Part shown: piece by piece, positions 1 through 64,000 of the stretch
Layout: each line of letters opens with the position of its first letter
How positions within the stretch are numbered: position 1 is the first letter of the stretch
Origin: Nanobdellota archaeon
Lineage (GTDB): Archaea > Nanobdellota > Nanobdellia > Pacearchaeales > GW2011-AR1
Length of the DNA stretch: 64,000 nt
Direction: 5' to 3'
NCBI GenBank assembly: GCA_038045945.1
Contig: JBBSXC010000004.1
Span: 224,001 to 288,000 of the forward strand
Made by a program: the position numbers and the translations under genes
The notes under the pieces: generated by a model
Told to the model about the DNA's origin: nothing
The model's database searches: none
Seen by the model: the letters and a program-made list of their open reading frames with translations, nothing else

Positions 1-13
1 ACTTTGAGCTTGA

Positions 14-517
14 ATGATAAGTAAAAGGGGAGGTATGACTGGGCCGGAGATTGTTGGACTCGTACTGGCTTTTTTAGTACTCGCCCTTTTAGCTTGGGGA
101 TTTTCTATTGGTTTTTTCTCATCTTTTGGTAATATTTTCAATCTTGGTGGCGGGAAATCAACAGTTAGTAGCGTTGTAACGTCTTGTAATGCTGCATGTA
201 ACAATAACCCAAATGCATTCTGCAACGAAAATAAGGAGTTTTCCTTCGAGGACGGAGTAAAACAATCCGCGACTTGTGAACAACTAATGCAAGGGAAATC
301 ATTCCAAGTCACTATAGATGGCAAACAAGAAACCAAAACTGTCTTGGGAATTAATAACTGTTTTATATGTAAAAATGCTGCCTTCGTGCCTGAAGTGGCC
401 GCATGTAAGGGCAAGGCTAAAAATGATATTTGCCAGTATACCGCAGCAGGCAGTTCTACGTTAACGTCTGGTGCTTGTCAGGAAAAAGAGAAAGTATTGA
501 CATGTATCTCTGCTTAA
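14..517 (+). CDS. Type IV pilin-like protein with class III signal peptide and Cys-rich C-terminus
   Basis: N-terminus SKRG-GMTGPE followed by a ~20-aa hydrophobic helix; many Cys; lies just upstream of a prepilin peptidase. Confidence 0.6.
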   Translation: MISKRGGMTGPEIVGLVLAFLVLALLAWGFSIGFFSSFGNIFNLGGGKSTVSSVVTSCNAACNNNPNAFCNENKEFSFEDGVKQSATCEQLMQGKSFQVTIDGKQETKTVLGINNCFICKNAAFVPEVAACKGKAKNDICQYTAAGSSTLTSGACQEKEKVLTCISA

Positions 518-569
518 ACTTTTTATTATTCTATAAATTTTTAAATAACGATTACTCTTAATTATAATC

Positions 570-689
570 ATGTCTGACGATTACGCAACACCTCACCAAA
601 GAAAGAGCAAGAAAGATAAGTGGAGAAAGAGAAGAGATAGAGTATACAAAAGGGGCGGAAAGTATAGGGGAACAGACTTAGGAGTATAA
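570..689 (+). CDS. Small basic protein, 39 aa (MSDDYATPHQRKSKKDKWRKRRDRVYKRGGKYRGTDLGV)
   Basis: Read by hand, below the ORF-track cutoff; ATG 570, TAA 687-689; TATA-like tttttaaata ~25-30 nt upstream; fills the intergenic gap. Confidence 0.6.
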   Translation: MSDDYATPHQRKSKKDKWRKRRDRVYKRGGKYRGTDLGV

Positions 690-749
690 AAGGAAAAAAG
701 CGTACTTTGAGCAAGGATTAAAAAAGGAATAAATTCTAAGAAAATAATA

Positions 750-1622
750 ATGGATTACTTAATAGGGCTAATAATCATAGGGTTCTTATGGGTTATAACG
801 GCAACAATATTTGACATAAAAACAAAAGAAGTACCAAACTGGCTAAACTTTACATTAATAATAGTAACAATAACATACAGACTACTATACTCAATAACAA
901 CAAACAATTACGGAATAGTAATAAGCGGAATAATAGGACTAATAACATTCACAATAATAGCAAACTTGCTATACTACGCAAAAGCATTCGGAGGAGGAGA
1001 CGCAAAACTACTAATAGCCTTAGGGGGAGTACTATGGCTAAGCACGGACTGGAAAACAAGCTTAGCATACGCAACAATATTCATAATGAGCCTACTAATA
1101 ATAGGGTTCATATACGGAATAACAATGAGCATAATAATTCTAGCAAGAAGTAAAAAAGAAACAAAAAAGAGCTTCATGAAATTCCTAAAAAAACAAACAA
1201 AAAACAACAAAAACCTACTAATAATAACAGCACTACTAGTAATAATAGCAGCAATAACAAGCATCTACTACAAATCAATAGCCGGATTGACAATAACAAT
1301 AATCCTAGCATTACTACCAATACTACTAATATACTCAAAAACAGTAGAAAAAACACTACTAACAAAAAAAATACTCACAAAAGAACTAAGACCTGGGGAC
1401 TGGCTAGAAAAAGACATAAAAATAGGAAGATCACAAATAATAAAAGCAAAATTTGACGGGGTAACAAAAGAAGAAATAAAAATAATAAAAAAGAACTTAG
1501 AATACGTATCAATAAAAGACGGGATACCATTCGTACCAGCATTCCTAATAACTTACACTACAACAATAATATTATGGTACTCTGGAAGGAGCTTTATAAC
1601 GAACACTCTTAGCCTTATCTGA
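750..1622 (+). CDS. A24-family prepilin/preflagellin peptidase (PibD/FlaK-like)
   Basis: TM1 Asp motif (FDIKTKEVPN), GGGDAKLL catalytic motif, C-terminal IPFVPAF, multiple TM helices. Confidence 0.9.
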   Translation: MDYLIGLIIIGFLWVITATIFDIKTKEVPNWLNFTLIIVTITYRLLYSITTNNYGIVISGIIGLITFTIIANLLYYAKAFGGGDAKLLIALGGVLWLSTDWKTSLAYATIFIMSLLIIGFIYGITMSIIILARSKKETKKSFMKFLKKQTKNNKNLLIITALLVIIAAITSIYYKSIAGLTITIILALLPILLIYSKTVEKTLLTKKILTKELRPGDWLEKDIKIGRSQIIKAKFDGVTKEEIKIIKKNLEYVSIKDGIPFVPAFLITYTTTIILWYSGRSFITNTLSLI

Positions 1623-2357
1623 CTTAGGCTTAACAACAACATCTCCAGCTTTCTTAACTTCAATAGCAGGCTTATCATCACCCCTTCTCTCAGTAGTAAT
1701 GGGAGTAAGAGGGACAATATCTTCTGGTGAGGGCTTAGCAGGTTTGCCTTTAACCTTTCTATTAGTCTTTTGAGGAATAACAATAACTTCTTTCTTAACA
1801 TCAGTCTTAATAACCTCACTAGAAAACTTCTTAACCAAATCCTCTAACTCCTTAGAATCAGCAGACCTCTTAGAAAGCTTCTCAGAAGAATAAAGCGGAA
1901 TAGCATTAATTATCGTATGACCCATAATTTCAGCTTTAGAAATCTCGACCTTTTCAGGATCAAGAACAGACTGAATTTTAGAAGTAACAAGCTTAATCAT
2001 AGAATTAACATTTTCTGGAATAATAGACAACTTACCGTGAACCTTAGGAATAATAATCACATGACCCTTAGATAAAGGATTAATCTCCAAAACAGCTAAT
2101 GAGTGCTCATCACTAAGAACTTTATAACTATCAACAGTGCCAGAAAAAATAGAACAAAAAATACAATTAGAAGAACCATTATCACCAGAACCATCACTTC
2201 CGCCATGACTTCCCTGATTAATAAGGGATAACAACTCTTCATGAGAACTAGAATTAATCTTCTCCTTAAGCTGATCCTTACTAGACGAATCAAGACTAGA
2301 AGAATCAACCTGAGATATAAGACTTTTCCTCAAAGAATCAACATTTTGATCACTCAT
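1572..2357 (-). CDS. HIT-family protein with degenerate triad and N/C extensions
   Basis: CIFC, LEINPLSKGHVIIIPKVH typical of HIT; triad position reads GHTIINAIP. Confidence 0.8.
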   Translation of the reverse strand: MSDQNVDSLRKSLISQVDSSSLDSSSKDQLKEKINSSSHEELLSLINQGSHGGSDGSGDNGSSNCIFCSIFSGTVDSYKVLSDEHSLAVLEINPLSKGHVIIIPKVHGKLSIIPENVNSMIKLVTSKIQSVLDPEKVEISKAEIMGHTIINAIPLYSSEKLSKRSADSKELEDLVKKFSSEVIKTDVKKEVIVIPQKTNRKVKGKPAKPSPEDIVPLTPITTERRGDDKPAIEVKKAGDVVVKPKSDKAKSVRYKAPSRVP

Positions 2358-2388
2358 AAAAAAAAGATGATTAGAGTATTATTAAAAC

Positions 2389-2664
2389 TTATCCAAAAGC
2401 CCTTCTATAATCAATAATCTCACAAGAAGAAACACCGCTAATAGAAGAAAGCTTATTCTTAGCCTCATCATCAGAAGTTTCCTCAGGCCAAGCACAACCA
2501 ATAAGTAAAGCCTTAAGACCAAAAGCTATAGGCTCCTCCTCAAAAGTCAAGTTTTGAGCTCCCAAAGCAAGCAAAACCTTCTTAGAATGATTCTCCAAAT
2601 CCTTAATAGAAACATCAAGGCCTGTTGGAAGAATCCTCAATTTTAAAGCAACTATTCCTGACAT
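2389..2664 (-). CDS. ef1b: Translation elongation factor 1-beta
   Basis: EEEPIAFGLKAL signature, 91 aa. Confidence 0.93.
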   Translation of the reverse strand: MSGIVALKLRILPTGLDVSIKDLENHSKKVLLALGAQNLTFEEEPIAFGLKALLIGCAWPEETSDDEAKNKLSSISGVSSCEIIDYRRAFG

Positions 2665-2831
2665 AACAAAGGGAAAAAAACTTGGTATATAAACCTTTAT
2701 AAGAACTTGAAAAACAGTGGTTTTTCATTAAGAAATGATAACTTCTCATATTAAACTCTTAGAAAAACAATAACAACATAATAATTTAGGCCAGAAATGC
2801 TTTTAAAGAAACAAAAACTCCAATAAGAATA

Positions 2832-3788
2832 ATGGTCCAAGACTACGAAACAATAATAAGCAGAATAGCAGAAAGCTCAAACACAACAGTAGAAGAAGTA
2901 AACAGAAGAGTAGAAGCAAAAAGAGCAAAACTATCAGGACTAATAAGCAAAGAAGGAGCAGCACAAATAGTAGCAGCAGAACTAGGAATATCATTCGACA
3001 AACAAAACGTAAAAATAAACCAAATAATAGAAGGAATGAGAAGAATAAGCCTAACAGCAAAAATAATCAACACATTCCCAATAAGAACATACGACAAGAA
3101 CGGAAGAAGTGGAAAAGTACTAAACATAATAGTAGCTGACGAAACAGGAAACGCAAAAACTGTGCTATGGGACATAAACCACATAGCACTATTCGAAAAC
3201 GGACAAATAAGCAATGGAGACACAATAGAAATAGCAAACGGAAGCCTAAGAAACCAAGAAATACATTTAACAGCATTCTCAGAAATAAAAAAGAGCGGCG
3301 TGTCAATGAATAACGTAAAAACAGAAATAACAAACACTGTGACAGTAGTAGACAAAAAAATCATTGACCTAAAAACAATGGACAAAGCAAGAATGAGATG
3401 TGTAATAGTGCAAGTATTCGAACCAAGAGCCTTCGAAGTATGCCCACAATGCTCAAGCAGAATAAAAAAAGAAGAAGGAGCAGCAGCAGGAGGAGAATGC
3501 GAAAAACACGGAAAAGTAATACCAGAAAAAAGAGTACTAATAAACGTAGTATTAGACGACGGAACAGAAACAATAAGAGCAGTATTCTTCTCAGACAACG
3601 TAAGTAAACTAGGTCTAGCAAAAAACGCTGAAGACTACTCAGAAAAAAGAGAAATAATACTAGGAAAAGAAGCATACTTCACAGGAAACGTAAGACAAAA
3701 CAAAATATTTGGCACACAAGAAATAGTAATAACAGACGTGGAAGAAATAGAACTTGACAAACTAATAAGCCAACTAGAAAAACACTAA
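2832..3788 (+). CDS. rpa: Replication protein A (OB folds + Zn finger)
   Basis: N-terminal LSGLISKEGAAQIVA, OB motifs (VADETG, LDDGT), CPQC...CEKHG. Confidence 0.85.
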   Translation: MVQDYETIISRIAESSNTTVEEVNRRVEAKRAKLSGLISKEGAAQIVAAELGISFDKQNVKINQIIEGMRRISLTAKIINTFPIRTYDKNGRSGKVLNIIVADETGNAKTVLWDINHIALFENGQISNGDTIEIANGSLRNQEIHLTAFSEIKKSGVSMNNVKTEITNTVTVVDKKIIDLKTMDKARMRCVIVQVFEPRAFEVCPQCSSRIKKEEGAAAGGECEKHGKVIPEKRVLINVVLDDGTETIRAVFFSDNVSKLGLAKNAEDYSEKREIILGKEAYFTGNVRQNKIFGTQEIVITDVEEIELDKLISQLEKH

Positions 3789-3816
3789 TAACCTAAAAGT
3801 CATAAGAAAAACAAAA

Positions 3817-3890
3817 TGGACCTAGAAGGATTTGAACCTTCGTCACAACCTCCGCAAGGTCGTATTCTATCCGGGCTGAACTATAGGTCC
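3817..3890 (-). tRNA. tRNA-Arg(GCG)
   Basis: Cloverleaf GGACCTA...TAGGTCC-A; anticodon arm CGACC-TTGCGGA-GGTTG; T loop GTTCAAATC. Confidence 0.93.
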
Positions 3891-3955
3891 GACACAAAAA
3901 AGAAGAAGAAAGAAGTTTATTAAATGTATCTTCCTGTATAAAAAGAGATTTTTGT

Positions 3956-4846
3956 TTGAAAATAGGAAGCTACTTAAAGTCAAGCTTACTTAATCGTTTC
4001 ATGTTTTGGGAAAATTGGAACTATAGAAAAAGAGGATTATTAGTAGGAATATTTTTATGGATCTTGATCTTATTAGTGAAATTATATTTTTCTTATTTCT
4101 ACAGCTTATTTTCTGAGGGAAGCATAATTGTGGGAATTCTTTCTCTTCTTTTCTGTTATATCTCTGGTTGGGCTATTGATGTAGCTAAAAATGATTCTTC
4201 ATCAACAAAGAAAGGTCTGTTCTATGGATTAATTTTATCAACATTCGCGCTGTCATTTATGTTCTTTGAAGGTTATTTTAATTTATTTGGAATAGGTCAA
4301 CAAACTCTCTTAGGGCACATGGTTGACAACTTTGTTGGAAATTCTGGCCATTTATGGATGTCGATACCAATAATCATCTTTACTCTAATAGGCTTTATTA
4401 TAGATAAAACAAAAAAGGAAACAAAAAAGTCAAAGGAGATACTAAAAAGCATTATATCTGCGCTTATACTTCTTGTAATCATATTTGGATTATATGGGGT
4501 GGGTTCATATTTCTATAGTGATAATCCCTCTAAATGCGAATATTTCTCTGATAAGGATAACTGCTACTCCAGTGTTGCTTTAAACCTGGTAAATCAAGGC
4601 AAATTAGAAATATCTCTCTGCGAAAAAATTCAGTACGACTCATTAAAGTTTAAATGCTACATTTGGCTAGCAGGACAAAATAAGGACTTGCAAGTTTGTG
4701 ACAACATTCCATATTATCCAACAAAAGACCAATGCATAAGCAACCTTGCGTTACTTCAAAATGATCCATCAATTTGTGATAAAACGCAAAAAGAATTTAA
4801 AGAAGAATGCTTAAAATGGGTTTCTCAAGGATCATCTTCATACTAA
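3956..4846 (+). CDS. Multi-pass membrane protein with C-terminal Cys-pair repeats (start may be ATG 4001)
   Basis: About 5 hydrophobic segments, then repeated C-x2-I/F-x5-7-C units; lacks the A-rich bias of native + strand genes. Confidence 0.7.
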   Translation: MKIGSYLKSSLLNRFMFWENWNYRKRGLLVGIFLWILILLVKLYFSYFYSLFSEGSIIVGILSLLFCYISGWAIDVAKNDSSSTKKGLFYGLILSTFALSFMFFEGYFNLFGIGQQTLLGHMVDNFVGNSGHLWMSIPIIIFTLIGFIIDKTKKETKKSKEILKSIISALILLVIIFGLYGVGSYFYSDNPSKCEYFSDKDNCYSSVALNLVNQGKLEISLCEKIQYDSLKFKCYIWLAGQNKDLQVCDNIPYYPTKDQCISNLALLQNDPSICDKTQKEFKEECLKWVSQGSSSY

Positions 4847-4864
4847 AATAACACTTTATAAAAA

Positions 4865-5866
4865 TCATAACACTACGTCTTTGAGACCCTGAGTAGTAAT
4901 CTGGAAAACAGTCTCGTTATCAGGCAAGTTAGGAGAATCAATAAGCTTAGCAACCCTAGTATCCTTCTTACCACGACGCAAATAAATACGATAAGTAGAA
5001 GCATGACCAACAATGTTACCACCAACAGCCTGAGTAGGATCACCAAACATTTGAGCAGGATTAGCCATAACCTGATTAGTAACATAAATAGCCAAATTAT
5101 GCTGCTCAGCAATCTTCATAAGATTATGCATGTATCTGTTAAGCTTTTGTTGACGATCAGCAAGCTGACCCCTACCAGCAAACTCAGCACGAAAATGAGC
5201 AGTCAAAGAATCAACAATAATAATCTTAATAGGCTCACCATCCTTAATCATCTCAGAAATCTTATCAAGAAGAAGAATTTGGTGATCAGAATTAAAAGCC
5301 CTAGCAACAAGAATATTCTTAAGAACCTTATCAGGATTAGCACCTAAACCCTCAGAAATCTGCTTGATTCTTTCAGGACGAAAAGTACCCTCAGTATCAA
5401 TATAAACAGACTTACCATTAGCACCACCCTTATCAATAGGCAACTGCGCATTAACAGCTAAACACAAACCTAGCTGAGTCTTACCAGAACCATAAGCACC
5501 AAAAGCCTCAGTAATAGACTTAGTCTCAACACCACGACCACCAAGCAGACCATCAAGATTCTTAGAACCAGAAGTAATATACAAAACTTCCTTACGCTTC
5601 TTCTCAAACTCCAAACCATCCTGGAAACCAAGCTTCATCATCTTACGAGCAGCCTGAATAGCCTTACGAGCAACAGCCTCGCCCATACCAGCCATTTCAG
5701 CAAGAGAAGGAGGAGAAAGAACGGCCAAACCCATTAAGTCATAAATACCCGCAGCAGATAACTTTTCCATAACGGCAGGGCCAACGCCAGGAATATCAGC
5801 AAGAGTCAACTCTTTCTCAACAGAGTCATCAACCAACACTTTAGAATCATCCTTTTTAACAGCCAT
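4865..5866 (-). CDS. radA: DNA repair and recombination protein RadA
   Basis: HhH IPGVG, Walker A GAYGSGKT, YIDTEGTFRPER, IVDS, GGNIVGHASTYR; start trimmed to MAVKK. Confidence 0.97.
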   Translation of the reverse strand: MAVKKDDSKVLVDDSVEKELTLADIPGVGPAVMEKLSAAGIYDLMGLAVLSPPSLAEMAGMGEAVARKAIQAARKMMKLGFQDGLEFEKKRKEVLYITSGSKNLDGLLGGRGVETKSITEAFGAYGSGKTQLGLCLAVNAQLPIDKGGANGKSVYIDTEGTFRPERIKQISEGLGANPDKVLKNILVARAFNSDHQILLLDKISEMIKDGEPIKIIIVDSLTAHFRAEFAGRGQLADRQQKLNRYMHNLMKIAEQHNLAIYVTNQVMANPAQMFGDPTQAVGGNIVGHASTYRIYLRRGKKDTRVAKLIDSPNLPDNETVFQITTQGLKDVVL

Positions 5867-5938
5867 AACAAAGAGATGGGCAAAGCCGTTTATAAGCATT
5901 ATACAAACAAGAAAATATACATTAACAAAAGACAAAAA

Positions 5939-6388
5939 TCAAGAAAAATGCCTAATAATAAGCAAAATATCAAAAAGAGAAATAACAACAAAAAAAGCAT
6001 TCTCAAAATAACCACCAGTCTTAAGTTTCCAACTAATCCTGCCCCTAAGAGGCCAAAAAGGAGAAACACCCTCAATAGTAAAACTATCAGCTAAAAGATG
6101 AATAGAATAACCAAGAAAGAAGCCAAGAGCAGCAGAAGGAAAAATTAAAGATAACAACAAAGAGAGAATAAAAGCAAGAGTCAAACTATGAATAAGGCCA
6201 CGATGATTAACAAGACTCTGCAAAGGAGAAAAAACCTTATTCTTACCAAACAAAGACATAGGAGAATCAATATCAGGAATAAGAGAAGAAATAATCATAG
6301 CAAAAGAAAAAATCCAAGGGTGAGAAGTAGAAGGAAGAAAAATCATAACAAAAAGTAAACCAATAACAAAATGGGTTCTGGAAAGCAT
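5939..6388 (-). CDS. Membrane-bound metal-dependent hydrolase (YdjM/DUF457-like)
   Basis: TH, LIPDID, HRGLIHSL, HLLADSFT, G-x3-FWP motifs. Confidence 0.88.
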   Translation of the reverse strand: MLSRTHFVIGLLFVMIFLPSTSHPWIFSFAMIISSLIPDIDSPMSLFGKNKVFSPLQSLVNHRGLIHSLTLAFILSLLLSLIFPSAALGFFLGYSIHLLADSFTIEGVSPFWPLRGRISWKLKTGGYFENAFFVVISLFDILLIIRHFS

Positions 6389-6439
6389 AACTGTTAAATT
6401 ACCCCTAGTTTTAAATAGTTTTTCAATGTAAACAAAAGT

Positions 6440-7042
6440 ATGAGCGTACATGAAGAACTAGAAAAAATAAAAAGAAGAATCATAGAAGAAAAAATACCCT
6501 TACACGAAGGAGCAACAAACGTAGTAATGGGCAAAGGAAACGAACAAGCAAAAATAATGTTTGTTGGAGAAGCGCCAGGCCGCAACGAGGATTTACAAGG
6601 AATGCCATTTGTTGGAGCAGCAGGAAAAAACCTAGACAAACTATTAGCAGCAGTAGGATTAAGCATTAACGACGTATACATAGCAAACATACTAAAATAT
6701 CGCCCGCCAGAAAACAGAAATCCCTCACCAGAAGAAATAATCTCACACACACCATACCTACTAGAACAAATAAAAGTGATAAAACCAAAAATAGTTTGTT
6801 CACTAGGAAACTACGCAACAAAATTCTTCATGAGTGATTGCAACCCAGAAAAAATGAACGAGCAGCCAGGAATAACAACACTTCATGGAAAAATAAAAGA
6901 AATAGAAATACACGGAACAAAAATAAAGCTAATACCACTATTCCACCCAGCAGCAATAATATACAACAGAAAACTAATAACATTATGGGAAGAAGACATG
7001 AAAATAGTAAAAAAAGAATTAGAACAGAAAAATTTTTATTAA
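6440..7042 (+). CDS. udg: Uracil-DNA glycosylase, family 4
   Basis: VGEAPG, PFVGAAG, RPPENR, HPAA; the Fe-S cysteines appear absent. Confidence 0.93.
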   Translation: MSVHEELEKIKRRIIEEKIPLHEGATNVVMGKGNEQAKIMFVGEAPGRNEDLQGMPFVGAAGKNLDKLLAAVGLSINDVYIANILKYRPPENRNPSPEEIISHTPYLLEQIKVIKPKIVCSLGNYATKFFMSDCNPEKMNEQPGITTLHGKIKEIEIHGTKIKLIPLFHPAAIIYNRKLITLWEEDMKIVKKELEQKNFY

Positions 7043-7146
7043 TCAACAAACTTCAAAAATTTGTGATGAGCACTAACAACCTTCTCACCACAATGATCAT
7101 CACTTAAAGTGTAAACACCACAAACAGAGCATTTGTTAGTAATCAT
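7039..7146 (-). CDS. nop10: Nop10-like Zn-ribbon protein, short (35 aa)
   Basis: MITNKCSVCGVYTLSDDHCGEKVVSAHHKF matches the archaeal Nop10 CxxCGxYTL...CGxK...AHP pattern; ATGA overlap with aIF2-alpha is the canonical context. Confidence 0.8.
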   Translation of the reverse strand: MITNKCSVCGVYTLSDDHCGEKVVSAHHKFLKFVD

Positions 7147-7865
7147 TTTTCAACAATAGAGAAATCGACACCTTTATCCTTAGACTCCTTCTCAATACGA
7201 GAAACCTCAAAAATAATCACATTATTAGCATCCTTATAATCCTTAGCCTTAGAACTCAAAGAGTAACGACCACCAGCAATATAATTAACCTCACACTTAC
7301 AAGCAGAAAGAATAGACTTAATATCGACAAGACCCTCAGACTTCTTACTCTTAAGAATAACCTCCTTCTTAACTTCCTTATCCTTATCCTTCTTTTCAGA
7401 AACAATCTTAAGAAGCTTATCAGACTGATCAGAAGTCAAATACTTAGAAATAACCTCTTGGTTAGTCTTAAAATCATCAAACAATTCCCTCAAACTCTTA
7501 CCCTCTTCCATGATAATCTTACTATGAAGACTCTTACCAGCAACTTCATCACCAAGAACAATCTCAAGAATTTTCTGAGCAGTCCTCTCACGCTTATTAT
7601 CATCAAGAACACTCTTCATCTCCTTAATACTAACTCTTCTAAGAGAAAGAACCAAACTACCAGTAGAATTAACTTTTAAGACCTTACAAACAATACGCTT
7701 ATTAGGAACAACATAATCTCTCAAGTTTCTAATCCTACCAGGAGCAATCTCAGAAATAGGAATAGTACCATCAACTTTGTTATCACTATCAACAACTACG
7801 GAAACAGCAGTCTTACCAACCTCTAAAACCTTACACAAAACCAATTCTCCATCATTATAAGCCAT
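7143..7865 (-). CDS. eif2a: Translation initiation factor 2 alpha subunit
   Basis: S1 domain GELVLC...ISEIAPGRIRNLRDYV...LSLRRVS; C-terminal YIAGGRY. Confidence 0.9.
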   Translation of the reverse strand: MAYNDGELVLCKVLEVGKTAVSVVVDSDNKVDGTIPISEIAPGRIRNLRDYVVPNKRIVCKVLKVNSTGSLVLSLRRVSIKEMKSVLDDNKRERTAQKILEIVLGDEVAGKSLHSKIIMEEGKSLRELFDDFKTNQEVISKYLTSDQSDKLLKIVSEKKDKDKEVKKEVILKSKKSEGLVDIKSILSACKCEVNYIAGGRYSLSSKAKDYKDANNVIIFEVSRIEKESKDKGVDFSIVEK

Positions 7866-7917
7866 TAATTATCGAAAGAATAAAGGCTTTTAAAACTATT
7901 CAAAACGCATAAAAAAG

Positions 7918-9240
7918 CTAAATCTGAACAACCTCAACATCAAGCTTCCTTCTAAGAATTTCAACAAAACGATCCTGATCAACCCTACTAATAGTACAAG
8001 TAGCAGAAGAAGAATGGCCGCTCCAATCACCAGAAAAAGACTCCATCATAGAAGAAATAAAATCATCAGCCTTCCTCCCAGACTTTTCGTAACCGCCAAC
8101 CATCCGAAAAAAAACCTTAACTTTATCAGAATTAAGATAAGACATACAAATAATAGAAGTACCCTCCTTGTAACCTGAAGAAAAAGTTATAAGGCTAGAA
8201 ACAACATTCATCATAGAATCCTTAATACGATCCTTAGAATTAATAATAACATAACCTTGGCCTTGCGTTTTATCAGCAAAATTAACAAAATTGATAGCCT
8301 CAACAATTTCTTGCTTGTAACGAGCATGAATCTTATCAGCCTCAACCCTAGCAAACTTATTATTAAGACAAAAAGAAACACCAATCTGACTAAAACCAGC
8401 ATGACTACAAGCATTAATCAAAGCAGAAAGCTCACGAGCATCTTCAAGCTTACCAAAAAGCTTAACCAAATAGATATTACCAATAATCCCAGAATTATCA
8501 TAATCCTTACGCCTCATAATAATAGAAGTTATCAGACGAGAATTCTCATCATCATCAATATCCATAAGAGACTTAAAACGACCATTATCCTTAGGAATAT
8601 TAGCCTCGCGCAAAAGCTCAACGGCACCAAGAGAATTACCAGTAACGCCTGGAATAAAGAGGTTAGAACTAAACTCTAAAGCCTTATCAAGAGGCCTAGT
8701 AGCAGGATAAAGAAGCAAACCCTTCTTAACAACAACCTGAGCATCAAAAAAGATGCTATCATTAATGGGTCCATTACCCTTAACCAAGTCACCAACACTA
8801 CCAATAATAGCTAAACTAGCCAAATCAGAATTATTAACATCAAGCTCCTTAGCAAACAAATAAGAAACAGCAGAAGAACACAACTCCTCCCTATCACCAA
8901 CAAGGTGAGGATTAAGCAAAAAAGTATTAGGTAAAAAATCACTCTTAACATCATGATGATCAATAACAAAAACTTCCTTAAGATGACCAAAAAGCTTCAA
9001 ACTGGAAGAACCCAAATCAAGAAAAACAATAAGAGAATCAGTAGGAAGACCCATAACAAAATCAGGAGTTAAAGAATTAACAATATTAAGGGTGAAAGAA
9101 ACACCGGCTCGACTAAGAGCCTTACACATAATAGAAGCAGAAGTTATACCATCAGTATCAAAATGACTAATAATGCGAACAGGATAACTACTAGAGCTAG
9201 AAACAAACTTTTTAACAGCCTCTTTAATTAAAACTTTCAT
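7918..9240 (-). CDS. RecJ-like DHH phosphoesterase
   Basis: SHFDTDG, DLG, IDHH, NPH motifs; C-terminal SGH; SD-like GAGGTG upstream; follows rps15 as in many archaea. Confidence 0.88.
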   Translation of the reverse strand: MKVLIKEAVKKFVSSSSSYPVRIISHFDTDGITSASIMCKALSRAGVSFTLNIVNSLTPDFVMGLPTDSLIVFLDLGSSSLKLFGHLKEVFVIDHHDVKSDFLPNTFLLNPHLVGDREELCSSAVSYLFAKELDVNNSDLASLAIIGSVGDLVKGNGPINDSIFFDAQVVVKKGLLLYPATRPLDKALEFSSNLFIPGVTGNSLGAVELLREANIPKDNGRFKSLMDIDDDENSRLITSIIMRRKDYDNSGIIGNIYLVKLFGKLEDARELSALINACSHAGFSQIGVSFCLNNKFARVEADKIHARYKQEIVEAINFVNFADKTQGQGYVIINSKDRIKDSMMNVVSSLITFSSGYKEGTSIICMSYLNSDKVKVFFRMVGGYEKSGRKADDFISSMMESFSGDWSGHSSSATCTISRVDQDRFVEILRRKLDVEVVQI

Positions 9241-9335
9241 AAAAAACACCTCTAAACAAAAAAAGGAAGGAAAGACTATTTAAAAATGTTTCAAAACAAA
9301 ATGATTTATCGACGAGAAAAAATATTATTTTCGAA

Positions 9336-9653
9336 TTAGTTTCTTGTAGCCAAGTATTCTTCAACAGTCTTAACTTGAGCTGCAGTCTTAATAAGGCGTC
9401 TCTTAGCTGGCTGATCATGATGATTCTTAGCAAAATGATCCCTAAGAGTTTGAAGTCTCTTCTTAACATTAATTAAGTCAGCATCATTCTTACCAATAAC
9501 CTGAGCAATTTTAACACCAAACTCTTCCTTAAAGTTCTTAACACCATGATCCTTCTTAAAAACAAGGCCAATCTTCTCAGAGGTAATACCACTAGCGTAT
9601 AAGTCAAGGACTATCTTCTCAGCATCCTTCATTGACAACTTCTTATTAACCAT
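9336..9653 (-). CDS. rps15: 30S ribosomal protein uS15 (short form)
   Basis: LYASGITSEKIGLVFKKDHG and LRDHFAKNHHDQPAKRRL match archaeal S15/S13e. Confidence 0.85.
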   Translation of the reverse strand: MVNKKLSMKDAEKIVLDLYASGITSEKIGLVFKKDHGVKNFKEEFGVKIAQVIGKNDADLINVKKRLQTLRDHFAKNHHDQPAKRRLIKTAAQVKTVEEYLATRN

Positions 9654-9830
9654 AAATAAACAATCAGAAAGAGTGTTTTTAAAGCTTTGGGGTTTCTTGA
9701 ATTTTTTGTGTTTGAAACCACAAGGCCTCAAAATTTAGAAATTTTTGAAGTTAACGATAAGGCAAAAACTAGAAAATCATCAATAGCCCCTCCTGTAGTC
9801 TGTTCAAAACTTGAAGGTTTTGATATTAAA

Positions 9831-9904
9831 TAGCCCCTCCCGGATTCGAACCGGGGTCTCAGGCTCCAAAGGCCTGCATCTTTGACCAACTGGACGAAGG
9901 GGCT
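9831..9904 (-). tRNA. tRNA-Gln(TTG)
   Basis: AGCCCCT...AGGGGCT-A acceptor (A1-U72), arm CAGGC-CTTTGGA-GCCTG, GGTTCGAATCC. Confidence 0.95.
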
Positions 9905-9955
9905 ATAAATTAGAGAAACAAGCAAGGCTTTTTAAAAGTTAGCAAAAATCTCAAA

Positions 9956-10576
9956 CTAATGCCTGTAACGACCGCGAGCCTCAACCTTAGATAATTGATC
10001 AATAACCTTATTAAAATTCTTACTAGAACTATAACCCTTAAGGAAAGACTCATATAAAGAATCAAAACGATCATAATGCTTAGCTTCTAAAGCCTCCTTA
10101 AACAAGTGAACATCAACAGCCTTATCCTCAAACTTTTCAGAATAAAAAGAAAGGCCAAAATCAATAAAAAACACTTCTTTACCACCATTTGGAACGATAA
10201 TATTGCTGCTGGTCAAGTCACCATGAACAATATTAGAGTCATGAAGTTTAGAAACCTCTTTACCAAGAACAAAACAAATACTTTTAGCATTATCAACACC
10301 AGAGCTAGTAAGGAAATCGGAAAGCTTTTCTCCATCAACAAAACTCATAACCAACTTATGATTCTTTTCATCAACAGAAAAAACTGTTGGGGCATTAACG
10401 ATCTTAGAAGCCCTAAGCATCAAACGACCCTCAGCACGGGTACGCAACTTACGAATTTTATCATCAATCTGGAAAATACGATAACCCTTGACAGGACGAA
10501 CCTTAGAAACCGTCTTATCAGAATTCAAAGTAACAACAGCTTCAGCACCAAGACCGATAATTTTAGATTTAACCAT
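9956..10576 (-). CDS. bud32: KEOPS complex kinase Bud32
   Basis: GAEA, RTRAEGRL, VHGDLTSSN, IDFGL, EDKAVD, C-terminal RGRY. Confidence 0.95.
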   Translation of the reverse strand: MVKSKIIGLGAEAVVTLNSDKTVSKVRPVKGYRIFQIDDKIRKLRTRAEGRLMLRASKIVNAPTVFSVDEKNHKLVMSFVDGEKLSDFLTSSGVDNAKSICFVLGKEVSKLHDSNIVHGDLTSSNIIVPNGGKEVFFIDFGLSFYSEKFEDKAVDVHLFKEALEAKHYDRFDSLYESFLKGYSSSKNFNKVIDQLSKVEARGRYRH

Positions 10577-10606
10577 AAAAATAGTTATGAAAAACCATTA
10601 AAAAGG

Positions 10607-11224
10607 TTATTGTTTCCTGTTAAGATACATCCTAAAAAACCAGAAAAAGACAAAAACACCAAGAATAGCTAAACCGGCATCCCAAAGAGTGTCCTGAAAA
10701 GGGGTCATAACATCAAGAACATTACTAATACCAAAGAAGTGAGACGAAGGATCAGCCTTAAGAAAAACGCCCATAAAGTAAGAACCAAACAGTTGATCAA
10801 AAACAAACTCAACAACTTCCCAAAAAAGACTAAAGCAAACAGCTAATAAAGAAGACCTAAAAAGACGAGACTTCTCATCCTTAACAAAAGGCTTGAGAAC
10901 ATAATAAAAAAATAAAGTTATCATCATAGGATTAAAAAAATGAAGAATCTTATCATAATACTGATAAAGATAAAAAAATTCTAAGACCTCGCCAAAAATA
11001 TTAAGCAGCACTATAAGAGAAAGAAAAAGATGAGCATGAAGAGGTATCTTACGAAAAAAGAAATAAACAGATATTAAAGCAAAAAGAGCAATAAACCAAA
11101 TTATAGAGCGATAAGGAACAAAAAACAAATCGTAAATAGCAACTATTAACAAAAATAACCAAAAACAATAATTGGCAATTCTAAAAAAAGAAAGAAACTT
11201 ATTATCTTTAATCATAATTTTCAC
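10607..11224 (-). CDS. Membrane protein (DUF2238/YjdF-like)
   Basis: YDKILHF, WEVVEF, DTLWD motifs in a multi-TM protein. Confidence 0.7.
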   Translation of the reverse strand: MKIMIKDNKFLSFFRIANYCFWLFLLIVAIYDLFFVPYRSIIWFIALFALISVYFFFRKIPLHAHLFLSLIVLLNIFGEVLEFFYLYQYYDKILHFFNPMMITLFFYYVLKPFVKDEKSRLFRSSLLAVCFSLFWEVVEFVFDQLFGSYFMGVFLKADPSSHFFGISNVLDVMTPFQDTLWDAGLAILGVFVFFWFFRMYLNRKQ

Positions 11225-12591
11225 ATCCTTACTTTTTTACCAAACTTCTTAGCAATCTTTTGCATTTGCTCTCGCGAAAGCTGACCAGACTCCAAACCTT
11301 CCATACCGCCCATGCCTCCGGAAGAAAATTCCTTAATCAAATCATACTGCTTAAGCAAAGCCTTAACATCAGAAACTGTCGAACCTGCACCATGAGCAAT
11401 ACGAGAAATTCTAGACTTTTGTTTATCTAAAACTGCCGGGTTATCAATCTCCTCTGGGGTCATAGAATCAATAATGTTCTTCCACTTCTTAATCTTATTC
11501 TCCTGACTACCAAGCATTTCTTCAGGAATCTTAGCCTTAGAAAAACCAGGAATAAGACTAGTAATTTTAGAAAGAGAACCCATACTCTGCATAGCCTTAA
11601 TTTGTTCATAAAGATCAAGAAGATTAAACTTACCCTCCTCTAAACGCTTAAGAGACTTCTTTTGAGAATTCTCATCAATTGAAGACTTAACCTTATCAAG
11701 AAGAGCTTCCAAATCACCCATACCAAGAATCCTAGAAACAAAATTCTCAGGATTAAAAACCTCTAAGTCATTAAGCTTTTCACCAGTAGTAATAAAATAA
11801 ACAGGAGTACCCGTCTGCGAACAAGCAGACAAAGCACCACCCCCCTTAGCAGAAGAATCCATCCTAGTAACAATAACACCAGAAATATCTAGCGACTTCT
11901 TAAATTCCTGAGCCTGACGCTTAACAACCTGACCAATATCAGCAGGAATAACAAGAAGAACATGAGTAGGCTTAACTTCCTTATTAATAACCTTTAATTC
12001 TTCAATAAGCTCACCATCAAGATCATGACGACCAGCAGTATCAAAAAACAACAAGTCATAATCATCAAACTCTGACTTAAACTTCTTAATAATCTTAGAA
12101 GGATTCTTCTCAGAAGCATCAACAAAAACCCGAATTTTAGAATTCTTACCAAGCTGCTCTAACTGCTCAGAAGCAGCAGGACGATGAACATCCAAACCAA
12201 CAATAGCAGACTTAAAACCCCTCTTAGAATAATAATAAGCAAGCTTATTAGTAGTAGTAGTCTTACCAGAACCATAAAGACCAATAAGAACAACACGATC
12301 ACCGCGAGCAAGCTTCAACTCCTTCTTCTCACCACCAATAATAGAAAGAATTTTATCATGAAGAAGCTTAATAATTTGTTCCTTTTTGTCAACACCCTTA
12401 ATACTCTCAGAAGAAGCAACAGCTCTGAGCTCATCACTAATCTGCTTAACAAGAGTAACAGCAACATCAGACTCAATAAGAGCTCTTTGCAAATCCTTAA
12501 TAATAGAATCAACAAGCTTCTTATCAACAAAAATAGCTGAAGCTAAACGATCCATACTATTACGCAAAACGCCAGAAAGCTTTTCAAGCAT
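11221..12591 (-). CDS. srp54: Signal recognition particle protein SRP54
   Basis: GLYGSGKTT, DTAGR, AKGGGALS, M domain IIDSMT..E, RISRIAHGAG. Confidence 0.97.
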   Translation of the reverse strand: MLEKLSGVLRNSMDRLASAIFVDKKLVDSIIKDLQRALIESDVAVTLVKQISDELRAVASSESIKGVDKKEQIIKLLHDKILSIIGGEKKELKLARGDRVVLIGLYGSGKTTTTNKLAYYYSKRGFKSAIVGLDVHRPAASEQLEQLGKNSKIRVFVDASEKNPSKIIKKFKSEFDDYDLLFFDTAGRHDLDGELIEELKVINKEVKPTHVLLVIPADIGQVVKRQAQEFKKSLDISGVIVTRMDSSAKGGGALSACSQTGTPVYFITTGEKLNDLEVFNPENFVSRILGMGDLEALLDKVKSSIDENSQKKSLKRLEEGKFNLLDLYEQIKAMQSMGSLSKITSLIPGFSKAKIPEEMLGSQENKIKKWKNIIDSMTPEEIDNPAVLDKQKSRISRIAHGAGSTVSDVKALLKQYDLIKEFSSGGMGGMEGLESGQLSREQMQKIAKKFGKKVRM

Positions 12592-12647
12592 AAAAAAGAA
12601 AGCAAAGAAGGGATTAATAAAGTTACGGTTTTGAAGAAAAAAAGAAC

Positions 12648-13835
12648 TTACAAACCAAGAGCAGCAAGAATCTTATCCTTATCAAAAGGAACTAAATCAT
12701 CATAAGATTGACCATTACCTAAAAAAACAATAGGCTTACCAGTAACTTTACTCACAGAGATAGCAGTACCGCCCTTCTCATCAATATCAGACTTAGTAAG
12801 AATAATACCGTCAATATTAACAGAATCATTAAAAATCCTGGCCTGCTCGGTAGCATCATTACCTGTAATGGATTCACCAACAAAAAACTTAAAGTCAGGC
12901 TTAGCAACACGAACAATCTTGCCCATCTCATCCATCAAGTTCTGCTTAGTATGCATACGACCAGCAGTATCAACAAGAACAACCTTAATCTTCTTAGCCT
13001 TAGCATACTGAATAGCATCATAAGCAACAGCAGCAGGATCAGAACCATAAGTCTGCTTAATAACGTGAACACCTAAACGCTCACCATGAATAGCCAATTG
13101 TTCAATAGAAGCAGCACGAAAAGTATCAGCAGCAGCAAAAACACAAGAAATATTATTATTTTTCAATAATTTAGCAAACTTGGCAAGAGTAGTAGTCTTA
13201 CCAGAACCATTAATACCACAGAAAAGAATAGTAACAGTAGTGGGAGACTTCTTAATATAATCAATAACATCAAAAGAAGGCTTAATTAATAATTCGTCAA
13301 TAGTCTCACGCAAAGCAGAAGTAACCTTCCCTTTAACTTCATCCTTCTTAAACTCCCGACCAACAAGCTTAGAAGACATACGCTCCTTAATAAAATCAAC
13401 AACGGAAACAGCAACATTACCCTCAAGAAGAATCAATTCCAAATCATTAAAAGAATCAACAAAAAATTCTTCAGTTATAGTAAGATTAGAAAAAACAGAC
13501 TTAATCTTAGAAAAAAACCCTTTTTTAGGCTCAACATGGGGCATAACTGGCTCAGACTTAGCAGAATTATCAGAAGATGATTGAGGTTTATCAAGATCAA
13601 CAGAATCAAAATCATCAACAACTGCCGCAGAATCAACAGTGGAAGATTTAGAATTTTTTGAAGTTTTAGAAACCTTAGAAGAAGACTTTTTAGAGGAAGA
13701 AACAACCCTCTTAGCTACAGGTTTATCAAAAACTTCCTTAACGAGCGGCTTATCAGGAGATGAATCAATAGTTTTTTCAGATGAAAGCCAACCAGCAATT
13801 TTTTTCTTTAATAAATCAAACATTGCAATACTCAT
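12648..13835 (-). CDS. ftsY: SRP receptor FtsY
   Basis: GINGSGKTTTLAK, DTFRAA, DTAGR, TKSD..EKGG, GQSYDDL. Confidence 0.97.
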   Translation of the reverse strand: MSIAMFDLLKKKIAGWLSSEKTIDSSPDKPLVKEVFDKPVAKRVVSSSKKSSSKVSKTSKNSKSSTVDSAAVVDDFDSVDLDKPQSSSDNSAKSEPVMPHVEPKKGFFSKIKSVFSNLTITEEFFVDSFNDLELILLEGNVAVSVVDFIKERMSSKLVGREFKKDEVKGKVTSALRETIDELLIKPSFDVIDYIKKSPTTVTILFCGINGSGKTTTLAKFAKLLKNNNISCVFAAADTFRAASIEQLAIHGERLGVHVIKQTYGSDPAAVAYDAIQYAKAKKIKVVLVDTAGRMHTKQNLMDEMGKIVRVAKPDFKFFVGESITGNDATEQARIFNDSVNIDGIILTKSDIDEKGGTAISVSKVTGKPIVFLGNGQSYDDLVPFDKDKILAALGL

Positions 13836-13876
13836 TTAGATGAATTTATAAGCATTACGTAAGTAAAAATATCATT

Positions 13877-15112
13877 ATGAGAGGTGTATTGATAATACTA
13901 GACGGTGTAGGAGACCGACCATGCAGACTACTAAACGGTCTAAGCCCGCTAGAAGCAGCAAAAACACCAAACCTTGATTGGTTAGCAGAAAGAAGTATCA
14001 TGGGAACACACCAATCAAGAATGGAAGGATTACCGCAATCAGACGAAGCAACAATAAAACTATTAGGGAACGACTTATCAAAACAAAAAATTTCTAGAGG
14101 AATAATAGAAGCGGTAGGAGCAGGAATAAAACTAGAAAAATTAGGGGACTACTTAGCATTTAGAGCAGACTTTGCAACAATAGACAAAAAAACTAGGAGA
14201 ATAATAGACCGAAGGGTAGGAAGAACACTAACAAGCAAAGAAGCAAAAAAATTATCAGAAGAAATAAACAAAAAGGTGAAACTATTATTCGAATTCAAAA
14301 TAACACCAACAGTACAACACAGAGGAGTGCTAGTAATAAAAGGAAACTTATCACAAAACATTTCTGACACAGACCCAGAATACGAAATGCTAGAACCATA
14401 CATACAAGAAGCAAAACCATTAGATGAGAGAATTATAAGCAAGTACACGGCAGAACTAATAAACTACTTCACAAAAAAATCATCAGAAGTACTAGAAGAA
14501 CACCCAATAAACAAAGAAAGGAGAAGAAAAGGATTACTGCCAGCAAACGCAATAATAATGAGAGGGGCAGGAACAAAAAAACCAACACTAAAAAACCATT
14601 CTGACTGGAGAAGCGTAAACTACATGCCAGTAGAAAGAGGAATAGCAATACTTTCAGGAATGAAAACAACAACTTTTCAATACCCAAAAATTCACGGAGA
14701 AGACGTATACAAAACATTACACGAAGGACTAAAAAAAGCATGCAAAGTAGCAACAATAACCTTAGACCAAACAAAAGAAAAATACTTATACATACACATA
14801 AAAGAAACAGACATACCTGGACACGACGGTAATCCATACGAAAAAAAGAAGATGCTAGAAGAAATAGACGAGTTACTAATGGGAAAAATAAAAGAATTAG
14901 TAAAAGAAAAAGGAATAAAAGTAATAATCACCGGAGACCATGCAACACCATGCGAAATGAAAGGACACTCAAAAGACCAAGTACCAATAATGCTAATAAA
15001 AACAAGCAGCCATCATAAAACCGGAAGAAGATTTAACGAAAAAGAAGCAAAAAAAGGAGAATTGGGGATGATACACTCAGAAAAATTATTAGAAGTCTGC
15101 GAATTCTCATAA
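13877..15112 (+). CDS. apgM: Cofactor-independent phosphoglycerate mutase, archaeal type
   Basis: ILDGVGD, TPNLD, SRGIIEA, HIKETD..GHDG, TGDHATP. Confidence 0.92.
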   Translation: MRGVLIILDGVGDRPCRLLNGLSPLEAAKTPNLDWLAERSIMGTHQSRMEGLPQSDEATIKLLGNDLSKQKISRGIIEAVGAGIKLEKLGDYLAFRADFATIDKKTRRIIDRRVGRTLTSKEAKKLSEEINKKVKLLFEFKITPTVQHRGVLVIKGNLSQNISDTDPEYEMLEPYIQEAKPLDERIISKYTAELINYFTKKSSEVLEEHPINKERRRKGLLPANAIIMRGAGTKKPTLKNHSDWRSVNYMPVERGIAILSGMKTTTFQYPKIHGEDVYKTLHEGLKKACKVATITLDQTKEKYLYIHIKETDIPGHDGNPYEKKKMLEEIDELLMGKIKELVKEKGIKVIITGDHATPCEMKGHSKDQVPIMLIKTSSHHKTGRRFNEKEAKKGELGMIHSEKLLEVCEFS

Positions 15113-15198
15113 CAAAAAAAGAAATTTTTCTAACAAAAAAGTTGCGGTGTTAAAGATATCACCATAATAGTTAAAAAAGCAAAGAATCAGTCATTATC

Positions 15199-15777
15199 AT
15201 GATAACCTACAATGACATTTATGAAGCACTAAGAAAAGAAAGATACTCAGAACAACTACAAACACTAACAAAAAAGTTCTTAAGAGACATAGCAGAATAC
15301 TTCGATGACAAAAAAAAGTCATCAGAAAAAGAAGAATCACTTTCTGGAGAAACATCGTCAAAGGGAAAAAAACAATTAGAAAACGCGATTTCAATGTTTA
15401 AAGAACTAATGCTACGGCGCAAGAAAAAAATACTTAACTTAGTGTTCATAGCAGCAGAAACAGGACTGTCAAAAAGAGACTTCGAAAACCTCTTACCATT
15501 CGAAAAATCATTATTTGAAAAAATTATGGACTCGGTAGAAATATCTGATAGAGAACTAAAAGAAATAATGAAAGGATCAGAAGAAGTAACAACACTAATA
15601 TCAAAAGAAAATATGCTAATAGTATTCAAAGAAGACATAGAAGAATTCTTAGACTTAGAGGGAAACAAAACCGGGCCATTTGCTAAAGGAGAAATAGCAA
15701 GCATAAATTCAGACATAGCAAAAATATTAATCGGTGGAGGAAAAGCAGAAAACGTAGAAGGAAACAAAGAAGAATAA
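15199..15777 (+). CDS. DNA replication complex GINS protein (Gins51-like)
   Basis: ERYSEQLQTL...F, RKKKI, C-terminal B domain GPFAKGEIA...A.ILI..GKA. Confidence 0.85.
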   Translation: MITYNDIYEALRKERYSEQLQTLTKKFLRDIAEYFDDKKKSSEKEESLSGETSSKGKKQLENAISMFKELMLRRKKKILNLVFIAAETGLSKRDFENLLPFEKSLFEKIMDSVEISDRELKEIMKGSEEVTTLISKENMLIVFKEDIEEFLDLEGNKTGPFAKGEIASINSDIAKILIGGGKAENVEGNKEE

Positions 15778-15821
15778 AAATAAAGGTGTACCCTTATCAA
15801 CCTACCACAAAAAAGTTTTTC

Positions 15822-16658
15822 TTATAAGCGTAAATTTCCACCAACCCAAGCACGAAGAATAAAAATAATTGCCCTTTGTCTATCTGGAAGGCCACCCCTC
15901 TTCAAATAATTATTCTTTAAAGCAACGCTGTCAATAACAACATCGGGATTATCTCCAGAAAACTCTATGCCGAAAAACTTCCTTAGAGCATTAGGGTTCT
16001 TAGAAACAAAAATTTCGATAAGCTTCATAGCAACAAGTTCAGGATTAACAGTCCTTTCAGGATCCTTAGCACCAAGAAGACCCTCCCTAACAGGATCCTT
16101 ATTACTAAGAGGAATAACCCCAGGACTATCCATAAGCAAAGCATTATCGCCAAAACTCATCCACTGAACACCATGAGTAGTACCTGCACGCTTAGAAACC
16201 TTAGCAGAATGCTTCCTAATAAGAGCATTAACAAGACTAGACTTACCCGTGTTAGGGTAACCAACAACACCAATCCTTAACTTACCAAAATTATTCTTAA
16301 CTTCAGAAAAATCCTTAAAAATAAGAGACTTAAGCTTCTTAAGATCATAATCATCCTTAGAAGAAACATAAACACACTCAGCAATCTTCCTAAGCCTCTT
16401 ACGATCATCATCCAAAACTTCTCGAGAAACAAGATCGGCTTTATTCATAACAAAAACAAGCCTCTTACCAGAAGCAAAAATCTTTGCTTCAATCTCATCA
16501 TTACGAGAAAGATCAGGCATACGAGCATCTAAAACCTCTAAAATAACATCACACTGAGAAATAATCTTATCAATTACTTCCCAGTAACCAAGAACGTCCC
16601 TAGGGATAGAACTTCTTCCCTTAAAACCTTCACGAGGCCTAGTAGTAGCACGATACAT
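15822..16658 (-). CDS. Circularly permuted ribosome-biogenesis GTPase (RbgA/YlqF family)
   Basis: EVLDAR, NKADL, GYPNTGKSS, GTT, DSPG in G4-G1-G3 order. Confidence 0.92.
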   Translation of the reverse strand: MYRATTRPREGFKGRSSIPRDVLGYWEVIDKIISQCDVILEVLDARMPDLSRNDEIEAKIFASGKRLVFVMNKADLVSREVLDDDRKRLRKIAECVYVSSKDDYDLKKLKSLIFKDFSEVKNNFGKLRIGVVGYPNTGKSSLVNALIRKHSAKVSKRAGTTHGVQWMSFGDNALLMDSPGVIPLSNKDPVREGLLGAKDPERTVNPELVAMKLIEIFVSKNPNALRKFFGIEFSGDNPDVVIDSVALKNNYLKRGGLPDRQRAIIFILRAWVGGNLRL

Positions 16659-16835
16659 AAAAAAAGCAGTGAAAAATAGGTTATAAACATGACTATGTCG
16701 AGAATCAAACTTTTCGATCACTTCAGAAATAAAATTTCTGACATCAATCAAGAATTAACATTCTTGATGTGTTAAAAAACAATATGTAGTTTTTGACATA
16801 ACAATACTTAAAAGATATGGTGAGTAATTAATGAA

Positions 16836-17231
16836 ATGAATGAGCGTGTTGAAAATGGTTCTTATATCCATGTTACTGGATACGTAACAGAAGAGGGGCT
16901 GGTCAGAGTAGCCTATCATTTAGAACAAATAACCACCGGAGAAAATGAAGCAAGCGGCGGGGGTGCAAGAAGAAAGTTTGCAGATAAGAAAAGCCTTGCA
17001 GAATTAGGAGATTTATTAGCGACTAACCCTGAATTTGGTGGGGGCAGTGACAAACTAAATTTTTTACATTTAAGGCCTGCTAGAAAAGAAACCCTTTTTT
17101 GTGTTGATGACACTGAATACGAAGATGGAAAATTTGGTTATAGGTTCGAAAGACCAGCAAGGGATGATGAGCTAGCAGAGATAATACAAACATACGCCAA
17201 AGCTATAAAACCATTTTGTGCAGCGCCCTAA
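16836..17231 (+). CDS. Hypothetical protein
   Basis: 131-aa ORF filling the gap; no motif recognised; atypical composition. Confidence 0.55.
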   Translation: MNERVENGSYIHVTGYVTEEGLVRVAYHLEQITTGENEASGGGARRKFADKKSLAELGDLLATNPEFGGGSDKLNFLHLRPARKETLFCVDDTEYEDGKFGYRFERPARDDELAEIIQTYAKAIKPFCAAP

Positions 17232-17238
17232 AAAATAA

Positions 17239-17808
17239 CTACTTTTTCTTTTTTGAAGACTTCTCAACCCTTCTATAACCTAACCAAATAACAAGTACTA
17301 ATTCAACTCCAAGAAGAATAACTCTCATAACCTTTGATAAATCACCAAAAACCCTAATAGTTCCATATATAAGAATCAAAATACCACCAAGAATGAAACC
17401 AGAACCAATAGACTCTAAAGATAAGAATAATCCGGCAGCAATCAAAGCAATACTAATAGGAGCTAAAATGAAGAAAAGATTCCTAGAATAATCCTGATTA
17501 GCTGATTCAAGCTCTACTTGACAAGTCTCACAATAATAAGAAGAGGGGCAACTGCTAGTATAATTAAAAGTTATGTAACCCTTACTATCATAACAACTCT
17601 TCTCATCCGTAGCAGAAACAGTGATGTTCGGGCAGCCACTAACAAGTTCACGATTAACAGTTTTTTCATAAGCAATAGGATAATTATTATTAGTGCAAAA
17701 ATCTTCATACTTAGGAGAAGAATAAATAGCATCAACTAAGAAACCAACAAATAAAGCAAGCAAGATGCCTACTGCAAGAGTTAAAGCAACCTTCTTAATA
17801 TCAGCCAT
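17239..17808 (-). CDS. Membrane protein with Cys-containing extracellular loop
   Basis: 1+3 TM helices, PKYEDFC and CYDSKG...CETC. Confidence 0.7.
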   Translation of the reverse strand: MADIKKVALTLAVGILLALFVGFLVDAIYSSPKYEDFCTNNNYPIAYEKTVNRELVSGCPNITVSATDEKSCYDSKGYITFNYTSSCPSSYYCETCQVELESANQDYSRNLFFILAPISIALIAAGLFLSLESIGSGFILGGILILIYGTIRVFGDLSKVMRVILLGVELVLVIWLGYRRVEKSSKKKK

Positions 17809-17868
17809 AAAGAAATAATGATAACGTCATTTAAAAGGGTTGTGATAAACCCTATCCTAAATAAACTA

Positions 17869-17971
17869 AGCCTCTAGAGGGATTTGAACCCCCGACCCCT
17901 AGTTAATTTGGCTTTTGCTTTTTATTTCAAAAACTTACAAAACTAGTGCTCTGCCACTGAGCTATAGAGGC
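17869..17971 (-). tRNA. tRNA-Thr(TGT) with 31-nt intron at 37/38 (intron 17905-17935)
   Basis: GCCTCTA/TAGAGGC acceptor, CTAGT/ACTAG anticodon stem; BHB formed by TTTG:CAAA helix, TAA and TTA bulges and intron stem GTTTTTG:CAAAAGC. Confidence 0.93.
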
Positions 17972-18052
17972 ACAAGAATGACAATTTAAGACGGTTTAAA
18001 AATACTTTCCTTCACAAAAAATAAACAGAAATTTATAAGAAAATTAGAATTT

Positions 18053-18589
18053 TTATTCTTCCTTAACTTTTTCAACTTCTAAATGCCTAATCTCACAAAG
18101 AGCAAGAGGATAAACTTTCTTAAGACGTGTAAGCATCAACTTCTGAATTTTAGACTGAATAACATCAGAAAAAACATCCTCAGTGGACTTGTCCTTACAA
18201 TAATCCTTAAGAAATTCAATAGTAGCAACCCTTAAAGCATTACGAACAGCACGAGAAACTTCCTTCCTAGTAATAAGAAAAGGCTTAATTCTGAGTTTAC
18301 CATCACTAACATCAACAACGAAAGAATCCTCAACATAACTACTACGCTTGCGAATCATCCTACGAATAAAATAAGGAAGCAAACGCATCATTTTAGGCTT
18401 AGCAACAGCCTTACCATCAACAACATTAATATCAAAACTAGCCTCAACACCCTTGCCTCTAAAAATTCTAGTAAGATCAAGCTTCAAATGACGACCCTGA
18501 AGGTTCTCAAGCTCCACAGCATAAACACTAGAAGTCTCACCAAGCAAAGGGACCTCAACTTCAAAAAACTTTTTTTTAATATTAGCCAT
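18053..18589 (-). CDS. rps3ae: 30S ribosomal protein S3ae (eS1)
   Basis: IRRMIRKRSSYVED, KKVYPLALCEIR. Confidence 0.9.
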   Translation of the reverse strand: MANIKKKFFEVEVPLLGETSSVYAVELENLQGRHLKLDLTRIFRGKGVEASFDINVVDGKAVAKPKMMRLLPYFIRRMIRKRSSYVEDSFVVDVSDGKLRIKPFLITRKEVSRAVRNALRVATIEFLKDYCKDKSTEDVFSDVIQSKIQKLMLTRLKKVYPLALCEIRHLEVEKVKEE

Positions 18590-18620
18590 GGTTTAATTAT
18601 TTTAATAACAGTTTATAACT

Positions 18621-18929
18621 TTATTGCTCAAAAACTATTTTGCTAACTCTACGACTCCTAGCAGGTTTAGATTTTTTGCAAACAGCACAAGTATACATAA
18701 CAACAAGCCTCTTAGTAGCCTTAGTCTTACGTTTCCATTTAGTAACAGCAGGTTTACTCCATCTTCCTTGATTACCGTAACCCCTAGCTCTACCCCTAAG
18801 TCTAGCACGAATCTTACTACCATACTTTAAACTACCTCTCTTATGACCAGTACTAACCAGAACGATCTTCTGCTCAGTCTGCTTATGGCAATAAGGGCAA
18901 AGCCTATTTGTCTTCTTAGGAAGCTTCAT
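18621..18929 (-). CDS. rpl44e: 50S ribosomal protein L44e (eL42)
   Basis: MKLPKK...CPYC, GYG, KATKR....YTCAVC. Confidence 0.93.
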   Translation of the reverse strand: MKLPKKTNRLCPYCHKQTEQKIVLVSTGHKRGSLKYGSKIRARLRGRARGYGNQGRWSKPAVTKWKRKTKATKRLVVMYTCAVCKKSKPARSRRVSKIVFEQ

Positions 18930-19017
18930 AAAATACACTCAAATTATTTGGTTTATAAATCTATGGTCATGATGGACCCATAGTCAAGCATATAAACCTC
19001 CGCCCATTATTAATGTC

Positions 19018-19395
19018 ATGGTTAGGGTAGTATTTGATAAGGGAAAGCAGAAGGAATTTTTTGATTTAATAAAAGAAAAGATAAAACTCTTATCACTAAG
19101 ATCAATAAACCAGTACGGGATTGAAACAAACTACTCCACAATTAAGAACTATTATAATGAAAAAAGACTAATGCCTGAATCATTACTCAAAGAACTATGC
19201 TACTTAGCAAAAATAAACATTGAAGAGTTAAAAGTAAAATACGCTAATGATAACTGGGGTCAAATAAAAGGGGGAAAGAAAGGGATAATAACACTAAGAA
19301 AAAATTATGCTAATAAAGTAGCCTTTTGGAGAAGAAAAGGGGGAAAGGCCAAGGCAAAAAAACATGAAAGCAAGCTATCAACAATCTTTATATAA
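19018..19395 (+). CDS. Hypothetical basic protein with KGG repeats
   Basis: KGKQKEFF, possible HTH region, WGQIKGGKKG and RRKGGK. Confidence 0.6.
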   Translation: MVRVVFDKGKQKEFFDLIKEKIKLLSLRSINQYGIETNYSTIKNYYNEKRLMPESLLKELCYLAKINIEELKVKYANDNWGQIKGGKKGIITLRKNYANKVAFWRRKGGKAKAKKHESKLSTIFI

Positions 19396-19420
19396 GGATC
19401 TAGATTTTCCATTTAAACTC

Positions 19421-19494
19421 GGCCGTATAGTCTAGCTGGTTACGACGCCTCTTTGACGTAGAGGAGATCCCTGGTTCGAATCCAGGTACGACCA
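19421..19494 (+). tRNA. tRNA-Val(GAC)
   Basis: D arm GTC/GAC, arm CCTCT-TTGACGT-AGAGG, CCTGG-TTCGAAT-CCAGG; acceptor has a C3:A70 mismatch; TATA tttatataa upstream. Confidence 0.9.
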
Positions 19495-19541
19495 TGTCCT
19501 TGACGTGGACAATTCCGCAGTTCGATCCTGCGGTAGGGCCA
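19495..19541 (+). ncRNA. Second tRNA-Val(GAC)-like 3' module (anticodon arm, T arm, acceptor 3' strand)
   Basis: TGTCC-TTGACGT-GGACA, CCGCAG-TTCGATC-CTGCGG, TAGGGCC-A, directly abutting the tRNA-Val. Confidence 0.75.
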
Positions 19542-19641
19542 CCCAATTTAAAAAAAAACATTTTCTCTGATGAGGGGTCGGTTTTTTGGTTCTGCATGGG
19601 ACCATAAATAATTAAAGCACTAAGATAAATAATTATTCGTT

Positions 19642-19953
19642 ATGCTTAAAAGAACTACAGTTTACTACGATTCTAAAACGGCAGACCCGACAACTCCTGG
19701 AGTAAGCCATTTAATAATCGAAGAAGGAAAAATAGGTTACATTACAGCAACACTCTACATCACTAGAAGACTAGAGGTATCTCTTAAAGAAGGACAAAGA
19801 CTAGTGCCCATTGGTGAAGCAAGAGAAAAGTATGATTTTAGGGAAATAATGCCCCCATATATTGATCAAAGAGCAATAAGAGAACTTGAAGAGGAGAGAG
19901 ATCAAGAAATAAGAGAAGGAATAAGTAGAAGAATAGGAAGAAAAGTAGCTTAA
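19642..19953 (+). CDS. Hypothetical protein
   Basis: 103-aa ORF, no motif recognised. Confidence 0.5.
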   Translation: MLKRTTVYYDSKTADPTTPGVSHLIIEEGKIGYITATLYITRRLEVSLKEGQRLVPIGEAREKYDFREIMPPYIDQRAIRELEEERDQEIREGISRRIGRKVA

Positions 19954-19997
19954 CAACGGTAAGCAATCTTTATATATCGTTAATTACTAATTCTTGA

Positions 19998-21896
19998 ATG
20001 CTTATTAAAGGGGTAAATAAGAGGGGACAAGTAACAATTTTTGTCATCATAGCACTAGTAATATTGGGAGCAATAGGAATATACTTAGCAACAAATTATT
20101 CTACAACGAATCAAGGAATACCAGAACAATTCCAAGAATTAGAAGAATACTACAATTCATGCATAAAAGAAATAGCCAGTGGGGGAATAAGTATAATAGA
20201 AAACAACGGAGGATTTATAGAAGAACCAGAACTAATAAGAGGAAACCCACAAGAACCATTATCCTCAAAAATAAATTATTTAGGAGAAACAATACCCTAC
20301 TGGTTATACCTAAATGACGGAAAAATAGTAGAGCAAGCGCCAACAAAAAATTCTATGCAAGAACAAATAAGCAAATACATAAAAAACAGAATAAATGAAT
20401 GCAACTTTGAAGATTACTCAAGCCAAGGATACATAATAGAAAGGGGAGAAAACCCTGTAGTGGAAGTAACAATCAATAACAAAGAAGTAACAACAAAGGT
20501 GACAGATCAATTAGTGTACGCAAAAGAAGAAACAAAGCAGCTGGTAAGCAACCACGAAATAAGAATAGACAGTAATCTGGGAGCACTATACAATAAAGCA
20601 ATAGAACTATACAACAAAGAATTACAAAACGAATACTTAGAAAATTATACTGTAGACATGATAAGACTATACGCACCAGTTGATGGAGTAGAAATATCAT
20701 GCTCGCCAAAAGTATGGAAAGAAAAAGAAGTATTCGACGAATTAAGAGAAGCAATAGAAGCAAACACACAACAAATAATGCTGGACTCAGGAAAAAATGA
20801 TGATTCAATGACAACAAAAGAAAAATATTTCACAATACCAATAAGCAGCGACGGACTACAAACATACATGCGATACTCAAAAGACTGGCCAACAAGCATG
20901 AAAATACACCAAAGCGACGGAGGAATACTAATAGCAAACCCGGTAGGAAACCAAGAAGGATTAGGAATACTAGGATTCTGCTACGTACCATACCACTTCG
21001 TATACGACCTAGACTACCCACTAATGATACAAATATTCGATGAAAACAGTGAAGAGATGTTCCAATACCCAATACAAGTAATAATAAGATCAAACCACGC
21101 AAGACAAGGAATAAACCAAGTATACCAGGGACTAGAAAACACAATCTGCAAATACAAAGTAAAAAGCATAGAAGTAAACACCTACGATGAAGAAACATTA
21201 ATGCCAGTAGAAGCACAAATATCATTCAAATGCCTAAACGAAGGATGCTACTTAGGGGAAACAAGAACAGACACAAACAATAACGCAAAAGCAACACTTA
21301 ACGCACCACAATGCGTTAACGGATTCTTAACAGCAACAGCAGAAGGATACAACAAAGGAGAATACCAAATATCAACAAATAACGAAACAATAGCAAACAT
21401 ACTGCTAAAAAAACAATACACACTAAACATAAACGTAAAATACGATGACGGACAAGAAGTAAAAAGCAACGCATTCATATACCTAAAACCTGCAAGAGGA
21501 AACGGAGAAGTAAAAACAGTGGTTTGGCCAGAACAAAAAACAATAACTATAACAGAAGGAGAATATAACATAACAGCATACGCATACGAATTGTCAAACA
21601 TAACACTACCAGGAACAAAAGAAAAAAAGTGCTTCCAAGTACCTAGGCCAGGACTATCAGCAGTACTGGGACTAACAAAAGAACAATGCTACGACATAAC
21701 AATACCAGGACAAAAAATAAGCACGAGCATAAGTGGAGGAGGAAAAACAAACTATTACTTCACACAAAGCCAAATAAGAACACAAAAAAACGTACAAGTA
21801 ACAATACCAAGAGGGCCAACACCAAGAACAATAGAAGCACTACAAACAGCATACGCAATAGCAGACAATAAACAAATAACAATAACAACACAATGA
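19998..21896 (+). CDS. Large class III signal-peptide (pilin-like) surface protein
   Basis: NKRG-QVTIFVIIALVIL cleavage motif; several Cys pairs; beta-sandwich segment with ATAEGY. Confidence 0.8.
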   Translation: MLIKGVNKRGQVTIFVIIALVILGAIGIYLATNYSTTNQGIPEQFQELEEYYNSCIKEIASGGISIIENNGGFIEEPELIRGNPQEPLSSKINYLGETIPYWLYLNDGKIVEQAPTKNSMQEQISKYIKNRINECNFEDYSSQGYIIERGENPVVEVTINNKEVTTKVTDQLVYAKEETKQLVSNHEIRIDSNLGALYNKAIELYNKELQNEYLENYTVDMIRLYAPVDGVEISCSPKVWKEKEVFDELREAIEANTQQIMLDSGKNDDSMTTKEKYFTIPISSDGLQTYMRYSKDWPTSMKIHQSDGGILIANPVGNQEGLGILGFCYVPYHFVYDLDYPLMIQIFDENSEEMFQYPIQVIIRSNHARQGINQVYQGLENTICKYKVKSIEVNTYDEETLMPVEAQISFKCLNEGCYLGETRTDTNNNAKATLNAPQCVNGFLTATAEGYNKGEYQISTNNETIANILLKKQYTLNINVKYDDGQEVKSNAFIYLKPARGNGEVKTVVWPEQKTITITEGEYNITAYAYELSNITLPGTKEKKCFQVPRPGLSAVLGLTKEQCYDITIPGQKISTSISGGGKTNYYFTQSQIRTQKNVQVTIPRGPTPRTIEALQTAYAIADNKQITITTQ

Positions 21897-21922
21897 AAAC
21901 AGGTAAATTTTCAAGCATTAAA
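21891..21922 (+). repeat. 32-nt dispersed repeat, copy 1 (copy 2 at 63400-63431)
   Basis: CAATGAAAACAGGTAAATTTTCAAGCATTAAA, 30/32 identical to copy 2. Confidence 0.85.
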
Positions 21923-21924
21923 TT

Positions 21925-24900
21925 ATGGAACAATTTAACACAATGAAAGTAAAAAAATACTATTTTTACATAACAATAATACTGTTATCAATAATAGCAA
22001 TAACAAACGCAGAAGCAATAACAAACTTCCAAACATTCAACCAAGAAAGAGGTCTAGTAACAAACAACTTCTGGGACATAAACCAAAAAAACGCTATATG
22101 TCAAACAGGACAAGACATGATACTAGAAATAATACCCGGAAGCTGCAGCCCAAGCGTAGTACGAAGCGACTTATTAGAAAGCCAAAACGTACCAGTATTT
22201 TGCCAAGTCACAGGAATAAAAATAAATCCATCAGTAGACCTAGGAAAAATAGCATCAGTAAGCTTCGCAGGAAGCGGAGGACTACCAGAAGGAGTGGCAG
22301 GGATATCATTCTACCCATACAGAGCAGCGGTAACACAAACAAACAACCTATTCACATCAGGAGGAGTAGCAAACATAGGAAACAGCTTAGGATACGTAGT
22401 AGTAGTGCTAAAACAAACACCAGTAGAAAAAGACATGCCAGGGGCAATAATGTTAAACCTAACAGCAAAAATAAGTTATGACGTAAAAAAAGTTTATGGG
22501 TCGGGAAAAGTAGAATACTTCCTACAACAAAACACTGACGAAGAATGGAACGAAAACTACAAAGAATACGGAATATTCAAAGGACAACAATACCTAAGAC
22601 TAGAAGAATTATCAATTGACGGAACGCAAGCAAAAGTAAGCATATACAAAGACAAAGACACAATAATAAATTCAATAAACCTGAGATTAGGAGAACAATC
22701 AAGCCTGCTAAACATACCCGGATTCTACTGCGGAGCAGGAATAAGGATGAAACTAACAGGATCAGAAGCACCAAGAAAAAAAGTACAATTACAAGTGGAC
22801 CAAGACACAATATGGCTACATGAAGGACAAAAATTCCTAAACGAACAATGCGTCGTACGAAGTATTGAAATAACAAACAGAACAAGAAATAACGGGCTAG
22901 AAAAAGGGATAGTAAGAATAAGCTGCCCTAAGGGAAGTTACGAACTAGAAATAAGCGAATTAGACCAAAGCCTAGGGACACAAAACATAGCCTGGGACAA
23001 AGTATTAGCAGGAATAAGCTCAGACCCAACAAAAAAACAAATAATAGAAAGTTTTGAAAAAGCAAAAGAAGAAGCATACCTAGTAGCAGACCTATACACA
23101 AGCGAAAAAAGAAGCAATAACGAAAATTACAAACCAGGACAATTCTACGGCCTTTCAGACTTGCAAGAACTGGCAATAACAGCACAAAACCTAGGACAAT
23201 ATAAAACAGAACTAGAAATACAAGAAAAAATCATAAGCAAATATCCTGGAACAATTGAAGAATTAGAATCACAAAAAAGGATAGGGGAACTAAAAAACTT
23301 TTCATACATAAAAGCAAACGCAATAACAACAGTAGACTTCTCAATACACACAATAACAATAAAAAATTATAAGAATCCAGCAGTAAGCGAAGCAAGCGTA
23401 GAATTTGACAGACCAGCAGAACCAAGGATAATAGGAGACTACATATACACAACAGACAAAAACCAAACTGCTGGAGAAGCAGCAGAAACATGGGTAAGGA
23501 TAAGAGAAATAAAAAAAGACTCAATAATACTACAAGCAAGAATAACAGAAACAATAAAAGACGCTAACGGAAAAGAAACAAAAAACGTTAGAAGCGCAGA
23601 CTACACGATGACAGAAGGACAAACACTAGCAACAATAAACGGACTAAACCTGCCAGGACTAATCGGGGGAATTAACGGAAACAATGTACAACTAAAAAAG
23701 ATTAATCTTAAAGTAGAAGCAAAAGTAGAAGTGGTACCAGAAATATTACAAACAGGAAGCAGCAGCAACTTCACATTCAAAGTAGCAATAGAAAAAAGAG
23801 GAATAAAAATATCAACAGAAAAAACAGAGGAGATGATAAGAAACATTAATGAATCAATAGAAAAATTCACAAAAATAACAGAAAAATTAGGCCAGGCAGT
23901 AGAAACAGGAAAAGCAGCATGCCTAGCAGGAAGCTCAGCACTATTCATTAAAAACTTCATAGCAAATGCAGGAGGAGCAGCAGGCTCAAGAGCAGAAGTA
24001 ATGAACGGACCAGACGGATGGTACCAAAAATGTGATAGGTTAGTAAAAAGTAGCCCTAGCCAATACAACAACCTAAACGACTGCTTACTAAAAAACAACG
24101 CAAACATACAAGAAGACGTAACAAAATGGACAGAAGCAGAAAAAGCAGTTAATACACAATTCGACAATGTGTACAACAAAGAAAACATAACAGGATCACA
24201 ACAAGAATTCATAAAAGTATTCGCAAACGACGTGTGCGGAGGAAAACTAAAAGACAAACAAATAACCATTGAAGAAAAAACAAAAATCATTTGCGGACAA
24301 GGAGGAGTATTCGAAAACAAAGAAGCAGTAATAGCGGCTTATAACCAAGGAGACTTCACAATAGCAGACGCAAAAAAAGTAATGACTGCATCACAAACAT
24401 ACGGAGGAGCAAACACGATAAGCCAAAATACTGACACATTAGGAGCGCAAAAAATAAACGGTTTCTTCTCAAACATGCAAAGAAGGCCAGGACTAACAAC
24501 GGCAAACTATGCTGGTGCTTTAGGAACAGCATCTGGAAAAGTATTCTCAGCATACTCGCCAGACACAAGAATAGCAAACGTTGAAGTAATTGAAGTAAAA
24601 GCGGGAGACAAACTAGGGGGGACGGTTGATGTGAAAGAGGGAAGATACACACTAATATCTGTAGCACCAGGAACAAGATTCGCCGACCCTGCATCAACAA
24701 CAAAACTAGCAGGAAAAGTATTAGTAGTGCCAGTAACAACAGACGCATCAGGAAACGTACAATTAAACGAAAGCGACCCAACAAAAAACATAATAATAGA
24801 CTCGAATGGAAAAAATGTGGACACATTCACAAGAGACGAATACGGGCAGGTATTAGGACAAAACAAAATATCAAGCTTCAAATCAATAACAGAATCACAA

Positions 24901-27339
24901 GCATCATGCTCAAACTATTACCAAAACCCAACAGTAAAATACTTCACAAGCGGACAATACAGCGGACTACCAGCAGTAGTACCAATAGATACAGCAAAAG
25001 GGTGGTACGTAGCAACAAAAGACAGCGAACTAGCGCCATACACAGAAGCAGGACAACTAAGAACATTCTGGATTTGTAACGTAGGAAAAGATGGACTAGA
25101 ACAATTCGATTACGACACAGACGACAAACACACATGCTTCCAAGTAAACCTGGATAAAGGAACACCAGTAGACCAAAGCTACTGCTTTAACGAAGCAGAA
25201 ACAAGGCAAATAATCAGCAGAGCACAACAAGCAATCGGGCAAGCAGGAAAATACGACCAAGGAAGAACAAAAACAAACATCCTTGGAACAAACTACAACA
25301 TAGAAAAAGTAGCATCAAGCGCACCAGGAACACAATGCCAAGACTTCATGAGCCCAAGCGATTGTAACATAATGTTCAATCTGTGCGACCCGGTAATATG
25401 CCCAGCAAGCAGATGCGACCTAGGAGGAACATACAGAGTTGACGACGTAATACAATCAGGAATAGCAGGAAGCATAGCACTATGCTTACCAAACGCAAAA
25501 GAAGGAATATATGTGCCAATATGCTTATCAGGAATATACGCGGGCCTGGACGCATACACAAGCGTGCAAAAAGCACACAGAGACTGCCTACAAAATTCCC
25601 TCGCAACAGGACAATACACAGGACTGTGTGACGAAATAAGATCAGTATACATGTGCGAATTCTTCTGGAGACAAGCAACACCAATAATAAAAGCAGGAAT
25701 ACCAAAACTAATAGAAGGATTAACATCAAGCAACACCGCAAGAGCTGGAGGAGAATACTCAAACTTCCAAAAAGCATACACAACAGCAGACCAATCAGTA
25801 AACTACTTCACACAAGTATACGGACAACAAGCATTCTCAGCATTCAAAATAAGAAGCACGGCAGACATAGGAACACAAGTATGCCAACAATTCGCATCAG
25901 CAAACTACCCAGACAGCGCAAGCATAATAGACTCACTAATAAAACCAGAAAGCCCAGTACAATTCTACGCACAATTCGACGAAATACCATACAGCGAAGC
26001 AACAGTACCGCCAACAAGCCAATACAACGTATTCTACCACATATACGCAGGAAAAGAAAAAGGAACATACTTCACAGTATACCTAAAGAACCCCCCACAA
26101 AACGGGCTATACGCAGGACAAGAAACAATACTAATAAACCAAGGGTTCATACCAGCAGGAGAATACGATTCACAAAAAATAGAAAAAACACTACCATCAG
26201 GATACAGAGAACTATGCGTAAACATTAACGGAAAAGACGAATGCGGATTCCAAAAAGTAACAACAGACTACGGAATAAACACGCTAGGAGACAAATACGC
26301 ACAAGAACAAGCAACAAACCAAGCAGTAACAAAAGAAGAAGAATGCATAAACGGAGACTCAAGCATATACTCACTAGCAAATTCGAATCTAGAAGCAGGT
26401 CTGGATAATGCTCTAAACCCTGCAATATACCAACAAGGAATAATAAGAATGTGCTCTGCACAAAACCCAGGACAAAACGCAGGAGATAACACAGGCCTAG
26501 AAACAGTAAGGTGGAAAGACGTAGGATACTGCACAGACCAAAAAATAAGATGCTGGTTAGACACAACAAGCGTGAAAGAAGTAATAAAAAACAAACAAAT
26601 ACAAAACCAAACAATAGAACAGGTAAGCCAACAACTTGGAGAACCATCACAAGGACAAGCAGAACAAAGAATAAGCGCAGCACTAGGAATAATAAACGGG
26701 GTAACATTCGCAGCAATACAACCAGCACAACTGTATCCTAGCATAATTGACCCAATGACAGAAATAGAACAAGACGCATTCCCATCATTCACAAAAGTAC
26801 GCGCAACAGACACAAAATTCCAAGCATTCATAAAAATAGTAAACGGGCTATACGCAGGACAAACAATAAACAACATAAATACAATAAGCACAAATGTAGC
26901 AAACGCAACAGCACAAATAAAAAGAGACTGCGAAATAACAGGGTACACAATACCCCCAGTAAACCCATTAACTACAGGAAAAACATTACCATTCCTAATA
27001 AACTTCGCAGGACAATGCAACGATTGGAACACAACAACAGTAGAGCTAATAAAAATTGGAGATCCGAACTACGCAAACCAAGATTTTACTCAACAAACAT
27101 ACCAGCATCAAATTGATTTGCAAAAAGAAAAAGGAGTATTCTCACAAAACATAGCGCTAACAGAAAAGGGAAAATATTTCCTAAAAATAAGTTTAACATA
27201 CAAAGACTCACAAGGAAGAACATTCACAGAAATAAGTTATAACGGAAAAGGAAAACAACAATTCGAAGTAATAGACGGAGGAGCAAGCGGAGCGACAAAC
27301 CAAAGTCCAGGAGCTCCAGGAACTTTAGGAAACCCCTAA
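21925..27339 (+). CDS. Very large secreted Cys-rich hypothetical protein (1804 aa)
   Basis: N-terminal signal peptide, uninterrupted ORF with native codon bias, dense Cys cluster in the C-terminal half. Confidence 0.8.
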   Translation: MEQFNTMKVKKYYFYITIILLSIIAITNAEAITNFQTFNQERGLVTNNFWDINQKNAICQTGQDMILEIIPGSCSPSVVRSDLLESQNVPVFCQVTGIKINPSVDLGKIASVSFAGSGGLPEGVAGISFYPYRAAVTQTNNLFTSGGVANIGNSLGYVVVVLKQTPVEKDMPGAIMLNLTAKISYDVKKVYGSGKVEYFLQQNTDEEWNENYKEYGIFKGQQYLRLEELSIDGTQAKVSIYKDKDTIINSINLRLGEQSSLLNIPGFYCGAGIRMKLTGSEAPRKKVQLQVDQDTIWLHEGQKFLNEQCVVRSIEITNRTRNNGLEKGIVRISCPKGSYELEISELDQSLGTQNIAWDKVLAGISSDPTKKQIIESFEKAKEEAYLVADLYTSEKRSNNENYKPGQFYGLSDLQELAITAQNLGQYKTELEIQEKIISKYPGTIEELESQKRIGELKNFSYIKANAITTVDFSIHTITIKNYKNPAVSEASVEFDRPAEPRIIGDYIYTTDKNQTAGEAAETWVRIREIKKDSIILQARITETIKDANGKETKNVRSADYTMTEGQTLATINGLNLPGLIGGINGNNVQLKKINLKVEAKVEVVPEILQTGSSSNFTFKVAIEKRGIKISTEKTEEMIRNINESIEKFTKITEKLGQAVETGKAACLAGSSALFIKNFIANAGGAAGSRAEVMNGPDGWYQKCDRLVKSSPSQYNNLNDCLLKNNANIQEDVTKWTEAEKAVNTQFDNVYNKENITGSQQEFIKVFANDVCGGKLKDKQITIEEKTKIICGQGGVFENKEAVIAAYNQGDFTIADAKKVMTASQTYGGANTISQNTDTLGAQKINGFFSNMQRRPGLTTANYAGALGTASGKVFSAYSPDTRIANVEVIEVKAGDKLGGTVDVKEGRYTLISVAPGTRFADPASTTKLAGKVLVVPVTTDASGNVQLNESDPTKNIIIDSNGKNVDTFTRDEYGQVLGQNKISSFKSITESQASCSNYYQNPTVKYFTSGQYSGLPAVVPIDTAKGWYVATKDSELAPYTEAGQLRTFWICNVGKDGLEQFDYDTDDKHTCFQVNLDKGTPVDQSYCFNEAETRQIISRAQQAIGQAGKYDQGRTKTNILGTNYNIEKVASSAPGTQCQDFMSPSDCNIMFNLCDPVICPASRCDLGGTYRVDDVIQSGIAGSIALCLPNAKEGIYVPICLSGIYAGLDAYTSVQKAHRDCLQNSLATGQYTGLCDEIRSVYMCEFFWRQATPIIKAGIPKLIEGLTSSNTARAGGEYSNFQKAYTTADQSVNYFTQVYGQQAFSAFKIRSTADIGTQVCQQFASANYPDSASIIDSLIKPESPVQFYAQFDEIPYSEATVPPTSQYNVFYHIYAGKEKGTYFTVYLKNPPQNGLYAGQETILINQGFIPAGEYDSQKIEKTLPSGYRELCVNINGKDECGFQKVTTDYGINTLGDKYAQEQATNQAVTKEEECINGDSSIYSLANSNLEAGLDNALNPAIYQQGIIRMCSAQNPGQNAGDNTGLETVRWKDVGYCTDQKIRCWLDTTSVKEVIKNKQIQNQTIEQVSQQLGEPSQGQAEQRISAALGIINGVTFAAIQPAQLYPSIIDPMTEIEQDAFPSFTKVRATDTKFQAFIKIVNGLYAGQTINNINTISTNVANATAQIKRDCEITGYTIPPVNPLTTGKTLPFLINFAGQCNDWNTTTVELIKIGDPNYANQDFTQQTYQHQIDLQKEKGVFSQNIALTEKGKYFLKISLTYKDSQGRTFTEISYNGKGKQQFEVIDGGASGATNQSPGAPGTLGNP

Positions 27340-27405
27340 GTTAGATTTAATAATAAAAGTAAAAACTTGATAAATAAAAATAAGTAATCTTCTAAGAAAA
27401 AACTT

Positions 27406-28299
27406 TTAAGGCCTTTGCTGTGGTGCACCAATAGCTCCAGGGTGACCAGGTCCGGGTACAGCAGGCTTTAATCCTCTATTAGCAACATAAGAAGCAACAT
27501 CTCCCTTCTTAAAGACAACAACGTGACCATAAAGAGTAGGATTAGAAGCACTAGTGCCATTTCTTTCAAGTTGGAAACCTTCCTTACCATCAACTCTAAC
27601 AAAGTAGAAAGGAAGAACATCAGTTTGTTTAAGAGTGTTATGGAATTCTTGATCCTTACTCATAGGGAAAACAACATAATTTTGACCAACGCCAAGAGTT
27701 TGAGTAACAAAAGGCATGTTAGCTTCAGTTATAGTTTCAAGAGCAAGATTTGAAGTTGAAGTAGCAGCATTCTTAATTTCAGGCATACTCATTGATGGAA
27801 CAAGAAGTCTAGCTAAACCATCACCAGCAGATAAGTCCCTAACTTTCAAAGCTGGCTTATTAGGATTAGTAAGATCAAATTCAGCAACATAAGGAACATA
27901 ATTTTCTCCAGCAGGAGAATCAATAACAACTTTACCGCCAGGAATTCCTACTTGAGTAACAGAGATTCTAGCTTTATCAGAAGGAATCAATGAAACAGCA
28001 GGAAGATAATCTCTATCAACAACTTCGCCCTTAGGCCCAGTTAAACCAACAGCATAAGCGTTAGCATCATACATTTTAACTCTTGGAACGCCAAAAACAT
28101 CCTCACTAGCAGCATCAACATTACCTAATTGGTAATCAGAGAAAGCGTTATGAGATAAAGGGGTTTTAACAGGTGCAGAAGGAACAACAGGGGTTGTTGG
28201 TGCACGAGGAGTTCTAAGAGGATTAGTCTTACAACCAGCTAAAGTTGATAATGCAAGAGCGCTAACAAGAGCGCTTGATTGAACTAATCTTTTATTCAT
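27406..28299 (-). CDS. Putative lipoprotein
   Basis: Signal peptide ending in LAG-C lipobox, followed by a Pro/Thr linker. Confidence 0.65.
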   Translation of the reverse strand: MNKRLVQSSALVSALALSTLAGCKTNPLRTPRAPTTPVVPSAPVKTPLSHNAFSDYQLGNVDAASEDVFGVPRVKMYDANAYAVGLTGPKGEVVDRDYLPAVSLIPSDKARISVTQVGIPGGKVVIDSPAGENYVPYVAEFDLTNPNKPALKVRDLSAGDGLARLLVPSMSMPEIKNAATSTSNLALETITEANMPFVTQTLGVGQNYVVFPMSKDQEFHNTLKQTDVLPFYFVRVDGKEGFQLERNGTSASNPTLYGHVVVFKKGDVASYVANRGLKPAVPGPGHPGAIGAPQQRP

Positions 28300-28381
28300 A
28301 AAAATATATTAATAAAAGAGGTTTATAAATCTTTCTTTTTGTTGTAATAATAAAGTAGTATCAAAATGATTAAATTTTTTA

Positions 28382-28465
28382 TGCGGGAGAGAGGGATCGA
28401 ACCTCCGAAGGCACTAAGCCATACGCTCCTAAGGCGTATCCGTTTGACCGCTCCGGCACTCCCGC
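28382..28465 (-). tRNA. tRNA-Leu(TAG)
   Basis: GCGGGAG/CTCCCGC-A, arm TACGC-CTTAGGA-GCGTA, long variable arm. Confidence 0.95.
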
Positions 28466-28536
28466 ATTATAATGTCGCGGGGAAACACGTTTAAAAAGTT
28501 ATGGAATAAACAAAAAAATATTCTTTGATAGAATAA

Positions 28537-29478
28537 TTATCCTTTCTTCTTAATCTTGCTAGCTTTCTCTTCAGCTTCCTTAATCTTAAGCTTCTCAGTC
28601 AAGTCTAACCTATCAATAAGCTCCTTGTAACGATTACGAATAGTAACCTCAGTAATACCAGCTACATCCGCAACTTCTCTCTGAGTCTTTTTCTCATCAT
28701 TAATAAGAGCAGCAACATACAAAGCAGCAGCAGCGATACCCGCAGGACCGCGACCAGAAGTTAACTCAGAAATATCAGCCTTCTTAAGAATCTTGAGAGC
28801 CTCATTCTGAGTTTTAGGAGAAAGACTAAGAATACTAGCAAAACGAGAAATATAATCCTTAGGAGATGAAGGAGTAACCTTAATAGCTAATTTTCGAATA
28901 ATAAAACGATAAGTCCTACCTATCTCTTTTCTCTCAACGTCTGATGCATTAGCTATCTCGTCCAGTGTCCTAGGAATATTATAAGAACGACAAGCAGCGT
29001 AAATACAAGCAGCAATGACAGACTCCATACTTCTACCTCTAACAAGTCCTCTTTGAAGAACAAAATTGTAAACTCTAGCAGCCTCATCACCAACAACTTT
29101 AGGCAAAGACAAAAACGAAGCAACCCTTCTTAGTTCAGCCATAGCAAGACGAAGATTCCTCTCAATACTAGTAGAAACTCGCTCCTGCCACTTCTTAAGT
29201 CGTAAAAACTTTCTTGTTTGTTTCGATTCTAAACGATAAATATCAGATATTTCACCAACATTAGTAGTCAAACCCTTATCAAACTTTTGAATAGAAAGAG
29301 GAGCACCACCACGACCCTTCTTCTCGCCCTTATCAAACTGAGCATGAACCTCGTGTCCCGTATCAACCATCTTTTCCTCAACTAATAAACCACAATCATT
29401 ACAAATAACCTCACCACGTTGAGGATCATAAGTAAGATTAATACTATCACACTCAGGACACTTTTTTACATAAGACAT
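28537..29478 (-). CDS. tfb: Transcription initiation factor IIB
   Basis: CPEC...CNDCG Zn ribbon, ERNLRLAMAEL, GRSMES, TQREVADVAGITEVTIRNRYKEL. Confidence 0.97.
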   Translation of the reverse strand: MSYVKKCPECDSINLTYDPQRGEVICNDCGLLVEEKMVDTGHEVHAQFDKGEKKGRGGAPLSIQKFDKGLTTNVGEISDIYRLESKQTRKFLRLKKWQERVSTSIERNLRLAMAELRRVASFLSLPKVVGDEAARVYNFVLQRGLVRGRSMESVIAACIYAACRSYNIPRTLDEIANASDVERKEIGRTYRFIIRKLAIKVTPSSPKDYISRFASILSLSPKTQNEALKILKKADISELTSGRGPAGIAAAALYVAALINDEKKTQREVADVAGITEVTIRNRYKELIDRLDLTEKLKIKEAEEKASKIKKKG

Positions 29479-29557
29479 ATTTTTATTTTTTATTTCAAAA
29501 AGAGATTTAGTTAGATTTATAAGATTAATCACTCAAGGTTTAAAAACCTTTCTGCAA

Positions 29558-30061
29558 CTATCGAGGAGAAGATATATCAACCCTCACAGAATTAAAATGC
29601 GTCAATTTTGTACCATCATACTTGACCAACACTTGAAAAATACCTTCCATGCCAAATAATTCTGGAATTCTTCTATCTCCCTCATGCATGGGGTAACGAA
29701 AAACGTCTCTATCTGGAATCCAAAGTGGAGGAGACTTTCTACCCTCCTCTTCCTTTAATCTACCGGAAAACTTAGTAGCAGTATAAATCTCAACAAGCCA
29801 ATCTTCGGGGCTAGTAACGCTGCCTAACAATCTATCCTGATTATAAAAAGTAGCAATAGCCTTTAAACGGGGATCATGAACTACTAAACCTGTTTCCTCT
29901 TCAAACTCTCTGATCAAGCAATCAATTCCCCTTTCCCCTGACTCGGGTCTACCTCCGGGAGCGACATAAAAACCGCTATGGATATCATTTCCTTTTCTAT
30001 TTCTATGTAAAAAGAGTGTTTCACCACCACTTTTTAAATAGCACAAAGTGCCATTGATCAT
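29558..30061 (-). CDS. NUDIX hydrolase (MutT-like)
   Basis: PGGRPESGE...LIREFEEETG Nudix box. Confidence 0.88.
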   Translation of the reverse strand: MINGTLCYLKSGGETLFLHRNRKGNDIHSGFYVAPGGRPESGERGIDCLIREFEEETGLVVHDPRLKAIATFYNQDRLLGSVTSPEDWLVEIYTATKFSGRLKEEEGRKSPPLWIPDRDVFRYPMHEGDRRIPELFGMEGIFQVLVKYDGTKLTHFNSVRVDISSPR

Positions 30062-30123
30062 AATCTAATAAAAGAGAAACAAGTTATAAAGATTTATATA
30101 AAAAGAAAGAACTTTTCAAAAAA

Positions 30124-30498
30124 TTATTTTGATTCAGGTAAAAGCACTGCTTGAACATTACCCTCTTGTGAAGGCCTGTTAGTAATTCTAGCCTTACCCA
30201 ACTCTGTTTCAATAACAGAGCTCTTTTGAAGAACATTCTGTCTAGCTAAGAAGCGGTTTGATGGAGTCTCAATAACATTAACAATCTTAGAAACTGTTGA
30301 CTTCTTAGTTTTAGGGTTAAAAACATTAGCAACATCAGCCATCAAAAGAACAACTTTGGAATTACCGCCACGAGTTCTCATCTCTTTAGCCTTAACATTT
30401 CCAAGCTTAACAACACGAGACTGACCAGTATTATCATAATGTTTTCTCTTACGAGAAGCATGATACAAACCGCCAGATATCTTTTTACCAATCTTCAT
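30124..30498 (-). CDS. rps8e: 30S ribosomal protein S8e
   Basis: RTRGGN, TELGKARITNRPSQEGNVQAVL. Confidence 0.95.
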   Translation of the reverse strand: MKIGKKISGGLYHASRKRKHYDNTGQSRVVKLGNVKAKEMRTRGGNSKVVLLMADVANVFNPKTKKSTVSKIVNVIETPSNRFLARQNVLQKSSVIETELGKARITNRPSQEGNVQAVLLPESK

Positions 30499-30597
30499 AA
30501 AAACAACTATAAGTTTTTGGTTTTTAAAGCTTTGGTTAGGGTCAAGCCCCTTTGAAGCTTAAGAATAATATAAAAACAATGTTTACTTGCCTAATTT

Positions 30598-31086
30598 ATG
30601 AATCACAAAAAGATTTGGGGAAGAACGGTAGTACTAACAATGATAACTTGGATAATTTTGTCTTTAGTTATGTGGTATAAGAGATTCTTCATAACTATTT
30701 GTATCGCTGAAGCAGGGGTTAAATGCCCATCAGGTCTAGAATTATTCGCAAGTTTCTCAATAAGGATAATACCATTTTTTATAATACTCTTCGCGATAAT
30801 TAGTTATATAATAGAGTATTATAAGTTAAAAGCGAAAGGCCTAAATATAGACCACTTGAGGGTCTGGTTAATAACAATAATAAGCTCCGCTGTCATATGG
30901 GTTATAATCTATTTAGCCGGTTTAAAAGCAGGATATTTCAGAGTTATGTGCTTTCAAGGGCCGTGCCCCTTACAGCTAGAAGTTTATTTACAGTACTCAA
31001 AACTACTGCTGCCAATAATAATTTTATTATTAGCCGGAATTAATTACTTAATAGAATACTTTCTTGAAAGAAAAAAGCAGCAGTAA
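30598..31086 (+). CDS. Membrane protein made of two tandem TM-loop(C..CP)-TM repeats
   Basis: Halves end in CPSGLE...YIIEYY and CPLQLE...YLIEYF. Confidence 0.65.
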   Translation: MNHKKIWGRTVVLTMITWIILSLVMWYKRFFITICIAEAGVKCPSGLELFASFSIRIIPFFIILFAIISYIIEYYKLKAKGLNIDHLRVWLITIISSAVIWVIIYLAGLKAGYFRVMCFQGPCPLQLEVYLQYSKLLLPIIILLLAGINYLIEYFLERKKQQ

Positions 31087-31140
31087 TCTATAATAAAATT
31101 TTGTAGATATATTTAAAAACTAAAAAAGTTGAGTGACCTT

Positions 31141-31389
31141 ATGGCTAACGGAATTGAAAGACCACTTGACCTTTTGAATCACTCAAAGGGAAAAGAGATC
31201 TTAGTACAATTGAACGACGAAAAACAGCTAGTAGGAACACTACTTGCATTTGACATCCACATCAACCTGGTGTTAGACAATGCAAAAGAGATGCACAACG
31301 GAGAAATGAAAAGAAGCATAGGCTTAACATTTTTACGAGGAGCTACGATATCATTCATAGCACCAGCATCAACTGCTAGCAAAAAATAA
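31141..31389 (+). CDS. Sm-like archaeal protein (SmAP/Lsm)
   Basis: RPLDLL, GTLLAFDIHINLVL, FLRG. Confidence 0.93.
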   Translation: MANGIERPLDLLNHSKGKEILVQLNDEKQLVGTLLAFDIHINLVLDNAKEMHNGEMKRSIGLTFLRGATISFIAPASTASKK

Positions 31390-31490
31390 TCAAGCATTAA
31401 ATTATCTAGACCTTTGCTTGTCTAGAAAAAGATGATAAATGATTAATAAATAGTGCTAACTCTAAAAAAAAGAAGCTCATTATAAAAAAA

Positions 31491-32390
31491 CTAAAATTCG
31501 AATTTGTCTAAATCATTAGTTAACTTAGTATTCTTAAAAACTTCACAAGCCTGATCCAAAAGAATAGACTCTTTATGCTCATATCTTTGAGAAAAATGAG
31601 TAAGAAGAAGAATTTTAGACTTAGACTTCTTAGCAATAGAAGCAGCTTGACGAGAAGTCATATGCTTATACTCAAGAGCAGTCTCTTCCTCATTATCACC
31701 ATAAGTAGACTCACAAATAAGAGCAGTAGAATTCTTAGCTAATCTAACAGCATTATCATTAGGAGAAGAATCAAAAATAATAGTCAACTTCTTACCAGGC
31801 TCAGCATAAGTCAAAGACTTAGACTTAACCTTCTTACCATTAATAACAACATCCTTACCAGCCTTAATATCCCCAAGCAAAGGAGAATTAGGAATATTAA
31901 ACTTCTTAAGCTTAGCACTATCAATCCGAAGCTTATCCTTACCAACAATAGAAAAAGCCAAGCAAGGAACAGTATGAGTCATTAAAGAACACTCAACAAA
32001 GAAATCATCATTCTCAAAAATAATACCCTTAGAAACTTCATGAATAACAATCTTAACCTTTTGATGATGTGGAAAAACCTTGAGAAGCTCAGAAATATTA
32101 TCCTTAGTACCTTTAGGACCATAAAACTCAACAGTACGATTATGACCTGCAAGAGAAAGAGTCTGAATAAAACCAGGAAGACCAAGAACATGGTCACCAT
32201 GCCAATGACTAATAAAAACCTTATCAACCTTAGTCAAACTAACACCTGCCTTCCTAAACTGGCGTTGAGTACCCTCGCCACAATCAAACAACAAACCATA
32301 ATTAAAAGAATTAACAAAAATGCTAATATGGTTCCTACTAGCAGTAGGGACGGCCTGACCAGTACCAAGAAAAGTAACATCAAACTTCAT
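31491..32390 (-). CDS. rnz: Ribonuclease Z
   Basis: FLGTG, DCGEGTQ, SHWHGDHVLG, THFSQRY. Confidence 0.96.
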   Translation of the reverse strand: MKFDVTFLGTGQAVPTASRNHISIFVNSFNYGLLFDCGEGTQRQFRKAGVSLTKVDKVFISHWHGDHVLGLPGFIQTLSLAGHNRTVEFYGPKGTKDNISELLKVFPHHQKVKIVIHEVSKGIIFENDDFFVECSLMTHTVPCLAFSIVGKDKLRIDSAKLKKFNIPNSPLLGDIKAGKDVVINGKKVKSKSLTYAEPGKKLTIIFDSSPNDNAVRLAKNSTALICESTYGDNEEETALEYKHMTSRQAASIAKKSKSKILLLTHFSQRYEHKESILLDQACEVFKNTKLTNDLDKFEF

Positions 32391-32448
32391 CCGTATACTA
32401 TATCAGATACGTTTATAAATTGTTTTCAAGACTAAACACTATAGAGAT

Positions 32449-32523
<75 letters not shown>

Positions 32524-32588
32524 TAAGGAAAACATCAGTTGCATTCTGATAAATAAATACTTATAAAGCTACAAATACAAAAGTTATA

Positions 32589-32771
32589 ATGAATAAAGGG
32601 TTAACAATAACACTAGGACTAATACTAGTAATAGCGCCAATAATCGTAGGATTATACTTTCCATCATGGGGAAGAGCAGCAATAGAATTAGTAAAAGGCG
32701 GAATAATGGTAGGGGTAATGCTAGCGGGACTATTATTATTACTATTAGGAATAAGCGAACTAAAAAATTAG
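32589..32771 (+). CDS. Small 2-TM membrane protein
   Basis: 60 aa, two hydrophobic helices, native codon bias. Confidence 0.65.
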   Translation: MNKGLTITLGLILVIAPIIVGLYFPSWGRAAIELVKGGIMVGVMLAGLLLLLLGISELKN

Positions 32772-32814
32772 AATTCTAAAAGAACAAAAAAAATCATTAT
32801 TTAGTAAAAGCTAG

Positions 32815-34017
32815 TTGAACAGGCAATTATTAATGGAAGACAATGATTTCAAAAAATTATCAATAAAGGCAAGAACTCTAGATTTGACAAAAAAAGATTT
32901 CACTGGATCTTCACCACCCGCAGTATTCATAGGATCAAAACTAGAATACCCAGCAGTTAACGTGGGAGTACTAAGCGCACAATTCATAAACACAAACCCC
33001 TGGGTATACAACACTCCAAACTTCTGGACAAAAAAAGAATTATCAATAAACAAAATAATAGACTTGAGAAAAAATTTAATCAATTCTAGAATAAAAACAC
33101 AAGTATCGGCAGCAAGACAAAAAGAACAAACAAAAATAATAAGGCAAATACAAGAAATAGGGATGGCAGTTAGCAGAGCAGACATAGAAATAAAACTAGA
33201 AAAAAAGCCATCTGGAAAAATGATTTATGACAAAGAAAACATGCCATTAGGAATTGGAGCAAAAATGAACCAAATAAAAATATTATCAAACACGAAAATA
33301 CTACCTGAAGTAGAAAGGGTAAACTCAGAAAAAGAAATGAGGTCAACAGAAGCAATAAAATACCTATACAAAAAAGGTCTAGGAGAACAATCACTAACAC
33401 AACTACTATCAATAGGGATAACGGGAATGAAAAACAAAAGAAAATTCGTACCAACAAAGAACTCAATAACAGCAATAGACGACACAATAGGAAAACAAAT
33501 ACTAGAAGAAATAAAAAACAAAGAAACAATAGACAAACCAGAATACTACTTCGGAGGACACTTGGGAAACTATTACATAATAATCATGATACCGGAAGTA
33601 TTCTCCTACGAACTATTCGAAATGAGCATAAAAGAAGGAAAAATAACAGGCTGTAGCACAGACAACGAAAATTATAACGGGAGAAAAGAATACGCAAAAA
33701 ACACTGCTGGAGGATACTACGCGAGCAGACTAGCAATACTAGAAAAACTAAAACTACTAAAAAAACAAGCAGGAATACTAGCACTAAGAATAATAACAGA
33801 AGAATACCACACACCACTAGGAGTATGGGTATGCAGAAACAGCACGAGAATAGCACTAGAAAAAGAAGGAAAAGAATACGAAACAAAAGAAGAATTAATA
33901 GAATCAATAAAAAAGTTAGCAAAAGAAGAATTCAGAGTAGAAATAGAGCCAATAATTAACAAAAGCATAATACTAAAAGAGATGAATGAACAAAGTAAAC
34001 TAAAAAAGTATTTCTAA
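32815..34017 (+). CDS. Nre-family DNA repair protein
   Basis: GSSPPAVFIG..YP.V.VG, RKFVPT..SITAIDD, GGYYASRL, PLGVW, C-terminal PIP box QSKLKKYF. Confidence 0.88.
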   Translation: MNRQLLMEDNDFKKLSIKARTLDLTKKDFTGSSPPAVFIGSKLEYPAVNVGVLSAQFINTNPWVYNTPNFWTKKELSINKIIDLRKNLINSRIKTQVSAARQKEQTKIIRQIQEIGMAVSRADIEIKLEKKPSGKMIYDKENMPLGIGAKMNQIKILSNTKILPEVERVNSEKEMRSTEAIKYLYKKGLGEQSLTQLLSIGITGMKNKRKFVPTKNSITAIDDTIGKQILEEIKNKETIDKPEYYFGGHLGNYYIIIMIPEVFSYELFEMSIKEGKITGCSTDNENYNGRKEYAKNTAGGYYASRLAILEKLKLLKKQAGILALRIITEEYHTPLGVWVCRNSTRIALEKEGKEYETKEELIESIKKLAKEEFRVEIEPIINKSIILKEMNEQSKLKKYF

Positions 34018-34635
34018 CTACTTAGTAAGAATTATTAAACCAGCCTCTATCAAACCAGCAACAATTAACAAAGGAATAACAAAACGCAAAAAAACAAGAA
34101 CTGACTGAATAAAAATGTGCTTAAAATTCTTCCTACCATCATGAGTAAAAAAAGAAAAACCAACCCTCACACCAAGGCTAGAAGAAATAAAGATTGCTGG
34201 AAGCTCAAAAATGCCATGAGGCAAGAGTCTCAAAAGGACTGAAGGGCCTGCTAAAGAAACAGTCTTACCAGCAACAAAACCAAGAACATAACCATTAGCG
34301 ACAGAAACAAAAATAGGAAAAAAACCAAATGCTAAACCAGCGAAGAAACTCCAAAAAGCACTAGAAACATTATTATTAATAATAAACAAGAATAATCTCC
34401 AAAAACCAAAATCTTTGACCTGATCAAAAAGACTGGTAAGATAAACTTGAATTTGATCAGAAAAAAAGTGAGGGTAAACAACACCAATAAAAGAAGAAAA
34501 AAAGAAAAGAAACAAAATAAACAAAAAATAGTTCTTTGATTCAACCAAAAAAGACCAAGAGCGACCGTAAGACACAAAAAACCTCTTAACAAAAGAAGAA
34601 CTCTTATTACTCCTTGATAAAATATTTTTCTTCAT
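34018..34635 (-). CDS. SpoIIM/DUF95-family membrane protein
   Basis: IINNN, NGYVLG, LLPHGIFELPA, AGLIE. Confidence 0.88.
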   Translation of the reverse strand: MKKNILSRSNKSSSFVKRFFVSYGRSWSFLVESKNYFLFILFLFFFSSFIGVVYPHFFSDQIQVYLTSLFDQVKDFGFWRLFLFIINNNVSSAFWSFFAGLAFGFFPIFVSVANGYVLGFVAGKTVSLAGPSVLLRLLPHGIFELPAIFISSSLGVRVGFSFFTHDGRKNFKHIFIQSVLVFLRFVIPLLIVAGLIEAGLIILTK

Positions 34636-35474
34636 TTGAAATACATACCAATAGCTTTAACCTTGTTTTTATACCTATTCTTAAGATAAACACCATAAGC
34701 AGCACCAGCTAAATATCCGCCAAGGTGAGCCATATTACCAATAGGGAGGGGCAGGAAATAACCAATAATAAACAAAGGCACTATAGCAACGAGTGGAAGA
34801 ATAGAAAAGTTCATATTAATAGGAATAGATAATTTTCTCATAGCCTCACTTCTGGAAAACATGGAGAAAATACAAACAAAAATATACATTGTCACAGCCA
34901 AATCAATAATATTAACAACTGAACTATTAACAGAAAACTGATTTATAATAGCCTGAATAACAATAGCCAAAATAGGGCCACCCATAAGACTAACCTTGCT
35001 CCTAGGAGTAATAACAGACAAAACCCCCGCAATACCAAATATTGCTCCAGAAGCCCCCATAGCAAGAACATTAGGGCTAGCAAAAACCTTAACACCAAAA
35101 ACACTACTACCAAAAATGTATGAGAATAAAGCAAAAAATATTCCAGCAAAAACGCCGCTGGCTATGTAAAGCCAAAAAAATCTTTTTCTACCAACAATCA
35201 TCTCTAAAAATCTTCCAACAAAGAATAAAGAAAACATGTTAACAAACAAATGAAAAATGTTAGCATGCATAAAAACACTAGTGATAAGAGTCCAAACAAA
35301 AAAATCATTAAAAAGAAGATTAGGGCTCAGACCAATATAGCTAATAGTGTTAGAGTCATAAGAAGTAACAATTTTAACAACAAGAAAAATCAAGATGTTA
35401 ACAATGACTAATAAATTAGTAATACTCATTGATTCCAAAAAAGAAAGACGCGTCTTAGTTCTTACCAAACTCAT
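34632..35474 (-). CDS. Rhomboid intramembrane serine protease
   Basis: TSVFMHANIFHLFVNM, GASGAIFG, AHLGG. Confidence 0.95.
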   Translation of the reverse strand: MSLVRTKTRLSFLESMSITNLLVIVNILIFLVVKIVTSYDSNTISYIGLSPNLLFNDFFVWTLITSVFMHANIFHLFVNMFSLFFVGRFLEMIVGRKRFFWLYIASGVFAGIFFALFSYIFGSSVFGVKVFASPNVLAMGASGAIFGIAGVLSVITPRSKVSLMGGPILAIVIQAIINQFSVNSSVVNIIDLAVTMYIFVCIFSMFSRSEAMRKLSIPINMNFSILPLVAIVPLFIIGYFLPLPIGNMAHLGGYLAGAAYGVYLKNRYKNKVKAIGMYFK

Positions 35475-36181
35475 TTTTTCTTCATAAGCTTCTTTTTACT
35501 AGGAACAACTTTTGTAAGTTTAGCCTTAGCTTTAGCACGTTCCCTTCTAAGAACCTTGCGCTTCTCCTTTTCCCTACGATTCTTAGAATCAATCTTCTTA
35601 CCAACCTTCTTACGCTCGCCCTCAAGAAGAAGCCTAATACCATCAAGTTCAGAATTAAAAGAAACAACTTTAGCATCAAGATCGCTAATAAGTTCCTTAC
35701 TCTCATTAAGATCATAAACAGTGCCACACTCAGTACAAGTAAAATTATTCATTAAAGCAGTCTCCTCAGAGACCTCTAAATTACAAATCTTACAAGAATA
35801 AAACCTCTTACTTTCCCTATTCTTTCTTTGACTAGTAAAATTCTTAATATTCTCCATAACTTTGCTCTCAGCAAATTCTAAAGCTCTGATAACATCAAGA
35901 GTCCAAAAATAAGTATACCACCCCTTCTTCTTATCCTTCTTACGATTAAAAGAAACAATACGATTGTCAGACAGCCTGTAAAGAATGTTACGAGTCTGAT
36001 TAATAGTTAATTGTAACTTCTTAGCAATAAGAAACTCATTAATATTAGACTTAAGGATAAGCATTTCAAGAAGATCCTTACCAACTTTACCAGTTAAAGA
36101 CTCAACAAGACTACCTAAAACAGACCTATAATGAGCAGGATCATTATTCTCTTTGCCAGACTTCTTTTTGTTAGTTGCCAC
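35471..36181 (-). CDS. tfe: Transcription factor E alpha
   Basis: wHTH RNILYRL, KKGWYTYFW, CKIC...FTCTECG; GTG start. Confidence 0.88.
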   Translation of the reverse strand: MATNKKKSGKENNDPAHYRSVLGSLVESLTGKVGKDLLEMLILKSNINEFLIAKKLQLTINQTRNILYRLSDNRIVSFNRKKDKKKGWYTYFWTLDVIRALEFAESKVMENIKNFTSQRKNRESKRFYSCKICNLEVSEETALMNNFTCTECGTVYDLNESKELISDLDAKVVSFNSELDGIRLLLEGERKKVGKKIDSKNRREKEKRKVLRRERAKAKAKLTKVVPSKKKLMKKK

Positions 36182-36310
36182 TTTTATATAGTATGAGTCG
36201 AATTAACAGAATTTACAAGGTTAATAAAGCTAATCCCAATAAATACTTTTCGCTTTTATTGTTACGATTATAAAGTTTATACAAAGCTATTTATATCCTC
36301 TAGAGTAAAA

Positions 36311-36868
36311 ATGATTATGGGTCTTTTTAGTAAAAAGGGTGATAAAAATTCTGAATTTGATAAACTTCCAGAGCTTCCACAATTGCCAAAATCAATAAGC
36401 AGTTATGGGCAAACAAATAATGGCCAAATAGGCGACCAGTCTGGAATGTCCTCATCAACAAACAAGTGGAATATTGCCGCAGTTAAAGAAGCGGTTAGGG
36501 GATCGGATGAAAGTAACAATTATGCTCAAGATTATAGCGATTTAGGTGAGGGATCTTCTGGTGATCGAGAGGTGATAATGGGTATTGGTGCGCCGCGAAC
36601 CAGGCCTATGAACAACTTCCAACAAGCACCAGCTGCAATGTCGGCTAGAAGAGAACCACTATTCGTTAGAATCGACAAGTTCGAAAGCTCAATAAGAGAC
36701 TTCGAAGACATAAGCATTAAGATAAAAAGAGTTGAAGAACTAATAACAGATATTAAAGAATTACGAGAAAGGGAAGATAGAGAATTTTCTGAGTGGGAAA
36801 AAGATTTACAAATAGTTAAATCAAGGCTGGACAGCATTGACAGAACACTTTTTAGCCAATTAGACTAA
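36311..36868 (+). CDS. Hypothetical protein with C-terminal coiled coil
   Basis: Low-complexity middle, PLFVRIDKF followed by heptads. Confidence 0.7.
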   Translation: MIMGLFSKKGDKNSEFDKLPELPQLPKSISSYGQTNNGQIGDQSGMSSSTNKWNIAAVKEAVRGSDESNNYAQDYSDLGEGSSGDREVIMGIGAPRTRPMNNFQQAPAAMSARREPLFVRIDKFESSIRDFEDISIKIKRVEELITDIKELREREDREFSEWEKDLQIVKSRLDSIDRTLFSQLD

Positions 36869-36902
36869 AAAAATTCTTCTTTAAGAATAAAAAAATACTA
36901 AT

Positions 36903-37268
36903 ATGAATAACAAAAAACTTTCAGGGTCTGCAGAAGAGTCTAACGTTCACGTAAAAATTGATTTTCATCAAGCTGTTAACACAAAAAAACAATTGCTTAT
37001 TGGAGAAATAGATGTCCTAAAACTAATAAAGGGAATAAATAGTTTTTCTCAAATGAGAAGAAAAGAATTAGAGCTAAGAGAAGACCTAAAAAAAGAAAGC
37101 GGTGAATTACACGAGCTTGTTAGGTTATTCTTAAGAAACATGCCAAAAATACAAGACGAAGACAGAACAAAAATAAAAGAAGACTTAGCATCAATAAACA
37201 GAAGAGAAGTAATAGAAAGCGACCTGGACTCCATACGCGAAAAACTTGGAAGACTAGGCGGAATATAA
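36903..37268 (+). CDS. Hypothetical coiled-coil protein
   Basis: VHVKID followed by helical segments. Confidence 0.65.
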   Translation: MNNKKLSGSAEESNVHVKIDFHQAVNTKKQLLIGEIDVLKLIKGINSFSQMRRKELELREDLKKESGELHELVRLFLRNMPKIQDEDRTKIKEDLASINRREVIESDLDSIREKLGRLGGI

Positions 37269-37307
37269 CAAACAAAACTTTTTATACGCAAACCCCGATC
37301 TAGCTCT

Positions 37308-39104
37308 ATGGTCAAACAAGAATGGACAAGAGAAAAGCTGATAAAAGCATACATTGAATTCTTTAAAAAAAATGGTCATAAACAAATAGAAAACGCTTCA
37401 CTAATACCAAAAAACGACCCAACTGTACTATTCACCACTGCAGGAATGCACCCCCTAGTACCGTACCTATTAGGGCAACCACACACCCTGGGAAAAAGAC
37501 TAGTGAACGTGCAGAAATGTATCAGAACGGGAGACATTGACTCTGTAGGGGACACCACCCACCACACATTTTTTGAAATGCTGGGAAACTGGTCTTTAGG
37601 AGACTACTGGAAAGAAGAAGCTATAAGGCTAACATACAAATTTTATACTGAAGTACTTAAAATACCAAAAAGCCATCTAGCCGTAACAATATTTGGAGGA
37701 GATGATAGCAGGGGAGTTGGCACAGATAACGAATCTAGAAAAATATGGAACAGTTTAGGAGTAAGTGATGACAGGATAATGGAACTAAAAGATGACAACT
37801 GGTGGGGCCCAGCAGGGGCAACAGGTCCATGTGGTCCAAGCACAGAAATATTCTACTGGAAACAAAAAAACAAATCACCGCCAAAAAAATTAGATCACAA
37901 AGACTTCAATGATGGAAACTGGGTAGAAATAGGGAACGATGTACTAATGGAATTCTTAAAAGACAAAAACGGAAAAATTGTTCCAGCAAAACAAAAAAAC
38001 ATAGACTTTGGAGGAGGAGTAGAAAGAACAATAGCTGCATTAAACGGATTAGAAGATAATTATTTAGCTGATATGTGGAAACCAATAATAGAAGAAATAG
38101 AAAGCTTATCTGAAAAAAAGTATGATTCTCATAAAAAAGAAATGAGAATTATCTCAGATCATCTAAAAGCTGTAGCATTCATAATAAACGACGGAATAAC
38201 ACCAAGCAATACAGAACAAGGGTATGTAGTAAGAAGACTTATAAGAAGAGCAATATGGCAAGGAAAAAAGTTAGGAGTAGAAAGCTTCACGCAAAAAATA
38301 GCTAAAGTAATATTCAAAACTTACCAAGATTACAAGTTTGACAAAGAAAAAATACTATTAGAGCTAGAAAAAGAAGAAGAAAAATTCAACAAGACACTTG
38401 ATTCTGGAATAAGACTTATTGAAAACTTATGCAAGAGCAAGGAAATATCTGGAAAGGATGCATTTCTGTTATACCAGTCTCATGGGATACCTGTAGAAAT
38501 GATCAATGAGATCGCAAGCGAAAAACTGAGTCATGTAAACATGGATGATTACAAAAAAGAGTACGCTAAACACCAAGAGTTATCAAGAACTGCTACAGAG
38601 GGGAAATTCAAATCAGGACTAGCTGATCACAGCGTAGAAACAACAAGGTTACACACAGCAACACACCTATTCTTAGCAGCAGTTAACAAACTATTAGAAA
38701 AACCTGCAGGAAAAAAAGAAATATTACAAAGAGGAAGCAACATAACAGCAGAAAGAGCAAGATTCGACTTCACTTACGACAGAAAACTAACAGAAGAAGA
38801 AGTAAAGGAAATAGAAGAATTAATCAATTCTTGGATAACAACAGGATCAAAAGTTGAAAGAAAAGAAATGAATCTAGAAGAAGCGAGAAAAATGGGAGCT
38901 ATGGGAATATTCGAAGAAAAATACAAAAAATCAGACGTTCTAAGTGTATACATTATAGGGGAAGGAAAAATAAGTAAAGAATTATGCACAGGGCCCCATG
39001 TAAACACACTAAAAGAAATGCAAGGATACAAACTAAAAATATTCTCACAAGAAAGCGTAGGTTCTGGAGTAAGAAGAGTAAAAATAAGGTTAGAAAAAGA
39101 ATAA
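37308..39104 (+). CDS. alaS: Alanine-tRNA ligase, short form lacking C-Ala
   Basis: DPTVLFTTAGM, QKCIRTGDI, HHTFFEMLGNWS, GPCGP, editing HTATH and ELCTGPH. Confidence 0.96.
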   Translation: MVKQEWTREKLIKAYIEFFKKNGHKQIENASLIPKNDPTVLFTTAGMHPLVPYLLGQPHTLGKRLVNVQKCIRTGDIDSVGDTTHHTFFEMLGNWSLGDYWKEEAIRLTYKFYTEVLKIPKSHLAVTIFGGDDSRGVGTDNESRKIWNSLGVSDDRIMELKDDNWWGPAGATGPCGPSTEIFYWKQKNKSPPKKLDHKDFNDGNWVEIGNDVLMEFLKDKNGKIVPAKQKNIDFGGGVERTIAALNGLEDNYLADMWKPIIEEIESLSEKKYDSHKKEMRIISDHLKAVAFIINDGITPSNTEQGYVVRRLIRRAIWQGKKLGVESFTQKIAKVIFKTYQDYKFDKEKILLELEKEEEKFNKTLDSGIRLIENLCKSKEISGKDAFLLYQSHGIPVEMINEIASEKLSHVNMDDYKKEYAKHQELSRTATEGKFKSGLADHSVETTRLHTATHLFLAAVNKLLEKPAGKKEILQRGSNITAERARFDFTYDRKLTEEEVKEIEELINSWITTGSKVERKEMNLEEARKMGAMGIFEEKYKKSDVLSVYIIGEGKISKELCTGPHVNTLKEMQGYKLKIFSQESVGSGVRRVKIRLEKE

Positions 39105-39126
39105 CCTAAAGATCACGAGTAAAAAA

Positions 39127-41847
39127 TCACTGGACATAAATGGCTGGCTTCCCAGGCTTAGCCTTAGAAGACTTGCCTTGAGGATCATACTTCTTAGAAT
39201 CATTAACAGCAAAAACTTTTGTTTCCATACCCAACTTCTTAGTAAAGAATGATTCATCAAACAAATCCTTCTCTTTAGGAAGAACATAAACAAAAACTTT
39301 TGTCGCATCAATACCAGACTTCTCTTTAATTATTCTAGTTATATTATTAATGTCCTCAATAGTCTTATCAACAATTCCCTCTTGTAACTCCAATTTTTCA
39401 TCAATCTTCTTACCATCAAATGAGGGCCAATCAGCTAAACTCACAAAATCCTTATTACCCAATTTTTCCCAAACTTCTTCAGCAATATGAGGACAAGTAG
39501 GAGCAATAAGTCTGACCCACTTATCAATTATTAAATCATAAAAAGCAAAAAGCTCCTTAGATTCATCACCCATAACTGATTTAGCATCCTTAACAAGTCT
39601 TAACATATCAAAAACTGCTAAGGTGTTATACTCCCTAAGCTTCATATCAGAAATTTTTAGTGTAGCATCACGTAATATTTTATTAAACTTAGACTCAAAC
39701 AAAGGCCTAACAACTCCCTTTTTCTTACTATTAGAAGCCTTCATCATCTCATAATACAATCTTTGGAAAGTATTCTTAGTAGTTTTAACTTCTTCATTTC
39801 TCCAATCAAGAGTTCCCTCAACACTAGCTGATTGGGTAACGTAAAAACGAAAAACATCAGAACCATAATTCTCATTAATATCAAGTAAAGTTACAACATT
39901 TCCCTTACTCTTACTCATTTTAGTTCCCCCACTAATAATTACACCATGAAGACTAATGCTCTTAGGCCATGATTTCTCCGGGAATAATGACGCAAAAGCA
40001 AAAATCATAAACGAGAGGTGGTTAGAAAGATGAAGATAATAGGTATGTCTTTGATCAACAGGCATCCAATAATCAAAACTTTCCTTTATCTCTTTCAAAA
40101 CAGATTCCTTAACACCAATTATTTTAGAAACGCTCTTAGAATTACCTTCCCCGAGATAAACAAAATCAAAAAACTCTTTTTTCAGATTATCTCTCTTTAA
40201 ACCATGTTCCTTGATTAAGTGATTAATAGTGTAAAGAGTCATATAAATTGTAGAATCGGAAAGAGACTCAATAATCCATTTTTTATCAAAAGGAAAGACA
40301 GTTCCAAGACCTCTTCTTCTAGCACAAGGCCTCTTATCTAACCAGTCAATAGTGTCAAAAAACTGTTTCTTAAAATTATCTGGGGTAACAGAAACTTTTT
40401 CTAAACACTTACGAGCTTTATCTTTCCAACCAAGAGAGTTAAAATCCAAAAACCATTGGTCATCCATTACCGCAACAATAATTTTACCGCCGCTTCGTGA
40501 AAAAGCCTTACGAGAAGTCTCAAACATTGTTGTAGCAGTACCCTTTTTAATCATTTCATCTTTCATCTTCTCCTTTGCATCTTTAACACTCATATCTTTA
40601 TACTTTCCACAGTTATCATTAAGAAAACCCTTATGGAATCCCTCTTTGTAAACATCCTGTGTAAGTTTTTCGAGTTTTTTATCATCACCAAATAACGCCT
40701 TAGATAATTCAACAACAGAAACTCCTGCTTTATCACCATACTTCTCAGTTCTAATAATTGGAATAATCTCTATATCTTCAATTTCCCTAATCAAATCAGA
40801 AGAAAAACCATATGCCTTATCCAGTTTCTTATTATCCTGAAGTTCCCTCAAAGCAACATAATCATAAGGGGCATCACTAGGAACAGAAGTAACTATTCCG
40901 GTACCATAGTCTCCATCAACAAAACTTGATGGAAGAATAATAAGCTTCTTATTAATAGCTAAAGAAGTAGCATATTCGCCAATAAGTTTTTCTTTAGACC
41001 TACCTAATATTGTGATATCCTTTCTTTGATGCTTAAGTTTTTCAAGAGATTCTTTACTGATAATCCAAACCTCATCACCAACCTTTGCCTCATGATACTC
41101 CACACTAGGATTAACCCACAAATTTGTTTGACCGAAGATTGTCTCAGGACGTAAAGTCGCAGCTACTAAAATCTTTTTCTTAAAAGAAAACTTAAGAAGC
41201 GTAAACTCTACCTTTTCAACAGGATCAGTATCGCCATCCTTAATATCATCTTCTCCCATTGCACTCTCGTCAGACGGAGAATAAAGGAGAGGATAATCCT
41301 TCTTAACTAAAAAACCGTTATCATGATACTTATGAAATTGCCAATTAACCATTTCCTGATGCTCAAAATCACCAGAAGTAAAACTTCTCCTCCAATCAAC
41401 ACCAAGCCCTAACTGTTTATACTCAGAAATCATTTTAGGAATGAAAAAATCAACAATTTTTTGAGGCTGGACAAAAGACTTTACAACATCCTTAACTTTC
41501 TTTTTATCCTTAATATAAGCTGAAACATACCTCTCATAAAGCTCGATCATCTCTTTATTACCATTCTTAATAGCAGCAGAAATACCCAAGACTGGGGTAC
41601 CAGTAATATGAAAGGCTAAAGGGTATAAAACATTAAAACCGTTCATCCTCTTAAAACGAGAATAAACATCAGTTTCAACAGTAGCCCTACCATGACCTAT
41701 ATGAAGAGAGCCAGAGATATAAGGGTAAGGAGTAGTAATAAAAAACTTTTTTCTTTTATCAGGCTCAACCTCAAAAGCCTTCTTATCTTCCCACTTCTTC
41801 TGCCACTTAGACTCAACCTTTCTAAAATCATAATCTGAATCAACCAT
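39127..41847 (-). CDS. leuS: Leucine-tRNA ligase (archaeal type)
   Basis: PYPYISGSLHIGH, ATLRPET, VPSDAPYD, IESLSDSTIY, KMSKS. Confidence 0.97.
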   Translation of the reverse strand: MVDSDYDFRKVESKWQKKWEDKKAFEVEPDKRKKFFITTPYPYISGSLHIGHGRATVETDVYSRFKRMNGFNVLYPLAFHITGTPVLGISAAIKNGNKEMIELYERYVSAYIKDKKKVKDVVKSFVQPQKIVDFFIPKMISEYKQLGLGVDWRRSFTSGDFEHQEMVNWQFHKYHDNGFLVKKDYPLLYSPSDESAMGEDDIKDGDTDPVEKVEFTLLKFSFKKKILVAATLRPETIFGQTNLWVNPSVEYHEAKVGDEVWIISKESLEKLKHQRKDITILGRSKEKLIGEYATSLAINKKLIILPSSFVDGDYGTGIVTSVPSDAPYDYVALRELQDNKKLDKAYGFSSDLIREIEDIEIIPIIRTEKYGDKAGVSVVELSKALFGDDKKLEKLTQDVYKEGFHKGFLNDNCGKYKDMSVKDAKEKMKDEMIKKGTATTMFETSRKAFSRSGGKIIVAVMDDQWFLDFNSLGWKDKARKCLEKVSVTPDNFKKQFFDTIDWLDKRPCARRRGLGTVFPFDKKWIIESLSDSTIYMTLYTINHLIKEHGLKRDNLKKEFFDFVYLGEGNSKSVSKIIGVKESVLKEIKESFDYWMPVDQRHTYYLHLSNHLSFMIFAFASLFPEKSWPKSISLHGVIISGGTKMSKSKGNVVTLLDINENYGSDVFRFYVTQSASVEGTLDWRNEEVKTTKNTFQRLYYEMMKASNSKKKGVVRPLFESKFNKILRDATLKISDMKLREYNTLAVFDMLRLVKDAKSVMGDESKELFAFYDLIIDKWVRLIAPTCPHIAEEVWEKLGNKDFVSLADWPSFDGKKIDEKLELQEGIVDKTIEDINNITRIIKEKSGIDATKVFVYVLPKEKDLFDESFFTKKLGMETKVFAVNDSKKYDPQGKSSKAKPGKPAIYVQ

Positions 41848-41918
41848 AAAAGAAACTAACAAAGCATGTTTAAAAGATTAACGTGTAAGAACAATTACAA
41901 AGAAAAACTTGTTATTAT

Positions 41919-42659
41919 TTAGCCACAAGCAATTATTTGAGTACTCTGGGAAGCCTTATTCTTTATACCCCACTGAGTTTTTGATCCTTCTATACCCGTT
42001 ATGTCATCATAAAGCCATGAGTCCTGAGCACCATTATCTTGAAGATCGAGTATTTTTTGCTCTGTTCCATCACCATTATTACCCCAATCACGATTATCAG
42101 CAACAATATTACCATTAGAAAACTTGAAAGAATCAATAAACCAAAAATTTCTTTCAGCTTGCGTTGCTTGAGGAAAACTATAATATATACCTGAAGTTCC
42201 AGCTATTTCATAATAATCAGCAACTTTAACCACTCTACCAGCATTAATATCATTAACAATAAGTTTACAAGCTCTTTGAAGACAAACAGAAGGAACATTA
42301 ATCTTTAAAATATCATTTTGACTATACTGAGTTAAATTATTACCATCAAAAACCCTCTGACAAGTAACATTATTAGCCCTAGTCTCATACTCAACAGCGT
42401 TCATACCACCAAACCTGGTAGAATCAAGAGAATTCTTAGAAACTTCAGAAGTATCAACTAAACCATTCTGATTAGAATCAACAGAAGTAAGATTAGTTGA
42501 AGTAGTAGAAACAAACTGCAAAGCATGATAAGCAGAACTAGAAGGAATAACAAAAGGATTACCTGACTGACCAATAACAAAACCAATAACAGAACCAATA
42601 ACTAAGAGCAACAAAGCCCTTGTTAAAACACCCTTTTTTATATCAAAACTAAAACGCAT
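41919..42659 (-). CDS. Secreted or membrane-anchored hypothetical protein
   Basis: N-terminal hydrophobic helix; Asn/Ser-rich with Cys. Confidence 0.65.
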   Translation of the reverse strand: MRFSFDIKKGVLTRALLLLVIGSVIGFVIGQSGNPFVIPSSSAYHALQFVSTTSTNLTSVDSNQNGLVDTSEVSKNSLDSTRFGGMNAVEYETRANNVTCQRVFDGNNLTQYSQNDILKINVPSVCLQRACKLIVNDINAGRVVKVADYYEIAGTSGIYYSFPQATQAERNFWFIDSFKFSNGNIVADNRDWGNNGDGTEQKILDLQDNGAQDSWLYDDITGIEGSKTQWGIKNKASQSTQIIACG

Positions 42660-42794
42660 ACCATATTAAGGTAAATAAGACTATAAAAACCTTATTTTTT
42701 CCAAAAATAAAAGGTTTGAAAATTTGTTTAAGGCAAATTTTGAGACCTTTCATTAACACTCAAGGTTTAAATAAAAGAAGAAGCTAAAAAACAG

Positions 42795-43304
42795 ATGGCT
42801 AAAGAAATAAACATACTAATCGCTGGAGAATTAATATATAGCAACTCAGAAGAAGCAATAAACATACAAGCAACAAAAAGAATAGGAGAATACAAAGAAG
42901 GAAAAGTACACTACAGCCCAGAAGAAGCATTATACCTAATAGAAAAAAACTCAGCAAAAATAAAGAAGAATAACAAAGAAAAAAGCTTTGACGAAATACT
43001 AAGCGAACTATCAAGAAAAGACAAAAGCTTATTCGCAAAGTACTGCGCATTCAAAGACCTAGTAAACAAAGGATACATAGTAAAAACAGGACTAAAATTC
43101 GGAGGAGAATACAGAGTTTACGAAAAAAAAGAAGAACACGCAAAATGGGTACTATACGTACTAAAAGAAAAAGACTCAATAAAAATACAAGAATTGGCAT
43201 CAAAAAACAGAGTAGCACACTCAACAAACAAAAAACTATTAATAGCAGTAGTAGACAACCAAGGAGAAACAACATACTACGAACTAGAATGGAAAAAGCT
43301 ATAA
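42795..43304 (+). CDS. endA: tRNA splicing endonuclease (single-unit type)
   Basis: GLKFG.EYRVY, H, RVAHSTNKK give the Tyr/His/Lys catalytic triad. Confidence 0.92.
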   Translation: MAKEINILIAGELIYSNSEEAINIQATKRIGEYKEGKVHYSPEEALYLIEKNSAKIKKNNKEKSFDEILSELSRKDKSLFAKYCAFKDLVNKGYIVKTGLKFGGEYRVYEKKEEHAKWVLYVLKEKDSIKIQELASKNRVAHSTNKKLLIAVVDNQGETTYYELEWKKL

Positions 43305-43351
43305 TTCTGTAAGCCAACAAAATTTATAATCGGCAAAAAACAACGAATAAG

Positions 43352-44305
43352 ATGGAAGAGCAATCAGCGAATAACAAAACACAAAAACATTCAGAAACAG
43401 TAAACAAAATAATAATTCTCCTGCAAGAAAGAGGACCAACACTACCAATACACATATCAAGCCAAACAGGACTATCAATGATCTTCGCAAGCGCATTCCT
43501 ATCAGAACTAATAGGAAAAAAACTAGTAAAAACAAGCAATATGAGAATAGGTAGTTCACCACTATACTACTTACCAGGACAAGAATTACAACTACTAAAC
43601 TTTGTAGAACACATAAAGGGGCGAGAAAGAGACGCACTAGAACTAATAAAAAAAGAAGAAATAATAAGAGACGAATATTTAGAGCCAGCAATAAGAGTAG
43701 CAATGAGAAGCATAAAAGACTTCGCAAACCCAATACAAGCAAATTTGGAAGGAAAATCAACAATATTCTGGAGATTCTTCAAAATACCAGACATGGAAGC
43801 AAAAGAAAGAATAAAAGAAATGTTAGAACCAAAAAAGAAAGATGACCTAAAGGTCACAAGCGAAACAAAAAAAGAAAAAGTAATAGAAGAAATAACAGAA
43901 AACAAAAAACCAGCAAAAAAAGATAGCCTAAAAGTCATGGGCGAAAAAACCCTCCTAGAAGAAAAAGCAGAAAAGAAAGAAACAAACGACTCAGAAATAC
44001 TAGAAATAATAAAAAAACAGCTAATAAATGATGGACTAGAAATAAAAGAAGAAATAGAAGTTAAAAAAAGAGAAGGGATGATAAAAGCATCAGCAGAAAC
44101 AAAAATGGGGAAGATGGAAATACTAGTGGTATTCAAAGACAAAAAGAAAATAAGCGAAATAGACCTAGCAATGGCATTACAAAGAGCACAAAACGAAAAA
44201 ATCGCATGCTTATTCTTAAGCGAAGGAACACTAAACAAGAAAGGAATAGAGTACTTAGACACGTGGAAAAACCTACTATTTTTCAAAAGGATAAGCTTTA
44301 AATAA
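43352..44305 (+). CDS. Hypothetical protein (N-terminal wHTH-like)
   Basis: GPTLPIHIS...ASAFLSEL...GSSPLYY; charged linker; alpha/beta C-terminus. Confidence 0.7.
   Translation: MEEQSANNKTQKHSETVNKIIILLQERGPTLPIHISSQTGLSMIFASAFLSELIGKKLVKTSNMRIGSSPLYYLPGQELQLLNFVEHIKGRERDALELIKKEEIIRDEYLEPAIRVAMRSIKDFANPIQANLEGKSTIFWRFFKIPDMEAKERIKEMLEPKKKDDLKVTSETKKEKVIEEITENKKPAKKDSLKVMGEKTLLEEKAEKKETNDSEILEIIKKQLINDGLEIKEEIEVKKREGMIKASAETKMGKMEILVVFKDKKKISEIDLAMALQRAQNEKIACLFLSEGTLNKKGIEYLDTWKNLLFFKRISFK
43844..43860 (+). repeat. 17-nt palindromic dispersed motif GACCTAAAGGTCACAAG (identical copy at 44627-44643)
   Basis: Exact duplicate; variants at 3791-3806 and 39104-39119. Confidence 0.7.
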
Positions 44306-44331
44306 GGCCATTTTATCCTTAGAAGGTAATC

Positions 44332-44616
44332 ATGGGAAGAATAAAATCAACACTGATAAAAAGAACAGCAAGAATACTAGAAAAAGAAGAAGGATTCGGA
44401 GAAGGATTCGAAAGAAACAAGAAAATCTTAGGGTCAACCATGCCAAGCAAATCAGTAAGAAACAAAATAGCTGGATACATAGCAAGAATAAAGCTAAACA
44501 GAAAAAACGAAAGACCAGCAGCAGTAAAACCAAAAGAAAGAGACAGAGAAAACAGGGATGGTAGAGAAGGTGGCGGAAGATACAGAGAAAGAAGAGAATT
44601 CAACTACAACAACTAA
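44332..44616 (+). CDS. rps17e: 30S ribosomal protein S17e
   Basis: MGRIKS..IKR, FERNK, SKSVRNKIAGYI. Confidence 0.95.
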   Translation: MGRIKSTLIKRTARILEKEEGFGEGFERNKKILGSTMPSKSVRNKIAGYIARIKLNRKNERPAAVKPKERDRENRDGREGGGRYRERREFNYNN

Positions 44617-44652
44617 GAAAAAACAAGACCTAAAGGTCACAAGAGACAAAAA

Positions 44653-44964
44653 ATGACAGAAGAAAAAACAAACAAAAACGACAGTAACGACAACGTAATA
44701 TTCATCGGAGATAAACCATTCATGAACTACGTCACAGGAGTGGTAATGCAGATGAACAACAAAGAAAACAAAGAAGTAATAATCAAAGCAAGAGGAAAAT
44801 TCATATCTCGAGCAGTGGACGTAGCAGAAGTATCAAGAAAAAAATTCTTAGTAGAAACAAAAACAAAAGTATCAAAAATCGATATAGACAGTGAAGAATT
44901 CGAAAACAAAGAAGGAAAAAAAGTTAACGTTTCAACAATAGAAATAACGCTAAAAAAAGAATAA
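44653..44964 (+). CDS. albA: Chromatin/RNA-binding protein Alba
   Basis: IGDKPFMNYV, IKARGKFISRAVDVAE, VSTIEI. Confidence 0.96.
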   Translation: MTEEKTNKNDSNDNVIFIGDKPFMNYVTGVVMQMNNKENKEVIIKARGKFISRAVDVAEVSRKKFLVETKTKVSKIDIDSEEFENKEGKKVNVSTIEITLKKE

Positions 44965-45070
44965 TTCTAACCTTTCCATAACTTTTTAAACGTAAAAAAT
45001 TTCCAATTTTTTGGCTTAAAAATACAAATCACAAGCATTTTTAAATCAAAAATCTCTGCCTAATTAATAA

Positions 45071-45142
45071 GGCTGTGTAGCTCAGTGGTAGAGCATCTGT
45101 TTCATACGCAGAGGGTCGGAGGTTCAATTCCTCTCACAGCCA
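45071..45142 (+). tRNA. tRNA with CAT anticodon (elongator Met or Ile2; not initiator)
   Basis: GGCTGTG/CACAGCC-A, arm TCTGT-TTCATAC-GCAGA; lacks the initiator A1-U72 and three G-C pairs. Confidence 0.9.
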
Positions 45143-45505
45143 TTAATTAATTTTATCTCCAGACTTTCTAGGAATTAAGTGGAAGTGTAAATGGTCGACA
45201 ACTTGCCCTGCAGACTTACCGTTATTGGTGGAAAAATTGAAGCCATCATTGCCTTCGCCAAAGCGTTTATGAGCTATCTTTTTAGCAAGAAGAAAAAGTT
45301 CAGAAGCTAAAACATTAGGCAACTCCATAAAATTCTCAAAATGTTTTTTAGAAATAATTAAAGTGTGGCCTGGACTTTTAGGATGAATATCAAGAACAGC
45401 TAAAAAATTATCCGACTCATCAACAAAATCAGAACTAAACTCTTTCTCAACTATTTTACAAAAAACACAATTCCCATTTCCCATTTTTTCACTATCTTTC
45501 TTCAT
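45143..45505 (-). CDS. HIT-family hydrolase
   Basis: CVFC, PGHTLI, AGQVVDHLHFHLIPR with intact triad. Confidence 0.93.
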   Translation of the reverse strand: MKKDSEKMGNGNCVFCKIVEKEFSSDFVDESDNFLAVLDIHPKSPGHTLIISKKHFENFMELPNVLASELFLLAKKIAHKRFGEGNDGFNFSTNNGKSAGQVVDHLHFHLIPRKSGDKIN

Positions 45506-45511
45506 TTTTTA

Positions 45512-45583
45512 TGGACCTGTCGGGAATCGAACCCGAATTCAACGACTGCCAGCCGTTTGTAATAACCGTTATACGACAGGCCC
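45512..45583 (-). tRNA. tRNA-Ala(GGC)
   Basis: GGGCCTG/CAGGTCC-A with G3:U70; arm AACGG-CTGGCAG-TCGTT. Confidence 0.93.
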
Positions 45584-45590
45584 GAAAAAA

Positions 45591-47333
45591 CTAGTTAACT
45601 AGTTTACCAGCCTTATCAAAAACAATTTTACCCTTAATTAATTTATCTAAAATTTCATTAACCTCAGAAATTTTAACTCTAATCTGCTTAGTAGTATTTC
45701 TATCGCGAATAGTGACATCTTGGTCTTTGATTGAATCAGAATCCACAGTAATGCAAAAAGGAGTACCAATCTCATCGTTACGAGCATATCTTTTCCCAAC
45801 AGTTCCAGAATCATCATACTCACAAGTTATGTTATCTGATCTTAATCTTTCACAAATATCCTTAGAAATTTTAACCGCTTCTTCATCTTTTTTAACAATT
45901 GGAAAAACGGCAACCTTAATCGGTGCGAGTTTGGGATTTAATTTTAAAACAACGTTTTGTCGACTATCATCATAATTATAGGCTTCAAGCATCAAAAGCA
46001 TGAAAGCTCTTTCAACTCCTATTGCAGGTTCACAAACAACTTCTGGGAGAACTTTGCCAAATTTCGGATCCATCATTTCTAGATTTTTACCGGAAAACTT
46101 TTGGTGTTGTGTTAAATCATAATTTCCACGATCAGCAAAACCCTGAAGCTCTTTCCAACCCATTGGGAATTTATATTCTAAATCCCAAGTGTCTGAAGAA
46201 TAATGGCTCTTTTCATTAGGTAAATGCTGCCTAATGCGAAAATTATTTTTATTAACTCCGAAAGACAAAAAGAAAGAGATTTCTTCAGCAATCCAATATG
46301 CATGCCAATCTCTTTTAATAATTCCTGACGACAGTGCTTTACTAATATGCATTATTTTAGGATCATGATTTTGCAATTGCATATCTGAAGAAAAAATAAG
46401 GATTTCCTCATCTTTAATTTTGTAGGGGCACGCTTGGTTAGGAGCAATAAAATATTCCATTTCCATTTGTTCTAATTCTCTATCCCTAAAAATAAATTCT
46501 CTGGGGGAAATTTCATTACGAAAAGATTTACCGATCTGAGCGATACCAAATGGGAGGCTCATTCTAGCATTTTCTTGAACTAATTTAAAATTAGTAAAGA
46601 TGACCTGTGCTGTTTCTCCTCGAAGATAGGCCGTAGTAGGATTAAGTGCGCCCATTTGAACCGGGAACAACTGGTTAAACTTTCCTAAAACTTCAAACTC
46701 TCCGCCGCATTTTTCACACTTTGCTTTATCGACCTCTGAAGCATCAACTTTAGTAGCATTTTTACACTTCTTACATTTTACTGCGATGTCATAGAAACTA
46801 CTCAAATGGCCTGAAGCTTCCCAAACTTTTGACGGAGTAATAATAGCACCATCTATACCAGCAACGTCATCCCTGCGATGAACATGAAAATTCCACCACT
46901 CTTTCTTAATATTGTTTTTAAGTTCTACGCCAGCAGGTCCGTAATCCCAAACTCCTGCTAAACCCCCATAGATCTCAGAAGAGGGATAAACAAAACCTCT
47001 ACGTTTACAAAAAGTAGCAAGTTCCTCAACGCTAATAGGTTTCTTATCAACAACAATGTTTTCTTCAATCTTATCACTCATTTTATTAATTAAAATTTTA
47101 TCCTTAAAACCCTTTGCATTGAGAACTGTAGGATTTTGGTTTTCAACTGATAGAAGTTTATCATCAGAAAATTTCTTCGCGTTCTTTTTAAATTCTTCAG
47201 CTTTAATGATTGCCTCAATTTTAGTTTTGCCTAAATAAGCAAGAGTAACGGCTTTAATTTTACCGTTCAACCTTTTAGATTCACGCAAATAAAAGTATTC
47301 TTTACCATTAATTTTCTTTTTAGTAACAAACAT
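45591..47333 (-). CDS. glyS: Glycine-tRNA ligase (alpha2 type) with ~85-aa N-terminal extension
   Basis: SSEIYGG..G.WDYGP.G, YLRGETAQ, FRNEISPR, EPAIGVER, GKRYARNDEIGTPFC. Confidence 0.95.
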   Translation of the reverse strand: MFVTKKKINGKEYFYLRESKRLNGKIKAVTLAYLGKTKIEAIIKAEEFKKNAKKFSDDKLLSVENQNPTVLNAKGFKDKILINKMSDKIEENIVVDKKPISVEELATFCKRRGFVYPSSEIYGGLAGVWDYGPAGVELKNNIKKEWWNFHVHRRDDVAGIDGAIITPSKVWEASGHLSSFYDIAVKCKKCKNATKVDASEVDKAKCEKCGGEFEVLGKFNQLFPVQMGALNPTTAYLRGETAQVIFTNFKLVQENARMSLPFGIAQIGKSFRNEISPREFIFRDRELEQMEMEYFIAPNQACPYKIKDEEILIFSSDMQLQNHDPKIMHISKALSSGIIKRDWHAYWIAEEISFFLSFGVNKNNFRIRQHLPNEKSHYSSDTWDLEYKFPMGWKELQGFADRGNYDLTQHQKFSGKNLEMMDPKFGKVLPEVVCEPAIGVERAFMLLMLEAYNYDDSRQNVVLKLNPKLAPIKVAVFPIVKKDEEAVKISKDICERLRSDNITCEYDDSGTVGKRYARNDEIGTPFCITVDSDSIKDQDVTIRDRNTTKQIRVKISEVNEILDKLIKGKIVFDKAGKLVN

Positions 47334-47337
47334 AGAA

Positions 47338-47429
47338 TTAGGTACTACAATGATGTATAAAAATGCTTAGGTAGTGTTTTTAAAACCTCTACTTAGGTAC
47401 TACCTAAGATTAAGGTTTGTAGTGCCTAA
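47338..47429. promoter_or_regulatory. Cluster of TTAGGTACTAC-like sites including the palindrome CTTAGGTA-C-TACCTAAG
   Basis: Sites at 47338-47350, 47366-47376, 47392-47408 and 47417-47429 (inverted), immediately upstream of glyS. Confidence 0.65.
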
Positions 47430-47555
47430 AATGCCCTTTTGGGTCAAATTTCACTTAAGAGAAAATTAACAAAAACTCTTTACATAAATAATAGGTAATT
47501 AATGCATAAATAAGAAGCTTTATAAACATAAATTACACACATATAATGGGTATTT

Positions 47556-50500
47556 ATGGGGAAGACTGACTTAGTTAGAAGTGCGACCGCAGATTTGGAA
47601 AACCATAAAGAGATTTCTAAGAATAATTTAGCACAAGTCAGACAAAAAATTAGCGATCTAAAAAACAAAGTTTTGAATCGTGAAATGAGTTACGCCCAGT
47701 ATGAATGGGAACTAGCTGTAAAGCATGGTGAACGAAACTTATCAGAATGGCACGACTTCTACTCTGAATACTTAGGGAAAGCCATAAGAATTGAAGAACA
47801 AAAAAGAAAGAAAGAAAAAATAAAAAGAACACTAGCAATGATTCTAGCATTATTCTTAGGATCTCTAATAATAATTGCAGCATTAAACTTTGCTCCAAGA
47901 ATCATCGGGCTGGTAACTTTAGGTGATAACGAAAGCACAACACAAGCATTCGTAGAAAACATCGATATGCAATTCAATAATAGTAAAGAAATAACTTGGA
48001 CTCCGCAAAACAAAGGACAACTAACAGGAATAAAATTCTACGGAAATTACAATGGAAAATCATCATTCAAAATATTCTTAGACGAAAAAATAATAGTTGA
48101 TAGCAAAAAACTACTTGAAACAAAAACAAACAACAAGAACGCACCAATCACAGCATTCGCTGTGGGAATTGATAATCCACAAGAAGGAACGGATTCACAA
48201 TCAGCTGAAGCTGGTACTAACAGTCCACAAGAAGGAACGGAGAGTTCTACCCAAATACCTGAAGACTTAGTCAGTCTTCCCCAACAGAACTCTCCGACCT
48301 TCGGGATACCTGAAAACACCCCATCACAAAACGCCTCAAACGGCACATCATTCTCAAACGGAGAGGGCTCTGTAACCCAAATACCTGAAGACTTAGTCGG
48401 TCTTCCCCAACAGAGCCCCTCCTTTGAAATCAGGTTTTCAGAAGAATGCACGGACAATTGTAACCTAACTGCAGAAAACTTAAAAAAAGAATCTTACAAA
48501 ATAAGAGTAGAATTCGAAAACGAAATAGAAAACAATTTGTTACTTGAACAAGCATTCTACACAATAATTCAAAGCGATGAACAAACAACAACTTCCTCTC
48601 AAACAACAAATAATCAATCAAGAGGAAGAAGCTTCAGCCTACAAGCAAGCGGATCAAACTACACCGTTTTCAGTCCTATAAACCAAACTTATTCTGGAAC
48701 AAACAGGACCGTCTTCAATGTGTCTAGTGACGGGACCTTATTATCATGCGACTTATATCTTGATGCAGAAATAGGTAATAACGTTACTGGACCATACTTA
48801 GGATACACTAGGAACCTGAGAGTACTTTACCACTTTAACAACAAATCATTATTCGGAGAAAACGAAACTTACTATTATGATTACAGTGAAAACAACAATA
48901 ATGCAACAACAACAGGCTCTCCTAACGCCTCGGTAATTGATTCTGGAAAAATTATGGGCGGATACGACTCTAATGGTGCAGCAGCCCCAGCTTACTCTTA
49001 CGCTAATTCAACTAGAGGACTAAATATTTCTAATACTAGCGGCTTCACAATAATGTTTTGGTTAAAAGCAAGAGACACAGTAAACCCTTCAAGCTCGCAA
49101 GGAATACTAGTTAGTGATGGATTCTCACCCTCCAGGCCTACTGATGGTTTCTACATTGAAGAACAAGACGCTGGAGGAAACACATACCAATTAAGATACA
49201 AACTAGGAGGGATATCTAATGAAGAAACATACACTACGGCAATTAATTCTAACTGGCATCACATAACAATAAGATATTCTGACCCGATAACAAACGGGAC
49301 TAACAGTTTATTCGTTGACGGACTAAACGTTTACAACGGGACTGCAGGATATCCTAACATATCAATAAATAACAACTTAATTATTGGAACAGACCATTTA
49401 TTCTCAAACACGTTAAACGGTACTATTGACGAAGTAGCAATATGGAATGAGAGCCTAAGCGATAGCGACATCTTTACCATTAAAAGAGTTCAGTCAACAC
49501 CAACAGCCTTAATATCACAAAATTCTAGCTTACAATCATTCACAAACTCTAGCATGACTATCAGAGCTCACTACGCTTGGTTTTTGTGCAGAGATAATGG
49601 CGGGGGGCCACCAGTTGAAGACTATAACATTGCACCAGTATACTTCACCCTAGTACCTAAAGACATGCAAGTAAGAATTAACGAACCTGCCAATGGAGCT
49701 GCTTATAACAACTCATTTGTTAATTTCAACGTTACAACAGGTGAAGACGGATGGGTATATTTCTCTCTTGATGGGGGGATAAATAATGTTTCAATGCAAA
49801 AAAATCCTAATGTTATCGGAACAGACTTCAACTACACTAACGGATCAATAGCTGACGGACAATACCTAATGAACGTTTACTCTAACGACACTAACGGCAC
49901 AAGCGACGACAGAAATAACCTAACATTCATAATTGACACAATTTACCCAAACATTAACTTCACTAATCCAACACCTATAAATGATACTTTACAAATAGCA
50001 AACAATTTTATTATTAATCTAAGCTCTAATGATTCTAACAACCACTCAATAATCCTTGACATTAATAACTCATTATACTTATGGTTAAGGTTTAACAATT
50101 CAGGTGACACTAACGATTATTCTTCATTTGGGCCAAGATCTCCAAGCATTAACGGAACAACATTTAGCAAAGAAAGAATTAGGGGAGGAGCCTTTGACTT
50201 TAACGGTGGTAACGACCTAATAAGAATATCCTCCTTCGAACCAATTGATCAATCAAGAACAATAAGCTTTTGGATTAAAGGAAGAACGCCAACAAAAAAC
50301 GTTACCATAATAGAAAAATATAACAGTTCTATTCCTGGGTTATACCCTTTCTCATTCAAAGGATACGCCGGACTTAACTATACTAACTTCTCAATAACTG
50401 GAACAGTTGCAGGTAACATCTCAATAATAAGCTCTAACATTTTCGACAACCAATGGCACCAAGTAGTTGGGGTAGTAAACACTGGAGTTGTCCCAACGTC

Positions 50501-53500
50501 TATGGAATTATACGTTGACAGCTTAATCAGAGGTAACATAAGCGGAATTATTGGTTCATCTGAAAACAGCCAAGACTTATTCATAGGTAACGATGCTGTT
50601 CTTAACCAAAGCATTAACGCTAGCCTTGACGAAATAACAATATTTGCTAGAGCTCTTGGTAGCGCAGAAATTAATGCTTCTTACAACGCAAAAAACAACC
50701 AATACATAAAAAACTTCTCTTTTGAAGACGGAACATTCTACTACAAAGCTTACGCGCAAGACGCAGCAGGAAACATAAACACGAGCGAAACAAGAAAAAT
50801 AACAATTGATAGTACGGCACCAATAATTACTGTTAATCTCCCGCTCAACCAAACTTATATCACATCAACAATTCCTTTTAATTTCACAACTAACGAAAAC
50901 GCTGTCTGCATTCTAAGTGTTGATTCTGGACTAACTAATTATTCTATGCAAGCAAACGGTCAACGAGACTTTAACAGAACACTAACAAGCGTTGCTGACG
51001 GTTCTTACAACGTTTTTGCATACTGTAATGACTCTTTAGGTAATTTAAGACTTAACAGCAGCAGATGGTTCAGCGTTGACAGTAACGTTGCTCCAGCAGT
51101 AACTATCAATTTACCATTAAACAAAACTTATAACCAATCAATAGTAAACTTCAACGTCACAACTGACGAAGTAGCATCATGCTTTTACACTCTTAACAGC
51201 GGATTAACAAATTATTCTATGCAAAGAAACGGCAACACAGACTTTAACCACACTAACAGTTCTATCGCTGATGGTGCTTATTACGCAAGATTTTATTGTA
51301 ACGACACTAGTAACAAAATAAATGATTCCGCAACCCTTAACGTTTCATTCTCAATTGACTGGACAACACCTAGTATTAATTTCACTAATCCTACTCCATC
51401 GAATAATTCTTTCTTAAGACAAAACAACATTTTTGTTAATGTATCTCACTCTGACACTCCTGGTGATTACCAAGTTGTTCTTGACTTTAACCGTTCACTT
51501 GTTGCATGGTTCAGATTTGGTAACGAAACTGGTGAAAATCACACTCACATTCGTGATTGGAGCTCCTGGCAAAACAACGCTACTGCTAACACAACTACTC
51601 TATATAATGAATCTGGTAAGTTTGGCGGAGCTAGACAAATTAATGCTACTGAAGGTTTCATTAAAATACCTTATAATGAATCTATAAAACCATCAAACCA
51701 GTACTCTCTTAGTTTATGGCTTTACCCTACTAGTGATCCTGGATTCTTCGCTGTTTACTCTTCTGTTTATGCTTTAAGTGTTGTTGATAACAAAATAAGA
51801 GTTGGTTGGGGTTCTGGTAGTGGAGATCAAGCAATTCTTACTGGTGCTGGAAACTTAACTATGGGTCAATGGACTCATGTTACTCTTGTTAGGTCTAACC
51901 AATCAACTATTTCTTTATTTAGAAACGGTGTTTTAGTCGCTACTAACACAACTCTAACATCTATCACTATACCTAACTCTAACATAACATTTGGTTCTGA
52001 CGGGTCTCTAGGTAACGCTTACCGTGGTCTTATTGATGAAGCTATGATTTTCCAAAGAGCTATTAACGAAACAGAAATTAAAAACTTGTACGACTCTAGA
52101 ACGCAAAACTTTTCTGTTAACTTCACAAGCCTAACAGACGGCAACTACTCAATTCAAGCTTACACTCAAGACGTAGTTGGACACATAAACAACACAGAAA
52201 AAAGAATAATAGTGCTGGACACAACAGCACCAACAATAACGATTAACAGTCCTTTAAACCAGACGTATGGTACAAATAAAATTAATTTTAATATTACTAC
52301 TAATGAGAATTCGAGTTGTTCCTACAGCCTTAACGGTGGCGTAACAAATTACTCTATGGTTAAGAATGGTATCACTGATTTTAACAGAACCCACAGTGGA
52401 TTATCTAACGGTGCTTATAATTTTTCAGCATATTGTAATGATAGTTTAATAAATTCTAGAATTGGTTCAGTATCTTTTTCTGTAGACTTCTCGCAAGTTT
52501 CTTCTTGTGGTAATCTTAATGTACCAGGGAGAACCTATGATGTTATTAATGATATTAGTTCTGATGGCGTCTGCATAGAAATTTCCGCGAGTAATATAAC
52601 TCTTAATGGCTTAGGTTATCAGATATTTCACTCTGAAAATCCTTCTGCTGAGCTAAAGGACTGTATAGGTATTAACATTACGGGGGCTTATAATAATATT
52701 CTTATTAAAAATACCCTCATTACTGGCGATTCAGCAATTGAGGGGACTTGTTCTAATGGGCTCGGTATCGCCGTTTCTAGCTCGCTTTCATCAAACATAT
52801 CTATTATAAACAATACTATTGCTGAAGTTACAGAGTTTTCAACAGGGATTAGTATCCCTGCACATGACTATTTTATCCAGAATAACACTATCCAATTGAC
52901 TCAGGGCGGAGTTGCGATTTTAGCATATGCCGGTAATTCTTCTATATCTGGAAATATTATTGGGCCTTCAATTGGCGCTCCATTGGCGAGCTATCCTGGA
53001 TTAACTGGGATAAATATTCGAGGAAATAACCATTTAATAAAAAATAATACTATCAACTTGAGAGATGACGAGGCAGTCTTGTTTAGATCTACTGGAATTA
53101 AAGTAACCAGTGGTAGCTATATAAACATAACAAATAATACCGTGTCAAATCTCTACTATGATTATAATCCCCATCGTGCAATTGAGATAACTAATATTAT
53201 TAATTCAAACATATCTGGGAATAAACTTAGGGGGATAGTTGAGGTAGTTAACTCCTCTGATAATTTAATTGTCCATAATATCATTAATACTAGCTGGCAA
53301 AACTTTATAGTAACATTTGGAACAAATGCAAACAATTCAAATACTGAGATAAGAAGTAATATACTCCTTAGAGAGGATTCTAATAAGTCTTTTGAGATTA
53401 CTAACGCTGGAAATGGGACAAAATTTATTGATCAAAAAATTTATAATTACAGCTTTAATAAATCCGTGGGGAATTTAATTTATCTTGAAAATACCTCCTC

Positions 53501-55175
53501 TGGGAGTATAATGTTTTTAAGGGAAGTTAATGGTTCTGGTAAAAATCTCTCTTTAGAAATTCAAATTCTTAACAACACTGCCCTGATTAATTCAACAATT
53601 AATCCCGGTCTAAATAGAAGCGCAAATATAACTTTTTACAATATGCAAGGATGGGGCTTTGTTAGCCCTGTAATTATGAGGAATGGGGTAGACTGTCAAA
53701 CTAGTGGATATTGCATAAACTTAACCTCCCTCACAGCAAACATAGTAATATTCAATGTAAGTGGAGAGGGCTTATACAATCTGAGTGACACAAATGTCGG
53801 TCCATCAATATCCTTTGTATCAAACATCTCACCGCAAACGATAACAGAAGCAGGAGTAACTAAGGCAACATTCAACTTCACAGTAAACGATGTAAATGGG
53901 TACGCAGACGTAATCATAGTAAAGGCAAATTTTACAAACGGAACAATATTAAGAAGCAACGAAACATGTGAAGCATCAGGGATAATCAACAGCACCGCAA
54001 GAAATTACAATTGCACAATAGGAATATGGTACTTCGACTCAGCAGGAACCTGGAATGTAACTGTATACGCACGTGATTCTGTAAGTAACATAGCACAAAA
54101 CACTACAACAAGCTTCTCATTAGCACAAACAGCAGCATTCATCATATATCCAAACGGCACTACTGGAGGAACATCATTCACATTCTCTGGAATAAACCCA
54201 GGAGAAACAAACAAAACACCAACAAATAACCCACTAACACTAAACAACACGGGAAACCAACCAATAAATTCAGGAATAAGCATAAACGCAACAAACCTAG
54301 TAGGAGAAACAAATAACTTGTACTCACTATACGCAGGAAACTTCACAGTAGGAATAAACACAGGGGGCTCACCACTACTAGAATGCGGAGGAACAGGAAG
54401 TTCAAGAATGACAAGATCAGTATACACAGAAATAATAGGAGCAACACTACCAGTAGGAAATCTAAGTGCAGGCGGAGGAGCAGCACAAGAACAACTATAC
54501 ATATGCCTAACAAAAGCAGGAAACGAAATATCGGAGCAGGCATACTCCACAACAGGGCCAAGCTCAACAGGAGCATGGACAATAAAAATACTAGTAGCAT
54601 TACTAACAATACCAAGAAAAAGAAAACTAAAGAAAGACAGAATGGTAAGAGCATTATCACTAATATACGAAGAATTAAGAGAAGAATACGACCAAGAAAC
54701 ATCAGAATTAGCAAACAAAGTACTAAAACAAGTAAAAGAAAGAACAAGACTAAACAACAAACAAATATACGAAATAACAGGAGCAAGAACAAGAATAGAA
54801 ATACCAATAAACATATTCACAAAAGAAATAGGGGGACTAGAAGCAATAAGCAAATACCTAAAAGAAAACCTAAAAATGAGCTACGCAGAAATAGGAATAG
54901 CAATAAACAGAAACGAAAAGACAATATGGAACGCATACGCAAAAGCAAGAGAAAAGAAAGCAGAACCATACATAACAGAAGAATCAAAAATAAAGATACC
55001 AATAGAAGAACTAAAGACAGAAAAACTAACAATACTAGAAGCAATAATAACAAACCTAAAGAAACAAGGACTAAAATACGCAGAAATAAGCAGATTACTA
55101 GAAAGAGACCAAAGAAACATAAGAACAATAGAGAAAAACGCAGAGAAGAAGATGAACGATTTTAATAAGAATTAA
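47556..55175 (+). CDS. Giant surface protein (2539 aa): N-terminal TM, three LamG-like domains, Ig-like repeats, beta-helix, shared ~270-aa module, C-terminal tandem HTH
   Basis: LamG patterns (FTIMFW..NWHH..GTIDEVAIWN; WHQVVG..LDEITIF; WTHV..GLIDEAMIF), IDxxxP Ig repeats, I.NN.I repeats, SYAEI..NRNEKTIW and KYAEI..ERDQRNI. Confidence 0.85.
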   Translation: MGKTDLVRSATADLENHKEISKNNLAQVRQKISDLKNKVLNREMSYAQYEWELAVKHGERNLSEWHDFYSEYLGKAIRIEEQKRKKEKIKRTLAMILALFLGSLIIIAALNFAPRIIGLVTLGDNESTTQAFVENIDMQFNNSKEITWTPQNKGQLTGIKFYGNYNGKSSFKIFLDEKIIVDSKKLLETKTNNKNAPITAFAVGIDNPQEGTDSQSAEAGTNSPQEGTESSTQIPEDLVSLPQQNSPTFGIPENTPSQNASNGTSFSNGEGSVTQIPEDLVGLPQQSPSFEIRFSEECTDNCNLTAENLKKESYKIRVEFENEIENNLLLEQAFYTIIQSDEQTTTSSQTTNNQSRGRSFSLQASGSNYTVFSPINQTYSGTNRTVFNVSSDGTLLSCDLYLDAEIGNNVTGPYLGYTRNLRVLYHFNNKSLFGENETYYYDYSENNNNATTTGSPNASVIDSGKIMGGYDSNGAAAPAYSYANSTRGLNISNTSGFTIMFWLKARDTVNPSSSQGILVSDGFSPSRPTDGFYIEEQDAGGNTYQLRYKLGGISNEETYTTAINSNWHHITIRYSDPITNGTNSLFVDGLNVYNGTAGYPNISINNNLIIGTDHLFSNTLNGTIDEVAIWNESLSDSDIFTIKRVQSTPTALISQNSSLQSFTNSSMTIRAHYAWFLCRDNGGGPPVEDYNIAPVYFTLVPKDMQVRINEPANGAAYNNSFVNFNVTTGEDGWVYFSLDGGINNVSMQKNPNVIGTDFNYTNGSIADGQYLMNVYSNDTNGTSDDRNNLTFIIDTIYPNINFTNPTPINDTLQIANNFIINLSSNDSNNHSIILDINNSLYLWLRFNNSGDTNDYSSFGPRSPSINGTTFSKERIRGGAFDFNGGNDLIRISSFEPIDQSRTISFWIKGRTPTKNVTIIEKYNSSIPGLYPFSFKGYAGLNYTNFSITGTVAGNISIISSNIFDNQWHQVVGVVNTGVVPTSMELYVDSLIRGNISGIIGSSENSQDLFIGNDAVLNQSINASLDEITIFARALGSAEINASYNAKNNQYIKNFSFEDGTFYYKAYAQDAAGNINTSETRKITIDSTAPIITVNLPLNQTYITSTIPFNFTTNENAVCILSVDSGLTNYSMQANGQRDFNRTLTSVADGSYNVFAYCNDSLGNLRLNSSRWFSVDSNVAPAVTINLPLNKTYNQSIVNFNVTTDEVASCFYTLNSGLTNYSMQRNGNTDFNHTNSSIADGAYYARFYCNDTSNKINDSATLNVSFSIDWTTPSINFTNPTPSNNSFLRQNNIFVNVSHSDTPGDYQVVLDFNRSLVAWFRFGNETGENHTHIRDWSSWQNNATANTTTLYNESGKFGGARQINATEGFIKIPYNESIKPSNQYSLSLWLYPTSDPGFFAVYSSVYALSVVDNKIRVGWGSGSGDQAILTGAGNLTMGQWTHVTLVRSNQSTISLFRNGVLVATNTTLTSITIPNSNITFGSDGSLGNAYRGLIDEAMIFQRAINETEIKNLYDSRTQNFSVNFTSLTDGNYSIQAYTQDVVGHINNTEKRIIVLDTTAPTITINSPLNQTYGTNKINFNITTNENSSCSYSLNGGVTNYSMVKNGITDFNRTHSGLSNGAYNFSAYCNDSLINSRIGSVSFSVDFSQVSSCGNLNVPGRTYDVINDISSDGVCIEISASNITLNGLGYQIFHSENPSAELKDCIGINITGAYNNILIKNTLITGDSAIEGTCSNGLGIAVSSSLSSNISIINNTIAEVTEFSTGISIPAHDYFIQNNTIQLTQGGVAILAYAGNSSISGNIIGPSIGAPLASYPGLTGINIRGNNHLIKNNTINLRDDEAVLFRSTGIKVTSGSYINITNNTVSNLYYDYNPHRAIEITNIINSNISGNKLRGIVEVVNSSDNLIVHNIINTSWQNFIVTFGTNANNSNTEIRSNILLREDSNKSFEITNAGNGTKFIDQKIYNYSFNKSVGNLIYLENTSSGSIMFLREVNGSGKNLSLEIQILNNTALINSTINPGLNRSANITFYNMQGWGFVSPVIMRNGVDCQTSGYCINLTSLTANIVIFNVSGEGLYNLSDTNVGPSISFVSNISPQTITEAGVTKATFNFTVNDVNGYADVIIVKANFTNGTILRSNETCEASGIINSTARNYNCTIGIWYFDSAGTWNVTVYARDSVSNIAQNTTTSFSLAQTAAFIIYPNGTTGGTSFTFSGINPGETNKTPTNNPLTLNNTGNQPINSGISINATNLVGETNNLYSLYAGNFTVGINTGGSPLLECGGTGSSRMTRSVYTEIIGATLPVGNLSAGGGAAQEQLYICLTKAGNEISEQAYSTTGPSSTGAWTIKILVALLTIPRKRKLKKDRMVRALSLIYEELREEYDQETSELANKVLKQVKERTRLNNKQIYEITGARTRIEIPINIFTKEIGGLEAISKYLKENLKMSYAEIGIAINRNEKTIWNAYAKAREKKAEPYITEESKIKIPIEELKTEKLTILEAIITNLKKQGLKYAEISRLLERDQRNIRTIEKNAEKKMNDFNKN
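48249..48414 (+). repeat. Intragenic 40-nt direct repeat (48249-48288 and 48375-48414, 1 mismatch)
   Basis: Encodes TQIPEDLV[S/G]LPQQ twice; an 18-nt repeat also occurs at 48176-48193 and 48224-48241. Confidence 0.9.
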
Positions 55176-55792
55176 GACTTATTTTCTAAATCTCTGAAAA
55201 GCCTGTAGTTTAGAGCTCTTCTAAAATTAATATAAGACTCATCCAGATAAATATTTTGAACAATTTTATATCTTTCTGATTCTGGACCGTTTGCTAATTC
55301 TTCAAGTCTTAAATATCCTTCAAGATTCTGATTATAAAAATCATTAAACCCGGAAGATCCGCCAAAGACTTTCATGAATCCCTGATCAATGTCTCTTTTT
55401 CCTAAGTTTTCTGGGAATATTTCGTTAGCCCTCTTTCTGACTCCTGAAACAAATCTATGTATCTTTCCGAAAGCCAATGAATACGGTCTCAAAAATTCAA
55501 TCTCCTCTCTTGAAAGAACTTTAGAACTAAAAACAAGACCCATCTGATTAAAAGACCCTGAAAAATATAATTCTGCAGCTTTTATCTCTGCTTCTTTACT
55601 AACGATCTCTAAATTTGAGAGGACTTTAACTCTAAAATCTGCTGGAAATTTCTCGCTCTTTACAAGATTCTTTAAAATTTTTTTGGCATCCTCAAAATCA
55701 GAATCGTTATAATTATCTCTCATTCTATTAGTGTACCATCTATCAAGCTCTTCTAAAACGTATTCTCTAGACTTTATTGGGCTGGTTAACAT
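55172..55792 (-). CDS. Hypothetical protein
   Basis: 206-aa ORF, atypical composition. Confidence 0.6.
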   Translation of the reverse strand: MLTSPIKSREYVLEELDRWYTNRMRDNYNDSDFEDAKKILKNLVKSEKFPADFRVKVLSNLEIVSKEAEIKAAELYFSGSFNQMGLVFSSKVLSREEIEFLRPYSLAFGKIHRFVSGVRKRANEIFPENLGKRDIDQGFMKVFGGSSGFNDFYNQNLEGYLRLEELANGPESERYKIVQNIYLDESYINFRRALNYRLFRDLENKS

Positions 55793-55891
55793 AAAATAAC
55801 GAGGATATTAATGTTTTTAAACGTTAGTATTGTAACCCCTGTTTAGTGATTATAACATAAGATTTAAAAGGTTGTAGATGTTATCTATTTT

Positions 55892-58375
55892 ATGCAAAAA
55901 AGAACATATGTGCTTACCGTAGTAACAGTTTACATCGTTGTTATTGCCTTCTTAAACACCGCATCTGATTCTAGCAATAATGTTAATAACTATCTAAATA
56001 GGGTTGGTCCTAAAATTTCAAATTACCCTTACTTAAGTGTTACTCAGCTAGAATCTGGCTGGACACTAAAGAAGGGCGATAACTATGTTGAACTGCCTGA
56101 AATACTGGTCCGGAAGAAGATACCTTTGACAAACTTGATAAAGGGAGAAGTAAAGAAAAATATGGTCTCTATTGACCCTGCTTATCCTTCTAGCTCTTTA
56201 AAGATGGTCAAACTTAATGATGCTTATTATTCCTCAAAGACTAAAAATAATAAGTATCTTGTTTATCCTATAGTTAATATTAGAATGAAAAAAGATACAA
56301 CCTTGAAATATTCCACAAGATTTGACAAAAAGGATAAGGATTATTATAGATTAAAATTGCTAAAAGGGATAAATCATGTGAGCCTTGGAAGCAAAGAATT
56401 TTTAGGAACTCCATACCTTTCATTTTTGGGAAAGTCAGCGAAAGATATAGTAGCAGTATATGACGGAGACAGGGTGTGGAGGCTGCCGCCAGATTGGAAG
56501 TATCAGTTAATAAAGAAACAATTTCCTAAAGAAGACATAATAAAAAATCAACAGATTTGGATTGAAACAAAAGGTAACTCTCTAATAGAAATAAAGTGGC
56601 CATCAACTAATAGTCAGATAGAAACAGTGCCTGTACCAATAAATAATTTAGAGGATCTAAAATCTCTGGCTCAAGGATTAAAAGTGGAAAATGCAAGTAT
56701 AAAAATTGAAGGATTCAAAGATAATTTCAATTTTGGTCAGAAAATAACGGATTTTTATAAAAAAATCACAAAAAATGATGTGAACTTTTTGGGAAATAAA
56801 ATAGTAATCGACGGTAAGAATTTCACATATAAAGAAGAAATAAGCCTGGAAAAATTAGGGGAGTCTGGAAGATGGGTCTATTCAACTGATGATTACACAG
56901 ATGAAGCTGGAAACTACCTCTTATTCAAGAAAGAAGACCACTTATTTGATTACAGGTTAGAATTTGAAAAACCTCTAGTCATTTCAATAGAAGAAAAAAA
57001 TGGTAGACTATCTGATCTAAACAGGAAAATAATAACTCTGGCAGGAAAAGAATATCTGATCTATGATGCCTTAAAAAATAAAGATGGCCAAATTGAGATT
57101 ACGCTTGTAGGAAGTAACTATGGTAAACCTTTCAAAATGAAGATGGTTGATAATCCGCAAGATGAGAATTATAGCTCGGAAGTTCTAGTTGACGGTGTAA
57201 ACCTTAATTTAGGGAACATAAAGATAACCGGAAGTTTTAACCAAGGCTCGAAATTTACTCTAGAATCAATTGATTATTATGCAACAATAAACCAAAAGAA
57301 AGACTTGTTTATTAGACCTGGGGAGCTACCATCAAACCCTCTACAAGGCGAGAATAACTATGGGGGTGGTTACCTCACCTATGAATTAGAAGATAAGAAT
57401 AATCTCCCTGAATCTGCAGCTATAGCCTATTATCTGGGGATAGATTATTCCTTTGATCTTAAGTCAGCAAAGGAATTGTACTCTCTAGGTGCTGAAACTT
57501 ATGTTTCTTATGATCTATCAGAGTATTCTGATAATTCCGAACCATCTGAGTCGGTATATTTTGGGTTTGTTGGGGAAGTATTTGATCCATTGATCTATGG
57601 GTCTTCAGATGGGAAGTTTTTAAAAGAAGGTAACAAAAAACTCGTAATCTCTGAAGGATCTTTTGATTCTCAGGATCCTTCAAGGGGTAATTATAACATA
57701 GAAAAAAATGATCAGATCCTGCTAAATTTTCCCTATGAAGCAAAGTCAAAGAACCTGAGTTTAGTTCTGACTTACATAGGGAATAAATCTCTCCCTATAC
57801 CTAACAGTGCGAGTTTAATAAAAACTGTAGAATTTGAGAGTTGGAAGGGTGGGAGGAAATTTTATTTTGCTATTTACTCGCCTGTTGATGGATCATTCGA
57901 TTTAGATATAAACGGAAGGAAACTTCATGGGTATATAGACCTTAATGATGGGTCAATTATGGCAGATATTAACTTTGACGGAATTATTGGTGGAGAACAC
58001 AAAAATGCTATCTTCATAAACAATAAAACGAGAATTGGTCTGTCTGGTTTTGAAGAGATTAATGATAAAGAAATGAGTTTAACTGCAAAAATTTCTAAAG
58101 ATCAAATTGAATCTCAAAAAGAAGAAGAAATAGGCATTTACACAAGAATAGCTGATGGAAAGCTAAAAATCGGGTTTAATGAAGAATTTTTAGGATTAAT
58201 AAAGGATAATATTGATGGTGGATGGAGGGCTTCTGGTATGAATGAATACGGTTGTTACATAGAATTTACTGAAGTCGCTGAAAAGGATCCATACGAACTT
58301 GATACTACACAATTTGCGTCATTCTATTGCCCAAGAAGTCAGGCATACGCAGATGTTTATCTTACATTTAACTAA
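55892..58375 (+). CDS. Secreted or anchored beta-rich protein, possibly S-layer-related
   Basis: N-terminal hydrophobic anchor; acidic/aromatic beta-rich body (FDYRLEFEKPL, ITLAGKEYLI); atypical codon usage. Confidence 0.55.
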   Translation: MQKRTYVLTVVTVYIVVIAFLNTASDSSNNVNNYLNRVGPKISNYPYLSVTQLESGWTLKKGDNYVELPEILVRKKIPLTNLIKGEVKKNMVSIDPAYPSSSLKMVKLNDAYYSSKTKNNKYLVYPIVNIRMKKDTTLKYSTRFDKKDKDYYRLKLLKGINHVSLGSKEFLGTPYLSFLGKSAKDIVAVYDGDRVWRLPPDWKYQLIKKQFPKEDIIKNQQIWIETKGNSLIEIKWPSTNSQIETVPVPINNLEDLKSLAQGLKVENASIKIEGFKDNFNFGQKITDFYKKITKNDVNFLGNKIVIDGKNFTYKEEISLEKLGESGRWVYSTDDYTDEAGNYLLFKKEDHLFDYRLEFEKPLVISIEEKNGRLSDLNRKIITLAGKEYLIYDALKNKDGQIEITLVGSNYGKPFKMKMVDNPQDENYSSEVLVDGVNLNLGNIKITGSFNQGSKFTLESIDYYATINQKKDLFIRPGELPSNPLQGENNYGGGYLTYELEDKNNLPESAAIAYYLGIDYSFDLKSAKELYSLGAETYVSYDLSEYSDNSEPSESVYFGFVGEVFDPLIYGSSDGKFLKEGNKKLVISEGSFDSQDPSRGNYNIEKNDQILLNFPYEAKSKNLSLVLTYIGNKSLPIPNSASLIKTVEFESWKGGRKFYFAIYSPVDGSFDLDINGRKLHGYIDLNDGSIMADINFDGIIGGEHKNAIFINNKTRIGLSGFEEINDKEMSLTAKISKDQIESQKEEEIGIYTRIADGKLKIGFNEEFLGLIKDNIDGGWRASGMNEYGCYIEFTEVAEKDPYELDTTQFASFYCPRSQAYADVYLTFN

Positions 58376-58514
58376 AGCGAATAATATTTCCCCATTAATC
58401 TTTTATGTTCTTTTTGTTGGGATAATCAACGGTTCGGTGAGGTAGGGGTAAAAACATAGAATAATTCTGAAGAAAACTTTAAGTATCAAACTCTGCTTCT
58501 ACAATTGATAAAAA

Positions 58515-64000: not shown

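Follow-up and report, generated by a model that had tools for sequence, protein, structure and literature searches.

A tRNA-Val(GAC) gene with a second 3' body directly behind it

In the window, i.e., the whole stretch of 64,000 nt analysed here, a complete tRNA-Val(GAC) gene is followed without a gap by a second anticodon arm with the identical loop TTGACGT, and behind this arm lie a second T arm and a second 3' acceptor strand with its discriminator base (Table 1). The original prediction, made from the sequence letters, had described this arrangement, and it was recovered with ARAGORN, Rfam and inspection of the sequence. The different, fully paired stem of the second anticodon arm (TGTCC/GGACA versus CCTCT/AGAGG) was likewise confirmed. 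The predicted second T arm is present; however, its stem had been counted as 6 bp by including C19515 and G19533. Homology to 36 of 36 relatives of the same family gives the stem the usual 5 bp, assigns C19515 to the end of the variable region and leaves G19533 as a surplus base.

Table 1. Features in and around the tRNA-Val(GAC) locus. Positions refer to the window.
Feature	Position	Strand	Basis or remark
125-aa ORF	19018-19395	+	no Pfam family
TATA-like element TTTATATAA	19387-19395	+	34 nt upstream of the tRNA; overlaps the stop codon of the upstream 125-aa ORF
Complete tRNA-Val(GAC), 74 nt	19421-19494	+	ARAGORN; Rfam RF00005, 58.3 bits versus a gathering score of 29
TACGAC, first copy	19441-19446
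Anticodon stem CCTCT/AGAGG of the complete gene	19448-19452 / 19460-19464
Anticodon loop TTGACGT of the complete gene	19453-19459
Junction microhomology GGTACGACCA	19485-19494	+	last ten bases of the complete gene; BLAST alignments to relatives
TACGAC, second copy	19487-19492
Second module, putative relic 3' part of a family-type tRNA-Val(GAC)	19495-19541	+	homology to relatives; unique in the genome
Second anticodon arm: TGTCC, loop TTGACGT, GGACA	19495-19499, 19500-19506, 19507-19511	+
Second variable region	19512-19515	+
Second T arm	19516-19532	+
Extra G	19533	+	between T stem and acceptor strand
Second 3' acceptor strand TAGGGCC	19534-19540	+
Discriminator A	19541	+
103-aa ORF	19642-19953	+	no Pfam family
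632-aa protein	19998-21896	+	no Pfam family
1804-aa protein	21925-27339	+	no Pfam family

The complete gene has a canonical cloverleaf and scores above the curated Rfam threshold. It carries a D arm of the ACGAC type and a 5-nt variable region (AGATC), and is the sole tRNA-Val(GAC) detected among the 41 tRNAs of the genome. As predicted, its 5' strand GGCCGTA pairs at six of seven positions with either 3' strand: C3.A70, the only mismatch of the complete gene, is found against the first (TACGACC) and G5.G68 against the second (TAGGGCC). The occurrence of TACGAC both in the D arm and in the first acceptor strand was also correctly noted.

The second module starts zero nt after the complete gene and has neither a 5' acceptor strand nor a D arm of its own. 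Both modules have 32 of 47-48 bases in common, and the longest common stretch is the 7-nt loop. When the second module alone was searched with Rfam, no tRNA match was obtained even at E-values up to 10 and only chance-level matches appeared. Allowing up to three mismatches, its 47 nt are unique in the genome. A search for T-arm-like hairpins outside the annotated tRNAs gave five raw hits in the 847-kb genome, and tRNA-like flanks were present only at the second module.

The host genome comprises 847 kb in 7 contigs, is 93% complete and has a G+C content of about 35%. The gene content of the window is archaeal, with the ribosomal proteins S3Ae and L44e and a GINS subunit (Pfam) and with intron-containing tRNAs. 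The runs listed as containing its DNA are groundwater metagenomes, with no RNA run among them. Genome size and habitat suggest a DPANN-like archaeon. The 41 tRNA genes of the genome include four with introns. A tRNA-Thr(TGT) with a 31-nt intron on the minus strand of the window (17869-17971) was missed by ARAGORN with default settings and detected by Rfam and by ARAGORN when introns were permitted; in our own scan it contains a bulge-helix-bulge motif of fitting span.

Relationship of the two modules to other tRNA-Val genes

A BLAST search with 19421-19545 against 401 genomes of the order gave matches in 124 genomes, including the host genome. Within the same family 97 genomes match, 82 of them to 19485-19545 and 15 to the part of the complete gene; all 26 matching genomes of other families match the part of the complete gene only. 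What matches within the family are ordinary tRNA-Val(GAC) genes, complete and 71-73 nt long. Among the 15 same-family genomes that match the complete gene, ten do so with a Val(GAC) gene (one with an intron) and four with Val(TAC), and one match has no tRNA call.

The second module is 86-93% identical to the tRNA-Val(GAC) genes of relatives, with per-genome E-values down to 1e-13, which exceeds chance resemblance by far. The related loci contain 49 tRNA-Val(GAC) genes, of which the 47 intron-less ones were used for comparison; identity to the module is 42/47 for four genes and at least 38/47 for 30. With the extra base set aside, the module shares on average 38.4 of 46 bases with 36 same-family genes, and those genes share 36.7 of 46 among themselves. 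It agrees with all columns conserved in at least 90% of these 36 genes and both of its stems are fully paired. Its length of 47 nt differs from the 46 nt found in 36/36 family genes by the surplus G19533. Syntenic homology (see below), the missing 5' acceptor strand and D arm and the one extra base are what is expected of a relic of an orthologous gene. From these comparisons the second module very probably descends from the family's own tRNA-Val(GAC) gene. It is quite likely to be functionless now.

The complete gene is of another kind. Its best full-length identity to any relative is 57/74 and its 3' part is identical to the 47 intron-less tRNA-Val(GAC) genes at no more than 37 of 48 bases. 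When 185,579 species representatives were searched for exact copies of its anticodon arm together with the variable region, no match and thus no donor was obtained. A paralogue within the same genome was rejected as source, as the closest other tRNA reaches 53/74 and Val(TAC) does not rank within the best eight. Two same-family Val(GAC) genes (L086 and L098) carry the same anticodon arm with the CCTCT stem, so that this arm is not foreign to the family. The ACGAC D arm and the AGATC variable region are those seen in tRNA-Val genes from elsewhere in the order, outside the family, and in some same-family Val(TAC) genes.

For a wider comparison 87 distinct intron-less Val tRNAs were collected. 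A 3' part of 47 nt is found in nine of the ten with an ACGAC D arm and in 15 of the 76 without it; as the genes are related to each other no statistical test was applied to these counts, and one more ACGAC gene with a 61-nt 3' part, a probable parsing error, was excluded. This co-occurrence speaks for the whole of the complete gene as one coherent unit. Judged by sequence, it is a type that differs from the family-typical gene, with no close match among the sequences searched, and the two modules are two different tRNA-Val alleles, the second of which is family-typical. The original prediction had called the modules covarying. What differs between them is the sequence of two alleles, not covariation within one evolving RNA.

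A reciprocal swap with Val(TAC) was also considered and rejected. The Val(TAC) gene of the genome is of the normal family type and up to 89% identical to relatives, and no Val(CAC) relic lies beside it. At this second locus (contig C5, 2233-3233) Val(TAC) is accompanied by Gly(GCC), and neither a Val(CAC) gene nor a relic of one was found there; in a genome of the same genus (L131, G001:C11) Val(TAC), Val(CAC) and Gly(GCC) stand in a row.

Conservation of the locus, the join and the transcript

The gene order S3Ae, L44e, 125-aa ORF, tRNA-Val(GAC), 632-aa protein recurs in reference genomes of the family and in metagenome loci, and the second module thus sits where the Val(GAC) gene of the family belongs; we read it as the 3' two-thirds of this gene. 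The orientation of this gene is variable. In seven reference genomes of the family with visible flanks it has the same direction as L44e, opposite to the host genome, which requires an additional inversion or re-insertion unless the orientation was already polymorphic. In the metagenome loci a tRNA-Val(GAC) lies downstream of the 125-aa homologue on the plus strand in six cases and on the minus strand in seven, and in five loci it is absent between the conserved neighbours. A site at which relatives have the Val gene in different orientations or not at all is prone to rearrangement. Recurrent flip or loss of Val(GAC) at the one intergenic site between the 125-aa ORF and the 632-aa gene can be followed in L028-L049 and L003-L017.

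In 80 related loci (253 kb) no comparable remnant was found, apart from one doubtful hairpin. This hairpin (L060, 2342-2358, minus strand) is a lone CCAGG TTCAAAT CCTGG about 0.8 kb from the tRNA-Val of the relative G130 and has no other tRNA features. A search for closer relatives with the 125-aa neighbour gave 32 metagenome loci, none above about 52% identity and none with a remnant. In the same-genus genome G001 the contig begins 160 nt upstream of the L44e gene and the locus lies outside it. Conservation in relatives, which the original prediction had proposed to check, was not seen in the 80 related loci. A contig of a second lineage, described below, shares the join and the next 15 nt.

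Several observations concern the neighbouring genes. The 125-aa and the 632-aa proteins keep their place beside L44e and S3Ae in many relatives and metagenome loci and form a conserved neighbourhood without assigned function. The 103-aa ORF directly after the second module gave a single weak match (E = 0.006) in 40 related genomes; possibly it is no real gene, or it was left behind by the event that rearranged the site. Long introns of about 45-95 nt occur in tRNA-Val or neighbouring tRNA genes of several relatives (L012/L021, which is G025, L039, L015 and L016).

The join itself coincides with a short resemblance. The last ten bases of the complete gene, GGTACGACCA, resemble the 3' strand of the D arm plus base 26 (GGTAGACCA) of the family-type tRNA-Val(GAC) at 9 of 10 bases (L060, L062-L064), and with several family genes the BLAST alignment sets in at 19485 (query base 65), ten bases before the second module. 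As the join falls exactly at the resemblance of GGTACGACCA and GGTAGACCA, the likeliest event would be an illegitimate recombination guided by microhomology. Either a deletion or a one-sided replacement guided in this way would also explain the absence of a gap. We give this mechanism about an even chance. A crossover within the first bases of the 5' strand GGCCGTA, which is one base off the partner of either 3' strand, is possible as well.

The reality of the join was checked on contigs assembled per run. Two contigs of 22.6 kb and 48 kb, assembled separately from two samples, show no differences over 19000-20000, although these samples may be the source of the genome assembly. A contig of 409 nt from a further run of one of these samples spans the join (19438-19846). 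In a different study (run X5) a contig of 151 nt is identical over 19421-19509, while about a quarter of the 30 nt upstream differ. This contig, which is of low depth and ends 15 nt into the second module, reveals a second lineage in which gene and join are the same.

Upstream of the complete gene the TATA-like element TTTATATAA would serve as promoter; in our own motif scan such a motif was present at -31 to -38 before 11 of the 41 tRNA genes, including this one. The motif at -34, the position as sole Val(GAC) among the 41 tRNAs and the identity in the second lineage are evidence that the complete gene functions. No T-run lies between the modules. The first TTTT follows 66 nt after 19494, compared to a median distance of 17.5 nt for those 30 of the 41 tRNAs with a TTTT in the following 120 nt. 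Given the missing T-run and the late TTTT, the pre-tRNA probably includes the second module in its 3' trailer.

Probable replacement of the family gene and rival readings

Taken together, we favour the reading that a working tRNA-Val(GAC) has been fused head-to-tail to the dead remnant of the family's Val(GAC) gene in the course of a gene replacement, and we regard this as probable. A gene of another type would have arrived at the Val(GAC) locus of the family, and the old gene would have lost its 5' acceptor strand and D arm and kept its anticodon arm, T arm and 3' acceptor strand. Guided by the microhomology, either two neighbouring Val genes could have been merged by a deletion, or incoming DNA could have replaced the old gene from one side. 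Today the remnant would probably make up the first 47 nt of the pre-tRNA 3' trailer and be removed by an RNase Z cut at 19494. The data show the homology of the remnant to the family gene, the synteny, the microhomology and that the join is real; the order of events, the mechanism of recombination, co-transcription and the lack of function are inferred from them. Among the four options of the original prediction, replacement of a 3' part of a resident tRNA by a viral one comes closest to this. Its replacement component fits the data, but a viral or plasmid source found no support, as an exact pattern search in viral contigs and blastn against phage records both gave no matches.

Some observations stand against the favoured reading. 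The remnant is strikingly intact, with paired stems and unchanged conserved columns, which is also the expected outcome of selection. The second lineage keeps the first 15 bases of the remnant unchanged on its one low-depth contig, in spite of the differences in the 30 nt upstream. Neither a donor nor a close relative of the working gene was found, and the state expected before a deletion, two adjacent Val genes, was seen in none of the related loci examined. Finally, with neither 3' strand does the 5' acceptor strand form a perfect stem.

The same locus could have arisen as the scar of an attachment site, which we consider unlikely. An integrating element would have supplied the new 3' part (19447-19494) and displaced the native one, the 5' part (19421-19446) would be native, and the body of the element would have been deleted later. 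The remnant spans exactly from the anticodon stem to the 3' end, the typical extent of a tRNA attachment site, the TACGAC direct repeats flank 19447-19486, and the 5' part is identical to the same-family gene L073 at 22 of 26 bases. The rearrangement-prone site and the orphan 103-aa ORF behind the remnant would fit as well. However, the D-arm type goes with the 3' part of the working gene, and the remnant is no repeat of the resident 3' part, with which it shares 32 of 47-48 bases. Not a single base separates the two 3' parts, and no integrase gene lies in the neighbourhood; the only tyrosine recombinase found in the genome (PF00589) is 66 kb away, and viral or phage matches are missing. As site-specific recombination cannot make the two parts adjacent, a second, illegitimate deletion would be needed.

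When elements integrate in archaea and bacteria, partial tRNA genes beside intact ones are a well-known consequence, and those of archaea are the precedent for such a scar (van der Gulik et al. 2023, PMC9897764). Compared with these attL/attR partial tRNA genes, the locus is alike in that an intact gene is followed by a 3' fragment of the same isotype, as a presumably non-functional marker of recombination, and in that the fragment reaches from inside the tRNA to its 3' end. It differs from them in that near-identity, an intervening element and an integrase are all lacking, no gap is present, and a microhomology takes the place of the identity block. Moreover, the fragment is a diverged allele which matches the family's own gene and does not repeat the resident one. 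The locus is best seen as a recombination scar of a known kind in an unusual fused form with a tidy join; displacement of the original gene's body and its fusion to the replacement at a microhomology describe it better than an attachment-site duplication.

Insertion of a small cassette is a further alternative, and quite an unlikely one. Here 47 nt (19447-19493), the 3' body of another tRNA-Val, would have been captured between D arm and anticodon stem of an otherwise native gene, with TACGAC as microhomology at both ends. The two copies of TACGAC speak for this. The 5' part resembles same-family genes (22/26) and other-family genes (21/26) to much the same degree, and in the 5' strand C3 agrees with the remnant and G5 with the first 3' strand. 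Against this, the ACGAC D arm comes with a 47-nt 3' part in nine of ten cases, and among the family-type 46-nt Val(GAC) bodies it was seen in only 1 of 62; moreover, the D loop exceeds that of the listed same-family Val(GAC) genes by one base.

Only a very small probability is assigned to a functional composite RNA, in which the second module would be co-transcribed and act as an alternative 3' body, as a trailer that controls maturation, or as a stable RNA released by RNase Z. Besides the missing T-run and the late TTTT, the minimum-free-energy fold of 19421-19545, in which the distal 3' strand is the partner of the 5' strand, is compatible with this; so are the intact stems and conserved columns of the remnant and the identity of the join and the next 15 nt in the second lineage. 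When the 5' part and the second module were joined by script, the product was accepted as tRNA-Val by ARAGORN, but only at a relaxed threshold, and this joined form requires an 8-bp acceptor stem with G.G and T.G. The fold energies are unremarkable (z = -1.5 and -1.6), and the 80 related loci contain no comparable module except for the doubtful hairpin. As both modules carry the anticodon GAC, a second product adds no decoding capacity.

Processing into a second tRNA finds little support in the sequence. A strict bulge-helix-bulge motif was not found in 19401-19560 with a simple scan of our own that uses no trained model and that recovers a motif of the right span in two of the four intron tRNAs of the genome; a relaxed version gave 56 matches, which were treated as noise. 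The reading as an intron or splicing product was rejected on this ground. An orphan 5' half, for which the original prediction had suggested to search, did not emerge either: a 25-nt guess with up to five substitutions gave no match in the 93%-complete genome, and patterns of 12 nt gave 15 matches, one being the gene itself. The two inspected (C1:111439 and C3:102885) do not continue tRNA-like; this result rests on two of the 14 matches outside the gene, the other 12 being one-mismatch matches. The readings as two alternative tRNAs, an intron or a split half are not borne out: these searches found neither a bulge-helix-bulge motif nor an orphan 5' half, both modules carry the same anticodon, and the second module has the extra base and the G.G mismatch.

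Split and tri-split tRNA genes occur in Nanoarchaeum equitans and Caldivirga maquilingensis. The locus resembles them in that it belongs to an archaeon with a small genome and that its pieces are bounded near the anticodon arm, and sharing of a piece would be possible in principle. It differs in that a separate 5' half, a complementary leader and a bulge-helix-bulge motif are all lacking, and with the same anticodon in both modules such sharing would add nothing.

The second module could conceivably act as a regulatory or decoy RNA, as originally suggested. Selection on the remnant, either as a tRNA-like 3' trailer that gates maturation of the sole Val(GAC) because its acceptor strand competes with the true one for the 5' strand, as in the minimum-free-energy fold, or as a two-hairpin small RNA released by RNase Z, is improbable; a small probability is kept for a functional trailer because of the intact remnant and its sharing by the second lineage.

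An assembly artefact that joined the alleles of two strains is hardly credible: the genome was assembled from a metagenome, the samples are rich in related tRNA-Val genes and partial contigs of other organisms pile up on 19490-19532, but the join is reproduced without differences in separate contigs from three runs of two samples and in the 151-nt contig of the different study, and with no common stretch beyond the 7-nt loop the modules are too dissimilar to confuse an assembly program.

No description of a fused heterologous tRNA remnant was found in the literature listings searched, which is weak evidence that this form is undescribed. Should conservation and processing of the remnant be demonstrated, the locus would offer a small example of how a scar can be drawn into tRNA maturation and regulate tRNA supply. 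With the favoured replacement, a displaced 3' body fused to the new gene may mislead readers toward split or dual tRNAs, and the locus is therefore of value for annotation and for the study of tRNA turnover. The intergenic site is marked as a hot spot at which the Val gene stands in either orientation or is absent among relatives. For the organism, the replacement reading would mean that in a reduced archaeal genome a tRNA gene can be replaced in place by another allele through recombination at short homology.
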